The notes under the pieces: model-generated
Seen by the model: only the letters and a program-made list of their open reading frames with translations
Databases searched by the model: none
What the model was told of the DNA's origin: nothing
Shown here: positions 1 through 64,000 of the stretch, one piece after another
Layout: each line of letters starts with the position of its first letter
Numbering within the stretch: the stretch's first letter is position 1
Position numbers and translations under genes: made by a program
DNA from: a virus
Lineage: Duplodnaviria; Heunggongvirae; Uroviricota; Caudoviricetes
IMG/VR virus record: IMGVR_UViG_2718218136_000001
Strand: one strand, 5' to 3'
Length of the DNA: 64,000 nucleotides

Positions 1-7
1 TTAAATG

Positions 8-24
8 ATTGCTCTAATTATTGA
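8..24. promoter_or_regulatory. C1-repressor operator-like 17-mer (ATTGCTCTAATtATTgA)
   Basis: 13/17 match to the P1 operator consensus ATTGCTCTAATAAATTT as I recall it; lies upstream of first ORF. Confidence 0.3.
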
Positions 25-39
25 TATTTATGGTGACAT

Positions 40-351
40 GTGAGAAAGGATTTCAACATCGACGGAAAATATGTATTGCTGTCTGTAAGCACTAATATTC
101 AGTCGCCAGCCGTCATTGTCACTGTAAAGCTGAGCGATAGAATGCCTGATATTGACTCAATATCCGTTGCGTTTCCTGTCAAAAGTATGCGTAGTGCTGA
201 ACATTTCGTGATGAATGCCACCGAGGAAGAAGCACGGCGCGGTTTTGCTAAAGTGATGTCTGAGTTTGGCGAACTCTTGGGTAAGGTTAACAATGTCCTT
301 TCAATCAGTTCAGCAAGGTCCAAAGCGTTAACAGCTTCCATGATGAAATAA
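40..351 (+). CDS. hypothetical protein (103 aa)
   Basis: ORF track; no recognisable motif. Confidence 0.4.
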   Translation: MRKDFNIDGKYVLLSVSTNIQSPAVIVTVKLSDRMPDIDSISVAFPVKSMRSAEHFVMNATEEEARRGFAKVMSEFGELLGKVNNVLSISSARSKALTASMMK

Positions 352-382
352 AAAAAAAGCCTGGCAAGGAGCCAGGCTGCAC
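352..382. terminator. hairpin gcctggc-aagga-gccaggc preceded by A9 (intrinsic terminator when read on minus strand)
   Basis: Stem-loop read directly; U-tract is on minus-strand reading. Confidence 0.4.
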
Positions 383-481
383 AAAAAGAGCGGGTTTGTA
401 TTCCACCATCAATCAAGAAGGAGTATAGCACACAGGTACTGAAGTGAAAAAATGTGATTCGCGATAAACAAAATACCTATC

Positions 482-505
482 ATTGCTCTAATTGATTGCT
501 ATAAT
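482..505 (+). promoter_or_regulatory. operator-like 17-mer ATTGCTCTAATTGATTG (482-498) followed by TATAAT at 500-505
   Basis: 12/17 match to operator consensus; -10-like hexamer adjacent; upstream of ref-like gene. Confidence 0.35.
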
Positions 506-596
506 TGAGCCGCAGTTTTTGTCAACTACGAAGACGTTGCCATTACTTCACTCCTTGACATCATTGGCGGCCATTAGGCCGCCTTTTTTTTGCCAT

Positions 597-1155
597 ATGA
601 AAACAATCGAACAAAAAATTGAACAGTGCCGCAAGTGGCAGAAGGCAGCCAGAGAACGAGCGATCGCTCGGCAACGGGAGAAGTTGGCTGATCCGGTCTG
701 GCGAGAATCTCAATATCAGAAAATGCGGGATACTCTCGACCGCCGTATCGCTAAACAGAAAGAGCGCCCACCAGCCAGCAAAACGCGGAAAAGCGCGGTA
801 AAAATAAAATCTCGTGGCTTGAAGGGGAGAACACCAACGGCGGAGGAACGGCGCATCGCCAATGCTCTTGGCTCTCCCCTGCATTGCCTGCTATATGCAT
901 GGAGTAATATCTAATGAGGTGTCTCTGCACCATATCGCCGGTCGTACCGCGCCGGGTTGTCATAAAAAGCAATTGCCACTTTGTAGATGGCACCACCAGC
1001 ATGCAGCTCCGGCTGAAGTAAGAGAAAAATACCCATGACTGGTCCCTGTTCATGCCGATGGTGTGGTTGGAGGCAAGAAAGAATTCACCTTGCTGAACAA
1101 GTCAGAGATGGAGTTACTGGCTGACGCCTATGAAATGGCAAACATCATGCACTAA
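597..1155 (+). pseudogene. ref: Ref-like RecA-dependent HNH nuclease, disrupted (one frameshift near 885-905 and in-frame TGA at 1036-1038)
   Basis: ATG at 597; basic N-terminal region, then in a second frame the HNH motif ...CIACYMHGVISNEVSLHHIAGRTAPGCHKKQLPLCRWHHQH...; span of 559 nt is close to a ~186-codon gene; gene name from recalled P1 map position. Confidence 0.5.
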
Positions 1156-1316
1156 TAAATATATTATTTTTAATGATAAATGATTGACAACTGACAAGTG
1201 ACTTCAGTCAGAATCATCACACGCCCGGTACGGATGGATCCCTTTTCAAATATTCCATGGACGGCACAGTCTGAGTACCGGGCGCTACCTTCAGTTGTAT
1301 TGCTAAGCCGCCGCTG

Positions 1317-1762
1317 GTGGCTTTTCTTTTTTGTAGGGGCGCTATGGATAAGAAAATATGCGTTGTTTCAATGAGCGTCGGCAAACCGGCGTCAATGACT
1401 GCTGCATGGATCAACAATGAGCTGATCATGGCTGAGCGGACCAGCTACCCTGAACGCCCCGCGATATGGAACTCCAGCTGCTGCGAATTGCGAGAAAAAG
1501 AGGAAAAGGGTTTTATCGTGCTGGTGGAAAGGAAAACAGCTTTATTACCGGTCGAGTTGGCCAGCGTGTAAGGTTGCGTGATCCCTTCATGAACGGCAGA
1601 CCGGTACTGATTGAAGCAATGCAGATTTACAAGGAATTGGAACGCCAGAAAGCGATCAAGTTACCGCGCAATCCGGCAAATACATCCTTCACCAAAGCAT
1701 CTTCGATTCCGAACACGATAAAAAAGGCGATGAATTTTTCAACATCAACTGGAGCGAAATAA
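1317..1762 (+). other. two overlapping ORF fragments in different frames; possible disrupted gene of unknown function
   Basis: ORFs 1317..1571 and 1466..1762 overlap in different frames; no motif recognised. Confidence 0.2.
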
Positions 1763-2031
1763 CGAGAACATGTTCTGACGTTACTATGTTGCTTTGCGAC
1801 GGAATACAACAACGTTGCCAGCGCCGACTACATCAGGGCAATGGCTGGAGAAGTTGAGGCCCGCCAGGAGCCATCGTTACTAAGCCCTCTGATTAACAGA
1901 ATTCGCGGAACCCAAACGCTGGCACAAAAACGGGTGCCGAAAGGGGAATTAACAGGAAAAGGAAATTATCTATAAACGTCAATGCATTAGGGTATACTTC
2001 TCCATAGAACTATAAGTAAATGGAGTAAGTA

Positions 2032-3185
2032 ATGAGCGAATATGTTGAGTTAGCATACGCTGCCGCTACAAGCAGGCTTTGTCTATTTACCGGGACTGGC
2101 TTTTCAAAGGCAGTCTCGAACGGCGAAGCACCAACGTGGAAAGAACTATTAAAAAAAGTTTGCAGCAAAGTTCACAACGCCAAACAGTTGGAAGACACGT
2201 TATTCCCTGATGATAAACCACCAGCACTGAGTCTTGAAGAAGCCGCACAAATACTATCTTTGAAGCTCAACATTGAAGGCAAGTCGATTTATGATGAAAT
2301 TGTTGACATCATATCTCCAATACAACTTGGCGAAGATATATCAAATATAAAGGATTTTTTTCAAAAAAGAACATTTCGTGTCATTACAACGAATTATGAC
2401 AAGTTAGCTGAATACTTAACTGGAGATGAGGAGGTTCAGTCTATTACCCCAGGCTTACCTATTCCTAAATATCCCTCCAAAGTTAAAATATATCATGTCC
2501 ATGGTTCTATTGACTCTCACAAAACATGATTGTTACATCAGAAGACTATTTTAGGTTTATAAACTCCGACACTTATTCTCTCGAAAACTTAGCACGATGC
2601 TGCATGAAAATACAGTTGCGATATTAGGCTATTCTTTAAGCGACACGAACCTAAAAGCAATTATAAATGATTACAAAATATTCTCGAAAGGTAACACTCT
2701 GTGCTCTAATATATTTTTCATCTCTCGCAGTGAAGTAAGTCAAGATATGAAGGATTATTATTTTTATTGTTTTGGAATACGAGTAATTGACAACACCGAA
2801 ATAGACTCTTTCTTTAAGAGATTGAGCATTAACATAATGTTAATTGAAGGCGTCATAGCAAGAGCCAGACAAAGTATAAAAAGAGTTTTATCAGGCACTT
2901 TTAACTATAAGGATGAATACATTAGATTAGAAGATTCATTCTATCAAATAACTTCCTCGATTATATGAGGGTTTCGACTGGAATGACGGACAAGTAGTTG
3001 ATTTTTTCAAGAGAATAATAAAAAAAAAGAGACTTAACAAGAGAGAGTGGTGCTTGGGAGCAATACGAGCAGCTTGCAAAATGGCTTATATATTTCGGCA
3101 GCCTTTAGAAATTGGTGGAACTAAGTATGAAAATGAATATTTAGACGCCGTTGAATACTCAATGTCCAACATGAGCAAAGAATGA
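2032..3185 (+). pseudogene. SIR2-like (sirtuin-family, defence-associated type) protein, reading frame broken at least three times
   Basis: Motifs LFTGTGFS, ITTNYD, HVHGS (frame 1), then IVTSEDYFRF (frame 0, 2526 onward), then ILGYSLSDTNL (frame 2, 2597 onward), then a further frame to stop at 3183-3185; good SD (ggag) 8 nt before ATG 2032; region clearly more AT-rich than flanks by eye. Confidence 0.6.
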
Positions 3186-3381
3186 GATTAGGTTATTCGT
3201 GGCATGCTTATAGAGCTTGGGAAACAAGATGGTCCACAATCATTGCTTCAAATCGATTAATAATAAAAAACGCATCGAAGAAATTGGCGTACTGGAGGAT
3301 GCTAATTCTATAGTAAAAGATATAGTGTAATTGAAGAGCGGCAAAAATTTAACGGGCAGCTACAACTGCCCGATATATAAA

Positions 3382-3624
3382 TCAATCCGCATTCAGGAGC
3401 AATGCGTTATCTATGATGATCTGCTCCCATTCTTCGAATGCCCGGTCGCGGACGCCCTGGGGAACGCTGTTAGTTTTGAAATCGACGACCGTACGCCATT
3501 TCCCGTCCGGACGGTACATGCGCAGAGCTTTACTTCCCCCTTCCCTGCGCACCTCAACGTTATGCTTATCAGCAAACTCTTGTAATGCTCGTAGCGTCCC
3601 ATGCTTGTAGTATCGCTTTTTCAA
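3382..3624 (-). CDS. small basic protein (80 aa), TTG start; possibly Lxc/Bof-like C1 co-repressor by position and size
   Basis: ORF track; start TTG overlaps stop of upstream 40-aa ORF (TTGA); identity by recalled size/position only. Confidence 0.4.
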   Translation of the reverse strand: MKKRYYKHGTLRALQEFADKHNVEVRREGGSKALRMYRPDGKWRTVVDFKTNSVPQGVRDRAFEEWEQIIIDNALLLNAD

Positions 3625-3743
3625 GTTTTCTCTCCAGCCTGTGCCAAGGCTTCAACTTCCAAATCGTAAGACTCAAACTCATAGTCCTGGTCGTCAACTT
3701 CTTCAGGCACTGGCAGTAAATGCCAGGCTGTATATCTGACCAT
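3621..3743 (-). CDS. small acidic protein (40 aa: MVRYTAWHLLPVPEEVDDQDYEFESYDLEVEALAQAGEKT)
   Basis: Hand translation of minus strand; stop overlaps TTG start of the downstream gene. Confidence 0.3.
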   Translation of the reverse strand: MVRYTAWHLLPVPEEVDDQDYEFESYDLEVEALAQAGEKT

Positions 3744-3782
3744 TATCAAAACGCCCTGGCTGTAGAGCGTCGCGGCTATGAG

Positions 3783-4053
3783 TGTTAGCGCCGGGCGGTC
3801 ATAACGGTAAATTTGCGAACGTCACGGTCAACGAGACGACCGAAATTACCATAACCGCGCTCCAGTAATAATTTTTTAATTTCCGGCCAGTATGGACCAT
3901 AGCTGCGGTACAGGCGGGGATTTTTCAGTAATCGCCCGCGTAGCCCTGACAGAAGAAATCAACGTATTCGTCTTCTGTCTTTCCTAACAACGCTGTACGG
4001 AGTACCGCCTCAAGATATGTTTTATTCGGTTTTATTGTATCAGATAGTGTGGC
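3783..4053 (-). pseudogene. small ORF (~90 aa) interrupted by one frameshift (MATLSDTIKPNKTYLEAVLRTALLGKTEDEYVDFFCQGYAG / RLLKNPRLYRSYGPYWPEIKKLLLERGYGNFGRLVDRDVRKFTVMTARR)
   Basis: Hand translation of minus strand in two frames; ATG at 4053. Confidence 0.3.
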
Positions 4054-4089
4054 CATATTATGCGACGCCCGGCGAACCGGGCGCTCCTG

Positions 4090-7000
4090 TTATGCGTATT
4101 GTTGGATGACGGCCAGAACGTCCGCCACGTTGTGTTTTGTCTCGATAATCCACCAGTTACCCGGGAAATCGCTGTTCTTCGCCTTCGCTGGCAGCCAGCG
4201 AGCGCCGAATTTCGCCTTGATTGCGTCTTTCGCACGGAAAAGAACGCCTTTCATGCCTGAGGCTTCCTGAAGCCCAAATACCTCGCCAGCGGCGAATTTT
4301 GGTGCGTACATCATCTTCAGGTCGGCGGTGGATACGCGATAATTCAGACCAAGAGACTGAGCTATGCTGGTGGCATCACCCTGTATTGATGATAACTCTT
4401 CTTGTTTCTCGTTTCTGGCGGCAATTTCTTCCTCCGTGATGTTGCCAAGGGCCAGGTTTATCCGATCAGCGTCGGCCTGTTCTCTTCATCGGTGCGCCCG
4501 GCAAGAACCGTGTTAATTCTCTGCAATATCTCCACATGATTCTTGCGCATGCTGAGCAATTCCGGCGTAACCTCGTTAAGATCCACCAGCCCAAGGATGG
4601 CAAGGTCGGAAAACATTGATACCAGGTTGTAGGTCATGCGATAGCTGAGTTGGCCATAGGCTGATGGCAACTGCACCGCATCCATTTGATAGGCATCCAT
4701 AAATTTAGAGCCGTCGTTTACGACATCCGCAATTGCAGGTGTGATTTTCCCTGTGGTGGCGGCCTCCCTGATTGCTGTTACCCATGATTGAGTCAGTGCG
4801 GCGACTGCATGATTCAGATTGGCTTCCCGTTCTGCTGCGATGCGCGCGCTTGCTGAGTCCATTGCCTGCTTGATCTCGGCTTTATTGCTGTAAATGCCAA
4901 TGGTGCCAAACTGTGCTGTGGTGATCTCATAATCTGACGCCCGGAACTCATGGGTACCGAAAATGGCATTGGTGACCTCAAGTTCAGAATCCCCGTTACG
5001 AGTAGCCCCCTGGCTTGTTTTCTCCGGCATTTTTGCGATCGCATCCGCTATTTTCTCCTGAATTACTTCAGGGATAGCGTATCTCCGTATGACGCGATTA
5101 CATCGCCATAATTGGAGCCAAACAATTCAACCAGGAATGTTTCTGCGAACGGATCTGGCGGTTATTCCCTTCCGACATCATACCAAGCACCCATTTTGCA
5201 ATTGACGACTTCAGCGCGCCGTCACGGCGATCCGGGTAAACCGCATGCTTCAGTGGGGCCGTATAGGAACCAACAAAATCAATGCTATAGCCTGACTCTG
5301 TAGTCTGAACGCCGTATGAGTCAGTGATTTTGATCATGCCGCGCTGCTGGAAACGGTAGAAATCGTCACAGGAAATGATGTCGTTAATCCCGGCGATGGA
5401 GACGCCACCACTGATTTTCTGCATAACAGCATCTTCATCGGGAGTTACATCAACCTGTTTATCCAGCGTCTTCACATCCCAGTTACCCGATTTGGTGCCT
5501 TTGAAGGTAAAGATGATCTCCGTCTGCGCGCTGGCTGTCGAAGTCCAGCGACTTAATGCGAACGATATCACCGGCACAATCATAGTATTGGCCTACACGC
5601 CATGAGCGATCGCCGATAACAAGGAACTCATTCGCATGGTTAACCAGATCAGGATCAACATCCAGAATGCCTTTATTTATTGCATCCTCCACCAGCGGGC
5701 GCAGGCGTTTGATATCCGTCGCGGCCTTCTGAGTACGGTTCAATAATTTCTCATAGCGGGAGATGGCCTGAGAGATATTAGCCTTGCGCTGAATGGCGCT
5801 TTTCAACGACGCGCGATACTGTGCTAACAACATACGGTCTGTGTGATGGACGCTACCCCAGCGGGCTTTCCAGTCTGCGTTATCAGCTGCTTTGGCCATT
5901 ACCGCCTGTTTGAATTTGGCGACGTCGGCGGTGGTCTTTTCAAGTTCCGCTTTGCTTCGCTCCAATTCAGCGGTAAGTACCTCCACATCCTCACCAGCTG
6001 CGTGCTGCGCCTTGATGTAGTTCTGAAGGTCGATAGTAGCCTGTTCTTTCTGGCGAGCGCGTTTCGCAGCTTTCGCCTTATCCATTTGAACCTGCATCAT
6101 TACCAGACGTTCGCCGTCATCCTTCGCGGTATACATCTGCATTTCGATCATGTCATTGGCGTCGGCGTTCTCCATTTCTGACTTATCTGAACGGAGGATA
6201 TCGGAGATCCAGCCTGCTTTACGCTTCAGCGTCTTCAGTCGGTATTCATCGAAAGACCCCTTGCCGCAGTAGTAGTGAACGCGAACGCTTGCACGGTTGG
6301 AGCCAACTCGTGCACCGCGACCGTTACGTTGTGCGATACTGGCTGGTGTCCACGGCAACGTCAGGTGGTGGATATCCGTCGTTCCTCGATGCAGGTTGAT
6401 ACCCACCTCTGCCTTTTTGTTGCAGATGATGATCGGAGTCCGGCCCTCCTGGAAGTCGGCTGCAATCTTTTCCAGACCGCCCACGACATTTCATTTTGCT
6501 GCGCGATATAGGCGTCATACAGAGCCATTTGCTCGTTGTATTTCGCTATCTGTGCATCTGTTGGTTCATCCGGTAGCTCTTTCGGCGGTTTAACCGCTTT
6601 CAGTTTCTTACCGGTTTTACCTGCCTCGGCAACCGTCTGAGCATTCAGGATCCCCACCTTTGAAGGTTCAAGGTTTAGAGCATTGCAGATAATGCGCTTG
6701 AGCTTCTGGTGCTGCGTTTTTTCATCGGTGAAGATGATTTGCTTACCTTCCGGGAAAAACTCCTTCAGCGTCGCGATCAGCTTCGCGTATTTCGGCGTAA
6801 CGGGGTGAGTTACGGTCAGTTCGTCAATGCCAAACCTGGCCAGGCGCTTATTCACTTCCTGCTCGAACGCTTCCGGAACCTGCAACTGAATAAACTCGCC
6901 CTTATCTATCAGGGAGTATTGCGATTGCTGCGTGATTGAATCATCACTGTCGTCGTCTTCGCTGGTGGCTTGTTTAGGCAAACTGTCCGCAAAGCTGCTG

Positions 7001-10000
7001 CACCGCATCGGCGTACTCCGGCAGGAAACGATAGGTGATCCGGCGATAGTACAGGTCCATGTCAGTACATACGCGGTCCATATCCCTGATTATTGAGAAG
7101 ATCGGACGGGCTTTCTCGTGCTCAATCACGCCGTCTTCATTGACCGAGGTCGTTACGCCATTGTTGGCTTTGGCCGCCGCTTCCGCCTGCTGACGCAATT
7201 CTTCATACGCCGCCAGTTGTTCTTCAGTAAGTGGTGCATCCTGCTGGTGTTCGTCCAGCTCCGGGATCTCCACGGTATCCTTAACGTCTTCCGCCGTTTT
7301 AAGCGTTACCCAGCGATGGAATATACCGCGCAGCGCATCAAGGTTTTCAAAGCCCACCAGCGCCATTTTCTTCAACTTCACCGCTAATTTTCTGTACCGT
7401 TTCCAGCCTGGTCTTGCCGAAGAATTTAACGAAGTCATCAGGACCGTAGATCCCCATGTTCTGCAGTATTCCTTCGGCAAACATGAGAAAGCATGTTGTA
7501 TGCATCGATCGGGGTGTTAACGACTGGCGTTGCAGTCAGGAGAACCGGCCCGCGCCCGCCATTCTTTTTCATCAGGTACGCGTTTTTAATTGCCATATCT
7601 CGCGCCGATTGCGCCACCGCGCTGGTGGGCAGATAGGCCAGTTGTGACGCTTCGCGACCATTTTTATAGCTATTGCGGTAGTTGTGACCTTCGTCAGCGA
7701 TCACACTATCGAAGCCCATATCCTCAAAGTACGGATACTTCTCTGCTTTTTCGGTGCCGGTATCTGAATACTCCGACAATACCCGGCGACGCGCGGCCTC
7801 TTTGCGGTGGGAGTCGGAGTCCATTGCGCTGGCTACGCGTCCGGCGGCAACGAAGTCATAAAGCATATCCTGTGCATGCTCATCTACGGTGTCATCACGT
7901 AGCGGAATGCGGGCGTATTGTTTTTGGTAAACACGACTGCACGGTAATTTGAGTGCGGATCGCGTTCATCCGCGCCGTGATAGTGGCTTCATCTGCCAGC
8001 TTAAGAGCATCGCGCATAACTGGAGTGCCATCAGTACCAAGAACAGGTTTACCGTTCTCATCGAGCACCGGCACCTGGCGAATCTGATCACCATCCATCA
8101 GCACATCAAGACCGACGAACAGGTAGTTACTGAATGCCTCTTCACTCAGGAATTCTTTTGCTTCGTAATACCAGTTTTCCAGCACTGATTTAGGCACTAC
8201 ATACGCAGTACGGGTGGAGCGACCGTTCTCATAGTTGAACGCCTCAAGCGCCAGCGCGGTCGTGGTTTTACCCAGCCCGGTGCCGAAGCCCAGGATCCGC
8301 GCCCATCTTCGGACAGTCGGCGCACCTCGCTATTCTGGTAATCAAATGGCTGGCGCTTACCGCTTAATCCCTTCAACCCAAGCGGATCGCCAGAGTGTTC
8401 ATACGGGATATTGCTATTGAACACATCGTTGTATTTGGCAACCAGCTCATCGTAGCGATCGTGCGTCTTGATCCACTTATTGAACTGGTCCTCAAGCAGT
8501 GCCATCTGCTCGCGGTAGCCGTTCGCCGTCGCGCTATCTTTGCCACCGATACGCGCACCATTGAGATACTTTTCCAGCTGTGCCGGGAACCCGGTCGCGT
8601 TTTCACCTGATTTACGGTCCCACTGTAGCGGATTCTCGCCTGTTTCTTTATCCTTGCGCTGGACGACACCGTATCGGTGCCCGACGAACAGACCATCACC
8701 ACCGTGATAGGTGTCAGAAACCATTTCGTCGCCTTCCAGCTGCACTGACTGCACATAGCGCAGATCCGGATAGCCGTTTTCCTGCAAAAACTCCAGAATG
8801 ACGGAACGGTCGAACCAACGGCTATTGAGCTTAAACCGGATATTCTCTGCTGGCGTCTTGATGCGCTTCTCTTCGATCGCTGCCAGCTGATTAAGGACGT
8901 TGTTCTTTACTGGACCGTCGGGGAGCGTGGCGAGGAATTCCTGTTTTGGAGCCACTATCTCGTTAATGTCGCCGCTGGTGGCGCGGGCGAACGGAACAAT
9001 CCCGCCATACGGTGAAACCGCAATACCAGGAGTGCTGGCCAATAAATTAAGCAACTCTTCATCACTGGCTGGCAATTCGCCGGTAAACGCAAGGCGGAAA
9101 TCATCGAGCTGGATTGGATCGCGGGTAAGATCGCTATAGAGATAACGCAGGGTGTCCTGATAGCTGGTGGAGTCATAACTGGCGCTGGAATCATGCGTAA
9201 CCAGCTTTCCTGTCAGCTCGTCAGAAATAGTGCCATCCAGCTTAATTGCACCACGGAAAGCAACCAGGCGCGCGCACCGCTTCCCGATAATTAGCTATCG
9301 GACCGCGACCAGGGTTACCAAAACGGTCAATCTCTGCCTGCAAACGGGATACCAGAGAAAGGCGCTGCTGTTCGATTTGTTCAGCACTATGCCCGGCGGC
9401 CTTCATATCCTGATATTCAATTAACATCCGGCCAATCATCGCCCCACGATACAAGCGTTCACGGTATTTTTCAGGCTGGCTGTTAATCCAGTCCACCAGC
9501 GGCACCATATCGTCGCTGATTGATGTGGTGTACTTATCGCGGACATTTGCCATCTGGGTAAATGTCATACCGAGACGGCCTTCTGTTGTAGTCAGGTTAC
9601 GCTGAAGAGCCTCCCAGCTATCCGCGCCATAACTGGCAGCATCAATTTTAAGTTCCTTCCCGGCATCAGCTTCAATCCAGCGACCACCAGCATATTTTGC
9701 CATACGCCATTAATCAGGCGCATTTCCCCTTCACCAACAACGTCTGCGGTCAGTGACGGTTCAGCCATATCGAGCAAAGACCAGTCGATACGGCTTTCGA
9801 AACGATGAATCAGCTTCGCTTTAAGAGCCTGGTTATCAATCTGACCGTCGGCACGAACCTCAATACGCCCCTGGAAGCCCTTTTCCTGGGTGCCATGAAC
9901 AAACCGGCGGCCATCCTTTTCAAACCACTTGCCAGAAATAAACGTTGGCCAAAGCACATTTGCTGATTCAAGAGTGCTTTCATCCACCAGGGAGATTTTC

Positions 10001-10842
10001 TCAGCCATCTCTGCCGGATGTTTGCGCATCAGCACCACATCAACGATTGTACTGGTCCCGTTTGCGTCAAAAGTACCGGTAGGCAAGCGGTGAGCGCCAA
10101 GAAATTCAGCTTTACGGGATAGGCGCAGGCGTAACCGCTTCATGTTTGAACCTGAAACAATGGACGGCGGCACAATCACACACATGAATCCGCCAGGCTT
10201 TATCTTGTCCAGCATGCGGAGCATGAAGTAAGAACCCATGTCCGTTTCTTCTGCGTAAGGCTTATCGATGTTGCGTGTGTTATCACGACCACCGAACGGA
10301 ACGTTACCCACAACATGGTCGAATGAATCGTTAGGCGTGCTTACAGCCAGCTGTTCGAACGGGGAAATCTGTACGCTGTCTTCCGGGTGTAACAGCTGGT
10401 TTATACGACCGGAAACACTGCTGATCTCAGTCGCGGTCATCACCGTACCAACCGGTTTTGTCTCATTAAAAACGCCGGTGCCCGCCGATGGTTCCAGAGT
10501 GTTACCTACGTCCGCGCCGTAGAGCTTCATGATCTCCCAGACACCTTCAGCGATCGGCTTTGGTGTGTAATATTCGGAGACGGACCCGCCAATGCCGCCT
10601 TCACCGGTGTACCCAGCCAGGATCTGGCGCTGTTCATCTGTCAGTGTCGCGCCGTCCACCAGCGAATTAAGCAAATCTATCGCCTTCTGATTCGCCTCCC
10701 GGCGCAGTCGGTCATAGCTTTTGCCTTCCACCTTTTCCACGCCGTATTTAATCGGCGCTCGGTGAGATGTTATTGCCCTAATGTATTTTAATATTTCGCT
10801 GACACTTGAACAGCGAAACACCCCCATAGATAGCTTGTTCAT
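4090..10842 (-). pseudogene. darB: DarB-like giant N6-adenine methyltransferase + SF2/SNF2-type helicase fusion (~2250 codons), fragmented into at least 11 ORF pieces
   Basis: Collinear motifs on minus strand: MTase EPSAGTGVF and VVGNVPFG (9592..10842 piece); Walker A GFGTGLGKTTT (~8262-8290, hand-translated between listed ORFs); DEGH and LLTATPVVNTP (7438..7866); helicase motif VI QRNGRGAR (5483..6484); total span ~6753 nt. Confidence 0.7.
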
Positions 10843-13509
<2,667 letters not shown>

Positions 13510-13639
13510 TCAAAGTTGGCGCACGCAACTTGCCTGTTACCAAGAAATTAAGGAGGTTCCGCAAGCGGCTAACGTCCAGGCACCGCGTGAGACAAGCATC
13601 ATCACGTTTAATAATTCAATCAATCCGTTTAATTGACAC

Positions 13640-13665
13640 CCTCCACGCCCTGACGGGCGTGGAGG
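13640..13665. terminator. GC-rich hairpin cctccacgccc-tgac-gggcgtggagg between convergent genes
   Basis: Read directly; no clear U-tract. Confidence 0.3.
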
Positions 13666-13668
13666 ATG

Positions 13669-14034
13669 TCACGCTGCCTCTTTAATGTTGGCGGCTATCC
13701 ATGCCGCCGTGTGCTGTTTAACCTGGTCCAGGTCGATGTATGTGCCAACATATTGACTCAAATCCTGCAAGGTACCGATAAATGCATCGGTGCTCTGATC
13801 GACGAATTTATCAGCCAGGAAATCAGCAACCAGTTTTGGCACACCATCATGTTCCGAAGGTTGTTTTTCCTCGCCACTACCGCCGCCGGACGCGCCGTAC
13901 CCCATCTGTTGCATGATCTGGTCAATTTCATCGCTGATATCCAGCAACTCCATGCCACTCGCGGTAGCAGCTTTGGACATCAGAGAATCCAACTTGTCGC
14001 TGAGGTCCATTAACTCAATAGCTGATAGTGTCAT
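13669..14034 (-). CDS. hypothetical acidic protein (121 aa), DdrA-like position
   Basis: ORF track; position downstream of DarA-like gene. Confidence 0.35.
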   Translation of the reverse strand: MTLSAIELMDLSDKLDSLMSKAATASGMELLDISDEIDQIMQQMGYGASGGGSGEEKQPSEHDGVPKLVADFLADKFVDQSTDAFIGTLQDLSQYVGTYIDLDQVKQHTAAWIAANIKEAA

Positions 14035-14059
14035 GCAGCTACCCCCGCTTTCTGGATTG

Positions 14060-15949
14060 CTACCAGCAGATCAGCCAGGTGGCGAGCAGCGCCATTAACC
14101 AGCTCTTCGTTTTCCTCAAAACGTCCGGCAGCCTGAAGGGCTGCAATCGCTTCCCGGACATTGCCCGGGCGTTACGGATCTCCGCCATGTCAGTGCTTTG
14201 CATATCCATCATGTTATTGAGATATTCAATGGCTTTATTAGCCTCTGCATCTGCTTCGCTAACCGTTTCATCAGGCTGTGCCGGGGCCGGTTCTGGCTGA
14301 GTAATCTCACCAACTTCGGTCTGCAATGCATTGATCATGCTCTGCACCATTTTCTCGGTGCCAGCGCCACCCGGAAACACAATATTGGGGAAAGTTTTTT
14401 GAAACTGAGTTTTCAGCATTACGCGGAACTCGTCTGGTGAGCTGGTGGCCAGCTCCAGAGCTTTTTGTGCATATTTGCCAAACGGACCATTAGTAAGTGT
14501 CTTCGCCAGGAAGTCGAAAGAATCCTCGCGAGGCAATAACTTCAGGTCGTACTCACTCATTTGCTGATCAGAAAGCGGGGTATCGTAAGTAGCAATGCCG
14601 TAGCGTGCATATTCATAATACGAGTCACCTTCATCAGGGCGCGGCAGAATCGCTTTGTTACCTTCAGGTATTGCGCCAGGGGCCGCCGGACGCATTTGCA
14701 GGGCATATCGATATGCACCTACAGAGACTTCTGGTTCAGGCGAAGAGCTACCGGTATCCTCCGCTGGTTCAGGTTCGACGTTTTCCGGTTTATGTTCTTC
14801 TGGTTGGACCAGATATTCCGATACATTACCCGCTTTATAGGCTTTAAACAGCTTGCCGATCGCATCTGCCATGTCCACACCCTGTATGGATTTAGCCTTG
14901 ATCATGTATACGCTGCCATCCGGATCGGTTAACTGGATATACCCTTCGCCATCCCCAATGAATTGCTTCATTGATGCACCATTACTGAGCGTCGCTTCCC
15001 CGTCCATATGCATACGATTTTTGATACTGACAAGGCGATCCGTCAGCGCGCGAGAGTGCCCACCAGTCATCCCCGCTGGAGCAATGGTATCGCGCCCACC
15101 AGTGCGATTGAGCTGATCAATCTCCGTCTGCAAACTCTCATTCTCTTCATAAAGAGAATCCGCTTCCGATGCAACAGCGTTAATTTTCTGCTCCAGATCT
15201 GCCTTCTGCCCTTCTACCGCTGCCACCTGATCCGCGAAGTCGCTCATGGCATCCTCTTTCTGGTCACTGTCAGCCTGTAGTTGGGTTATTTCATCAACAA
15301 GGGCTTTTTTCTTCTTCTGCGCACGCTGGAATTTTGCCGAGTTTTTCTCTGCAAGGTTGGCAAGTTTCATGGTGACCTGCGCCAGCGTCATATCACGTCC
15401 ACTCATCGGAGCAACGGTGTGAGTAACGTCTTTTTTATTCAGTAAGAACTGGAAAGCAACCAGCGTATCGCTATTGGTGATCCGGTTTTCCGCTGTCGGG
15501 CTATGAAACAAAATGCTGATAGTCTGACCATCACTGAGCGGAATAATGGCTGGCAGGACCGGCAGCCCGTTAACGTTACGTGCCCGACCAATTTCAGCGC
15601 CGCCGATCGCGCGCGAGCCGCTCTGGGCCACATCCCCCGTTTTATCACTCCCCGCAGAGATTCCGGTACCATTCAGCTTCTGGTTCAATGCCCGGACAAA
15701 TGCCTGCATGGTCCGGTGTAACTGCAAACGAGTAGAACTAATCGCCTCCAGTAAATCCGTAGCACACCAGTGGATCGGTGTGTCATAGAAGAACGTAGCC
15801 TCGATTTCCTCCAGGGTGTTGGATTCCGTCATCAGATAGCGGTCCTCACCGGCCATTAATGCGCGATATTCATCATCAGTCACTGGCGGGGGAAGCACGT
15901 CAAGCCCAGGCTTGATCGTCACCCCTTTATTGATATTGAACTGTTCCAT
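14060..15949 (-). CDS. darA: DarA-like head-associated antirestriction protein (629 aa)
   Basis: Size and position in Hdf-DarA operon upstream of holin genes; no catalytic motif recognised. Confidence 0.45.
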   Translation of the reverse strand: MEQFNINKGVTIKPGLDVLPPPVTDDEYRALMAGEDRYLMTESNTLEEIEATFFYDTPIHWCATDLLEAISSTRLQLHRTMQAFVRALNQKLNGTGISAGSDKTGDVAQSGSRAIGGAEIGRARNVNGLPVLPAIIPLSDGQTISILFHSPTAENRITNSDTLVAFQFLLNKKDVTHTVAPMSGRDMTLAQVTMKLANLAEKNSAKFQRAQKKKKALVDEITQLQADSDQKEDAMSDFADQVAAVEGQKADLEQKINAVASEADSLYEENESLQTEIDQLNRTGGRDTIAPAGMTGGHSRALTDRLVSIKNRMHMDGEATLSNGASMKQFIGDGEGYIQLTDPDGSVYMIKAKSIQGVDMADAIGKLFKAYKAGNVSEYLVQPEEHKPENVEPEPAEDTGSSSPEPEVSVGAYRYALQMRPAAPGAIPEGNKAILPRPDEGDSYYEYARYGIATYDTPLSDQQMSEYDLKLLPREDSFDFLAKTLTNGPFGKYAQKALELATSSPDEFRVMLKTQFQKTFPNIVFPGGAGTEKMVQSMINALQTEVGEITQPEPAPAQPDETVSEADAEANKAIEYLNNMMDMQSTDMAEIRNARAMSGKRLQPFRLPDVLRKTKSWLMALLATWLICW

Positions 15950-15950
15950 G

Positions 15951-16562
15951 TTAATTTCCTGCTTTCAGTTGCTTAAGACGACGTTTGAGTTCGCCATTCC
16001 GTGCCTTTTCGTTATTGAGTCGGCCCGTCTCCTTATCCAGCTTCGCCCGCAAATCAGTGATCTGCTGTTGATTGAAAGACACCGAATTCTGCGCGGACTT
16101 ATAAGCGGCAACCACCTGAGCATTCCGCTGTTTTGCTTCTTGCAGGCGCTGAAAGTTGGATTTAACTGCCGGTTTCTTGTCTACCGGATTGGCAACACGC
16201 TTCGCTTTGGCGATCAGTGATTTCTGGAATTTTGCGGAGTTTTTGCGGGCCGCTTGCCCCATGACGGTACCAAGCGTCTTGATATCCGGCGACTGAGCGT
16301 TAGGAATAGCTTTTCCATTCAGCTTCACAGACGATATATCGCCAGTATCGTTTACCTGTATGGCAAGAATTTGTCCGTCGTTAAGAACCAGCTTTGCTGT
16401 TTTAACTTTAACGCCATCTTTCGTTGTTGCGCGGTTGCTGGAGTCAACCTCAATTACCGTAACACCGGTTTTATTGATCGCCGCGATAAGGGATTTCAGC
16501 CCCTTTTCATTAACCTGGTCAAAATCGACCGTTGCATACTTATTTTTCGTCATCTGACACAT
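15951..16562 (-). CDS. Hdf-like protein (203 aa), basic coiled-coil C-terminus
   Basis: ORF track; position. Confidence 0.4.
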   Translation of the reverse strand: MCQMTKNKYATVDFDQVNEKGLKSLIAAINKTGVTVIEVDSSNRATTKDGVKVKTAKLVLNDGQILAIQVNDTGDISSVKLNGKAIPNAQSPDIKTLGTVMGQAARKNSAKFQKSLIAKAKRVANPVDKKPAVKSNFQRLQEAKQRNAQVVAAYKSAQNSVSFNQQQITDLRAKLDKETGRLNNEKARNGELKRRLKQLKAGN

Positions 16563-16983
16563 CCTGTGCGAGATTTATTACGTAACTTCTGCGGATTTGC
16601 TGAGTAACAGGGAAAATCCGATACAACGGGTTAATGAACGAGTCGCCATGCGTAACCATGACGTTGAAATGCCACAGTCGCTCTCCTTTACCCATATATT
16701 CAGTGGGTATGTACAACCATTCACTGTTTTCGCCCTGTTCAGCCGACGTCAGACAACGTTGTTCACCTTCAATCACTGTCGTCGGCTTCTGAACATCGCG
16801 GATCCAATATCTGACCGTTGCGCCGCGCAAAAACGGGAATTTAGACCGGTATTTGAACGGCACCCGGATGAAACCCGGTTTAATTTCCACATCACCAAGT
16901 TCTAAATGCGTGATGTCCTTGCGTTTTAGCAAATAGCGATCGGCTAAGGCTAACGCAAGAACGCATACACCCCAGCCAATCAT
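16540..16983 (-). CDS. lydB: LydB-like antiholin (147 aa)
   Basis: Position immediately downstream of holin, overlapping stop/start. Confidence 0.4.
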   Translation of the reverse strand: MIGWGVCVLALALADRYLLKRKDITHLELGDVEIKPGFIRVPFKYRSKFPFLRGATVRYWIRDVQKPTTVIEGEQRCLTSAEQGENSEWLYIPTEYMGKGERLWHFNVMVTHGDSFINPLYRIFPVTQQIRRSYVINLAQDVSDDEK

Positions 16984-17309
16984 TTCCCGCCTCCCTTTTT
17001 CACCAAACTTGTAAGAACATTCAGAATGCTATCGATATTCACTCGTTTCATCCCTGAAATCACCTCATGACCGTTATTGCTGGCTATCGTTACCATTAAG
17101 TACGTAATTGATAACTCCCAGCCCTCGTGTTGCCCCAATAGGTACGCCACCGCGCCAGCTGTCACTGCAACAAAGATCTCCGTAACCAATCCCAACAAAT
17201 TGCCAGACTGGCGACCGTCTCGGACATCCATCAGGAACGTGCCTATCCCACCAATTACTGAAAGCAGGAGCGCAATAGCAACTGGAGCTAATTCCTGTGT
17301 GTCAAGCAC
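16980..17309 (-). CDS. lydA: holin (LydA-like, 109 aa, hydrophobic helices)
   Basis: Hydrophobic segments VAIALLLSVIGGIGTFL and IFVAVTAGAVAYLLG; small size. Confidence 0.5.
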   Translation of the reverse strand: MLDTQELAPVAIALLLSVIGGIGTFLMDVRDGRQSGNLLGLVTEIFVAVTAGAVAYLLGQHEGWELSITYLMVTIASNNGHEVISGMKRVNIDSILNVLTSLVKKGGGK

Positions 17310-17376
17310 AAGTTCCCTCCTACGTTGTCAGGAGGTAATGGTATGCAAAGTAACTTCTCAACCGGTCATTTGTTGC

Positions 17377-17658
17377 TTAAGAGGCATTTCTATTGAGGTA
17401 CGAATCAATAATCCTTTGTAACTTTTCAAGAATGAGCCTGTTATTGATGCTGCAAATAATAGTCACGCAATTCTGAAGACTTTCATCCATACCCTTATAT
17501 TCCGCGAAATACATGCCTATAAAGCCTGCAAGTACGGCAGCAATACACTCGGCCATCAATTGCCTGCATGACGCTTCGTAACGTTTTTCACAAACCCCAT
17601 TCAGAAACGAATGCACCCCGCCAAGGATGGAGAGGAGCATTATTGTGAAATCACACAT
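17377..17658 (-). CDS. hypothetical small membrane-like protein (93 aa)
   Basis: ORF track. Confidence 0.3.
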   Translation of the reverse strand: MCDFTIMLLSILGGVHSFLNGVCEKRYEASCRQLMAECIAAVLAGFIGMYFAEYKGMDESLQNCVTIICSINNRLILEKLQRIIDSYLNRNAS

Positions 17659-17785
17659 AACTATTTCCTTAATAGTGAATTAAATATCATTGGGAAACGG
17701 TATGTACTTTGTGATTTCCACACATACTGGTTTTTGTTAATTAAAATCCGCAGCTTGCTATAAATAACGATAGTGAGCAGAAAAT

Positions 17786-18346
17786 ATGCTAATAGGCTAT
17801 GTACGCGTATCAACAAATGAACAAAACACTGCTTTACAACGAAACGCTCTTGAAAGCGCAGGATGTGAGCTAATTTTTGAGGACAAGGCGAGCGGCAAAA
17901 AGGCTGAGCGCCCTGGGTTAAAAAAGGTACTCCGTATGCTTTCCAGAGGTGATACCCTGGTCGTATGGAAGTTAGATCGTCTTGGGCGCAGCATGCGTCA
18001 CTTAGTTGTGCTGGTGGAAGAGCTGCGTGACAGAGGCATTAACTTCCGGAGTCTCACTGACTCCATCGACACCAGTACACCAATGGGGCGCTTTTTCTTT
18101 CACGTAATGGGGGCGCTGGCAGAAATGGAACGTGAACTTATTGTTGAACGTACACGCGCTGGACTTGATGCAGCTCGCGCAGAAGGTCGAATAGGTGGGC
18201 GTCGGCCTAAATACCAGAAAGAAACATGGCAGCAAATGCGGCGATTGCTGGAGAAGGGCATCCCCCGTAAGCAGGTTGCAATCATCTATGATGTGGCTGT
18301 TTCCACTCTTTATAAGAAGTTTCCGGCGTCATCATTTCAATCCTAA
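17786..18346 (+). CDS. cin: serine DNA invertase, Cin/Gin/Pin/Hin family (186 aa)
   Basis: N-terminus MLIGYVRVSTNEQNTALQRNAL, catalytic Ser in VRVST, TLVVWKLDRLGRSMRHL, C-terminal HTH; adjacent to invertible segment. Confidence 0.9.
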   Translation: MLIGYVRVSTNEQNTALQRNALESAGCELIFEDKASGKKAERPGLKKVLRMLSRGDTLVVWKLDRLGRSMRHLVVLVEELRDRGINFRSLTDSIDTSTPMGRFFFHVMGALAEMERELIVERTRAGLDAARAEGRIGGRRPKYQKETWQQMRRLLEKGIPRKQVAIIYDVAVSTLYKKFPASSFQS

Positions 18347-18363
18347 ACCTTGGTTTAAGAGAA
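18338..18363. promoter_or_regulatory. left inversion crossover site (cix/hix-like 12-2-12: caatcctaaACC TT GGTttaagagaa)
   Basis: Matches hix/gix-type architecture; mirrored by site at 22634-22659. Confidence 0.55.
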
Positions 18364-18946
18364 CTCGGTACCAGCGGTGAAAAGATCCCCCTGTTGAGCA
18401 CGGCTAACACATGGAGTGCACGCCAGACTTTCAACGGCGGGATCACCGGGGCGCTGACAGGGAACGCCGATACCGCAACAAAATTGAAAACAGCCAGAAA
18501 CATTAATGGCGTCAGGTTCGATGGTTCTGGTGACATTAATATCAATACTCTGGTATCGCGCGGTCGCGTAACGGCCCTGGAGGCGAATGCACAGGGAACA
18601 TCCGGGATTCAGCTGTATGAGGCATACAACAATGGCTACCCTTCCCCCTATGGCAATGTGCTTCACCTTAAAGGTGCCACCGCTGCTGGCGAAGGTGAGT
18701 TATTCATTGGCTGGAGTGGCACGAGCGGTACCCATGCGCCCGTACATATCCGTTCGCGGCGGGATACTGATTCTGCCAACTGGTCTGAATGGGCGCAGGT
18801 CTATACGTCAAAAGATTCAATTCCCGGCGTCAATGCCAAAGGGGATCAGGATACCTCTGGTAATGCGGCTACAGCGACCAAGTTGCAGACAGCATGTACT
18901 ATCAACGGTGTCTCGTTTGATGGTTCTAAAAATATTGAGCTAACGG
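18350..18946. repeat. left inverted repeat (~597 bp) of invertible segment
   Basis: Identical ~190-aa tail-fibre translation in + ORF 18394.. and - ORF 21089..; boundaries checked by reverse complement at both ends. Confidence 0.9.
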
Positions 18947-19995
18947 CGGAAGATTTAAATCTACAGGAAACGGTAAACAAGGCTGATAACGCGGTTCAAA
19001 AGACAGGCGATACCTTGTCCGGTGGACTTACTTTTGAAAACGACTCAATCCTTGCCTGGATTCGGAATACTGACTGGGCGAAGATTGGTTTTAAAAATGA
19101 TGCCGACAGCGATACTGATTCATACATGTGGTTTGAAACAGGCGACAACGGCAATGAATATTTCAAATGGAGAAGTCGCCAGAGCACCACAACAAAAGAC
19201 CTGATGAATCTTAAATGGGATGCTTTGTCTGTCCTTGTTAAAGCCCTTTTCAGCAGTGAAGTAAAAATATCGACAGTCAATGCACTAAGGATATTTAATT
19301 CATCTTTTGGTGCTATTTTTCGTCGTTCTGAAGAATGCCTGCATATCATCCCTACACGAGAGAATGAGGGGGAAAATGGTGATATAGGGCCACTACGTCC
19401 CTTTACACTTAATCTCAGAACTGGCCGTATAACTATGGGGCATGGTCTGGATGTTACAGGAGATATAACAACTAACGCCTGGGTGTATGCAAACAGGTTT
19501 GCTATTAACAGCAGTAATGGTATGTGGATTCAGATGCGCGATAACAACGCTATCTTTGGGAAAAATATAGTTAACACTGATAGCGCCCAGGCATTGCTAC
19601 GTCAGGACCATGCTGATCGCAAATTTATGATTGGTGGTCTGGGGAATAAGCAATTTGGCATCTACATGATTAATAATTCAAGGACAGCCAATGGTACCGA
19701 TGGTCAGGCGTACATGGATAATAACGGGAACTGGCTTTGCGGCTCGCAAGTTATTCCCGGCAACTATGGCAATTTTGACTCCAGATATGTGAAAGATGTT
19801 CGACTTGGTTCACAGCAATATTATGGAGTGAACAACTGGCAAACATGGAATTTCCAGTGCCCTTCAGGTCATGTATTGTCTGGTATTAATGTTCAGGATA
19901 CAGGGTCCAACTCTGCCGATAATATAGCAGGCGTTTATTACAGACCCGTTCAAAAGTATATAAATGGCACCTGGTATAATGTAGCGAGCGTTTAA
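18394..19995 (+). CDS. alternative tail-fibre C-terminal cassette (Sv'-like), currently not joined to the constant N-terminal part
   Basis: Shares IR-encoded segment with S then diverges after ...GSKNIELT; frame open from 18352. Confidence 0.6.
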
Positions 19996-19996
19996 T

Positions 19997-20524
19997 ATGA
20001 TGCACTTAAAGAACATACAAGCGGGTAATGCTAAAACACTGGAGCAGTATGAGTTAACAAAGAAGCACGGAGTCATCTGGCTTTACTCTGAGGACGAAAA
20101 AAACTGGTATGAGGAAGTGAAAAACTTTCAGCCAGACACCATAAAGATTGTTTACGATGAAAATAATATTATTGTCGCCATCACCAAAGATGCCTCCACG
20201 CTTAACCCTGAAGGTTTTAGCGTCGTTGAGGTTCCCGACATAACAGCCAACCGCCGCGCTGATGATTCAGGAAAGTGGATGTTTAAGGATGGAGCTGTAG
20301 TTAAACGGATTTATACGGCAGACGAACAGCAACAACAAGCCGAATCACAAAAGGCCGCATTGCTTTCCGAAGCTGAATCAGTCATCCAGCCGCTGGAACG
20401 CGCTGTCAGGCTGAATATGGCAACAGACGAGGAACGCACACGACTGGAAGCATGGGAACGCTACAGTGTTCTGGTCAGCCGTGTGGATACGGCAAATCCT
20501 GAATGGCCACAAAAGCCTGAATAA
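19997..20524 (+). CDS. tail-fibre assembly protein (U'-like, 175 aa)
   Basis: Paralog of 20553..21086 ([11 protein letters not shown].. vs MMHLRNITAGN..); immediately follows Sv'. Confidence 0.6.
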
Positions 20525-20530
20525 AAATTA

Positions 20531-20549
20531 AGGCCCGCTATCGGGCCTT
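20531..20549. terminator. bidirectional hairpin aggcccg-cta-tcgggcct between convergent assembly genes
   Basis: Read directly. Confidence 0.45.
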
Positions 20550-20552
20550 GTC

Positions 20553-21086
20553 TCATTCAGGTTGTTCGGGAAATGTTACTGGTAGGCTGGAGGTGTCTGT
20601 GGATTCGACTTTCTGCGCAAAGAGCATCCACTCGGTTAATTTCTGCTTATTCTCGGCGGAAATGATACCCAGCCGTAGCTGTGAGTCCCATAGCTGGGTT
20701 TTATCCCTGACGAGCTGTAGCAGACTTTGCTTTTCATTTTCCGCTTGTTGCCTCTGCTCTTCCTCGGTATAAGTTCGCTTTACCACTACGCCATCTTTGA
20801 ACATCCATTTACCAGAAATATCAGCCCGGCGATTTGCTGTAATATCAGGTAATTCAACGACGCTTGCGCCTTCTGGATTAATTGCTGAAACATCCTTTTC
20901 AATACAAATAATAACGCCGTTGTGGTCATAGGCCATTTTCAACGTATCATACTGGAAATTCTTTTGTTCCTCATACCAGTTTTTTCCATCCTCTGTATAA
21001 AGCCATTTGATGTTAAATTGTTTCGTTAGCTGGTATTGCTCTTTTGTTTTAGGGTTGCCAGCTGTAATATTTCTTAAGTGCATCAT
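20553..21086 (-). CDS. tail-fibre assembly protein (U-like, 177 aa)
   Basis: Immediately downstream of expressed tail-fibre gene. Confidence 0.65.
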   Translation of the reverse strand: MMHLRNITAGNPKTKEQYQLTKQFNIKWLYTEDGKNWYEEQKNFQYDTLKMAYDHNGVIICIEKDVSAINPEGASVVELPDITANRRADISGKWMFKDGVVVKRTYTEEEQRQQAENEKQSLLQLVRDKTQLWDSQLRLGIISAENKQKLTEWMLFAQKVESTDTSSLPVTFPEQPE

Positions 21087-21088
21087 AA

Positions 21089-24007
21089 TTAAATACTCCC
21101 CGCGTTATACCACGTCCCATTAATGCAATACTGAATTGGCCTTGCCTGAGTTGTATCAATTAATTCATCACGGTTTCCGTTAACTGAACCAGTAACGACA
21201 TAACCTGACCTGTCAGACCAGCCAGGACCATTCCATGTCTGAACAGATGACAGACCGCCAAGGCGAATACCTGTAATAAACCTTGAGTTACATTCTGCCT
21301 GCGTATATGCACCAACATCTCCCGCAGAGGGTTTGCGTGTTGTGGTGTAAAACTCTGACCAGTTAGCTTCAAAGCCATAACCATCACGCGCTGAACGATA
21401 AAAGATACCGCCATTTCTGTAATTCACGCGGAACTGTACAGCAGGGCAACTCCCCGCATTCATATTAAAGTGGAGGATTAATGTCGATGCGCCACTGATA
21501 TCTGCATCATAAACGCCGCTATTCCAGTTCCAGCCAACAGCTTTATCATTTGCGACCCTGCGTCCTGTTTGCCCTAAAGCAAATGCAGGCTGCTGGTTTT
21601 TCGTGTTGTAGTCTCGTCGCCAGCCAGGAGCGTAAGCATCACCATGATTAATATAAGTGAATTGAGCGTTAGTGATTCCGCCACCGCTGGACGTGCTCGG
21701 CGTAGTAACGCGTATGGTCATGGCACCTTTATTACCCATAACCTCAATAACGCAACCTGCAAGATGAATAGTTCCACAGCCAGTATCGGTTATAATTTTA
21801 TTATTGCCGTACGACCATGAACATTTGCACATCCAGTATGGGTGATTGAATGCCCCTTGAGAATCCAGCCATTCAATCAATTGTGCCGTTGTCCAGTTCC
21901 CTGCACCTGTACTAATAGAACTGTGAAAAGCGCGACATGCACCAATATTTTTAGTGAAGGTATCTTTTCCAGGAATATCCGCGCCGTTCTGATTTTTCTG
22001 CAATGACCCAGCGGCTAATTCTACTGTTCGCTCAAGATTTAAATTTTCAACCGTTAGCTCAATATTTTTAGAACCATCAAACGAGACACCGTTGATAGTA
22101 CATGCTGTCTGCAACTTGGTCGCTGTAGCCGCATTACCAGAGGTATCCTGATCCCCTTTGGCATTGACGCCGGGAATTGAATCTTTTGACGTATAGACCT
22201 GCGCCCATTCAGACCAGTTGGCAGAATCAGTATCCCGCCGCGAACGGATATGTACGGGCGCATGGGTACCGCTCGTGCCACTCCAGCCAATGAATAACTC
22301 ACCTTCGCCAGCAGCGGTGGCACCTTTAAGGTGAAGCACATTGCCATAGGGGGAAGGGTAGCCATTGTTGTATGCCTCATACAGCTGAATCCCGGATGTT
22401 CCCTGTGCATTCGCCTCCAGGGCCGTTACGCGACCGCGCGATACCAGAGTATTGATATTAATGTCACCAGAACCATCGAACCTGACGCCATTAATGTTTC
22501 TGGCTGTTTTCAATTTTGTTGCGGTATCGGCGTTCCCTGTCAGCGCCCCGGTGATCCCGCCGTTGAAAGTCTGGCGTGCACTCCATGTGTTAGCCGTGCT
22601 CAACAGGGGGATCTTTTCACCGCTGGTACCGAGTTCTCTTAAACCAAGGTATTGGATAACAGCAAGAACGCTTGTTTTGGCCAGAATATCGCGACCAACT
22701 GACGTTAAGTCAGTCTGAGAAACAGTGTCTGTACCGGTAAAGTACGGCAATTTATTTGCGCCTGTCGCAAGACCAGCAAGCGCGGTTAAAGTTGCATCAA
22801 GTGGCTGTTTCCCTGCCAGCGCATTTGTCATTGTTGTCGCAAAGTTCGGGTCATTGCCCAGTGCTGCTGCAAGCTCATTCAGGGTATCAAGAGCTTCAGG
22901 TGATGAGCCGACCAATGCAGAGATAGCAGCCCGTACGTAAGCAGTCGTAGCGATCTGCGTATTGTTTGTGCCCTGTGCAGCCGTAGGCGCAGTAGGGACA
23001 CCCGTTAATGCAGGGCTTGCCAAAGGCGCTTTGAGAGCCAAGGCATTGTTGATAGTTGTGCTGTAATTCGGGTCGTTATTGATCGCAGCCGCTATTTCTT
23101 TCAGCGTATCCAGTGTGCCAGGCGCACCGTTGATAAGTGCAGTTATAGCTGCCTTAACAAAGGCTGTATTTGCGATCTGCGTGCTGTTTGTACCTTGCGC
23201 TGCCGTCGGCGCGGTTGGCGTTCCTGTCAGACTCGGGCTTTCTATTGGCGCTTTGGTATCAGCCAGATCTTTTATAGACTTAACAGCTTTAGGGGTAGCC
23301 GCCATTGTTTCGCTGTCGCTGTTAGTTGCGCTACTGAGCTGAACTAATCCCTTTTGCGTTGTGCTTGCATCCTGCGCCGTATACTTGCTTTTCGCCAGAT
23401 CGTAGGCTTTTTTAACTGCCAGCGAACTTGCAGCAACATCACTTCTGGTACTGGTTACAGAGTCTGAAATATCAATGCCGATCGTGCGGTTGATACGCTC
23501 GGATGTATCAATCATCTCCTGGGTAATGGCAGATACACCAGCAGGGATATTCACCGTACAAACAAGCAGCTCCCCATCTCCTAACTGATATGAATCGGTA
23601 TAGGTTCTGGCAACAAATTCAGCCGCATGAATATGTGACGCGGTATTCACCTGATAGGTATCTTCTCCAAGGAGGTATCTTCCCTTCAGCACAATTGCAT
23701 ATTTCTTGCCTGCACTAAGTGCAAGAGAAATATCCTTACGTTGCTGAATAGTTACCTGGTAGAATTCACCAATATCCACCGACGCCGCGCCTGCGGTTTT
23801 ATCACCATCCACTGAGGTGATTAACAGGTTCATCCCACCGCCAGGCTTAGGTAAGAAACCGGCATAAAATCCCGGGTCAACAATCCCCCTGAATTTTCGG
23901 TTTAGCGCGGCTGACAGATATGGTTCGTGGTATTGCACATCAGCCACCAGAGCCAACGACTCGGGTGATGGGTAAGTAACTGATGTAACAACTGTAACGT
24001 CATTCAT
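21089..24007 (-). CDS. tail fibre protein (S-like); constant N-terminal part outside, variable C-terminal part inside the invertible segment; likely start MNDVTVV at 24007
   Basis: 1001-aa ORF; repeated collagen-like and fibre motifs; spans right crossover site. Confidence 0.8.
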   Translation of the reverse strand: MNDVTVVTSVTYPSPESLALVADVQYHEPYLSAALNRKFRGIVDPGFYAGFLPKPGGGMNLLITSVDGDKTAGAASVDIGEFYQVTIQQRKDISLALSAGKKYAIVLKGRYLLGEDTYQVNTASHIHAAEFVARTYTDSYQLGDGELLVCTVNIPAGVSAITQEMIDTSERINRTIGIDISDSVTSTRSDVAASSLAVKKAYDLAKSKYTAQDASTTQKGLVQLSSATNSDSETMAATPKAVKSIKDLADTKAPIESPSLTGTPTAPTAAQGTNSTQIANTAFVKAAITALINGAPGTLDTLKEIAAAINNDPNYSTTINNALALKAPLASPALTGVPTAPTAAQGTNNTQIATTAYVRAAISALVGSSPEALDTLNELAAALGNDPNFATTMTNALAGKQPLDATLTALAGLATGANKLPYFTGTDTVSQTDLTSVGRDILAKTSVLAVIQYLGLRELGTSGEKIPLLSTANTWSARQTFNGGITGALTGNADTATKLKTARNINGVRFDGSGDININTLVSRGRVTALEANAQGTSGIQLYEAYNNGYPSPYGNVLHLKGATAAGEGELFIGWSGTSGTHAPVHIRSRRDTDSANWSEWAQVYTSKDSIPGVNAKGDQDTSGNAATATKLQTACTINGVSFDGSKNIELTVENLNLERTVELAAGSLQKNQNGADIPGKDTFTKNIGACRAFHSSISTGAGNWTTAQLIEWLDSQGAFNHPYWMCKCSWSYGNNKIITDTGCGTIHLAGCVIEVMGNKGAMTIRVTTPSTSSGGGITNAQFTYINHGDAYAPGWRRDYNTKNQQPAFALGQTGRRVANDKAVGWNWNSGVYDADISGASTLILHFNMNAGSCPAVQFRVNYRNGGIFYRSARDGYGFEANWSEFYTTTRKPSAGDVGAYTQAECNSRFITGIRLGGLSSVQTWNGPGWSDRSGYVVTGSVNGNRDELIDTTQARPIQYCINGTWYNAGSI
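22051..22647. repeat. right inverted repeat (~597 bp) of invertible segment
   Basis: Reverse complement of 18350-18946. Confidence 0.9.
22634..22659. promoter_or_regulatory. right inversion crossover site (ttctcttaaACC AA GGTattggataa)
   Basis: Mirror of left site; lies inside S coding sequence. Confidence 0.55.
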
Positions 24008-24018
24008 CAAGCATATCC

Positions 24019-24453
24019 TTATGCTGTTGTCGTGTTTATGGCCATAACTGCGGTATATGTTTTGCCCACATACAGCGAGTCTTCCTGGACACAAATAATG
24101 GCGATTGGCTTGTTCTCGTTATCCAGAACAACCAGAGTGTTGAATGGGTAGTTTTTCCCTTCCTGCAACTGGCTTTGATCAAGGTCCATTCGGACAGTAA
24201 TTATCCCGCCTGAGTAGGTTGGGACGAGGTTGATGGTGCAAAATTGACTGGTCAGTTCTGCCAGATCGAAAACCTTTGGCAGTTCTCCAATCTCATAAGT
24301 GCCATCTCCTTTCTTAGTAACCAGTGAACTGGTACCGAAAACGGCCTTGCTGATTAAAAATCGAGAGCCTTTGTTAATGGACGATTCAGCGCGCCGCTGA
24401 TAGTAATAGTCCAACAACTGACTCTTATAGAGGTTTGTTGAGACGTCAGACAT
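24019..24453 (-). CDS. tail-fibre-associated structural protein (R-like, 144 aa)
   Basis: Position directly upstream of S. Confidence 0.4.
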   Translation of the reverse strand: MSDVSTNLYKSQLLDYYYQRRAESSINKGSRFLISKAVFGTSSLVTKKGDGTYEIGELPKVFDLAELTSQFCTINLVPTYSGGIITVRMDLDQSQLQEGKNYPFNTLVVLDNENKPIAIICVQEDSLYVGKTYTAVMAINTTTA

Positions 24454-24531
24454 GATTTTCCCTAATCAATGTTGTGAAGCCTCATTGTAAGAGAAGTAAC
24501 TTGTCACCCCGCCCTGCGGACGGGGTGATTG

Positions 24532-35846: not shown

Positions 35847-35915
35847 CGTTTTCTAAGTGCAAAGAATCACCATTTCGAGCTGGTGATTGAAGGTTGATGC
35901 AAATTTGGAGAAAAA

Positions 35916-36716
35916 ATGCAACAAACATTCAATGCGGATATGAATATATCAAACCTTCATCAAAATGTCGATCCTTCAACCACCCTGCCTGTTATTTGTG
36001 GTGTTGAAATTACGACCGACCGCGCTGGCCGTTATAACCTTAATGCTCTACACAGAGCGAGCGGACTCGGTGCCCATAAAGCGCCAGCTCAATGGCTAAG
36101 AACGCTGTCAGCCAAACAGCTCATCGAAGAGCTTGAAAAAGAAACTATGCAGAATTGCATAGTTTCGTTCGAAGGCCGTGGCGGCGGCACTTTTGCCCAT
36201 GAATTGCTCGCAGTGGAGTACGCTGGTTGGATTTCTCCCGCGTTTCGGCTGAAGGTAAACCAGACATTTATCGACTATCGAGCTGGAAGATTACAACCTG
36301 CTATTCCGAAGAGCCTCCCAGAAGCTCTCCGTTTGGCTGCTGACCTGGCAGAGCAAAAGCAACGGCTGGAGCAAAAAATGCTGATGGATGCACCTAAAGT
36401 CGAATTCGCCGAACGCGTTGCTACCGCCAGCGGGGTTCTAATCGGCAACTATGCCAAAGTGCTCGGCCTGGGCCAAAACTATCTCTTCACCTGGTTGCGT
36501 GATAACGGAATTCTGATCGCAACCGGTGAACGCAGAAACGTCCCCAAACAAGAATACATATCCCGTGGGTATTTCACCCTTAAAGAAACCGTGATCGATA
36601 CAAGCAATGGAAGCAGGATTTCTTTCACGACTCGTATAACCGGCAAAGGTCAGCAGTGGCTGATGAAGCGATTGCTTGATGCTGGTGTGCTGGTACCTGT
36701 CGCGGCAACGCGCTAA
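35916..36716 (+). CDS. kilA: KilA (KilA-N domain + KilA-C domain, 266 aa)
   Basis: KilA-N-like N-terminus (GRYNLNALHRASG...WISPAFRL); C-terminus paralogous to Ant. Confidence 0.6.
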   Translation: MQQTFNADMNISNLHQNVDPSTTLPVICGVEITTDRAGRYNLNALHRASGLGAHKAPAQWLRTLSAKQLIEELEKETMQNCIVSFEGRGGGTFAHELLAVEYAGWISPAFRLKVNQTFIDYRAGRLQPAIPKSLPEALRLAADLAEQKQRLEQKMLMDAPKVEFAERVATASGVLIGNYAKVLGLGQNYLFTWLRDNGILIATGERRNVPKQEYISRGYFTLKETVIDTSNGSRISFTTRITGKGQQWLMKRLLDAGVLVPVAATR

Positions 36717-36745
36717 CAGACGTAGTAAGAACCACCAGCATTGTA

Positions 36746-37591
36746 ATGCTGGCTAAAGTCACTTTCCTGAGCTGTATAACGATGAGCGATTTTACTTTTT
36801 CTGGCTATGAATTGGCCTGCTTTGTAACACACTCCGGTCTATCCCGTAGCGCCGGGCATATCCTGTCGCAATGTGCAAATCTCGCGGCAACAACCAGTGA
36901 ATACTTCATTCACAAGCCTCACCGCCTGATCGCGGCAGAAACTGGTTATAGCCAATCAACCGTCGTTCGTGCATTCCGTGAAGCTGTAAACAAAGGAATT
37001 CTGTCTGTAGAGATTGTTATCGGCGATCACCGTGAACGTCGCGCTAACCTGTACCGGTTTACACCATCCTTTTTGGCCTTCGCACAACAAGCCAAAAATG
37101 CGCTGATTGAAAGCAAATTAAAGATCTCTTCAGCGGCAACCAAGGTTAAAGCTGTTCTCGCTAAGACATTGGCTTTATTTAATTTTTTATCCACACCCCC
37201 ATGTCAAAATGATACCCCCTCCCCCTGTCAGGATGACGTGGCAATAAAGAATAAGAAGTCACAAGTTAAAAAAACAAAAAGATCAGTTTCCGGCGGTGCC
37301 GGAACGACCAGACTCAAAAAATTGACTTCATGGATCGCTGAGGCAAAAGCAAAGGCTGACAATCTGCGGTTATCCAAAAAACGCGCTCAAAAACATGAGT
37401 TCAAGCAGAAAGTAGAGGCGGCAGCGCGGAAATATGCTTACCTGAAGGACAAGCGTTCTCCTGATATTGGCGGGATATCAAACTTCGATAATCTGCCGCA
37501 TTGCATGACGGTAAACGAAGCTCTTAATGCGGTTTTAGCCAAAAATAAAGATAACGAACAATGGGGTATACCGGCAGGATTCAGAGGGTGA
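36746..37591 (+). CDS. repL: lytic replication protein RepL-like (281 aa)
   Basis: Position after kilA under the same operator; size. Confidence 0.5.
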   Translation: MLAKVTFLSCITMSDFTFSGYELACFVTHSGLSRSAGHILSQCANLAATTSEYFIHKPHRLIAAETGYSQSTVVRAFREAVNKGILSVEIVIGDHRERRANLYRFTPSFLAFAQQAKNALIESKLKISSAATKVKAVLAKTLALFNFLSTPPCQNDTPSPCQDDVAIKNKKSQVKKTKRSVSGGAGTTRLKKLTSWIAEAKAKADNLRLSKKRAQKHEFKQKVEAAARKYAYLKDKRSPDIGGISNFDNLPHCMTVNEALNAVLAKNKDNEQWGIPAGFRG

Positions 37592-37641
37592 TAGATTGCT
37601 CTAATCTGGAGTCACCTGGCGTTTTCAGTTTGAGGTCGGAG

Positions 37642-37887
37642 ATGCAATCTGATTTTTTACAGTTAGCGATCGCTTTTGCAGGATATGTTTGTATTGGCTT
37701 CTGTGTATACATGATCAGCCGAAAAATGCTTGTCGATATCGACCGCAAAGAACAAGCAGAGGAGATCTTAGTATGGATTTTCTTTGGCGCGGTCTGGCCA
37801 TTAGGGATCATGTTTGCTGCAACATTTCTTCTGATGTGGATATTCACCCTTCCAGGTGATTTCTATAGAAAAAAAGCCAGACATTGA
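37642..37887 (+). CDS. small membrane protein (~81 aa, two hydrophobic helices)
   Basis: Internal ATG of ORF 37561..37887. Confidence 0.3.
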   Translation: MQSDFLQLAIAFAGYVCIGFCVYMISRKMLVDIDRKEQAEEILVWIFFGAVWPLGIMFAATFLLMWIFTLPGDFYRKKARH

Positions 37888-38010
37888 TACAATCGTTGCG
37901 GGTGCTTGAGGCTATCTGCTTCAGGCATTACCCGAAAAGCAGATAGAAGAAAGCCCCAGATAACATTACGCGTCCTGCAAGACGCTTAACATTAATCTGA
38001 GGCCATATCT

Positions 38011-38217
38011 ATGCTTAGCATACGTAGATTAGCCTCTTACCGACCAAAAGGTCAAGGAGAAGCAGGCTATGAAGCAGCAAAAAGCGATGTTAATCGCTCT
38101 GATCGTCATCTGTTTAACCGTCATTGTGACGGCACTGGTAACGAGGAAAGACCTCTGCGAGGTACGAATCCGAACCGGCCAGACGGAGGTCACTGTCTTC
38201 ACAGCCTACGAATCTGA
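38011..38217 (+). CDS. Mok-like overlapping reading frame (68 aa)
   Basis: Overlaps hok in another frame and ends 7 nt before hok stop. Confidence 0.4.
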   Translation: MLSIRRLASYRPKGQGEAGYEAAKSDVNRSDRHLFNRHCDGTGNEERPLRGTNPNRPDGGHCLHSLRI

Positions 38218-38224
38218 AAGGTAA
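38069..38224 (+). CDS. hok: Hok/Gef-family type I toxin (51 aa: MKQQKAMLIALIVICLTVIVTALVTRKDLCEVRIRTGQTEVTVFTAYESER)
   Basis: Hand translation; conserved LTRK.LCE.R...TEV..F.AYES Hok signature; below 60-aa ORF-track cutoff. Confidence 0.8.
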   Translation: MKQQKAMLIALIVICLTVIVTALVTRKDLCEVRIRTGQTEVTVFTAYESER

Positions 38225-38298
38225 GAGACCTGGCGGGGAGAGATCCCTGCCACTCTTCGTGTGTCAGGTATCCTCAATGCACCCTTTCCTCTCCAAAT

Positions 38299-38322
38299 AA
38301 AAAAGCTCCCGAAGGAGCTTTA
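38299..38322. terminator. bidirectional intrinsic terminator aaaaagctcc-cgaa-ggagcttt
   Basis: Hairpin flanked by A-run and T-run. Confidence 0.5.
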
Positions 38323-38340
38323 AAATACAAGGGATGACTC

Positions 38341-38850
38341 TTAAGCCCACTCAATCCAGTTGTAGACGATACGAAGTGACGGGCGCACAGCGGCAGTCAC
38401 ATCTTCGGTACTAAAGTCGATTGCATCACTGTAGATTTTGCAGTCCAACATTTCAATTGTTGTAGCAGCTTTTGTCACAGCGTTAACCCCGGAAGATTTG
38501 GATTCAGGGGTCGCAGCCATCGTGATATCAACATAGTCCTTCGCCGCAATGCGATCTTTAATGAACTGAAGAATATCGCCTTCGATAGTCTCCACGCACT
38601 GGACCTGGATTTCCCCAGAGTTTCGAATTGGACCGTGCTGGTTGAACTTCACACCATTCGGACCATAGTCCTCCACATCCTCGCGGGTCATTTCAGGAAT
38701 TTGCGACGTGCGAACCAGTACGCTGATATCTTCATGGCCTGCAAAAGTGAGCTGGAATTCAGAAGATACCAGTCGTTCGCCTTTGGCCGCGTTGGCAGTA
38801 TAGCGGCCCTTAATAAATTTACGGTTTCCCTTAGTGTTATTGTGCCCCAT
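38341..38850 (-). CDS. hypothetical phage structural protein (169 aa)
   Basis: ORF track. Confidence 0.35.
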   Translation of the reverse strand: MGHNNTKGNRKFIKGRYTANAAKGERLVSSEFQLTFAGHEDISVLVRTSQIPEMTREDVEDYGPNGVKFNQHGPIRNSGEIQVQCVETIEGDILQFIKDRIAAKDYVDITMAATPESKSSGVNAVTKAATTIEMLDCKIYSDAIDFSTEDVTAAVRPSLRIVYNWIEWA

Positions 38851-38861
38851 ATAAAATCCTT

Positions 38862-39443
38862 TTACTGGAACGCCCGAACAATATCGGAGCTGTTATATAT
38901 CGAAGAACCGGTCAACTGGAGGTTGACGGTGTTTTTCAGGAAATGCCCATTGCTGTCCCTGGGCGCATCGAGATCGAAACTTATGTCCTGGATAGCGACA
39001 TCAATGATGTTGATCCGGCGACCAATGTTTAGCGTCACACGCTCCGGGATTCGACCACCAATACTGGCATCTTTAAGTTCCGGGCTAATCATCGCTGACA
39101 ATGCGGCGATAGCTCCTGAAACCTCCGTGAATGGGTCAAACAAAGCGATGAAAGTTACTGGCAGCGTGAAAGTCGGCGGTGTTCCCCCCTCCCAAACCAT
39201 TAAGCTGTTCCAACGGGCCACCGACGTTGTTTCAGTACCAACCTGCGCAAAACCACTGAAAGCACCAGCAACAGACCCCATGGACATACCGGTAAACGGC
39301 GCTTCCCAATTCTGGGCCATGTTCATTGCTGCCCCCTGGCTGATATATCCGGTAACCTGGTACTGAGAGTTCGTTAAAGTAACTTTCAGAAATGGCGATA
39401 CACCGTCAGCCTGGCTGTAAACCCCATAAGGAATAGGTGCCAT
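38862..39443 (-). CDS. hypothetical phage structural protein (193 aa)
   Basis: ORF track. Confidence 0.35.
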   Translation of the reverse strand: MAPIPYGVYSQADGVSPFLKVTLTNSQYQVTGYISQGAAMNMAQNWEAPFTGMSMGSVAGAFSGFAQVGTETTSVARWNSLMVWEGGTPPTFTLPVTFIALFDPFTEVSGAIAALSAMISPELKDASIGGRIPERVTLNIGRRINIIDVAIQDISFDLDAPRDSNGHFLKNTVNLQLTGSSIYNSSDIVRAFQ

Positions 39444-39478
39444 TCAAGTTAAAGGCCGGAGTTCTCCGGCCTCCTCCT

Positions 39479-40294
39479 TTAGCCAAGGCGCTTACGGCGC
39501 AGTTTCATTGACTTTTTGCGGGCAAGTTTTGCCGCGCCGGTCTGGGCTTTTCGACGCGCTTTTTTCAGCGCCGATTTTTGAGCCGCAGTCAGACGTTTTT
39601 TACGCAGGCGTTTACGGATGAGTTTGATCTCACCGTTACGAACAACCTTCTTAAATGCTTCAGTCAGCATTTCATCAGAAGTGCCAGCAACAACAAACGC
39701 CGCTTCCAGTTCGTCGCGGTCGTCGCTATCTAAACCAGCGATAGAGGCACCAACATCAGCAGCTGCGTCGTCGTCTTCATCGTCAGCCAGTGCTTCGATC
39801 AGGTCATCATCTACACCGCATGCTGCGAGGAAGTCAGCAACATTTGCCCATGCTTCGTTATAGGCATCGTCCTGTTCTTCTGTAACTTCGGAGTCTTCGT
39901 CATCAGAGATACCAGCGATAGCCTGAACGAAACCATCAAGGGAGTCGAAAGTCAGATCACCGCTATCAGCCCAGGCGAAAACGGCGTCGGCCGCATCACT
40001 CAACGCATTCTGCATAGCACTTCGATTTGCAGCTTCCAGAATCATCTGGTGCGCCTGTTCGACGGTCCATTCTTTACCGTCTTTCCCTTCCAGGATTTGC
40101 TCAGGAGCCGTGGCAGATGGAACGTTATCGTTAGTCTGTGCCGCCGGTTTCGGATTATTATTAATAACCGGATCTGTTGTCGGTTCGGCGCTTGCTCGGG
40201 CAGACTCCATCAACTGCACAGGATCAGAGTTCAAAGCGAAACGAGACAGTCCATTCCCCAAAAATGCCCCGGATTGAAAAAAGTTTTTGCTCAT
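39479..40294 (-). CDS. acidic protein with highly basic C-terminal tail (271 aa)
   Basis: D/E-rich body; C-terminal KLIRKRLRKKRL...KLRRKRLG. Confidence 0.4.
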   Translation of the reverse strand: MSKNFFQSGAFLGNGLSRFALNSDPVQLMESARASAEPTTDPVINNNPKPAAQTNDNVPSATAPEQILEGKDGKEWTVEQAHQMILEAANRSAMQNALSDAADAVFAWADSGDLTFDSLDGFVQAIAGISDDEDSEVTEEQDDAYNEAWANVADFLAACGVDDDLIEALADDEDDDAAADVGASIAGLDSDDRDELEAAFVVAGTSDEMLTEAFKKVVRNGEIKLIRKRLRKKRLTAAQKSALKKARRKAQTGAAKLARKKSMKLRRKRLG

Positions 40295-40303
40295 TGTATT
40301 TCC

Positions 40304-41893
40304 TTACTTAATAAGCAGCGGTACGCCCTGGATGCGACGGGCTACGCCAGTCGGGCAGCAGGCCCAGACTACTTCCCATTTATCGAATTCCGCCTGCGTA
40401 ACTTTCAGCACATACGGTTCTGTACCGTCAGCATCAGGATCACGAGGAGCCACCAGAGCGCCGGAGGCGACAAAGCGATCTAAAAGTTTGGTCATCCCTT
40501 TAGTCAGGCCAGCCGCAGTAATACCGTCCGGGCTATGCTTCATCTGTCGGGCTAACTGGACAAAGAAACGGCTGATTGCATTCATCAGGGATGGGACGTG
40601 CTGGAAGTGCAGATAGTTATCCTGCGTGCAGCAAGTTAAAGCATCATCGATGATCATCTGGCCCGAAGTACCTACAGATACTTTATTGAGTCGGCCCTTG
40701 ACCATAGCTTCTTCGTCCGGGGTGTCTTCAGGATACAGCGGCTGAAGTGATGCACGAGCTATGACGGCACGTTCTTCACCAGCCGGTGAGTAATGCCAAC
40801 CGCCGACATCGGAGTTTTTCCTGACGCCACGAGCTTTCGCCGCATACGCCGCGCCAGACAGACCGAAGACCACGCGGGATTGGGTCCATTTGTCTTTGCA
40901 GGAGAACGGGAAATGATAGACAGCACAGCTTACATAATCGGTACCAAGTAAACCGGTATCTTCAACAGCAGAGATCGCTTCCGTGTACGTCAATGTCGGT
41001 TTGACATCAAAGAAGCCATCAATCAGGCGATCAGAACAGATATTACCTAACGCAGTGATCGCCGCATTGTCATAGCACCCCAGGCCGAGAACAGCGGTGT
41101 ACATGTACGGCGCATTGTTCAGCACTTTCACCGCACGCAGGTACGCAGCGGTTGAGATTTTCGACTGATCGCCGTTGGTACCGCCAGTGAACGCCAACGA
41201 TTTTTTGTTTGTTACTTTCGCTGTCGAAATCAGCTCTTCATTAACAACCGCGCGCAGATATTTAGAACGGGCTTCCAGAGCCGTAGGCAGATAACACAAG
41301 CGGCCCATGTCATCTTTCGCTTCTTCCGCCAAAGACACAGTGTGTGTCTCCAGGGTCGTTACCACGCCGAGCGAAGTCGTCTGGGTCAGTTTTAAGAGGA
41401 AGCGTTCATTACCCGCGCTGTCCGCTGTTGCCGTTTCGATGGTTAACTCACGGGTAGGTGAAATACACGGATCACCATCATCAACGTAGATAGCAAAGGC
41501 TTCGCCACTATCAAGTTCAATTTCAGAACCGTATGGCAACGCACTGTAAGCCGGTTCGCCTGATTCATCGAACATAATAATCGGGAACTTCGCATCATCC
41601 GGAACAGCGCGAACAACATAACCAGACGTTTGCTGAATAGCTTCGTATACATGGCGAATTGGTTCGAACTGTGAGCCGGAAGACGGCTTCAGCGGTTCGC
41701 CGAGAACATCTTCGTAATTGGACTCAGTAACCGCAAGAACAGTAAACGGCTTGCCACGCGCAAATACGCCAATACCAGCCCACAAGCTGCTATTTAATGC
41801 AACACCGGTAGATAACGTCGCATCGGCATTGATCGGGCTAACAGCGACGCCGGATGCATTACCTAATGACTGTTGAATTGAATATTGAGACAT
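40304..41893 (-). CDS. major structural protein, candidate tail sheath (529 aa)
   Basis: Size and position next to capsid-like gene; no diagnostic motif. Confidence 0.35.
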   Translation of the reverse strand: MSQYSIQQSLGNASGVAVSPINADATLSTGVALNSSLWAGIGVFARGKPFTVLAVTESNYEDVLGEPLKPSSGSQFEPIRHVYEAIQQTSGYVVRAVPDDAKFPIIMFDESGEPAYSALPYGSEIELDSGEAFAIYVDDGDPCISPTRELTIETATADSAGNERFLLKLTQTTSLGVVTTLETHTVSLAEEAKDDMGRLCYLPTALEARSKYLRAVVNEELISTAKVTNKKSLAFTGGTNGDQSKISTAAYLRAVKVLNNAPYMYTAVLGLGCYDNAAITALGNICSDRLIDGFFDVKPTLTYTEAISAVEDTGLLGTDYVSCAVYHFPFSCKDKWTQSRVVFGLSGAAYAAKARGVRKNSDVGGWHYSPAGEERAVIARASLQPLYPEDTPDEEAMVKGRLNKVSVGTSGQMIIDDALTCCTQDNYLHFQHVPSLMNAISRFFVQLARQMKHSPDGITAAGLTKGMTKLLDRFVASGALVAPRDPDADGTEPYVLKVTQAEFDKWEVVWACCPTGVARRIQGVPLLIK

Positions 41894-41953
41894 AACTTTC
41901 CCTGTTATGCGCCCCGCACGGGGGCGCTATGTTAAACGGAGAACTTCCCCTGA

Positions 41954-43681
41954 TTACTCAGAGTCACCGGCATCAATCGTGTCGCCGCTTATGAAGTTAA
42001 GCCCGCCTTTTTTGGCCATTGTCAGCGTTACACGAGTGAAGTAATCAGCGCCGTTGCGTGGGTGCATATCATTGATAGCCGAACCCCACAGCGTGGTACG
42101 ATTGACCAGCGCCGGAGTGGTCGGATGCTGGAACGGGATGGCCGGGACAGCATCACCAGTCACGAAGCCTGCTTTACCCGGATTTTCATCACGGACGTAG
42201 CACAGCACATCCATCGAGCTGAACTGAATGTTCTCTGTCGTTAAGTTCTTACAAATACCAGCAGGTACTTCGTACACTTTCACGTTACCGAACAGGGTAC
42301 CGATGTAGTGAACATACGGAGTCTGGATATAGTCTTCGGCTGGCTGGAAGAAATCCTTCGGCAACTGTTTGAAGAAAGATGCTGCATCAGCACCAGCAAA
42401 CATCCCCATCGCACCAGAAGATTTAACGCGCTCAATAATGTCGCGATATACAGTCTGGAATTTGCCACGAATGATGGTTGCCCATACATCAAAGGACTGG
42501 TTAACCGGCAGAGCGATGTCAAAGGTGTCGGTCGCAAGAGTGCGCCAGATCATGATGCGAAGACGCAGCATATCCTGTTCATGAGACAGGTATTCCTTCA
42601 GGGTGCGGAACTGTAGGGAACCCAGGTCCAGACCAAATTCACGCTGTGCTTCATACGCCGCCTGTACCGTGTGCTCAGCCGCGATAACGAACTGACTTGG
42701 GAACAGGGTGTATTTCTTCATTTCGTGGTTGATCAGCGGGATCAGCTCAGGAGCGGCTTCAATATTGATTTCCGTCTCAATTGCGATCTCAGTGCCTTTA
42801 TCCGGCGCTTTGGAGAACGACAGGGCAATCTGACCAATGTTGTAGTTCAGAGAGCAGGTAACAGTGATTTGCTCACCAGCAGCATTAGTAAACGAGTGAA
42901 GTAGGCTGCCGGAACCGTTATCAACAACAGACTTAATACGGTTAACGTAGATGTTAGTGCGACCTTTTCGGATTGGTACATTCTGGCCTTCGAAGTCTTC
43001 CATCTTGAAGGTTGCGGTTTTGCTGGTGCCATCGGAGCTTGCCACCAGCACATAGCGGCGACGTAACTGGCTGTACACACCGACGGATTGCATGTCCAGA
43101 ACATCACCAGCAGCATAAGAACCAAAAGAGGAACCTGCCACGTTAAAGACTTCATAGATGTCGGACTGGTCACGCGTAACCGGAATGAAGGTACACGCAT
43201 CAGCGGTAGCTGCCCCCAACTGAACAGGTAGGATCATCGCGAGGAATAAAGGCAGACGCATAACACCGTCAGAAACGCTCATCATCTCTGCTGCGACGGA
43301 TTCCAGCATCGCTTTATTAGTGGCATCCATGCTATTGCGGGTGGACTCAATCAGGCAGTTTTCCAGCGTCTGGTGGCAGGAGGCCAGAATTTCCGGACGC
43401 GGCATAGATTTATGTGCTGCGGCGTAGTCAGCCAGTGCACTTGCCCACGCTGTAGCGATTTGAGCGGTGGCATTATCAGAGATACCCGCAAAAACCGGGT
43501 CTTTACGTGCAGCTTCAAGGATAGATGCGGCACGCGCGGCATCATCTTTAATGAATTGGTTATCAGTACCGAACTGCGCAGTGCTTGCCCAGCCAAGCAC
43601 AGCTTTAGAGCGTTTTGCGATATCTGCAATACGATTCTGGTATTCGCGTAAGTTACTCAATTTACTCTTCCTTAAACACAA
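41954..43681 (-). CDS. major structural protein, candidate major capsid precursor (575 aa)
   Basis: Size and position immediately before the par locus. Confidence 0.4.
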   Translation of the reverse strand: MCLRKSKLSNLREYQNRIADIAKRSKAVLGWASTAQFGTDNQFIKDDAARAASILEAARKDPVFAGISDNATAQIATAWASALADYAAAHKSMPRPEILASCHQTLENCLIESTRNSMDATNKAMLESVAAEMMSVSDGVMRLPLFLAMILPVQLGAATADACTFIPVTRDQSDIYEVFNVAGSSFGSYAAGDVLDMQSVGVYSQLRRRYVLVASSDGTSKTATFKMEDFEGQNVPIRKGRTNIYVNRIKSVVDNGSGSLLHSFTNAAGEQITVTCSLNYNIGQIALSFSKAPDKGTEIAIETEINIEAAPELIPLINHEMKKYTLFPSQFVIAAEHTVQAAYEAQREFGLDLGSLQFRTLKEYLSHEQDMLRLRIMIWRTLATDTFDIALPVNQSFDVWATIIRGKFQTVYRDIIERVKSSGAMGMFAGADAASFFKQLPKDFFQPAEDYIQTPYVHYIGTLFGNVKVYEVPAGICKNLTTENIQFSSMDVLCYVRDENPGKAGFVTGDAVPAIPFQHPTTPALVNRTTLWGSAINDMHPRNGADYFTRVTLTMAKKGGLNFISGDTIDAGDSE

Positions 43682-43689
43682 GGCACTTG

Positions 43690-43925
43690 TGTGAATCCCT
43701 TTTCGGAAGAGATTTTATTGAAAGTCACTTGTTGACTTTCTCGCTAAAAGTAATTTTTTAAATTTTTTGTGCGGGGGAGGGGGCAAGTAAAACAGGCGTG
43801 AAATCGTGGGAATTTCAGTCTGAAATTTTCTATGAATATCTATATATATCATATATTTATACATGAAATAGGCGCGGGACATTTTAGACAGGGGAGGGGG
43901 CTAAAGCCGCCTCCCACCAGCGGGA
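43690..43925. promoter_or_regulatory. partition site parS-like region (heptamer GTGAAAT/ATTTCAG motifs, AT-rich bend, flanking gggggagggggc repeats)
   Basis: Read directly downstream of parB. Confidence 0.5.
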
Positions 43926-44891
43926 TTATTCCCCAGCAGACATTTTCCCAATGATTTTTTTTATTGCTTCGTCAATTTCAGTTTGCACTTCAGACGGGAG
44001 TCTGGAGAACTCGTAGGCGACAACCCGTTTTTTCGGATCGGACTTCTTTCGGGCATATTGGCGACGGTCAGAGAAGTCTCGCAGCTTCTCAACCACCACA
44101 GATTTAACCGGCGCGGGCTTCAGGCTTTTGCTTTCCGCTTTGAAGATAGCCAGTATCTTCGCTTTATCCTCTTTCGCGCCCTCAGTCTCTGCAATTCGTT
44201 CGCGCACCGTATCAACCAGCTCTTCAATCGGCACGCTTTTAGCGTTAGCATCCTCGGCGATCTGGAGCAGTAACTGGTAATCTGGAAGGGCGAGATCGCT
44301 GGCTACGGGGAAGACAGCAATCATCTCATCCGGCACTGCCGCAGCCTGGAAAGCTCGCGTCACTTTAGCCTTTGAGATGTTCTCAGCTCGGGCGATCTCT
44401 TCTTTGGTCATATTCTTACCGTACATAACCTCGAAGCGTTTACCCAGCTCGCGCAGAGTGTGTTCGCGGGCTGTCTGGATATCAATGGCCAGCTGGCGGG
44501 CATCCGCCAGGCTGATCTCATCTTTCGTCACCAGAATCTCAAATTTCGTTTCATTGAAGATACACGCAGCGCGGCGACGCGATCCGTCCAATACCTCAAT
44601 GCGCTCCCCAACCATACGACCGATAGCCGGGAAGAACTGTTGCAATTTAATGGTGCGGGAAATATCGCTTACCGACTCAGGGGTGAGCAGAGACTGATCG
44701 CGGCCGTTAACTGCCGGGTCAACGAACGTGCGCGACTCAATCTCACCACTCAGCACGACGGTAAGCAAGAATTTAGCCTGGCGGCCAGATTTTAGGGTAA
44801 AGGTTTTGGTACCTTCACTGCCTTCAAGCATGCGAGCAAACTCGGAGCTATTCTTGCCCAGCACTCGTCCACGGGAAACTATTTTTTTCAT
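43926..44891 (-). CDS. parB: partition protein ParB (321 aa)
   Basis: Follows parA with overlapping stop/start; ParB-like HTH region. Confidence 0.8.
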   Translation of the reverse strand: MKKIVSRGRVLGKNSSEFARMLEGSEGTKTFTLKSGRQAKFLLTVVLSGEIESRTFVDPAVNGRDQSLLTPESVSDISRTIKLQQFFPAIGRMVGERIEVLDGSRRRAACIFNETKFEILVTKDEISLADARQLAIDIQTAREHTLRELGKRFEVMYGKNMTKEEIARAENISKAKVTRAFQAAAVPDEMIAVFPVASDLALPDYQLLLQIAEDANAKSVPIEELVDTVRERIAETEGAKEDKAKILAIFKAESKSLKPAPVKSVVVEKLRDFSDRRQYARKKSDPKKRVVAYEFSRLPSEVQTEIDEAIKKIIGKMSAGE

Positions 44892-46099
44892 GCCGCCTCA
44901 CCCCTAACAAACTCAATTCGATCAAACACAGCCTTAGTGAAACGCTCGGCCTCGGTTCGTGCCTTCTTCAGCGCCTCTGCACTGCCTGGATACGATTGCG
45001 GGTTGGCACTGATTACGGTGTCGAAAGACTCGCCGCATCGCTCAAAGCCATCCAGACGAGGCAGAGAAGAGTCCAGAATGTTGCTGGCGTAAACCTCACG
45101 CGCAAGGCTGTGTGATGTCTCGTGATCGCGCTTGCCGGTCATCTTCGACATAAAACCAATGCTGGCGCTCAAACGCGGTTCTACGCCTTCCTCCTCCAGT
45201 TGCTCCAGCATTTCTGGCAGACGGGTGAGATATTTCAGTGTTGAGTGGAAGTCAACCTGGGCTGGTGGGGTAGGGGTAAGCAGCAAATCGCTGGCCGCCA
45301 GACCGTTGAGCAGGAACGGATCCAGGTGTGGACCGGTATCAATAAAGATAAAGTCATAATCATCCGCAACACGATCAATGATATTGCGTCGAAGGATTTC
45401 GTACTGATTTTGTCCGGGAAGATGCTCTTCAACCAGCTCTTTCCATTGGCTGGCAACAAAGCCATCGTCGATAGAGGCTGGAATCACGTCTACGCCAGGA
45501 ACGATGGTCGGACGAATCACCTCTTTGCGTAGCGTCTCCGCGTCCAGGTCGTTCAGCATCGCCTGCGCGGCGGTTTCCAGGATGGAACCAATACTGTGAG
45601 TATGGTCGAGGAACATTGTGCTGGATGCCTGAGGGTCAAGGTCAATTACCAGAATGCGCAGATCGTGACGCAGTAAATCCTGATGCACACGCAGAGCGTG
45701 CGCCAACGTGACTGTGGAAACCGTTTTGGATACGCCACCCTTCAGGTTTACGACAAAAATAACGTAAGGCGATTTGTGAATGTCGCGATATTTGGGGATC
45801 TTACGGTGGGCATAGATATCAATGACGTTCTGGATGGTCAGCGCGTACTGTTCAACGTTACCGACCTGTTTCTTGTTGAACTGGTACCCATCATCTTCCA
45901 TCTCTTTGATGGCCTGCTCCACAATACGGCGGCTCAGCTTCGGCAACTTTGCCACAGCGTTACGAGTGAACGTCTGATAATACTCGGTCTGATTGAACTC
46001 TTTGCGCTGATCTTCAATATCCTGACTCATGGCCTTAAGTAATGCGCTTGCACGAAGAGCTATGGTGCCGACACCGCCGTAATCGCGTTTCATCATCAT
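44888..46099 (-). CDS. parA: partition ATPase ParA (type Ia, 403 aa)
   Basis: Deviant Walker A NLKGGVSKT; strong resemblance to P1 ParA as recalled. Confidence 0.9.
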   Translation of the reverse strand: MMMKRDYGGVGTIALRASALLKAMSQDIEDQRKEFNQTEYYQTFTRNAVAKLPKLSRRIVEQAIKEMEDDGYQFNKKQVGNVEQYALTIQNVIDIYAHRKIPKYRDIHKSPYVIFVVNLKGGVSKTVSTVTLAHALRVHQDLLRHDLRILVIDLDPQASSTMFLDHTHSIGSILETAAQAMLNDLDAETLRKEVIRPTIVPGVDVIPASIDDGFVASQWKELVEEHLPGQNQYEILRRNIIDRVADDYDFIFIDTGPHLDPFLLNGLAASDLLLTPTPPAQVDFHSTLKYLTRLPEMLEQLEEEGVEPRLSASIGFMSKMTGKRDHETSHSLAREVYASNILDSSLPRLDGFERCGESFDTVISANPQSYPGSAEALKKARTEAERFTKAVFDRIEFVRGEAA

Positions 46100-46199
46100 C
46101 TCCTTATCATTTCGTATGAGTGAATTGTACGTTTGATTCTGCTACGTGCAACTTTTTTTGATTCGTGCGTCAATTATTGCACGTAAAGAAATGGCGATG

Positions 46200-46495
46200 T
46201 GGCTATTAGATGTGTGCTGGAGGGATGATGCAGGACCAGAATGTGCGATAGAGGGAAGTCGCATTAAATTATGTGCTGTGGAGGGATCGCTGGTATCAAA
46301 TATGTGTGCTGGAGGGAAAGGCAGAGAATTACATGTGCACTGGAGGGAAAAACGGATGGACAGATGTGTGCTGGAGGGAAAGTCTGGGCAAACTGCGGGG
46401 CGTCCCCCTCCAGCGCACATCAAAAACAGGAAATTGGACAAGCCTTCCCGGCAGCACACATTTTTTTAATGCAGCTTCCCTCCAGCACACACTTA
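46200..46495. repeat. incA-like iteron array (~8-9 copies of GATGTGTGCTGGAGGGAAA in both orientations)
   Basis: Repeats read directly downstream of repA. Confidence 0.8.
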
Positions 46496-47353
46496 TTCTG
46501 GGAGTTTCAGCTTTGGATTGCGAGAATGGACGATTACAAAACTTTCCCGGCCTTTCTTCTCAATTGAACAGTCGAGATAGCCGATTGTTTTAAGCTGTTC
46601 TATCGCTTTCTTAATGATACGGTTTTGCTCGCCAACAGCTGACTGCAAAGCCAGGCGCTCACGGATTCGGGCGAAAGATAGCGGCAACGGATTCTGCGGA
46701 AGGCTTTCGATGAAAGTGTAAATGGCTTGTGCAGCTTCTTTCTTCGGAAGGGCACGCAAGGCGTGGTGTTGCAACAGAACGCGATAATCAAGCTGGAACA
46801 GCTCCCACAGCTTCGAATCAGCCTCCAGCTCTATCAGATCAAGGTCAGCATCAAAACGACCGACCTTTAGCAGACCAGTCTGATAGCCGCCTTTAGCATC
46901 TTTTCCGCGCTTAAAAGCGATACCCTTGTTACGTAAGCGTCCAAGTGATTCATGAATGGTTAAACGCAGTTTCGCATCCAGACGTTTTGAGGGGAAACCA
47001 CAGGCTTTAGCGAATTCCTGAAACGATAACTGGATGGTGTTTGAGGACAAGCCGTATTTGCTGAACGCGTAGATGACACCGATCCACGTTTTGAAATCAG
47101 TATCCATATCGAGTCGAGGACCGGTGATTTTAATATCATCGTAACCCTCGGCTTTAGCTATCTCCAGCTGGGAAAACGCTTTGGTGGCATCAATCTCTTT
47201 ACTTTCTCCTTTGCTCTTTGATGGCTTCGGAACGAATACCCCCAAGCGCATCAACGCTACAGGCTGGACAGTGTTGTTTGAATTAACTGTTAGTTCTTTT
47301 GCCTTACTTTCAATGTCTGCGTAAAGAATATCGGAGATAAATGATTGATTCAT
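46493..47353 (-). CDS. repA: plasmid replication initiator RepA (286 aa)
   Basis: Flanked by iteron arrays; sequence recognised as P1-type RepA. Confidence 0.9.
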   Translation of the reverse strand: MNQSFISDILYADIESKAKELTVNSNNTVQPVALMRLGVFVPKPSKSKGESKEIDATKAFSQLEIAKAEGYDDIKITGPRLDMDTDFKTWIGVIYAFSKYGLSSNTIQLSFQEFAKACGFPSKRLDAKLRLTIHESLGRLRNKGIAFKRGKDAKGGYQTGLLKVGRFDADLDLIELEADSKLWELFQLDYRVLLQHHALRALPKKEAAQAIYTFIESLPQNPLPLSFARIRERLALQSAVGEQNRIIKKAIEQLKTIGYLDCSIEKKGRESFVIVHSRNPKLKLPE

Positions 47354-47354
47354 A

Positions 47355-47640
47355 TTACTTTTTCCGAATTATGTGGATAGTTTTTATAAGTGGTGATAAC
47401 TACCCAGGCTTTCCCGTCAGCACACATCCTATATCCCGCCAGCACACATTAGCAACCCGTCAGCACACATTTTTATCCCTCCAGCACACATCGTTTTCCC
47501 TCCAGCACACATCGCGATACACTTCTAAGCCAGACGTGGCGCGGCCTGCAACGATCAGGGATCTATATGGATCTAATTGGGATCTGTATGGACCTAATTA
47601 TTGGATCTACCCAGTGGATAATGTGGATAAGTGAAAAACC
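47355..47640. promoter_or_regulatory. plasmid origin oriR with incC iterons (5 copies), DnaA boxes (TGTGGATAG 47378-47386; AGTGGATAA/TGTGGATAA ~47614-47630) and five GATC heptamer repeats (47551-47600)
   Basis: Read directly. Confidence 0.8.
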
Positions 47641-47670
47641 GGCCAACATAGCCGGTTGGAAGGAAGGGTA

Positions 47671-48063
47671 TTATTCTACGCTTTCGATAAGAAGACCATG
47701 TTCATAGCATTTAAGCTCATCGCCTTCATACAGGAACTGGTATCCAATACCACCATATTCAGGCACATTAGGGAATAACTCATCACTTACCGAAGAACAA
47801 ATCACACCAATGCAGCGATCAACGCCTTCTCGTTCTTCAGTGCTGAAAAAATCCTCTTCGGTAAGAACATGAGTGCATTGCTCATCAGCATAGGTCGGAA
47901 ATACATGCTCGATGCAATCCGGGTGTTTTAAACCAAGCTGATCGGCAAGCTCGAAAGCATGACGGTATTGTTCAGATCCTGGCTTGCCAACAGTGATTTG
48001 CTCAATTTTGTAGATTGAAGTCGCTTTGTTGATAGTTTGCTTTACTGTTACTTTATCAGACAT
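47671..48063 (-). CDS. hypothetical protein (130 aa)
   Basis: ORF track. Confidence 0.4.
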   Translation of the reverse strand: MSDKVTVKQTINKATSIYKIEQITVGKPGSEQYRHAFELADQLGLKHPDCIEHVFPTYADEQCTHVLTEEDFFSTEEREGVDRCIGVICSSVSDELFPNVPEYGGIGYQFLYEGDELKCYEHGLLIESVE

Positions 48064-48074
48064 AAAAATCCCTT

Positions 48075-48407
48075 TTAGTTACCACTGATAGCGTGGTTGT
48101 AATCATTAACGTTGCGATTCTTCCTGTTAATCCCCATCAGCATCGTTTCTGTATCAAGGATATAGGCTGGCAGATCATCAAAATATTCACTGCTAAACTC
48201 TGGCATCCTGCACATAAACGCACTTTTGGGGGCAGGGTGATTAACCTTTGTCGGCGTCGGCGTTAAATTCGCTGATCGACTCCCGGAGCAACCGCTGAGT
48301 GTCAACAGGAATGCGCTGGCGAACACTACCCGACGCAACCAGTTGTTTCTGAACTTCAGCTTTTCGTTCCATTTGCCTGTCAGCATATTTGGCTTGTTCT
48401 GATTCAT
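48075..48407 (-). CDS. o-spanin-like outer-membrane lipoprotein, overlapping i-spanin 3' end in another frame
   Basis: Lipobox LTLSGC followed by proline-rich segment; true start probably internal. Confidence 0.45.
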   Translation of the reverse strand: MNQNKPNMLTGKWNEKLKFRNNWLRRVVFASAFLLTLSGCSGSRSANLTPTPTKVNHPAPKSAFMCRMPEFSSEYFDDLPAYILDTETMLMGINRKNRNVNDYNHAISGN

Positions 48408-48690
48408 TTTTCACTTCCTGGCTGTGAAAATGTTGCTCTGCTTTGTTCATCGTCTCAATGGTCTGGTTAAGATCCATTATTGACTTATCACGTTCCTTAA
48501 CAGCCTGATCAAGACTGCCAATTTTCTCCATGGCTTGCTTTAGCTGATGACGTTCCCATGCAAACCCAGCACCAACAAGTGCGCAAATCAGAACAAGAAC
48601 ACCAGTAGCAGCAAGTTTCTCCTTCAAAGACAAAGCTGTTTTTAACGTAGAAAAGAATGACATGTCTTCCTCCTGAAGAAAAATTATCAA
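48241..48690 (-). CDS. i-spanin-like protein (N-terminal TM helix + coiled coil)
   Basis: TM segment AATGVLVLICALVGAGFAW followed by coiled-coil region. Confidence 0.45.
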   Translation of the reverse strand: MIIFLQEEDMSFFSTLKTALSLKEKLAATGVLVLICALVGAGFAWERHQLKQAMEKIGSLDQAVKERDKSIMDLNQTIETMNKAEQHFHSQEVKNESEQAKYADRQMERKAEVQKQLVASGSVRQRIPVDTQRLLRESISEFNADADKG

Positions 48691-48702
48691 TGAAGTCCTT
48701 TG

Positions 48703-49548
48703 TTACTGTGCCGCTTTGTTTAATTCATCAAGAACAGAATCAGGAACCAAAGCGGCAACTGCGCTGGCTGTGCTGGCCTTATTTGCTGATGCTTCCGCAA
48801 GCGCGGTACCGATAGCATGGTTATAAGCAGTTATGGCTACGTTGGCGCTTTCATTCGCTCGTTCATACTGCTGTTGTAACGCAGTTGTGGGCGCTGTTGT
48901 CTGGTTGAAAACAACCCCAAACTGTTCAGTTGCTACTTTCAGAGATTCAATTTGCTCTTCTGTTAGTGCTGGTGGGGGAGTGGCAGTGCCGCCGCCTGAA
49001 CCAGAGCCTGACGAGCTTCCTGAGCCAGTGTTAAGGGTCTGGTTAATCTCCCCCATAGCAGCAACTAAACTTGATGTATTAAGCGCGTTTACAGCGTCCT
49101 CAAGCGATTTAGTAATAGTCACATCACCAATGGCAATAGAGATCGGCAGTTCTGAAACTTCTCGCTCATTAGCACGGCAGTAAACATCCCAACCAATATC
49201 GAGTTGAAGCAGCATTGACAGATCTGCATAACCAGCCAACAGGTCCGCGTGCTTAGTTGCCAGTTCGACAATGTTCGTTAAGCCTGTTGTGGTTGTTCTG
49301 ATCGTTGAAACATAACTGGTAATAGTGTCGGGATAGACAATTGTATCCAAAATTAATCCGATCAATTCTTCTGCAAGCTGTTTTGCCGTGTTAGCACTGT
49401 TTCGTGCCGATGTTATGGCACCAAGTGTTTTCATCCCACCGGCTGCGGCCAATTTTTTATATGCGGATAACTGGTAGTCTTTTTCCAGCATGATATCTCC
49501 TAACTTACCTGAACTAGGCCGTCTCCGGACGCTACGGTAGATCCGCAT
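48703..49548 (-). CDS. hypothetical protein (281 aa) with Gly/Ser-rich linker
   Basis: ORF track. Confidence 0.35.
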   Translation of the reverse strand: MRIYRSVRRRPSSGKLGDIMLEKDYQLSAYKKLAAAGGMKTLGAITSARNSANTAKQLAEELIGLILDTIVYPDTITSYVSTIRTTTTGLTNIVELATKHADLLAGYADLSMLLQLDIGWDVYCRANEREVSELPISIAIGDVTITKSLEDAVNALNTSSLVAAMGEINQTLNTGSGSSSGSGSGGGTATPPPALTEEQIESLKVATEQFGVVFNQTTAPTTALQQQYERANESANVAITAYNHAIGTALAEASANKASTASAVAALVPDSVLDELNKAAQ

Positions 49549-49784
49549 GAAACAGGGTCACCAACGCATACGATCCCTTTACCATTGACGGTAAACCATG
49601 CCCTGGTTGATATAGCTTGCCCACCGTGCGTACTGTTTCCATCGGTATGCTGTGCATATTGCTTACCATCAACTAACACTTCGACTCCGTTGACTTTAAG
49701 TAGTGGTTCACTCTCTACAGGAGGCCTGGATGGGAATCCTCCGTGCCCCGAACAAATGCTGTCTTTTGTTGCAATACTTGCCAC
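49500..49784 (-). CDS. PAAR-like spike-tip protein (94 aa)
   Basis: Repeated G.P..CG/HGG motifs typical of PAAR fold. Confidence 0.4.
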   Translation of the reverse strand: MASIATKDSICSGHGGFPSRPPVESEPLLKVNGVEVLVDGKQYAQHTDGNSTHGGQAISTRAWFTVNGKGIVCVGDPVSCGSTVASGDGLVQVS

Positions 49785-49865
49785 GTCGTCACCAATGATT
49801 TGCTCTGATTTTCGTTATTTTAACTTAGGTTATTTGTGGTCTGTATGGCGTTTACTTATTACAAA

Positions 49866-49882
49866 ATTGCTCTAATAAATAT
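49866..49882. promoter_or_regulatory. C1 operator (ATTGCTCTAATAAATaT, 16/17) upstream of uhr-hrdC-dmt operon
   Basis: Read directly. Confidence 0.55.
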
Positions 49883-49953
49883 TGTTTTTTATATCGTGTT
49901 TTCGGTACCATTCAGCCATCGCCCTTCAATGGGCATTTGTTTGGAGTCGTCAG

Positions 49954-50238
49954 ATGCAGATGGAGCTAATAAGCCGCAAGGAGTTCGATAGCCGTGTAAC
50001 CAGCGGTGAACTCGACAACTTGCAGGCTATCAAGGTGAAAGAAGGCTTTTGCCTCATTGGGAATCAGAGCGGAACAAATCGCGTTTTTATGCTTCGCCGT
50101 ACGGATTTGAAGCCATTTGTCTGGAAGAACGAAATTGGTCCCAGCTCATACGCTCAAATGAGGGGGTGCCACAACTTGGCCTTTTTCTACAAAGACGAGC
50201 TTTCTGTGGTTGATATTCAAGGGTTACAACATGTTTAA
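49954..50238 (+). CDS. small protein upstream of hrdC (Uhr-like, ~94 aa)
   Basis: Internal ATG of ORF 49882..50238. Confidence 0.35.
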
Positions 50239-51136
50239 GCACTGGAAAAATATTACTATTTATAAACTTTCTCGTGAGGCGGATCTGACCGACTTAGAAG
50301 ATAAAAAGAAAATGATCCTTTTCACGCCATGCGGTAGTCAGGATATGGCCAAGTTCGGTTTTGTATCGCCATTTGGTGATAATTCCGAAGTTATCGCTAT
50401 GCATGGAAATGGTTTTATCCTTGTTGAAGCAAAGCGCGAAACAAAAATTCTTCCCCCGCCGGTTATCCAGCGAGCTATTCAAGAAAAAATTGAAAAACTT
50501 GAGCAAGAACAAGCGCGTAAACTGAAGAAAACAGAGAAGGACTCCCTGAAAGACGAAGTTCTGCATTCTCTTCTGCCACGGGCTTTTTCAAAGTTTTCTG
50601 TTATCCAGGCGATCTACGACGGTTCAACTAAACGTATCTATATCAATGCCAGCGCGCGGCAGGCAGAGGATATGCTCGCGCTTATGCGTAAGTCTCTGGG
50701 TTCTCTTCCTGTTGTGCCACTAAGTGTTGAAAATCCCATTGAGTTAACGCTGACCGACTGGGTACGTGATGCTAGTGCTCCACAGGGATTTCAAATGGGG
50801 GATGCGGCAGAACTTAAGGCAGTGCTTGAGGATGGCGGTATCGCCCGAGTGAAAAAGCAGGATTTGGGAAGCGATGAAATTTCCACACACCTGGAAGCTG
50901 GCAAGCTCGTCACTAAGTTGGCACTCGACTGGCAGAACCGCATTAAATTTACACTGGACCATAACTTCAGCATTACCAGCGTCAATTTTGCGGATGAATT
51001 GCTTGAGCAGAACTCTGATATTGATAGTGAAGATGTTGCGCAGCGACTGGACGCAGATTTCTTCCTATTGACCAGTGAAATTTCGTGCCTGGTTGATGCT
51101 CTGGTAAATGCCCTTGGTGGAGAGGCTAAGCAGTGA
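50231..51136 (+). CDS. hrdC: RdgC-family recombination-associated protein (HrdC-like)
   Basis: Close resemblance to RdgC throughout ([44 protein letters not shown]). Confidence 0.8.
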
Positions 51137-54100
51137 AAGAGCTGTGCTATGGATCTGTTTGCAGTGGAATTGAAGCCGCGAGTATTGCCTGGGAACCGTT
51201 GGGTATGCGTCCGGTTTGGTTTGCTGAAATCGAGCCTTTTCCATCGGCCGTTCTTGCGCTCCGCTGGCCCCATGTCGCCAACCTTGGCGACATGACAAAA
51301 CTTGCCAAAAAAGTCTTGGCTGGGGAAATCGAATCCCCTGACGTGCTCGTCGGGGGAACACCATGTTTTACCGCGGGGCATATGGTTCTTTGTAAAAATG
51401 GTTATAAACCAATAGAAGATGTTTGCCCTGGCGATTACGTAGTCAGTCATCTCGGGCGGTTACAACAAGTAAAAAGAGTTGGTTCAAAAATAGCTAATAC
51501 GGGGTTACTTAATGCCGTTGGGCAGCCTTTAGGTATAAGAACAACCAATGACCATCCCTTCCTGGCTGTTCGGTGGAAAGCCCAAAACACCCGGAAAAAT
51601 GGCACATATTTTAAGAGAGAGTTGTTGTCTGAACCGGAATGGCGAGCAGCATGTGATATGCCGGGATATCAATGGTGCGCTCTAACTAATTTCAATATTG
51701 CATCTCCAGATATTTGTTCTCGGTTCTTGTCTGAAGAACAGGCTATGTATCTTGCGGGCGCTTATGTTGGCGATGGATATATTAGGAGATGGAGAGGTAA
51801 ATCTAAGAAGGCGGTTGTTTTTGGCATAAATTGCCAGAAATTGAGAAAGTTTCATTGCCGCATACCAGAAAACATATTTTCCGTGGCAAGCGAAATCCGA
51901 GGGAGCATCAAAGTAACCTTGAATGATACGTGTTATGCCAATTGGCTTAATGAACATTTTGGCGAGTTAAGCCATGCTAAGCGTATCCCTGCATGGGTGA
52001 TGTCGCATCCATTGCGTCATGTGTTTTTACAAGGCTATCTTGATACTGATGGGACACCAAGTGGTAAAGCGGGATTTAGAATTAATAGTGTTAGTCCTGC
52101 GCTTGCTTGGGGCGTTGCGGGGTTGTCACAGACTTGTGGTTATGTTTCTTCGGTCAGCTTTATTGAAGTTGAGCCCAAAAAAGTGATCGAGGATCGCGTG
52201 GTAAATCAACGGAATTATTATCAGGTAACAATCTGCCCGCAGAAATTGTCACGTAAATCAAGATTGGCTCATGGAATGCTTTTACGAACAGTCAAAGAGT
52301 TTAAATCGGTAGGCCTAGATACTGTATACAACATAGAAGTCGAAGGTGATCATTCCTATATCCTCAATGGTGCGGTGGTCCATAACTGTCAGGCATTCAG
52401 TATCGCGGGCTTACGTGGTGGGCTTGATGATGAACGCGGCGCGCTAACTTTGAAGTATGTGGAGCTTGCAAATGCAATTGACGACAAACGGTCTGAGTCC
52501 TTCCTCAAACCGACAGTTATCGTCTGGGAAAATGTCCCAGGAGTCCTGTCATCGGCAGATAACGCCTTCGGATGTTTCCTTGCCGGATTGGCTGGAGAAG
52601 ATGCGCCATTTGAACCAGGTGATCGACCTGAATCAGGAAAAAGTAACGCGTTCTGGCGGTGGGATGGCAAAACCGGTTGCCATGCTCCAAAGTGGCCGCA
52701 GTGTGGTTGTATTTATGGACCGCAGCGAAAGGTGGCCTGGAGAATCCTTGATGCCCAATACTTCGGAGTGGCACAACGACGCCGACGCGTGTTTGTTGTC
52801 GCAAGTGCTCGAACAGACCTCGATCCCGCAACGGTACTTTTTGAGTTCGAAGGCGTGCGTCGGAATATTGCGCCGAGCCGAAAAAAGAAGGAAATCGCTT
52901 CCGCCATTATTGCAAATGGCGCTGCAATCAGTGGCGAAAGCCTAAATCCATGCCTACACGCTGACATGCCACCCGGTATGAAATCGACGAAAGCCGTAAA
53001 CGCTTTCAGGATGGCAGCATTTGGGGAATATATTGACGATGAAACCGCATCGACAGTAAAGGCAAGAGATTTTAAAGATGCCACTGACCTTGCCGTTTTT
53101 AGCAGCACAGGAGCAGGTTTTTGGTCAGAAGGGCATGGTACATTGCGGGCACGTGAGCAAGAAAGCCATGAGCATCTTGTTACATTGGTTTTTCCTGAGC
53201 GTATGAGCGGTACACAACATGCTGAAACTAAGAATACTTCACCATCTCTAATGGCTAAAAATCCAACAGCTGTTTGCTATGAAGTAAGAAACGCAGAAGT
53301 AGCTGTCCGCCGTCTTACCCCTGTCGAATGTGAAAGGCTGCAAGGTTTTCCTGATGGGCATACGTTGATCCCGACGGAAAAGCGTAAAAAAGTTAATTCA
53401 GATGAACTGGCATATCTTCGCAATCACTATCCAGATTTAAGCGAAGAAGAGGCCGCGATGCTTGCAGCTGACGGACCGCGTTACAAAGCGATCGGCAATA
53501 GTATGGCAATACCAGTAATGCGCTGGATTGGCGATCGGATTACTAAGGCCGTATGTCGGCAGAAAGAAGGAAGTGAAACAAAAGAGCGAAAAGTTAAACC
53601 AGCGGCAGAATTCGAACGGTCCATATTCAAATGGGCTGGTGGAAAATTTGGTGTTCTGGAACAAATCTTTCGCTATTTGCCAGAAGGGAAGCGCCTGATC
53701 GAACCTTTTGTCGGTGGCGGAGCTGTCTTCACGAATGCCGGATACCAGGAAAATCTGCTAAATGATGTGAATGCTGACCTGATTAACTTTTACAAGACTC
53801 TGCAACGCGAGGCGCATTCACTTATCACACTGGCGCATCGTTTCTTCCAGGACTACAACACACAGGAAGGATACCTGGCAGTACGGAATGCGTTTAACAA
53901 ACAAGTCTATGATGATTTACATCGCGCAGCGGCGTTTTTGTTCCTGAACCGACATTGTTTTAACGGATTGACGCGTTACAACCAGGCCGGTGAGTTCAAT
54001 GTCGGTTATGGGAAGTATAAAACTCCGTATTTCCCATTACAGGAGATGGAAGCCTTCCTCGGTGCGGAAGGGCGGTCTGAGTTTGTATGCGGTGATTTTG

Positions 54101-54420
54101 CAGCGGTGATTGAAGCTGCCGGAGAAGGAGATGTCATCTTTTGCGATCCGCCGTATGAACCGCTTCCAAATACAGAGGGATTCACGAACTATTCCGGTCA
54201 TGACTTTAAGTTTGAAGAGCAAAAACGCCTGGTGTCTCTGTTGACGGATGCTCATCGCCGAGGTGCAAAGGTTCTCATTACTAACAGTGGCGCGCCAAAC
54301 ATCAGAGAGCTTTATCATGACAATGGCTTCAGAGTGGAACCTCTTTTTGCCAGACGTTCTGTGTCTTGTAAGGGGGACACTCGAGGTGTTGCTCATGACG
54401 CCTTAGGTATATTGCTCTAA
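51133..54420 (+). CDS. dmt: bifunctional DNA methyltransferase Dmt (N-terminal C5-cytosine MTase + C-terminal Dam-like N6-adenine MTase), intein-containing precursor (1095 aa)
   Basis: C5 motifs I (SVCSGIEAA), IV split GGTP|C..intein..|[10 protein letters not shown] (VWENVPG), VIII (QRRRRVFVV), IX-X ([26 protein letters not shown]); Dam motifs [21 protein letters not shown]; GTG start overlaps hrdC stop. Confidence 0.85.
51364..52386 (+). mobile_element. intein (341 aa) with LAGLIDADG homing-endonuclease domain inserted at catalytic Cys of C5-MTase motif IV
   Basis: Begins CFTAGHMVL, block [18 protein letters not shown] motifs [11 protein letters not shown] and [11 protein letters not shown], ends ...GAVVHN followed by +1 Cys; in frame, exteins rejoin to GGTPCQAFS. 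Confidence 0.8.
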
Positions 54421-54428
54421 TAAATTTA
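54412..54428. promoter_or_regulatory. C1 operator (ATTGCTCTAATAAATTT, 17/17 consensus) overlapping dmt stop
   Basis: Read directly. Confidence 0.6.
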
Positions 54429-54601
54429 TTAGTGTAATATCGTCTCAATGAATCGTGATTTATAGAGCGATTTAGCTGTTAGCCGCGACAGGCGCGGCGG
54501 TAAGCATGGCTGGGCCTAGTCCTCCCAGACAAACCACCGAGTTGCCAGGTTGACCATGCGCCTAAGTGGCAACGCCGAAGTGCGTTACGAGCTTCCAGTT
54601 T

Positions 54602-54627
54602 GCCCATCTTCGGGTGGGCGTTTTTTT
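54602..54627 (+). terminator. rho-independent terminator gcccatc-ttcg-ggtgggc followed by gTTTTTTT
   Basis: Hairpin plus U-tract. Confidence 0.6.
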
Positions 54628-55092
54628 CAGGGTTTTCGTCATGGTTAGCGACTTTGCGGCGGTTTAGAAACTGACCATTAAAGTAAATGCAAACGATGAT
54701 CTGATGATGGTAGCGGCCTAAGAAGCCAGACGCCACGGGGTATGAGTCGTCCCCCGTCAAAAAATCGACCGCAGAGTGTCCCCGTCTGTGTATTAGGGAA
54801 CGGGGAGGCACAACAGGTAAGGGCGCTGGTGTGATTAACCAGATGAACGAGAAGGGGCCATCTGTTGGTCAGCGTCCTTTCCTGTTGCGTCTTCTTTTCA
54901 GCGTAACAGCGGTGCTTAACAGCACTGTGGGTACAGTTCCACGAATTTACGGGTATATCCCGTCATGCTGAAAGCGCTAATCACGCTGGAAGCCAGGGTT
55001 ATGCATCCCCTGTTACCGAATTGCAGCCAGGGCGCGGTGCGCCGAAAAGCATACGGAGGTGGAAGCCCTCGCCGGAGACGTACCCGGCAAGT

Positions 55093-55168
55093 GATGGTGT
55101 AGCTCAGCGGTTAGAGCGGTTGACTGTTAATCAACGGGTCGATGGTTCAAATCCATCCACCATCGCCA
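55093..55168 (+). tRNA. tRNA-Asn (anticodon GUU), CCA encoded
   Basis: Cloverleaf folded by hand: 7-bp acceptor stem, anticodon loop CUGUUAA, T-loop GGTTCAAATCC. Confidence 0.85.
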
Positions 55169-55170
55169 AT

Positions 55171-55246
55171 GCTGGTTTAGCTCAGTTGGTAGAGCGCCTG
55201 CCTTGTAAGCAGGATGTCAGCGGTTCGAGTCCGTTAACCGGCACCA
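55171..55246 (+). tRNA. tRNA-Thr (anticodon UGU), CCA encoded
   Basis: Cloverleaf by hand: anticodon loop CUUGUAA, T-loop GGTTCGAGTCC. Confidence 0.85.
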
Positions 55247-55977
55247 GCACAACAGGTAAGGGTATTTTGCGACGTCGGAGATCGCCGAGCTTGGCAGAGG
55301 GTTCGAATCCCTACGAAGTGCCCTTACCGTTGTGATGAAGTGCAGCTCTTTGAAGCAACCAGAAGATAAGCATCTGGCTTCACAACATAAACCGCAGGAA
55401 CGACCAATAAACGGTAGTCCGTATGGAGAACACCCCGTTGAGGAAGAGGCCTGGCCGGAACCGTAACCGGCACTACAACGTTGAGAACACTGGCGTAACG
55501 GGGTCATATCCCAATCTACGAATAAATGTTGCGTTGCAGCGTGACAACCAGTGTTCTCAACATTGTGGTGAATGCACAGGCTGATGTGCCGCAACTACAG
55601 TAGTGCGCGCTTTGCGGGGCTTGCTATAACCCTGTGTCGGAGTTCAGCACCGATCATCACAGTTTGATTCTCTGGCATGAGCATAACGCTGAAATAAGTC
55701 CAGTCTGGTGCGGCCCGATCACCCGCCGTTAGCTCCACGAAACGGAGCACGTAACAGGTAAGAGCATTCTCCTGTAACGGGTTCATATCCCAATCTACAG
55801 GTCCACCAGGAATGCTCTTTCCGTTGCGGTGAATGCGGCTAAGCGCACGCGGAACAGTTAAAACAATCCTCCTTAATGGTTAAACATTCCGGCGTTAATT
55901 GTTAACTGGTTAACGTCACCGGGAGGCACTCGGCACCGCAATCTAATAAATATGTCACTTTTATTGAGGGATAACCA

Positions 55978-56412
55978 ATGTTCGGTAAATTGTTCGGCAA
56001 GAAAGTCGCTTCTGCAAAAGTAGAGCTGAAAAAAGTTGAGAATCGAGATCTGATGGAGGCCATCATCGGTGGCTGTTTGTTGGTATCTGCCGCTGATGGT
56101 GAAATCGAAAAAGAAGAAACAGCGAAACTTGATCAGCTTGTCCGCTCTAATCCGCGTCTTAGTCATTTTGGTAACGAAATTACTGCAACAATTACCCGCT
56201 TTACCGAGCAACTGGAAGCTGGCTTCCGTGTTGGTCGCATGAATATCCTTCGCGAAATTGAAGATATCAAAAACGATCCAAAAGAAGCGGAAGAAGTATT
56301 CGTTAACATGCTGACAATTGCAGAAGCGGACGGTGAAATCGAGCCAGCAGAACACAAAGTACTGGAAGAAGTAGGCCGTCGTTTAGGTCTTCGTGTGGAA
56401 GATTATCTGTAA
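55978..56412 (+). CDS. TerB-like tellurite-resistance-family protein (144 aa)
   Basis: Duplicated SAADGEIEKEE / AEADGEIEPAEH motifs typical of TerB fold. Confidence 0.6.
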   Translation: MFGKLFGKKVASAKVELKKVENRDLMEAIIGGCLLVSAADGEIEKEETAKLDQLVRSNPRLSHFGNEITATITRFTEQLEAGFRVGRMNILREIEDIKNDPKEAEEVFVNMLTIAEADGEIEPAEHKVLEEVGRRLGLRVEDYL

Positions 56413-56576
56413 TGGCAAGCAAGGCACGTATCGCAATCGCCATTGGTTTTCTCTTGCTGTCCGTGCTGGTGGATTTCACCAGCACAATCCTGTCAGTTTT
56501 ATCGGACGGGGCGTTGGTGGCAGTAGCTGTAACATTGGTATGGCCGATATTAAAAACAGCTTCTAAGGATCAGTGA
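56412..56576 (+). CDS. small membrane protein (54 aa), translationally coupled (TAATG)
   Basis: Hand translation MASKARIAIAIGFLLLSVLVDF...; below ORF-track cutoff. Confidence 0.4.
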   Translation: MASKARIAIAIGFLLLSVLVDFTSTILSVLSDGALVAVAVTLVWPILKTASKDQ

Positions 56577-56683
56577 TGGGCTTCTGGGATTTTGCTGACA
56601 AGCATCCAATTGTTCTCGTTGTCATTGCTGGCATAGTTGTAGGCGGTATTGCTGGCGTCATAGAAGCACTCAGGAAACAGTAA
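56576..56683 (+). CDS. small membrane protein (35 aa), translationally coupled (TGATG)
   Basis: Hand translation MGFWDFADKHPIVLVVIAGIVVGGIAGVIEALRKQ. Confidence 0.35.
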   Translation: MGFWDFADKHPIVLVVIAGIVVGGIAGVIEALRKQ

Positions 56684-56686
56684 TCC

Positions 56687-56762
56687 GGCCCTTTAGCTCA
56701 GTGGTTAGAGCTGGCGACTCATAATCGCACGGTCACCGGTTCAAGTCCGGTAGGGGCCACCA
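56687..56762 (+). tRNA. tRNA-Ile2-like (anticodon CAU), CCA encoded
   Basis: Close resemblance to enterobacterial ileX-type tRNA; anticodon loop CUCAUAA. Confidence 0.8.
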
Positions 56763-57048
56763 TATTTGGTTGTAACACGGCGTCTGGCACATGCGTCGTT
56801 AGCGGTCTGGTGACGTTAAAAGGGGGGAACCTTGCCCCTAGCTCAGGCAACGAACCAGGTAGCCGGAATGTGCAAGCCACCGTTTGTTGTTTCTCGGGTA
56901 AAGGGATTCACCATCCTGGCGATTCGGTGTGACAGCCGGGAAGAGTCCGGCGCATTAATCCTGATTTTCTGGTGATGACTCATATCGTTAGGAGTGATTT
57001 GAGTATGCCGATTATATCTGACATTCAGCACGCCTGGGTGGAGTGCTA

Positions 57049-58413
57049 ATGTCTGCATCCCCTCTTGAATCCATGCCAAATTCCCTTAGTGCAGAACAAG
57101 CTATACTTGGTGGCTTAATGCTTGATAACTGCCGCTGGGATGAAGTTGCAGATCGTATAGTTGCTGATGATTTTTATACCAGTGCTCATCGTGAAATTTT
57201 CAGTGAGATGGAGAGGTTATTAAGTCATGGCAAACCGATTGATTTGATAACACTTGCTGAAGCACTTGAACAGAACGGTAAATTAGAACGCGCCGGTGGT
57301 TTTGCGTACCTTGCGGAGATGTCAAAGAACACGCCCAGCGCGGCAAATATTTGTGCTTATGCGGATATCGTTCGTGAACGCGCGGTTGTTCGTGAAATGA
57401 TTTCCGTCGCAAATGAAATAGCCGAAGCTGGATATGCGCAGGATGGCAGGGGCAGCAATGAATTGCTGGATATGGCCGAGCGCCGCGTTTTTGAAATAGC
57501 TGAAAAACGACAAAAGAGCGGTAGTGGTCCAAAAGATATCGCCAGCATTCTCGATGCAACGGTATCTCGCATAGAAGAGTTGTTTCAGCGACCACATGAT
57601 AGTGTAACGGGGCTTGATACGGGATTTACCGATCTCAATAAGAAGACGGCAGGGCTTCAGCCGTCCGATCTCATCATTGTCGCCGCCCGCCCATCTATGG
57701 GGAAGACCACGTTTGCGATGAATCTCGTCGAAAATGCCGCAGTTCGTAACGATAAGCCCGTATTGGTTTTTAGCCTTGAGATGCCGAGCCACCAGCTGAT
57801 GATGCGCTCACTGGCTTCTCTTGCACGCGTTGATCAGACTCGTATTCGGACAGGGCAACTTAACGACGAGGATTGGGCGCGGGTTTCTGGCGCAATGGGT
57901 ATTCTGTTGGACAAGCAGAATATTTTTATTGATGACTCAAGCGCCCTGACACCTACAGAGCTTCGTTCCCGCGCTCGTCGTGTTTATAAAGAAAATGGTG
58001 GTTTGAGCATGATTATGATCGACTACCTGCAACTTATGCGCGTCCCCGAGCTGCAAGATAACCGAACGCTGGAAATTGCCGAGATTTCTCGCTCACTGAA
58101 GGCTTTGGCGAAGGAATTACAAGTACCGGTGGTGGCATTGTCACAACTTAATCGATCGCTTGAACAGCGTGCGGACAAACGACCGGTAAATTCAGATTTA
58201 CGTGAATCAGGAGCAATTGAGCAGGACGCAGACCTGATCATGTTTCTGTATCGCGACGAAGTTTATCACCCGGATAGCGAAATGAAGGGCATTGCCGAGG
58301 TGATTATCGGTAAGCAACGAAATGGCCCAATTGGCACGGTGAGATTGGCTTTTAACGGCCAATACTCACGGTTTGATAACTATGCTGGTGCTGACTGGCA
58401 AGAGGATTATTAA
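57049..58413 (+). CDS. ban: replicative DNA helicase, DnaB family (Ban-like)
   Basis: DnaB N-terminal domain, Walker A PSMGKTTFAM, Walker B IMIDYLQLM, arginine finger region. Confidence 0.85.
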   Translation: MSASPLESMPNSLSAEQAILGGLMLDNCRWDEVADRIVADDFYTSAHREIFSEMERLLSHGKPIDLITLAEALEQNGKLERAGGFAYLAEMSKNTPSAANICAYADIVRERAVVREMISVANEIAEAGYAQDGRGSNELLDMAERRVFEIAEKRQKSGSGPKDIASILDATVSRIEELFQRPHDSVTGLDTGFTDLNKKTAGLQPSDLIIVAARPSMGKTTFAMNLVENAAVRNDKPVLVFSLEMPSHQLMMRSLASLARVDQTRIRTGQLNDEDWARVSGAMGILLDKQNIFIDDSSALTPTELRSRARRVYKENGGLSMIMIDYLQLMRVPELQDNRTLEIAEISRSLKALAKELQVPVVALSQLNRSLEQRADKRPVNSDLRESGAIEQDADLIMFLYRDEVYHPDSEMKGIAEVIIGKQRNGPIGTVRLAFNGQYSRFDNYAGADWQEDY

Positions 58414-59411
58414 TGCAATGGAATGAGGAAAAGCCGATGAACATCCTGATCATTGGGCGAAAATTTGAAGCTATCAGTGATGTGAAAACATATACGGAAA
58501 TGTGGGCTTATAACCTGGCCTGCGCCTTTAGTGAGGCAGGGGTAACATTGCAATACCATCGTCCATATTCCCCCGGCGTCGAAAGCCCGGAGGATTATGT
58601 TGAAGCTGTGTTGACTGCTGCGACCGCATGTTCTGCGAAGGCCATTTTGGCACCAGGATTGAGGTATTTTACTACGGTGCCCAGGGAAATAGGCGTGCAA
58701 CTGCGTCGTCGATTCACTGGATGGGTAGCCCAGGTATACGACGGTTCTATGCTGGATTCGGCACCAGTCGATATTACTTTTACTGTCCGCGATGATACCT
58801 GGCGGTACCTGGATAATCCCGGCAGGTTAGAGCGTCATAATCGCTTTAACAAACATGTTGGATGGGCAGCGAATCAGGATCTGTTCCATCTGGAAACCAA
58901 AACAGACGATGTTCTGCGTATTTTTGTAGACCACGCTGCATTTGATGTTAGTGGGTTTGATCACTCCTTAAGTATCCTTATGAACCTTCAGCGTCTGACC
59001 GTTCCGTATGAGGCCAGAACGTTGACCGATGACGGATTGATTACCATTGATCCGGGGAATATATCGGTAACCCCATACAGACGGACGCCGGTACCAGCAA
59101 CCGAATTTGCAGCTGAATTGCGTAAGAGTGACGTGTTTATCGTTACGCATCCCGAAAGCCTTGGATTAACTGTACTTGAGGCGGCAATGTGCGGGGCGTT
59201 GGTATTAACGCCTCCCGATTGCCTTCCGCCAGATCGCTTGGCTTTGGTGAACCATATGGTTATCAAGTCGCGGATTGATTGGGATGAGGTTATTGCTCGC
59301 GTTGATCGCGTGAAAAATGCTGAAAAGGTCCAGTGTCACACCTGGTCGGCAATTGCGGAAAAGATGCTTGAGACGTTTATCACGCAGAAACCGTCGTGCG
59401 GTAACGGATAA
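58413..59411 (+). CDS. hypothetical protein downstream of ban (332 aa), coupled start (TAATG)
   Basis: ORF track. Confidence 0.45.
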   Translation: MQWNEEKPMNILIIGRKFEAISDVKTYTEMWAYNLACAFSEAGVTLQYHRPYSPGVESPEDYVEAVLTAATACSAKAILAPGLRYFTTVPREIGVQLRRRFTGWVAQVYDGSMLDSAPVDITFTVRDDTWRYLDNPGRLERHNRFNKHVGWAANQDLFHLETKTDDVLRIFVDHAAFDVSGFDHSLSILMNLQRLTVPYEARTLTDDGLITIDPGNISVTPYRRTPVPATEFAAELRKSDVFIVTHPESLGLTVLEAAMCGALVLTPPDCLPPDRLALVNHMVIKSRIDWDEVIARVDRVKNAEKVQCHTWSAIAEKMLETFITQKPSCGNG

Positions 59412-59433
59412 AAAATTGAACCCGTCATAACAG

Positions 59434-59456
59434 AAAAGCCCGAACGCCGGGCTTTT
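59434..59456. terminator. bidirectional intrinsic terminator aaaagcccg-aacg-ccgggctttt
   Basis: Hairpin flanked by A and T runs between convergent genes. Confidence 0.5.
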
Positions 59457-59457
59457 C

Positions 59458-62604
<3,147 letters not shown>

Positions 62605-63822
62605 TTATCCTTTCCGTTTACGGGCTTCGTTAATTTGTGTCTCAAGAATGCTTCGCGCCTGCGCAGTGGCAGCGGCCTTGTCCATTCCCTGACTCATGAA
62701 AAACTTTATGAGGTTGTTCGCCTGCGTTTGCAGGGCTTTTTTGAGAGCGTCGGCTTCAGCGCGAGCCTGGGCTTCCCTCACCCGCGATGCTTTTAGTTCG
62801 GCATTCTTCCTGTTTGCCGTGGTGCGAGCTTTTTTTAACAACCGGCGAACGTTGTCCGTGGCGCTATCTTTTGCGCGTAGTTTTTTGCCTAATGCATCCT
62901 GAGATTTCAGATACAGCTCATACTCACGCGCAGCTTTAGCCTGATCCGTCGTTGTTGTCCGGTTGCGCGCGAGCGATTTAGCCAGTTCGCCTTTGAAATA
63001 GGTTGTTGTCTTCCGCTTGTCATCGCCGAAGGCCACCTGTTCAGCTGCTTTTTCCAGGGCAATAATGATGGCCTTGTGCCATGTGGGAGACTGAAAACGC
63101 GTCATAGCGTGCAACACATGTTTGCAGGCCACACCAGTCAGATCAGGGTTGCGGATCTTGGGGAATGCATACTCTTTTGGCGGCGCGACAGCATAGTTAC
63201 CAGCCGTGGCCATATAACGGTACCAGTATTGATGGCGTCCACAATCACAGTCGAAAGATACCCGGCCCTTGCAGAGTTCGGCAGCGATTCGGGCTTTTTT
63301 CGCACCGTCTTCAGCAATTTCCTCAACGGCTTTATCCCATTCCTCAAATCGAATTCTGACACGGTGATGCTGGTGGACCGACTCATCCGAGGCATTAACA
63401 GATATCAATGCAAGGTTGTGTTTTAGCCCGAGGAATGTCGCGGCTTTGATCCCTGTGCCATCAGAAACCTTGTTGTTAGCGCGTTTTATATCAATGCTGG
63501 TGGACTGCGCCACCAGCTGAGCATAGGTAATGCCGGGTACCGTGCTCTTGAATTTGGTTTTATGAGCCTGCCTTGAGGTGTTGAAACTGCGTATATCTTC
63601 GGGCGTAAAGTAGGTGCCATCTTTCTTTTTCCCAAGGCTGAGGAATGCCTCAAGTTCGCGGTTACGCATCCCCATAATCCTTGGGGTGAGTGTACGTCGC
63701 GCGTTTCGCCGATTCTGACGCTGCTGTTTACGGATAAGATCGAAGACCTTGTTAAAGTCTTTTGCACTTAATCCATCAGTCTGATAGCGACCAAGGTTGT
63801 CGCGAGCATATTCAGTTGGCAT
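62605..63822 (-). CDS. hypothetical late protein (405 aa) with basic coiled-coil C-terminus
   Basis: ORF track. Confidence 0.35.
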   Translation of the reverse strand: MPTEYARDNLGRYQTDGLSAKDFNKVFDLIRKQQRQNRRNARRTLTPRIMGMRNRELEAFLSLGKKKDGTYFTPEDIRSFNTSRQAHKTKFKSTVPGITYAQLVAQSTSIDIKRANNKVSDGTGIKAATFLGLKHNLALISVNASDESVHQHHRVRIRFEEWDKAVEEIAEDGAKKARIAAELCKGRVSFDCDCGRHQYWYRYMATAGNYAVAPPKEYAFPKIRNPDLTGVACKHVLHAMTRFQSPTWHKAIIIALEKAAEQVAFGDDKRKTTTYFKGELAKSLARNRTTTTDQAKAAREYELYLKSQDALGKKLRAKDSATDNVRRLLKKARTTANRKNAELKASRVREAQARAEADALKKALQTQANNLIKFFMSQGMDKAAATAQARSILETQINEARKRKG

Positions 63823-63831
63823 TCAATCCCC

Positions 63832-64000
63832 TTACGCAATGGATAATGTCCCTATTACCTGGCCGTCGTATTGGAAATGGCGAATCATTTCGCGGATCCA
63901 GGTGGCAGGTGGGAGTTTTAATTTTTTGCCAACAGTCATACCCTGAGACTCATCCTCAAGCCCGGCGGCGAGCGTCACAACCCAGCGTAGCTCTGCTATG
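63832..64000 (-). CDS. 3' end of a gene continuing beyond the window (partial)
   Basis: Minus-strand frame open from window edge to stop at 63832-63834. Confidence 0.3.
   Translation of the reverse strand, partial: IAELRWVVTLAAGLEDESQGMTVGKKLKLPPATWIREMIRHFQYDGQVIGTLSIA

What the first reader, a model, noticed from the sequence alone, without database searches (positions are those of the whole stretch)
54800..55900. Repeated motifs and long hairpins flanking the tRNA-Asn/tRNA-Thr pair
A motif acaacaggtaag(g/a)g recurs at about 54822, 55250 and 55755, and (t/g)tcatatcccaatctac...ggtgaatgc recurs at about 55505 and 55785. There is a ~19-bp near-perfect inverted repeat (acaacgttgagaacactgg at 55474-55492 and its complement near 55538-55560). 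The segment after tRNA-Thr (55247-55335) has a T-arm-like GGTTCGAATCC inside a 15-bp stem but does not fold as a canonical tRNA. These could be tRNA-derived pseudo-elements, processing signals or structured small RNAs.
Basis: seen in the sequence. Interest (0 to 1): 0.5.

Follow-up and report, generated by a model that had tools for sequence, protein, structure and literature searches.

The report
Modular structured-RNA island in phage P1
The repeats are the conserved arms of a family of long RNA hairpins, one of which holds a tRNA look-alike with no anticodon arm; together with tRNAs, an sRNA-like module and a previously unreported tmRNA-like tag template, they form an unannotated island of small structured RNAs at the head of phage P1's ban operon and in many other temperate enterobacterial phages.

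Summary
The window is a phage P1-type plasmid, and 54800-55900 lies in the non-coding leader of the C1-repressed ban operon. The repeated words are the arms of four paralogous long hairpins with a common scaffold: CACAAC-(bulged A)-GGUAAGRGCAUU ... RUGCYCUUWCC-GUUGUG. The arms covary strongly, the fold is specific to the + strand, and unrelated interiors are swapped between phages. The element at 55248-55334 carries a tRNA-derived mini-cloverleaf (D-like arm, stub, canonical T-arm) but has no anticodon arm and no CCA. GGUGAAUGC marks the start of STnc100/PasD-type modules. The P1-annotated minus-strand genes plp and upl look spurious. Directly upstream (54628-54807) lies an unannotated tmRNA-like module: a resume context, a 10-codon tag frame (ANDDLMMVAA*), the stop codon in a hairpin loop, and two covarying pseudoknots, but no recognisable alanine-accepting tRNA-like domain. 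The same modules recur, shuffled, in ~110-kb phage-plasmids and in late-operon leaders of lambdoid phages. Function is untested. My best guess is RNA punctuation and processing stems (RNase III, RNase P) that release the embedded RNAs. Rival readings are decoys, or parts of a dismembered tmRNA system.

The parts
54409..54440 (+). Pban promoters and the C1 operator Op72 (an inverted repeat). This is the start of the transcript that covers everything below.
   Evidence: P1 annotation mapped from NC_005856; inverted repeat I2; coordinates. No other sigma-70-like promoter lies on the + strand before ban.
54601..54627 (+). Terminator-like hairpin plus U-run at the end of the P1-annotated 'dicF-like region' (~54535-54636).
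   Evidence: P1 annotation. Rfam gives no DicF match at E<=10.
54628..54688 (+). Pre-tag segment of the tmRNA-like module. It holds the conserved words GUUUUCGUC (54632-40) and GCGACUUUGCGG (54648-59), and the resume context AAAGUAAAU (54680-88).
   Evidence: Conserved in 46 distinct variants. The resume context is the same as in bona fide viral two-piece tmRNAs. The Rfam tmRNA_permuted model aligns here.
54689..54721 (+). tmRNA-like tag reading frame: GCA AAC GAT GAT CTG ATG ATG GTA GCG GCC TAA = ANDDLMMVAA*.
   Evidence: There are 16 distinct tag variants. Frame 0 is open in 16/16, while frames 1 and 2 contain stops in 15/16 and 9/16.
54708..54735 (+). Helix-5-like hairpin that holds the stop codon in its loop.
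   Evidence: Read from alignment A1 and from the sequence; not formally counted.
54735..54769 (+). Pseudoknot a. S1 is ACGGGG 54735-40 with CCCCGU 54752-57; S2 is GUCG 54746-49 with CGAC 54766-69.
   Evidence: Compensatory variants occur in both stems across 46 variants. The best-pseudoknot score is 9.9, against 3.7+-4.1 in shuffles.
54770..54807 (+). Pseudoknot b. S1 is CGCAGA 54770-75 with UCUGUG 54785-90; S2 is UCCCCG 54779-84 with CGGGGA 54801-06.
   Evidence: Compensatory variants, for example CGCAC/GUGUG and CGCAG/CUGUG.
54809..54889 (+). Scaffold hairpin 1, with a P1-specific interior.
   Evidence: (z -5.8).
55093..55168 (+). tRNA-Asn(GUU).
   Evidence: ARAGORN; Rfam 74.5 bits.
55171..55246 (+). 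tRNA-Thr(UGU).
   Evidence: ARAGORN; Rfam 71.8 bits.
55248..55334 (+). Scaffold hairpin 2, the tRNA-like hairpin. It has a ~21-bp stem, a D-like arm (55270-86), a mini-arm (55285-94) and a canonical T-arm AGGGUUCGAAUCCCU (55298-55312). It has no anticodon arm and no CCA.
   Evidence: 13 of 21 stem pairs change on both sides, and 0 of 500 shuffles reach the observed score. Present in 468 of 5,426 complete E. coli genomes and unannotated there.
55329..55386 (+). Module C, closed by GUUGUGA (55329-35) pairing with UCACAAC (55380-86). It is conserved in the ~110-kb phage-plasmids.
55471..55570 (+). Scaffold hairpin 4 (GUUGAG-type arms). Its interior has the GUAACGGGGUCAUAUCCCAAUCUAC motif (55495-55519) and a second small hairpin.
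   Evidence: (z -5.6).
55563..55661 (+). Module B1. It starts with GGUGAAUGC and is closed by UGUGGUGA pairing with UCAUCACA. It has the same architecture as the STnc100-like module below.
   Evidence: Fold and coordinates. The resemblance is by inspection only; there is no Rfam hit.
55751..55828 (+). Scaffold hairpin 3, whose interior holds the second copy of the GUAACGGGUUCAUAUCCCAAUCUAC motif (55774-98).
   Evidence: (z -4.3).
55825..55940 (+). Module B2, an STnc100/PasD-type sRNA-like module in the 5' leader of tciA.
   Evidence: Rfam RF02076: 43.0 bits against a gathering score of 47, E 1.6e-7. Homologous stretches occur in lambdoid phages.

Best explanation
WHAT IT IS (shown). The segment is non-coding RNA read on the + strand as part of the long C1-controlled ban-operon leader of a P1-type phage-plasmid. 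The repeated words are the two arms of a paralogous family of long hairpins: CACAAC, a bulged A, GG, a U.U or U-A position, then AAGRGCAUU, pairing with RUGCYCUUWCC-GUUGUG. These arms enclose interchangeable interiors. One interior (55248-55334) is a tRNA-derived mini-cloverleaf without an anticodon arm. The GGUGAAUGC 'tail' is the first strand of the next module, an STnc100/PasD-type sRNA-like fold. The hairpins alternate with tRNA genes, with these sRNA-like modules and with a tmRNA-like tag module, so the whole leader is a mosaic of structured RNA cassettes. The conserved arms also act as recombination joints, which is how interiors get swapped, duplicated or deleted between phages. HOW IT WORKS (inferred, not shown). 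The stems of 20 bp or more, with a conserved bulge and mismatch, serve as punctuation in the polycistronic transcript. They are double-stranded RNA substrates for host RNase III, and the tRNA-like one is probably also a substrate for RNase P. Cleavage would separate the flanking tRNAs, sRNA-like modules and tag module, define their ends, and release the hairpin tops as small stable RNAs. I put the identity part at about 0.85 and the processing mechanism at about 0.4; the confidence field below is for the mechanism.
For: Identity and context: 99% identical to P1 68659-70107, with the Pban/Op72, trnA, trnT, tciA, trnI, ban layout; no internal promoter and only one terminator-like site. RNA-level structure: folds with z -4.3 to -5.8. 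The + strand is more stable than the - strand in 70 of 75 distinct hairpins, by a mean of -7 kcal/mol (p=1.5e-12), with 281 G.U pairs against 172. Arm covariation across interior classes: 10 of 19 pairs change on both sides, 0 of 500 shuffles reach any of the five measures, and slid controls give 37-56% paired against 90.5%. The same holds for the tRNA-like hairpin, with 13 of 21 pairs. Modularity: P7 and Ro157 carry a different interior between the same arms, one P1 isolate carries both in tandem, and SJ46 has a clean deletion between the two TCATATCCCAATCTAC copies. More than 20 interior classes share the scaffold. Position: hairpins start 0-2 nt after tRNA CCA ends and directly precede GGUGAAU modules. 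In lambdoid contigs the tRNA-like hairpin sits between a tR'-like terminator and an STnc100-type module, in the Q-to-lysis leader. Not coding: plp and upl are not conserved and have no Pfam match. From established knowledge: RNase III needs about two helical turns of dsRNA and processes T7 early RNAs, rRNA precursors and dicF; RNase P matures the P1/P7 C4 RNA.
Against: There are no transcript-end, RNase-dependence or abundance data for this region, so cleavage is pure inference. If the stems were only generic dsRNA, the strong sequence conservation of the interiors would not be needed. The tRNA-like core is near-invariant across P1-type, lambdoid and other phages, although my search pattern enforced part of that invariance. 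That conservation points to a function of the interiors themselves. A fully base-paired leader and trailer is a poor RNase P substrate. Arm similarity within one genome could partly reflect recent duplication or gene conversion rather than selection.
Confidence: 0.42

Rival explanations
1. The interiors are the active parts, and the hairpins are stable small RNAs that act as decoys or regulators. [quoted passage not shown] Other interiors would be other decoys or antisense loops. The long stem would simply provide stability.
For: The tRNA-like interior is nearly invariant while its stem drifts with compensation. It keeps a perfect T-loop and a GG-containing D-like loop. It travels with tRNA arrays and a tmRNA-like module, all of which are translation-related RNAs. 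A TLD-only tmRNA form exists in mycobacteriophage DS6A, and a similar molecule inhibits tmRNA, perhaps by titrating SmpB (PMC4131195; PMC11915505).
Against: Most other interiors have no recognisable mimicry and are poorly conserved, with many singleton classes. No binding partner is identified, and no protein gene is shared between the phage families that carry the hairpins. Part of the core's invariance was imposed by the search pattern.
Confidence: 0.25
2. The tRNA-like hairpin and the upstream tag module are the two halves of a dismembered (split) tmRNA system that still works in, or interferes with, trans-translation. The other scaffold hairpins would stand in for the pseudoknot ring.
For: The tag module has a tmRNA resume context, a 10-codon frame ending in small hydrophobic residues, the stop codon in a hairpin loop and two covarying pseudoknots. 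The tRNA-like hairpin and the tag co-occur on the same strand in 93 of 118 loci, and many of the rest are cut by a contig end. In some phages the hairpin lies directly upstream of the tag, which is the gene order of permuted tmRNAs.
Against: The acceptor-like stem is closed and has no 3' end or CCA. Position 3:70 is U.G or C-G, not the G3.U70 that AlaRS needs. No pairing or covariation links the hairpin to the tag module (inspection and 67 data). The modules occur separately: tag without hairpin in E. coli ~110-kb plasmids and in L065, and hairpin without tag in L200 and L204. Rfam tmRNA models score 14-24 bits here, against 135-173 bits for true viral two-piece tmRNAs. The synonymous fraction in the tag is low, 0.27 against 0.69.
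Confidence: 0.15
3. These are neutral debris: decaying tRNA genes and recombination scars in a hypervariable tRNA hotspot, with hairpins arising from inverted duplications and carrying no function.
For: The region is highly mosaic, and only 422 of 1,027 matching plasmid records carry most of this arrangement. The tRNA complements vary: Asn-Thr, Asn-Tyr-Thr-Ser, Arg-Tyr-Thr-Ser and others. The tRNA-like interior looks like a truncated tRNA.
Against: Compensatory substitutions maintain pairing across distant phage families. There is a strong strand bias with G.U pairs. The elements persist in P1-type, ~110-kb and lambdoid phages that share little else. A perfect T-loop is kept in 40 or more variants.
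Confidence: 0.08
4. These are DNA-level elements: recombination or cassette-exchange sites (integron attC-like or MITE-like) or single-stranded-DNA hairpins used in replication, rather than RNA.
For: Conserved inverted ends (CACAAC...GTTGTG) flank variable centres and include a bulged base, which is superficially like attC sites. Cassette-like swaps and a repeat-mediated deletion are seen. The element lies in the operon of the Ban helicase.
Against: The hairpins always lie in the same orientation as the co-transcribed tRNAs and tag, and the G.U-rich pairing works on that strand only. The ends do not fit the attC core sites RYYYAAC/GTTRRRY. No integron integrase or shared recombinase is found across the host phages. 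Swaps are explained by ordinary homologous recombination at the arms. No target-site duplications were noticed.
Confidence: 0.06
5. The region encodes the P1-annotated proteins Plp and Upl on the minus strand, and the repeats are incidental.
For: P1 reference annotation. ORFs of 125 and 63 aa exist in the window.
Against: There are no Pfam matches. upl is absent or replaced in P7, D6 and SJ46, and loses its start in Ro157. plp is broken by stops or frameshifts in Ro157 and SJ46, and its C-terminus is swapped in P7. plp overlaps tRNA-Thr in antisense. PGAP does not call either gene in RefSeq plasmids.
Confidence: 0.02

Closest known systems
tRNA (Rfam RF00005) and tRNA-like structures used as processing signals (MALAT1 mascRNA; the P1/P7 C4 RNA precursor cut by RNase P)
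   Same: 55248-55334 has a canonical T-arm (GGGUUCGAAUCCC), a D-like arm whose loop contains GG, and a 7-bp acceptor-like helix stacked next to the T-arm. Its core motif is otherwise found in genuine tRNAs.
   Different: It has no anticodon arm, only a 3-bp mini-hairpin. The acceptor-like helix continues into a closed ~21-bp stem, with no free 3' end and no CCA. Neither ARAGORN nor the Rfam tRNA model calls it. Its use as a processing signal is inferred only.
Two-piece (permuted) tmRNA, Rfam RF04321/RF01850, including copies on viral contigs
   Same: The module at 54628-54807 shares several features with it: the resume context (UAAAU|GCA AAC GA.), a 10-codon tag ending in A/V-A-A or A-V-A, the stop codon in a hairpin loop, and downstream H-type pseudoknots. 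In some phages a T-arm-bearing element lies just upstream, as in permuted genes.
   Different: There is no acceptor piece with G3.U70 and CCA. It scores 14-24 bits, against a gathering score of 47-84 and 135-173 bits for true cases. Peptide-level constraint is weaker. ARAGORN calls it only at a relaxed threshold, with inconsistent tRNA-like domains.
TLD-only 'tmRNA' of mycobacteriophage DS6A and ~65-bp CDS-less plastid forms (PMC4131195, PMC11915505)
   Same: Both are phage-borne, stand-alone tRNA-like domains without a tag reading frame. The reported effect of such a molecule is inhibition of host tmRNA.
   Different: The DS6A form is recognised as a tmRNA TLD by the tmRNA database authors. 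The P1 hairpin lacks the alanine identity pair and a 3' end, so homology to a TLD is not established.
STnc100 / PasD prophage sRNAs (Rfam RF02076; bioRxiv 10.64898/2026.05.13.724894)
   Same: 55825-55940 aligns to model positions 31-147, including the closing helix and the CCGGGAGGCACYCGG hairpin. The GGUGAAU start is shared with module B1. Canonical STnc100-type modules follow the tRNA-like hairpin in lambdoid contigs.
   Different: It scores 43 bits, just under the gathering score of 47. The 5' 30 and 3' 60 model positions, including the terminator part, are missing. Here it is a 5' leader of tciA rather than a free-standing gene.
RNase III processing stems in polycistronic transcripts (T7 early RNAs, rRNA operon stems, dicF of the dicB operon, the metY-nusA-infB leader); from my own knowledge
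   Same: Both are paralogous stems of 20 bp or more, with internal bulges or mismatches, placed between functional RNAs in one long transcript. Some stems enclose the RNA to be released.
   Different: Cleavage has not been demonstrated here. The interiors are far more elaborate and more conserved than a simple processing site needs.
Bacterial Y RNA YrlA (Rfam RF02553) and the T4 tRNA-cluster stable RNAs (species 1/2); from my own knowledge
   Same: YrlA is a long terminal stem carrying a tRNA-like module with T- and D-arms. The T4 RNAs are small stable RNAs of unknown function embedded in a phage tRNA cluster.
   Different: In YrlA the terminal stem replaces the anticodon stem and binds Rsr; here it extends the acceptor side. 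There is no RF02553 hit on the hairpin; the only weak hit spans the two real tRNAs. I did not test for sequence relation to the T4 RNAs.

Membership tests
tRNA | Called by a tRNA covariance model or ARAGORN | tested here: not met
   No call at 55247-55335 by ARAGORN, and none by Rfam even at E<=10.
tRNA | T-arm with a canonical T-loop | tested here: met
   AGGG-UUCGAAU-CCCU at 55298-55312, invariant in 20 aligned variants.
tRNA | Anticodon arm with a 7-nt loop | tested here: not met
   Only 12-14 nt lie between the D-like arm and the T-arm, forming at most a 3-bp mini-hairpin.
tRNA | 7-bp acceptor stem with a free or processable 3' end (discriminator plus CCA) | tested here: not met
   The helix continues for ~21 bp, and the bases after position 72 are CCCU or CUCU rather than NCCA. 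Whether it is processed cannot be tested here.
tmRNA (standard or two-piece) | Resume codon context and a short tag reading frame ending in hydrophobic residues, with the stop codon in the helix-5 loop | tested here: met
   AAAGUAAAU|GCA...GCC UAA at 54680-54721. There are 16 variants, all open in frame 0. Caveat: the search pattern fixed the tag length and the terminal GCC-TAA.
tmRNA (standard or two-piece) | Pseudoknots flanking the tag | tested here: met
   Two downstream H-type pseudoknots have compensatory changes in all four stems. An upstream PK1 equivalent was not resolved.
tmRNA (standard or two-piece) | tRNA-like domain with G3.U70, a T-arm and 3'-CCA, linked to the tag by helix 2 | tested here: not met
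   ARAGORN finds none at default stringency, and its relaxed calls are inconsistent. The only T-arm element has U.G or C-G at 3:70 and no 3' end. No linking helix was found.
tmRNA (standard or two-piece) | Reaches the Rfam gathering score | tested here: not met
   RF04321 gives 24.1 bits (gathering score 47) and RF01850 gives 14.1 bits (gathering score 84). True viral two-piece tmRNAs give 135-173 bits.
STnc100 (RF02076) | Reaches the Rfam gathering score over the model | tested here: not met
   55825-55940 scores 43.0 bits against a gathering score of 47, covering model positions 31-147 of 206. The D6 homologue scores 39.6 bits. It is a near miss and is best called STnc100-like.
RNase III processing site | About two helical turns (>=20 bp) of mostly Watson-Crick dsRNA, often with an internal loop or bulge | tested here: met
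   The stems are 19-23 bp or longer, with a conserved bulged A and a U.U/U-A position.
RNase III processing site | Staggered cleavage in vivo or in vitro that depends on rnc | not testable with these tools
   No transcript-end data were found.
Y RNA (YrlA, RF02553) | Covariance-model match | tested here: not met
   There is no RF02553 hit on the hairpin. The only weak hit (21 bits, gathering score 69) spans tRNA-Asn and tRNA-Thr. I did not test for a neighbouring rsr (Ro) gene.
DicF (the P1 'dicF-like region') | Match to the Rfam DicF model | tested here: not met
   No DicF hit at E<=10 in 54420-55100. The label comes from the P1 record.
Integron attC site / MITE | Core sites RYYYAAC...GTTRRRY with an integron integrase, or terminal inverted repeats with target-site duplication | tested here: not met
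   The ends read (G)CACAAC...GTTGTG(A), which violates both consensus words. The orientation is always that of the transcript, and the pairing is strand-specific. No integrase is shared by the host phages.

The most novel reading that the evidence does not exclude
P1-type, ~110-kb and lambdoid temperate phages of enterobacteria carry a dismembered tmRNA system that database searches have missed. It consists of an acceptor-less tag-template RNA (resume codon, 10-codon degron-like frame, two pseudoknots) and a separate anticodon-less tRNA-like hairpin. Together, or each alone, these would reprogram or block host trans-translation during lytic growth, for example by titrating SmpB or by offering an alternative tag template. 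The scaffold hairpins would be the standard packaging for such translation-targeting RNAs.
Probability: 0.18. Interest if true: 0.85.

Novelty: new variant of a known kind. Interest (0 to 1): 0.62.

Why it matters
P1 is one of the best-studied phages, yet about 1.5 kb at the head of its ban operon is annotated only as two tRNAs plus two dubious ORFs. This analysis shows it is a mosaic of conserved structured RNAs that also occurs in unrelated phage-plasmids and in the late-gene leaders of lambdoid (including Stx-type) phages, and on P1-type plasmids in about 9% of complete E. coli genomes. If the hairpins are processing punctuation, they explain how tRNAs and Hfq-type sRNAs (STnc100/PasD) are released from long phage transcripts, and how such cargo is shuffled between phages. 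If the tRNA-like hairpin and the tag module act on trans-translation, that would be a new way for phages to manipulate ribosome rescue. It would also extend the tmRNA family to acceptor-less forms, which an expert ssrA survey of RefSeq viruses and plasmids did not list for P1 (PMC4131195).

Tried and rejected
1. The ARAGORN 'tRNA-Thr(ggt)' at 7892-7984 as a possible missing acceptor piece. It has no T-loop and no Rfam hit, so it is a false positive.
2. ARAGORN at a relaxed threshold to find a tRNA-like domain for the tag. The proposed domains differ from locus to locus and lack a T-loop and CCA, so I rejected them.
3. Trans-pairing between the hairpin's variable linker and the pre-tag segment. 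One 7-nt match in L037 is not repeated in other loci, which share the same pre-tag but have different linkers. I treated it as chance (inspection).
4. The pre-tag motif as a sigma-70 promoter. The hexamers and spacing are poor, and the scan makes no call.
5. The TCATATCCC motif as a diverged T-arm. It is only 11/13 identical, 11-17 of 500 shuffles score as well, and the loop is non-canonical. I kept it as 'suggestive' only.
6. The MAFFT alignment of tag modules (A1) for formal pair counting. The ~110-kb-plasmid rows were out of structural register, so I used an explicit per-sequence pseudoknot search instead.
7. The genome-contig scan with the tRNA-like core. It mostly hit real tRNAs in unrelated taxa, so it was uninformative about range but informative about origin.
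8. Literature searches for the P1 ban leader, the tag peptides, phage tmRNA-like genes and P1 transcript maps. They gave nothing specific. The P1 genome paper is not in the held library.
9. A resemblance of GUAACAGGUAAG to the 16S rRNA 3' region, and of the arms to a 5' splice site. I noticed both from memory, judged them coincidental, and did not pursue them.
Full report
**Where the finding lies.** The window is a phage P1-type plasmid. It carries the C4 and sok RNAs, and 54400-56000 is 99% identical to P1 NC_005856 68659-70107. In the P1 record this stretch is the head of the ban operon. The order is: the end of dmt; promoters P1ban/P2ban with the C1 operator Op72 (window 54409-54440); a 'dicF-like region'; trnA (Asn); trnT (Thr); two minus-strand ORFs, plp and upl; tciABC; trnI; ban. 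A simple scan finds no other sigma-70-like promoter on the + strand before ban and only one terminator-like hairpin, at 54601-54627. The whole region is therefore most simply read as one long, C1-repressed transcript. That reading is an inference from the annotation, not something shown here.

**Checking the observation.**
- AACAGGTAAGRG is at 54812, 55251 and 55753. The 16-mer at 54808 and 55247 is identical.
- The 25-mer GTAACGGG(G/T)TCATATCCCAATCTAC is at 55495 and 55774.
- GGTGAATGC is at 55567 and 55828.
- A 23-nt inverted repeat pairs 55471-55493 with 55548-55570.
- GGTTCGAATCC is at 55300.

The arm motif occurs three times in this leader and nowhere else in the 64 kb, with about zero expected by chance. 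Each motif copy is the 5' arm of a long hairpin: 54809-54889, 55248-55334 and 55751-55828, plus a fourth with related arms at 55471-55570. All four fold far better than shuffled sequence, with z from -4.3 to -5.8. ARAGORN and Rfam find only the two real tRNAs.

**It is RNA, and it is a family.** I catalogued hairpins with such arms in the window, in ten annotated relatives and in 74 viral contigs. This gave 133 instances and 75 distinct sequences, all sharing one scaffold: CACAAC, a bulged A, GG, a U.U or U-A position, then AAGRGCAUU, pairing with RUGCYCUUWCC-GUUGUG.

The + strand fold is more stable than the - strand fold in 70 of 75 cases, by a mean of -7 kcal/mol (p=1.5e-12). There are 281 G.U pairs on the + strand against 172 on the other. 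The structure therefore belongs to the strand that is transcribed together with the tRNAs.

On an arms-only alignment of 31 distinct hairpins with different interiors, 90.5% of cells pair and 10 of 19 pairs change on both sides. None of 500 shuffles reaches any of the five measures, and sliding the partner by 1-3 columns drops pairing to 37-56%.

The P1-annotated ORFs plp and upl overlap these hairpins on the opposite strand. They have no Pfam match and are not conserved: they are absent, frameshifted or interrupted in P7, D6, SJ46 and Ro157. PGAP does not call them in RefSeq plasmids. I regard them as spurious.

**Interiors are swappable cassettes.**
- In P7 and Ro157 the arms of hairpin 2 enclose a short unrelated interior.
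- One P1 isolate has both versions in tandem.
- P7 and D6 have a tRNA-Ser-like gene and a different hairpin where the window has 55590-55750.
- SJ46 has lost exactly the DNA between the two TCATATCCCAATCTAC copies.
- Ro157 has an extra tRNA-Tyr and a 160-nt insertion.

More than 20 interior classes share the scaffold. Pieces of the island are 85-94% identical in ~110-kb phage-plasmids of E. coli and Klebsiella (the CMS-2020a/Cyrano type, which I recall as SSU5-like). These otherwise differ from P1, and there the same hairpins sit among Asn/Tyr/Thr/Ser tRNA genes, often starting 0-2 nt after a CCA end. The conserved arms thus also behave as recombination joints.

**The element at 55248-55334 is tRNA-derived.** Its interior consists of:
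- a 7-bp helix next to the T-arm;
- a 3-bp arm with a 9-nt loop that contains GG;
- a 3-bp mini-hairpin;
- a perfect T-arm.

A scan for its core found 118 viral loci and 44 distinct versions. Some have entirely different arms that still pair. On 20 diverse versions, 13 of 21 stem pairs change on both sides, with 0 of 500 shuffles reaching the observed score. The core itself was partly fixed by my search pattern, so its invariance is not independent evidence.

In species-representative genomes the same core pattern hits ordinary tRNAs. This supports descent from a real tRNA that lost its anticodon arm. The element has no CCA, its acceptor-like helix is closed, and position 3:70 is U.G or C-G. 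It occurs in 468 of 5,426 complete E. coli genomes, almost always on plasmids, and is unannotated there. The TCATATCCC motif of hairpins 3 and 4 resembles a T-arm only marginally.

**GGUGAAUGC starts the next module.** 55825-55940 aligns to the prophage sRNA family STnc100 at 43 bits, against a gathering score of 47. 55563-55661 has the same architecture. STnc100 and its relative PasD are described as prophage sRNAs (bioRxiv 10.64898/2026.05.13.724894). In lambdoid-type contigs the tRNA-like hairpin lies directly after a tR'-like terminator and directly before a canonical STnc100-type module. That unit sits between a Q-like antiterminator gene and the holin-lysozyme-Rz cassette.

**An unannotated tmRNA-like module just upstream.** While reading homologues I saw that 54689-54721 reads GCA AAC GAT GAT CTG ATG ATG GTA GCG GCC TAA (ANDDLMMVAA*). 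It is preceded by AAAGUAAAU, the same resume context as in two-piece tmRNAs, and the Rfam permuted-tmRNA model aligns this stretch at 24 bits.

A pattern scan of viral contigs returned two kinds of hit:
- Bona fide two-piece tmRNAs, which ARAGORN calls at default stringency and which score 135-173 bits in Rfam.
- 56 P1-type modules that are never called. They have 16 distinct tags, including ANEEVYLAVA, ANDEQFLAVA, ANDNQYLAVA and ANDDLMLAAA.

The P1-type modules have the stop codon in a hairpin loop and two downstream H-type pseudoknots. All four pseudoknot stems show compensatory variants. Frame 0 is open in 16 of 16 tags, while frames 1 and 2 mostly contain stops. However, only 27% of single-nucleotide codon differences are synonymous, against 69% in the true tmRNAs, and my pattern fixed the tag length and its end. 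Peptide-level selection is therefore suggestive, not proven.

No alanine-type tRNA-like domain is found. The tag module and the tRNA-like hairpin usually co-occur on one strand (93 of 118 loci). In some phages the hairpin directly abuts the pre-tag segment, which is the order seen in permuted tmRNA genes. Even so, each also occurs without the other. An exhaustive expert search of RefSeq viruses and plasmids reported ssrA only in mycobacteriophages and Bacillus phage G, plus a TLD-only form in DS6A that resembles a molecule inhibiting tmRNA (PMC4131195; PMC11915505). P1 is not mentioned, and the tag peptides appear in no held paper.

**How it most likely works.**
- *Shown:* these are conserved, strand-specific, covarying RNA structures. 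They are arranged as modules between tRNAs, sRNA-like folds and a tmRNA-like module, and they are exchanged between phages at their arms.
- *Inferred:* the stems of 20 bp or more, with a conserved bulge and mismatch, are what host RNase III cuts in T7 early RNA, in rRNA precursors and in dicF (established knowledge). RNase P is known to mature the P1 C4 RNA. I therefore favour a punctuation and processing role that frees the neighbouring RNAs and the hairpin tops (confidence about 0.4).

The near-invariant tRNA-like interior argues that at least this hairpin also has a function of its own. It could be a decoy for a tRNA- or tmRNA-binding factor (0.25), or half of a dismembered tmRNA system (0.15). 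Neutral debris, DNA-level elements and protein coding are disfavoured by the covariation, the strand bias and the ORF decay.

**Limits.**
- There are no expression or cleavage data.
- The P1 genome paper could not be read.
- Several alignments were seeded by exact patterns, which inflates apparent core conservation.
- The module B1 assignment and the helix-5-like hairpin rest on inspection only.
- The taxonomic range beyond enterobacterial phages is not established.

Noticed in passing
window 54628-54807: An unannotated tmRNA-like module: the resume context AAAGUAAAU, the tag frame ANDDLMMVAA* (54689-54721), the stop codon in a hairpin loop, and two covarying pseudoknots. No recognisable tRNA-like domain goes with it. 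Sixteen tag variants occur across P1-type, ~110-kb and lambdoid phage contigs.
   Followed up: yes
window 51133-54420 (+): The dmt ORF is 1,095 aa, against 754 aa in reference P1. It carries an intein-like insertion (Pfam Hint_2 at aa 77-126 and LAGLIDADG_3 at aa 298-361) that splits the C5-cytosine methylase motif GTPC...QAFS.
   Followed up: partly
window 55216-55786 (-): The P1-annotated genes plp and upl are not conserved as ORFs in P7, D6, SJ46 or Ro157 and have no Pfam match. They are probably annotation artefacts lying antisense to structured RNAs and to tRNA-Thr.
   Followed up: yes
window 55825-55940; L005 2803-2923: An STnc100/PasD-like module forms the 5' leader of tciA. It scores 43 and 39.6 bits, just below the Rfam gathering score of 47. 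In reference P1 the central part of this module is replaced by different sequence.
   Followed up: partly
L003 2288-2374, L005 2607-2693, L007 2926-3012, L008 2576-2662: An 87-nt 'tRNA-Ser(UGA)' in P7, D6 and the ~110-kb plasmids scores best against the Rfam tRNA-Sec model, at 41-44 bits against a gathering score of 47. The D6 annotators flagged it as odd. It is absent from the window.
   Followed up: no
L014, L023, L047 and ~43 other viral loci (L011-L130): Many IMG/VR contigs, including some of 170-350 kb with tRNA arrays, carry bona fide betaproteobacterial-type two-piece tmRNA genes (135-173 bits). I did not determine whether these are phage-encoded or host flanks.
   Followed up: partly
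L065 (oriented copy; tag at about 3220 in the locus): This is a minimal ~175-nt tag module (pre-tag, tag, two pseudoknots) with no scaffold hairpin, tRNA or T-arm element. It sits in the 5' UTR of an ORF, between two copies of a ~50-nt hairpin-containing repeat ending in TATGGTATGTTTA, and looks like an insertion.
   Followed up: no
window 55329-55386, 55563-55661, 55825-55940 and all module borders: The words CACAAC and GUUGUG recur at every module junction. Each GUUGUG can therefore pair either backwards, closing the hairpin, or forwards, closing the next module. This could be an alternative-structure switch or just a recombination joint.
   Followed up: no
window 54535-54636: The P1-annotated 'dicF-like region' gets no Rfam DicF hit at E<=10. 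It ends in the only terminator-like hairpin of the leader, so ban expression needs read-through there. D6 has different sequence upstream of the same hairpin.
   Followed up: partly
window 7892-7984: ARAGORN calls a 93-nt tRNA-Thr(ggt) here. It has no T-loop and no Rfam support, so it is almost certainly a false positive in coding DNA.
   Followed up: partly
L006 (SJ46) versus window 55513-55792: SJ46 has a clean deletion between the two copies of the TCATATCCCAATCTAC repeat. This shows that the direct repeats in this island are active recombination substrates.
   Followed up: yes
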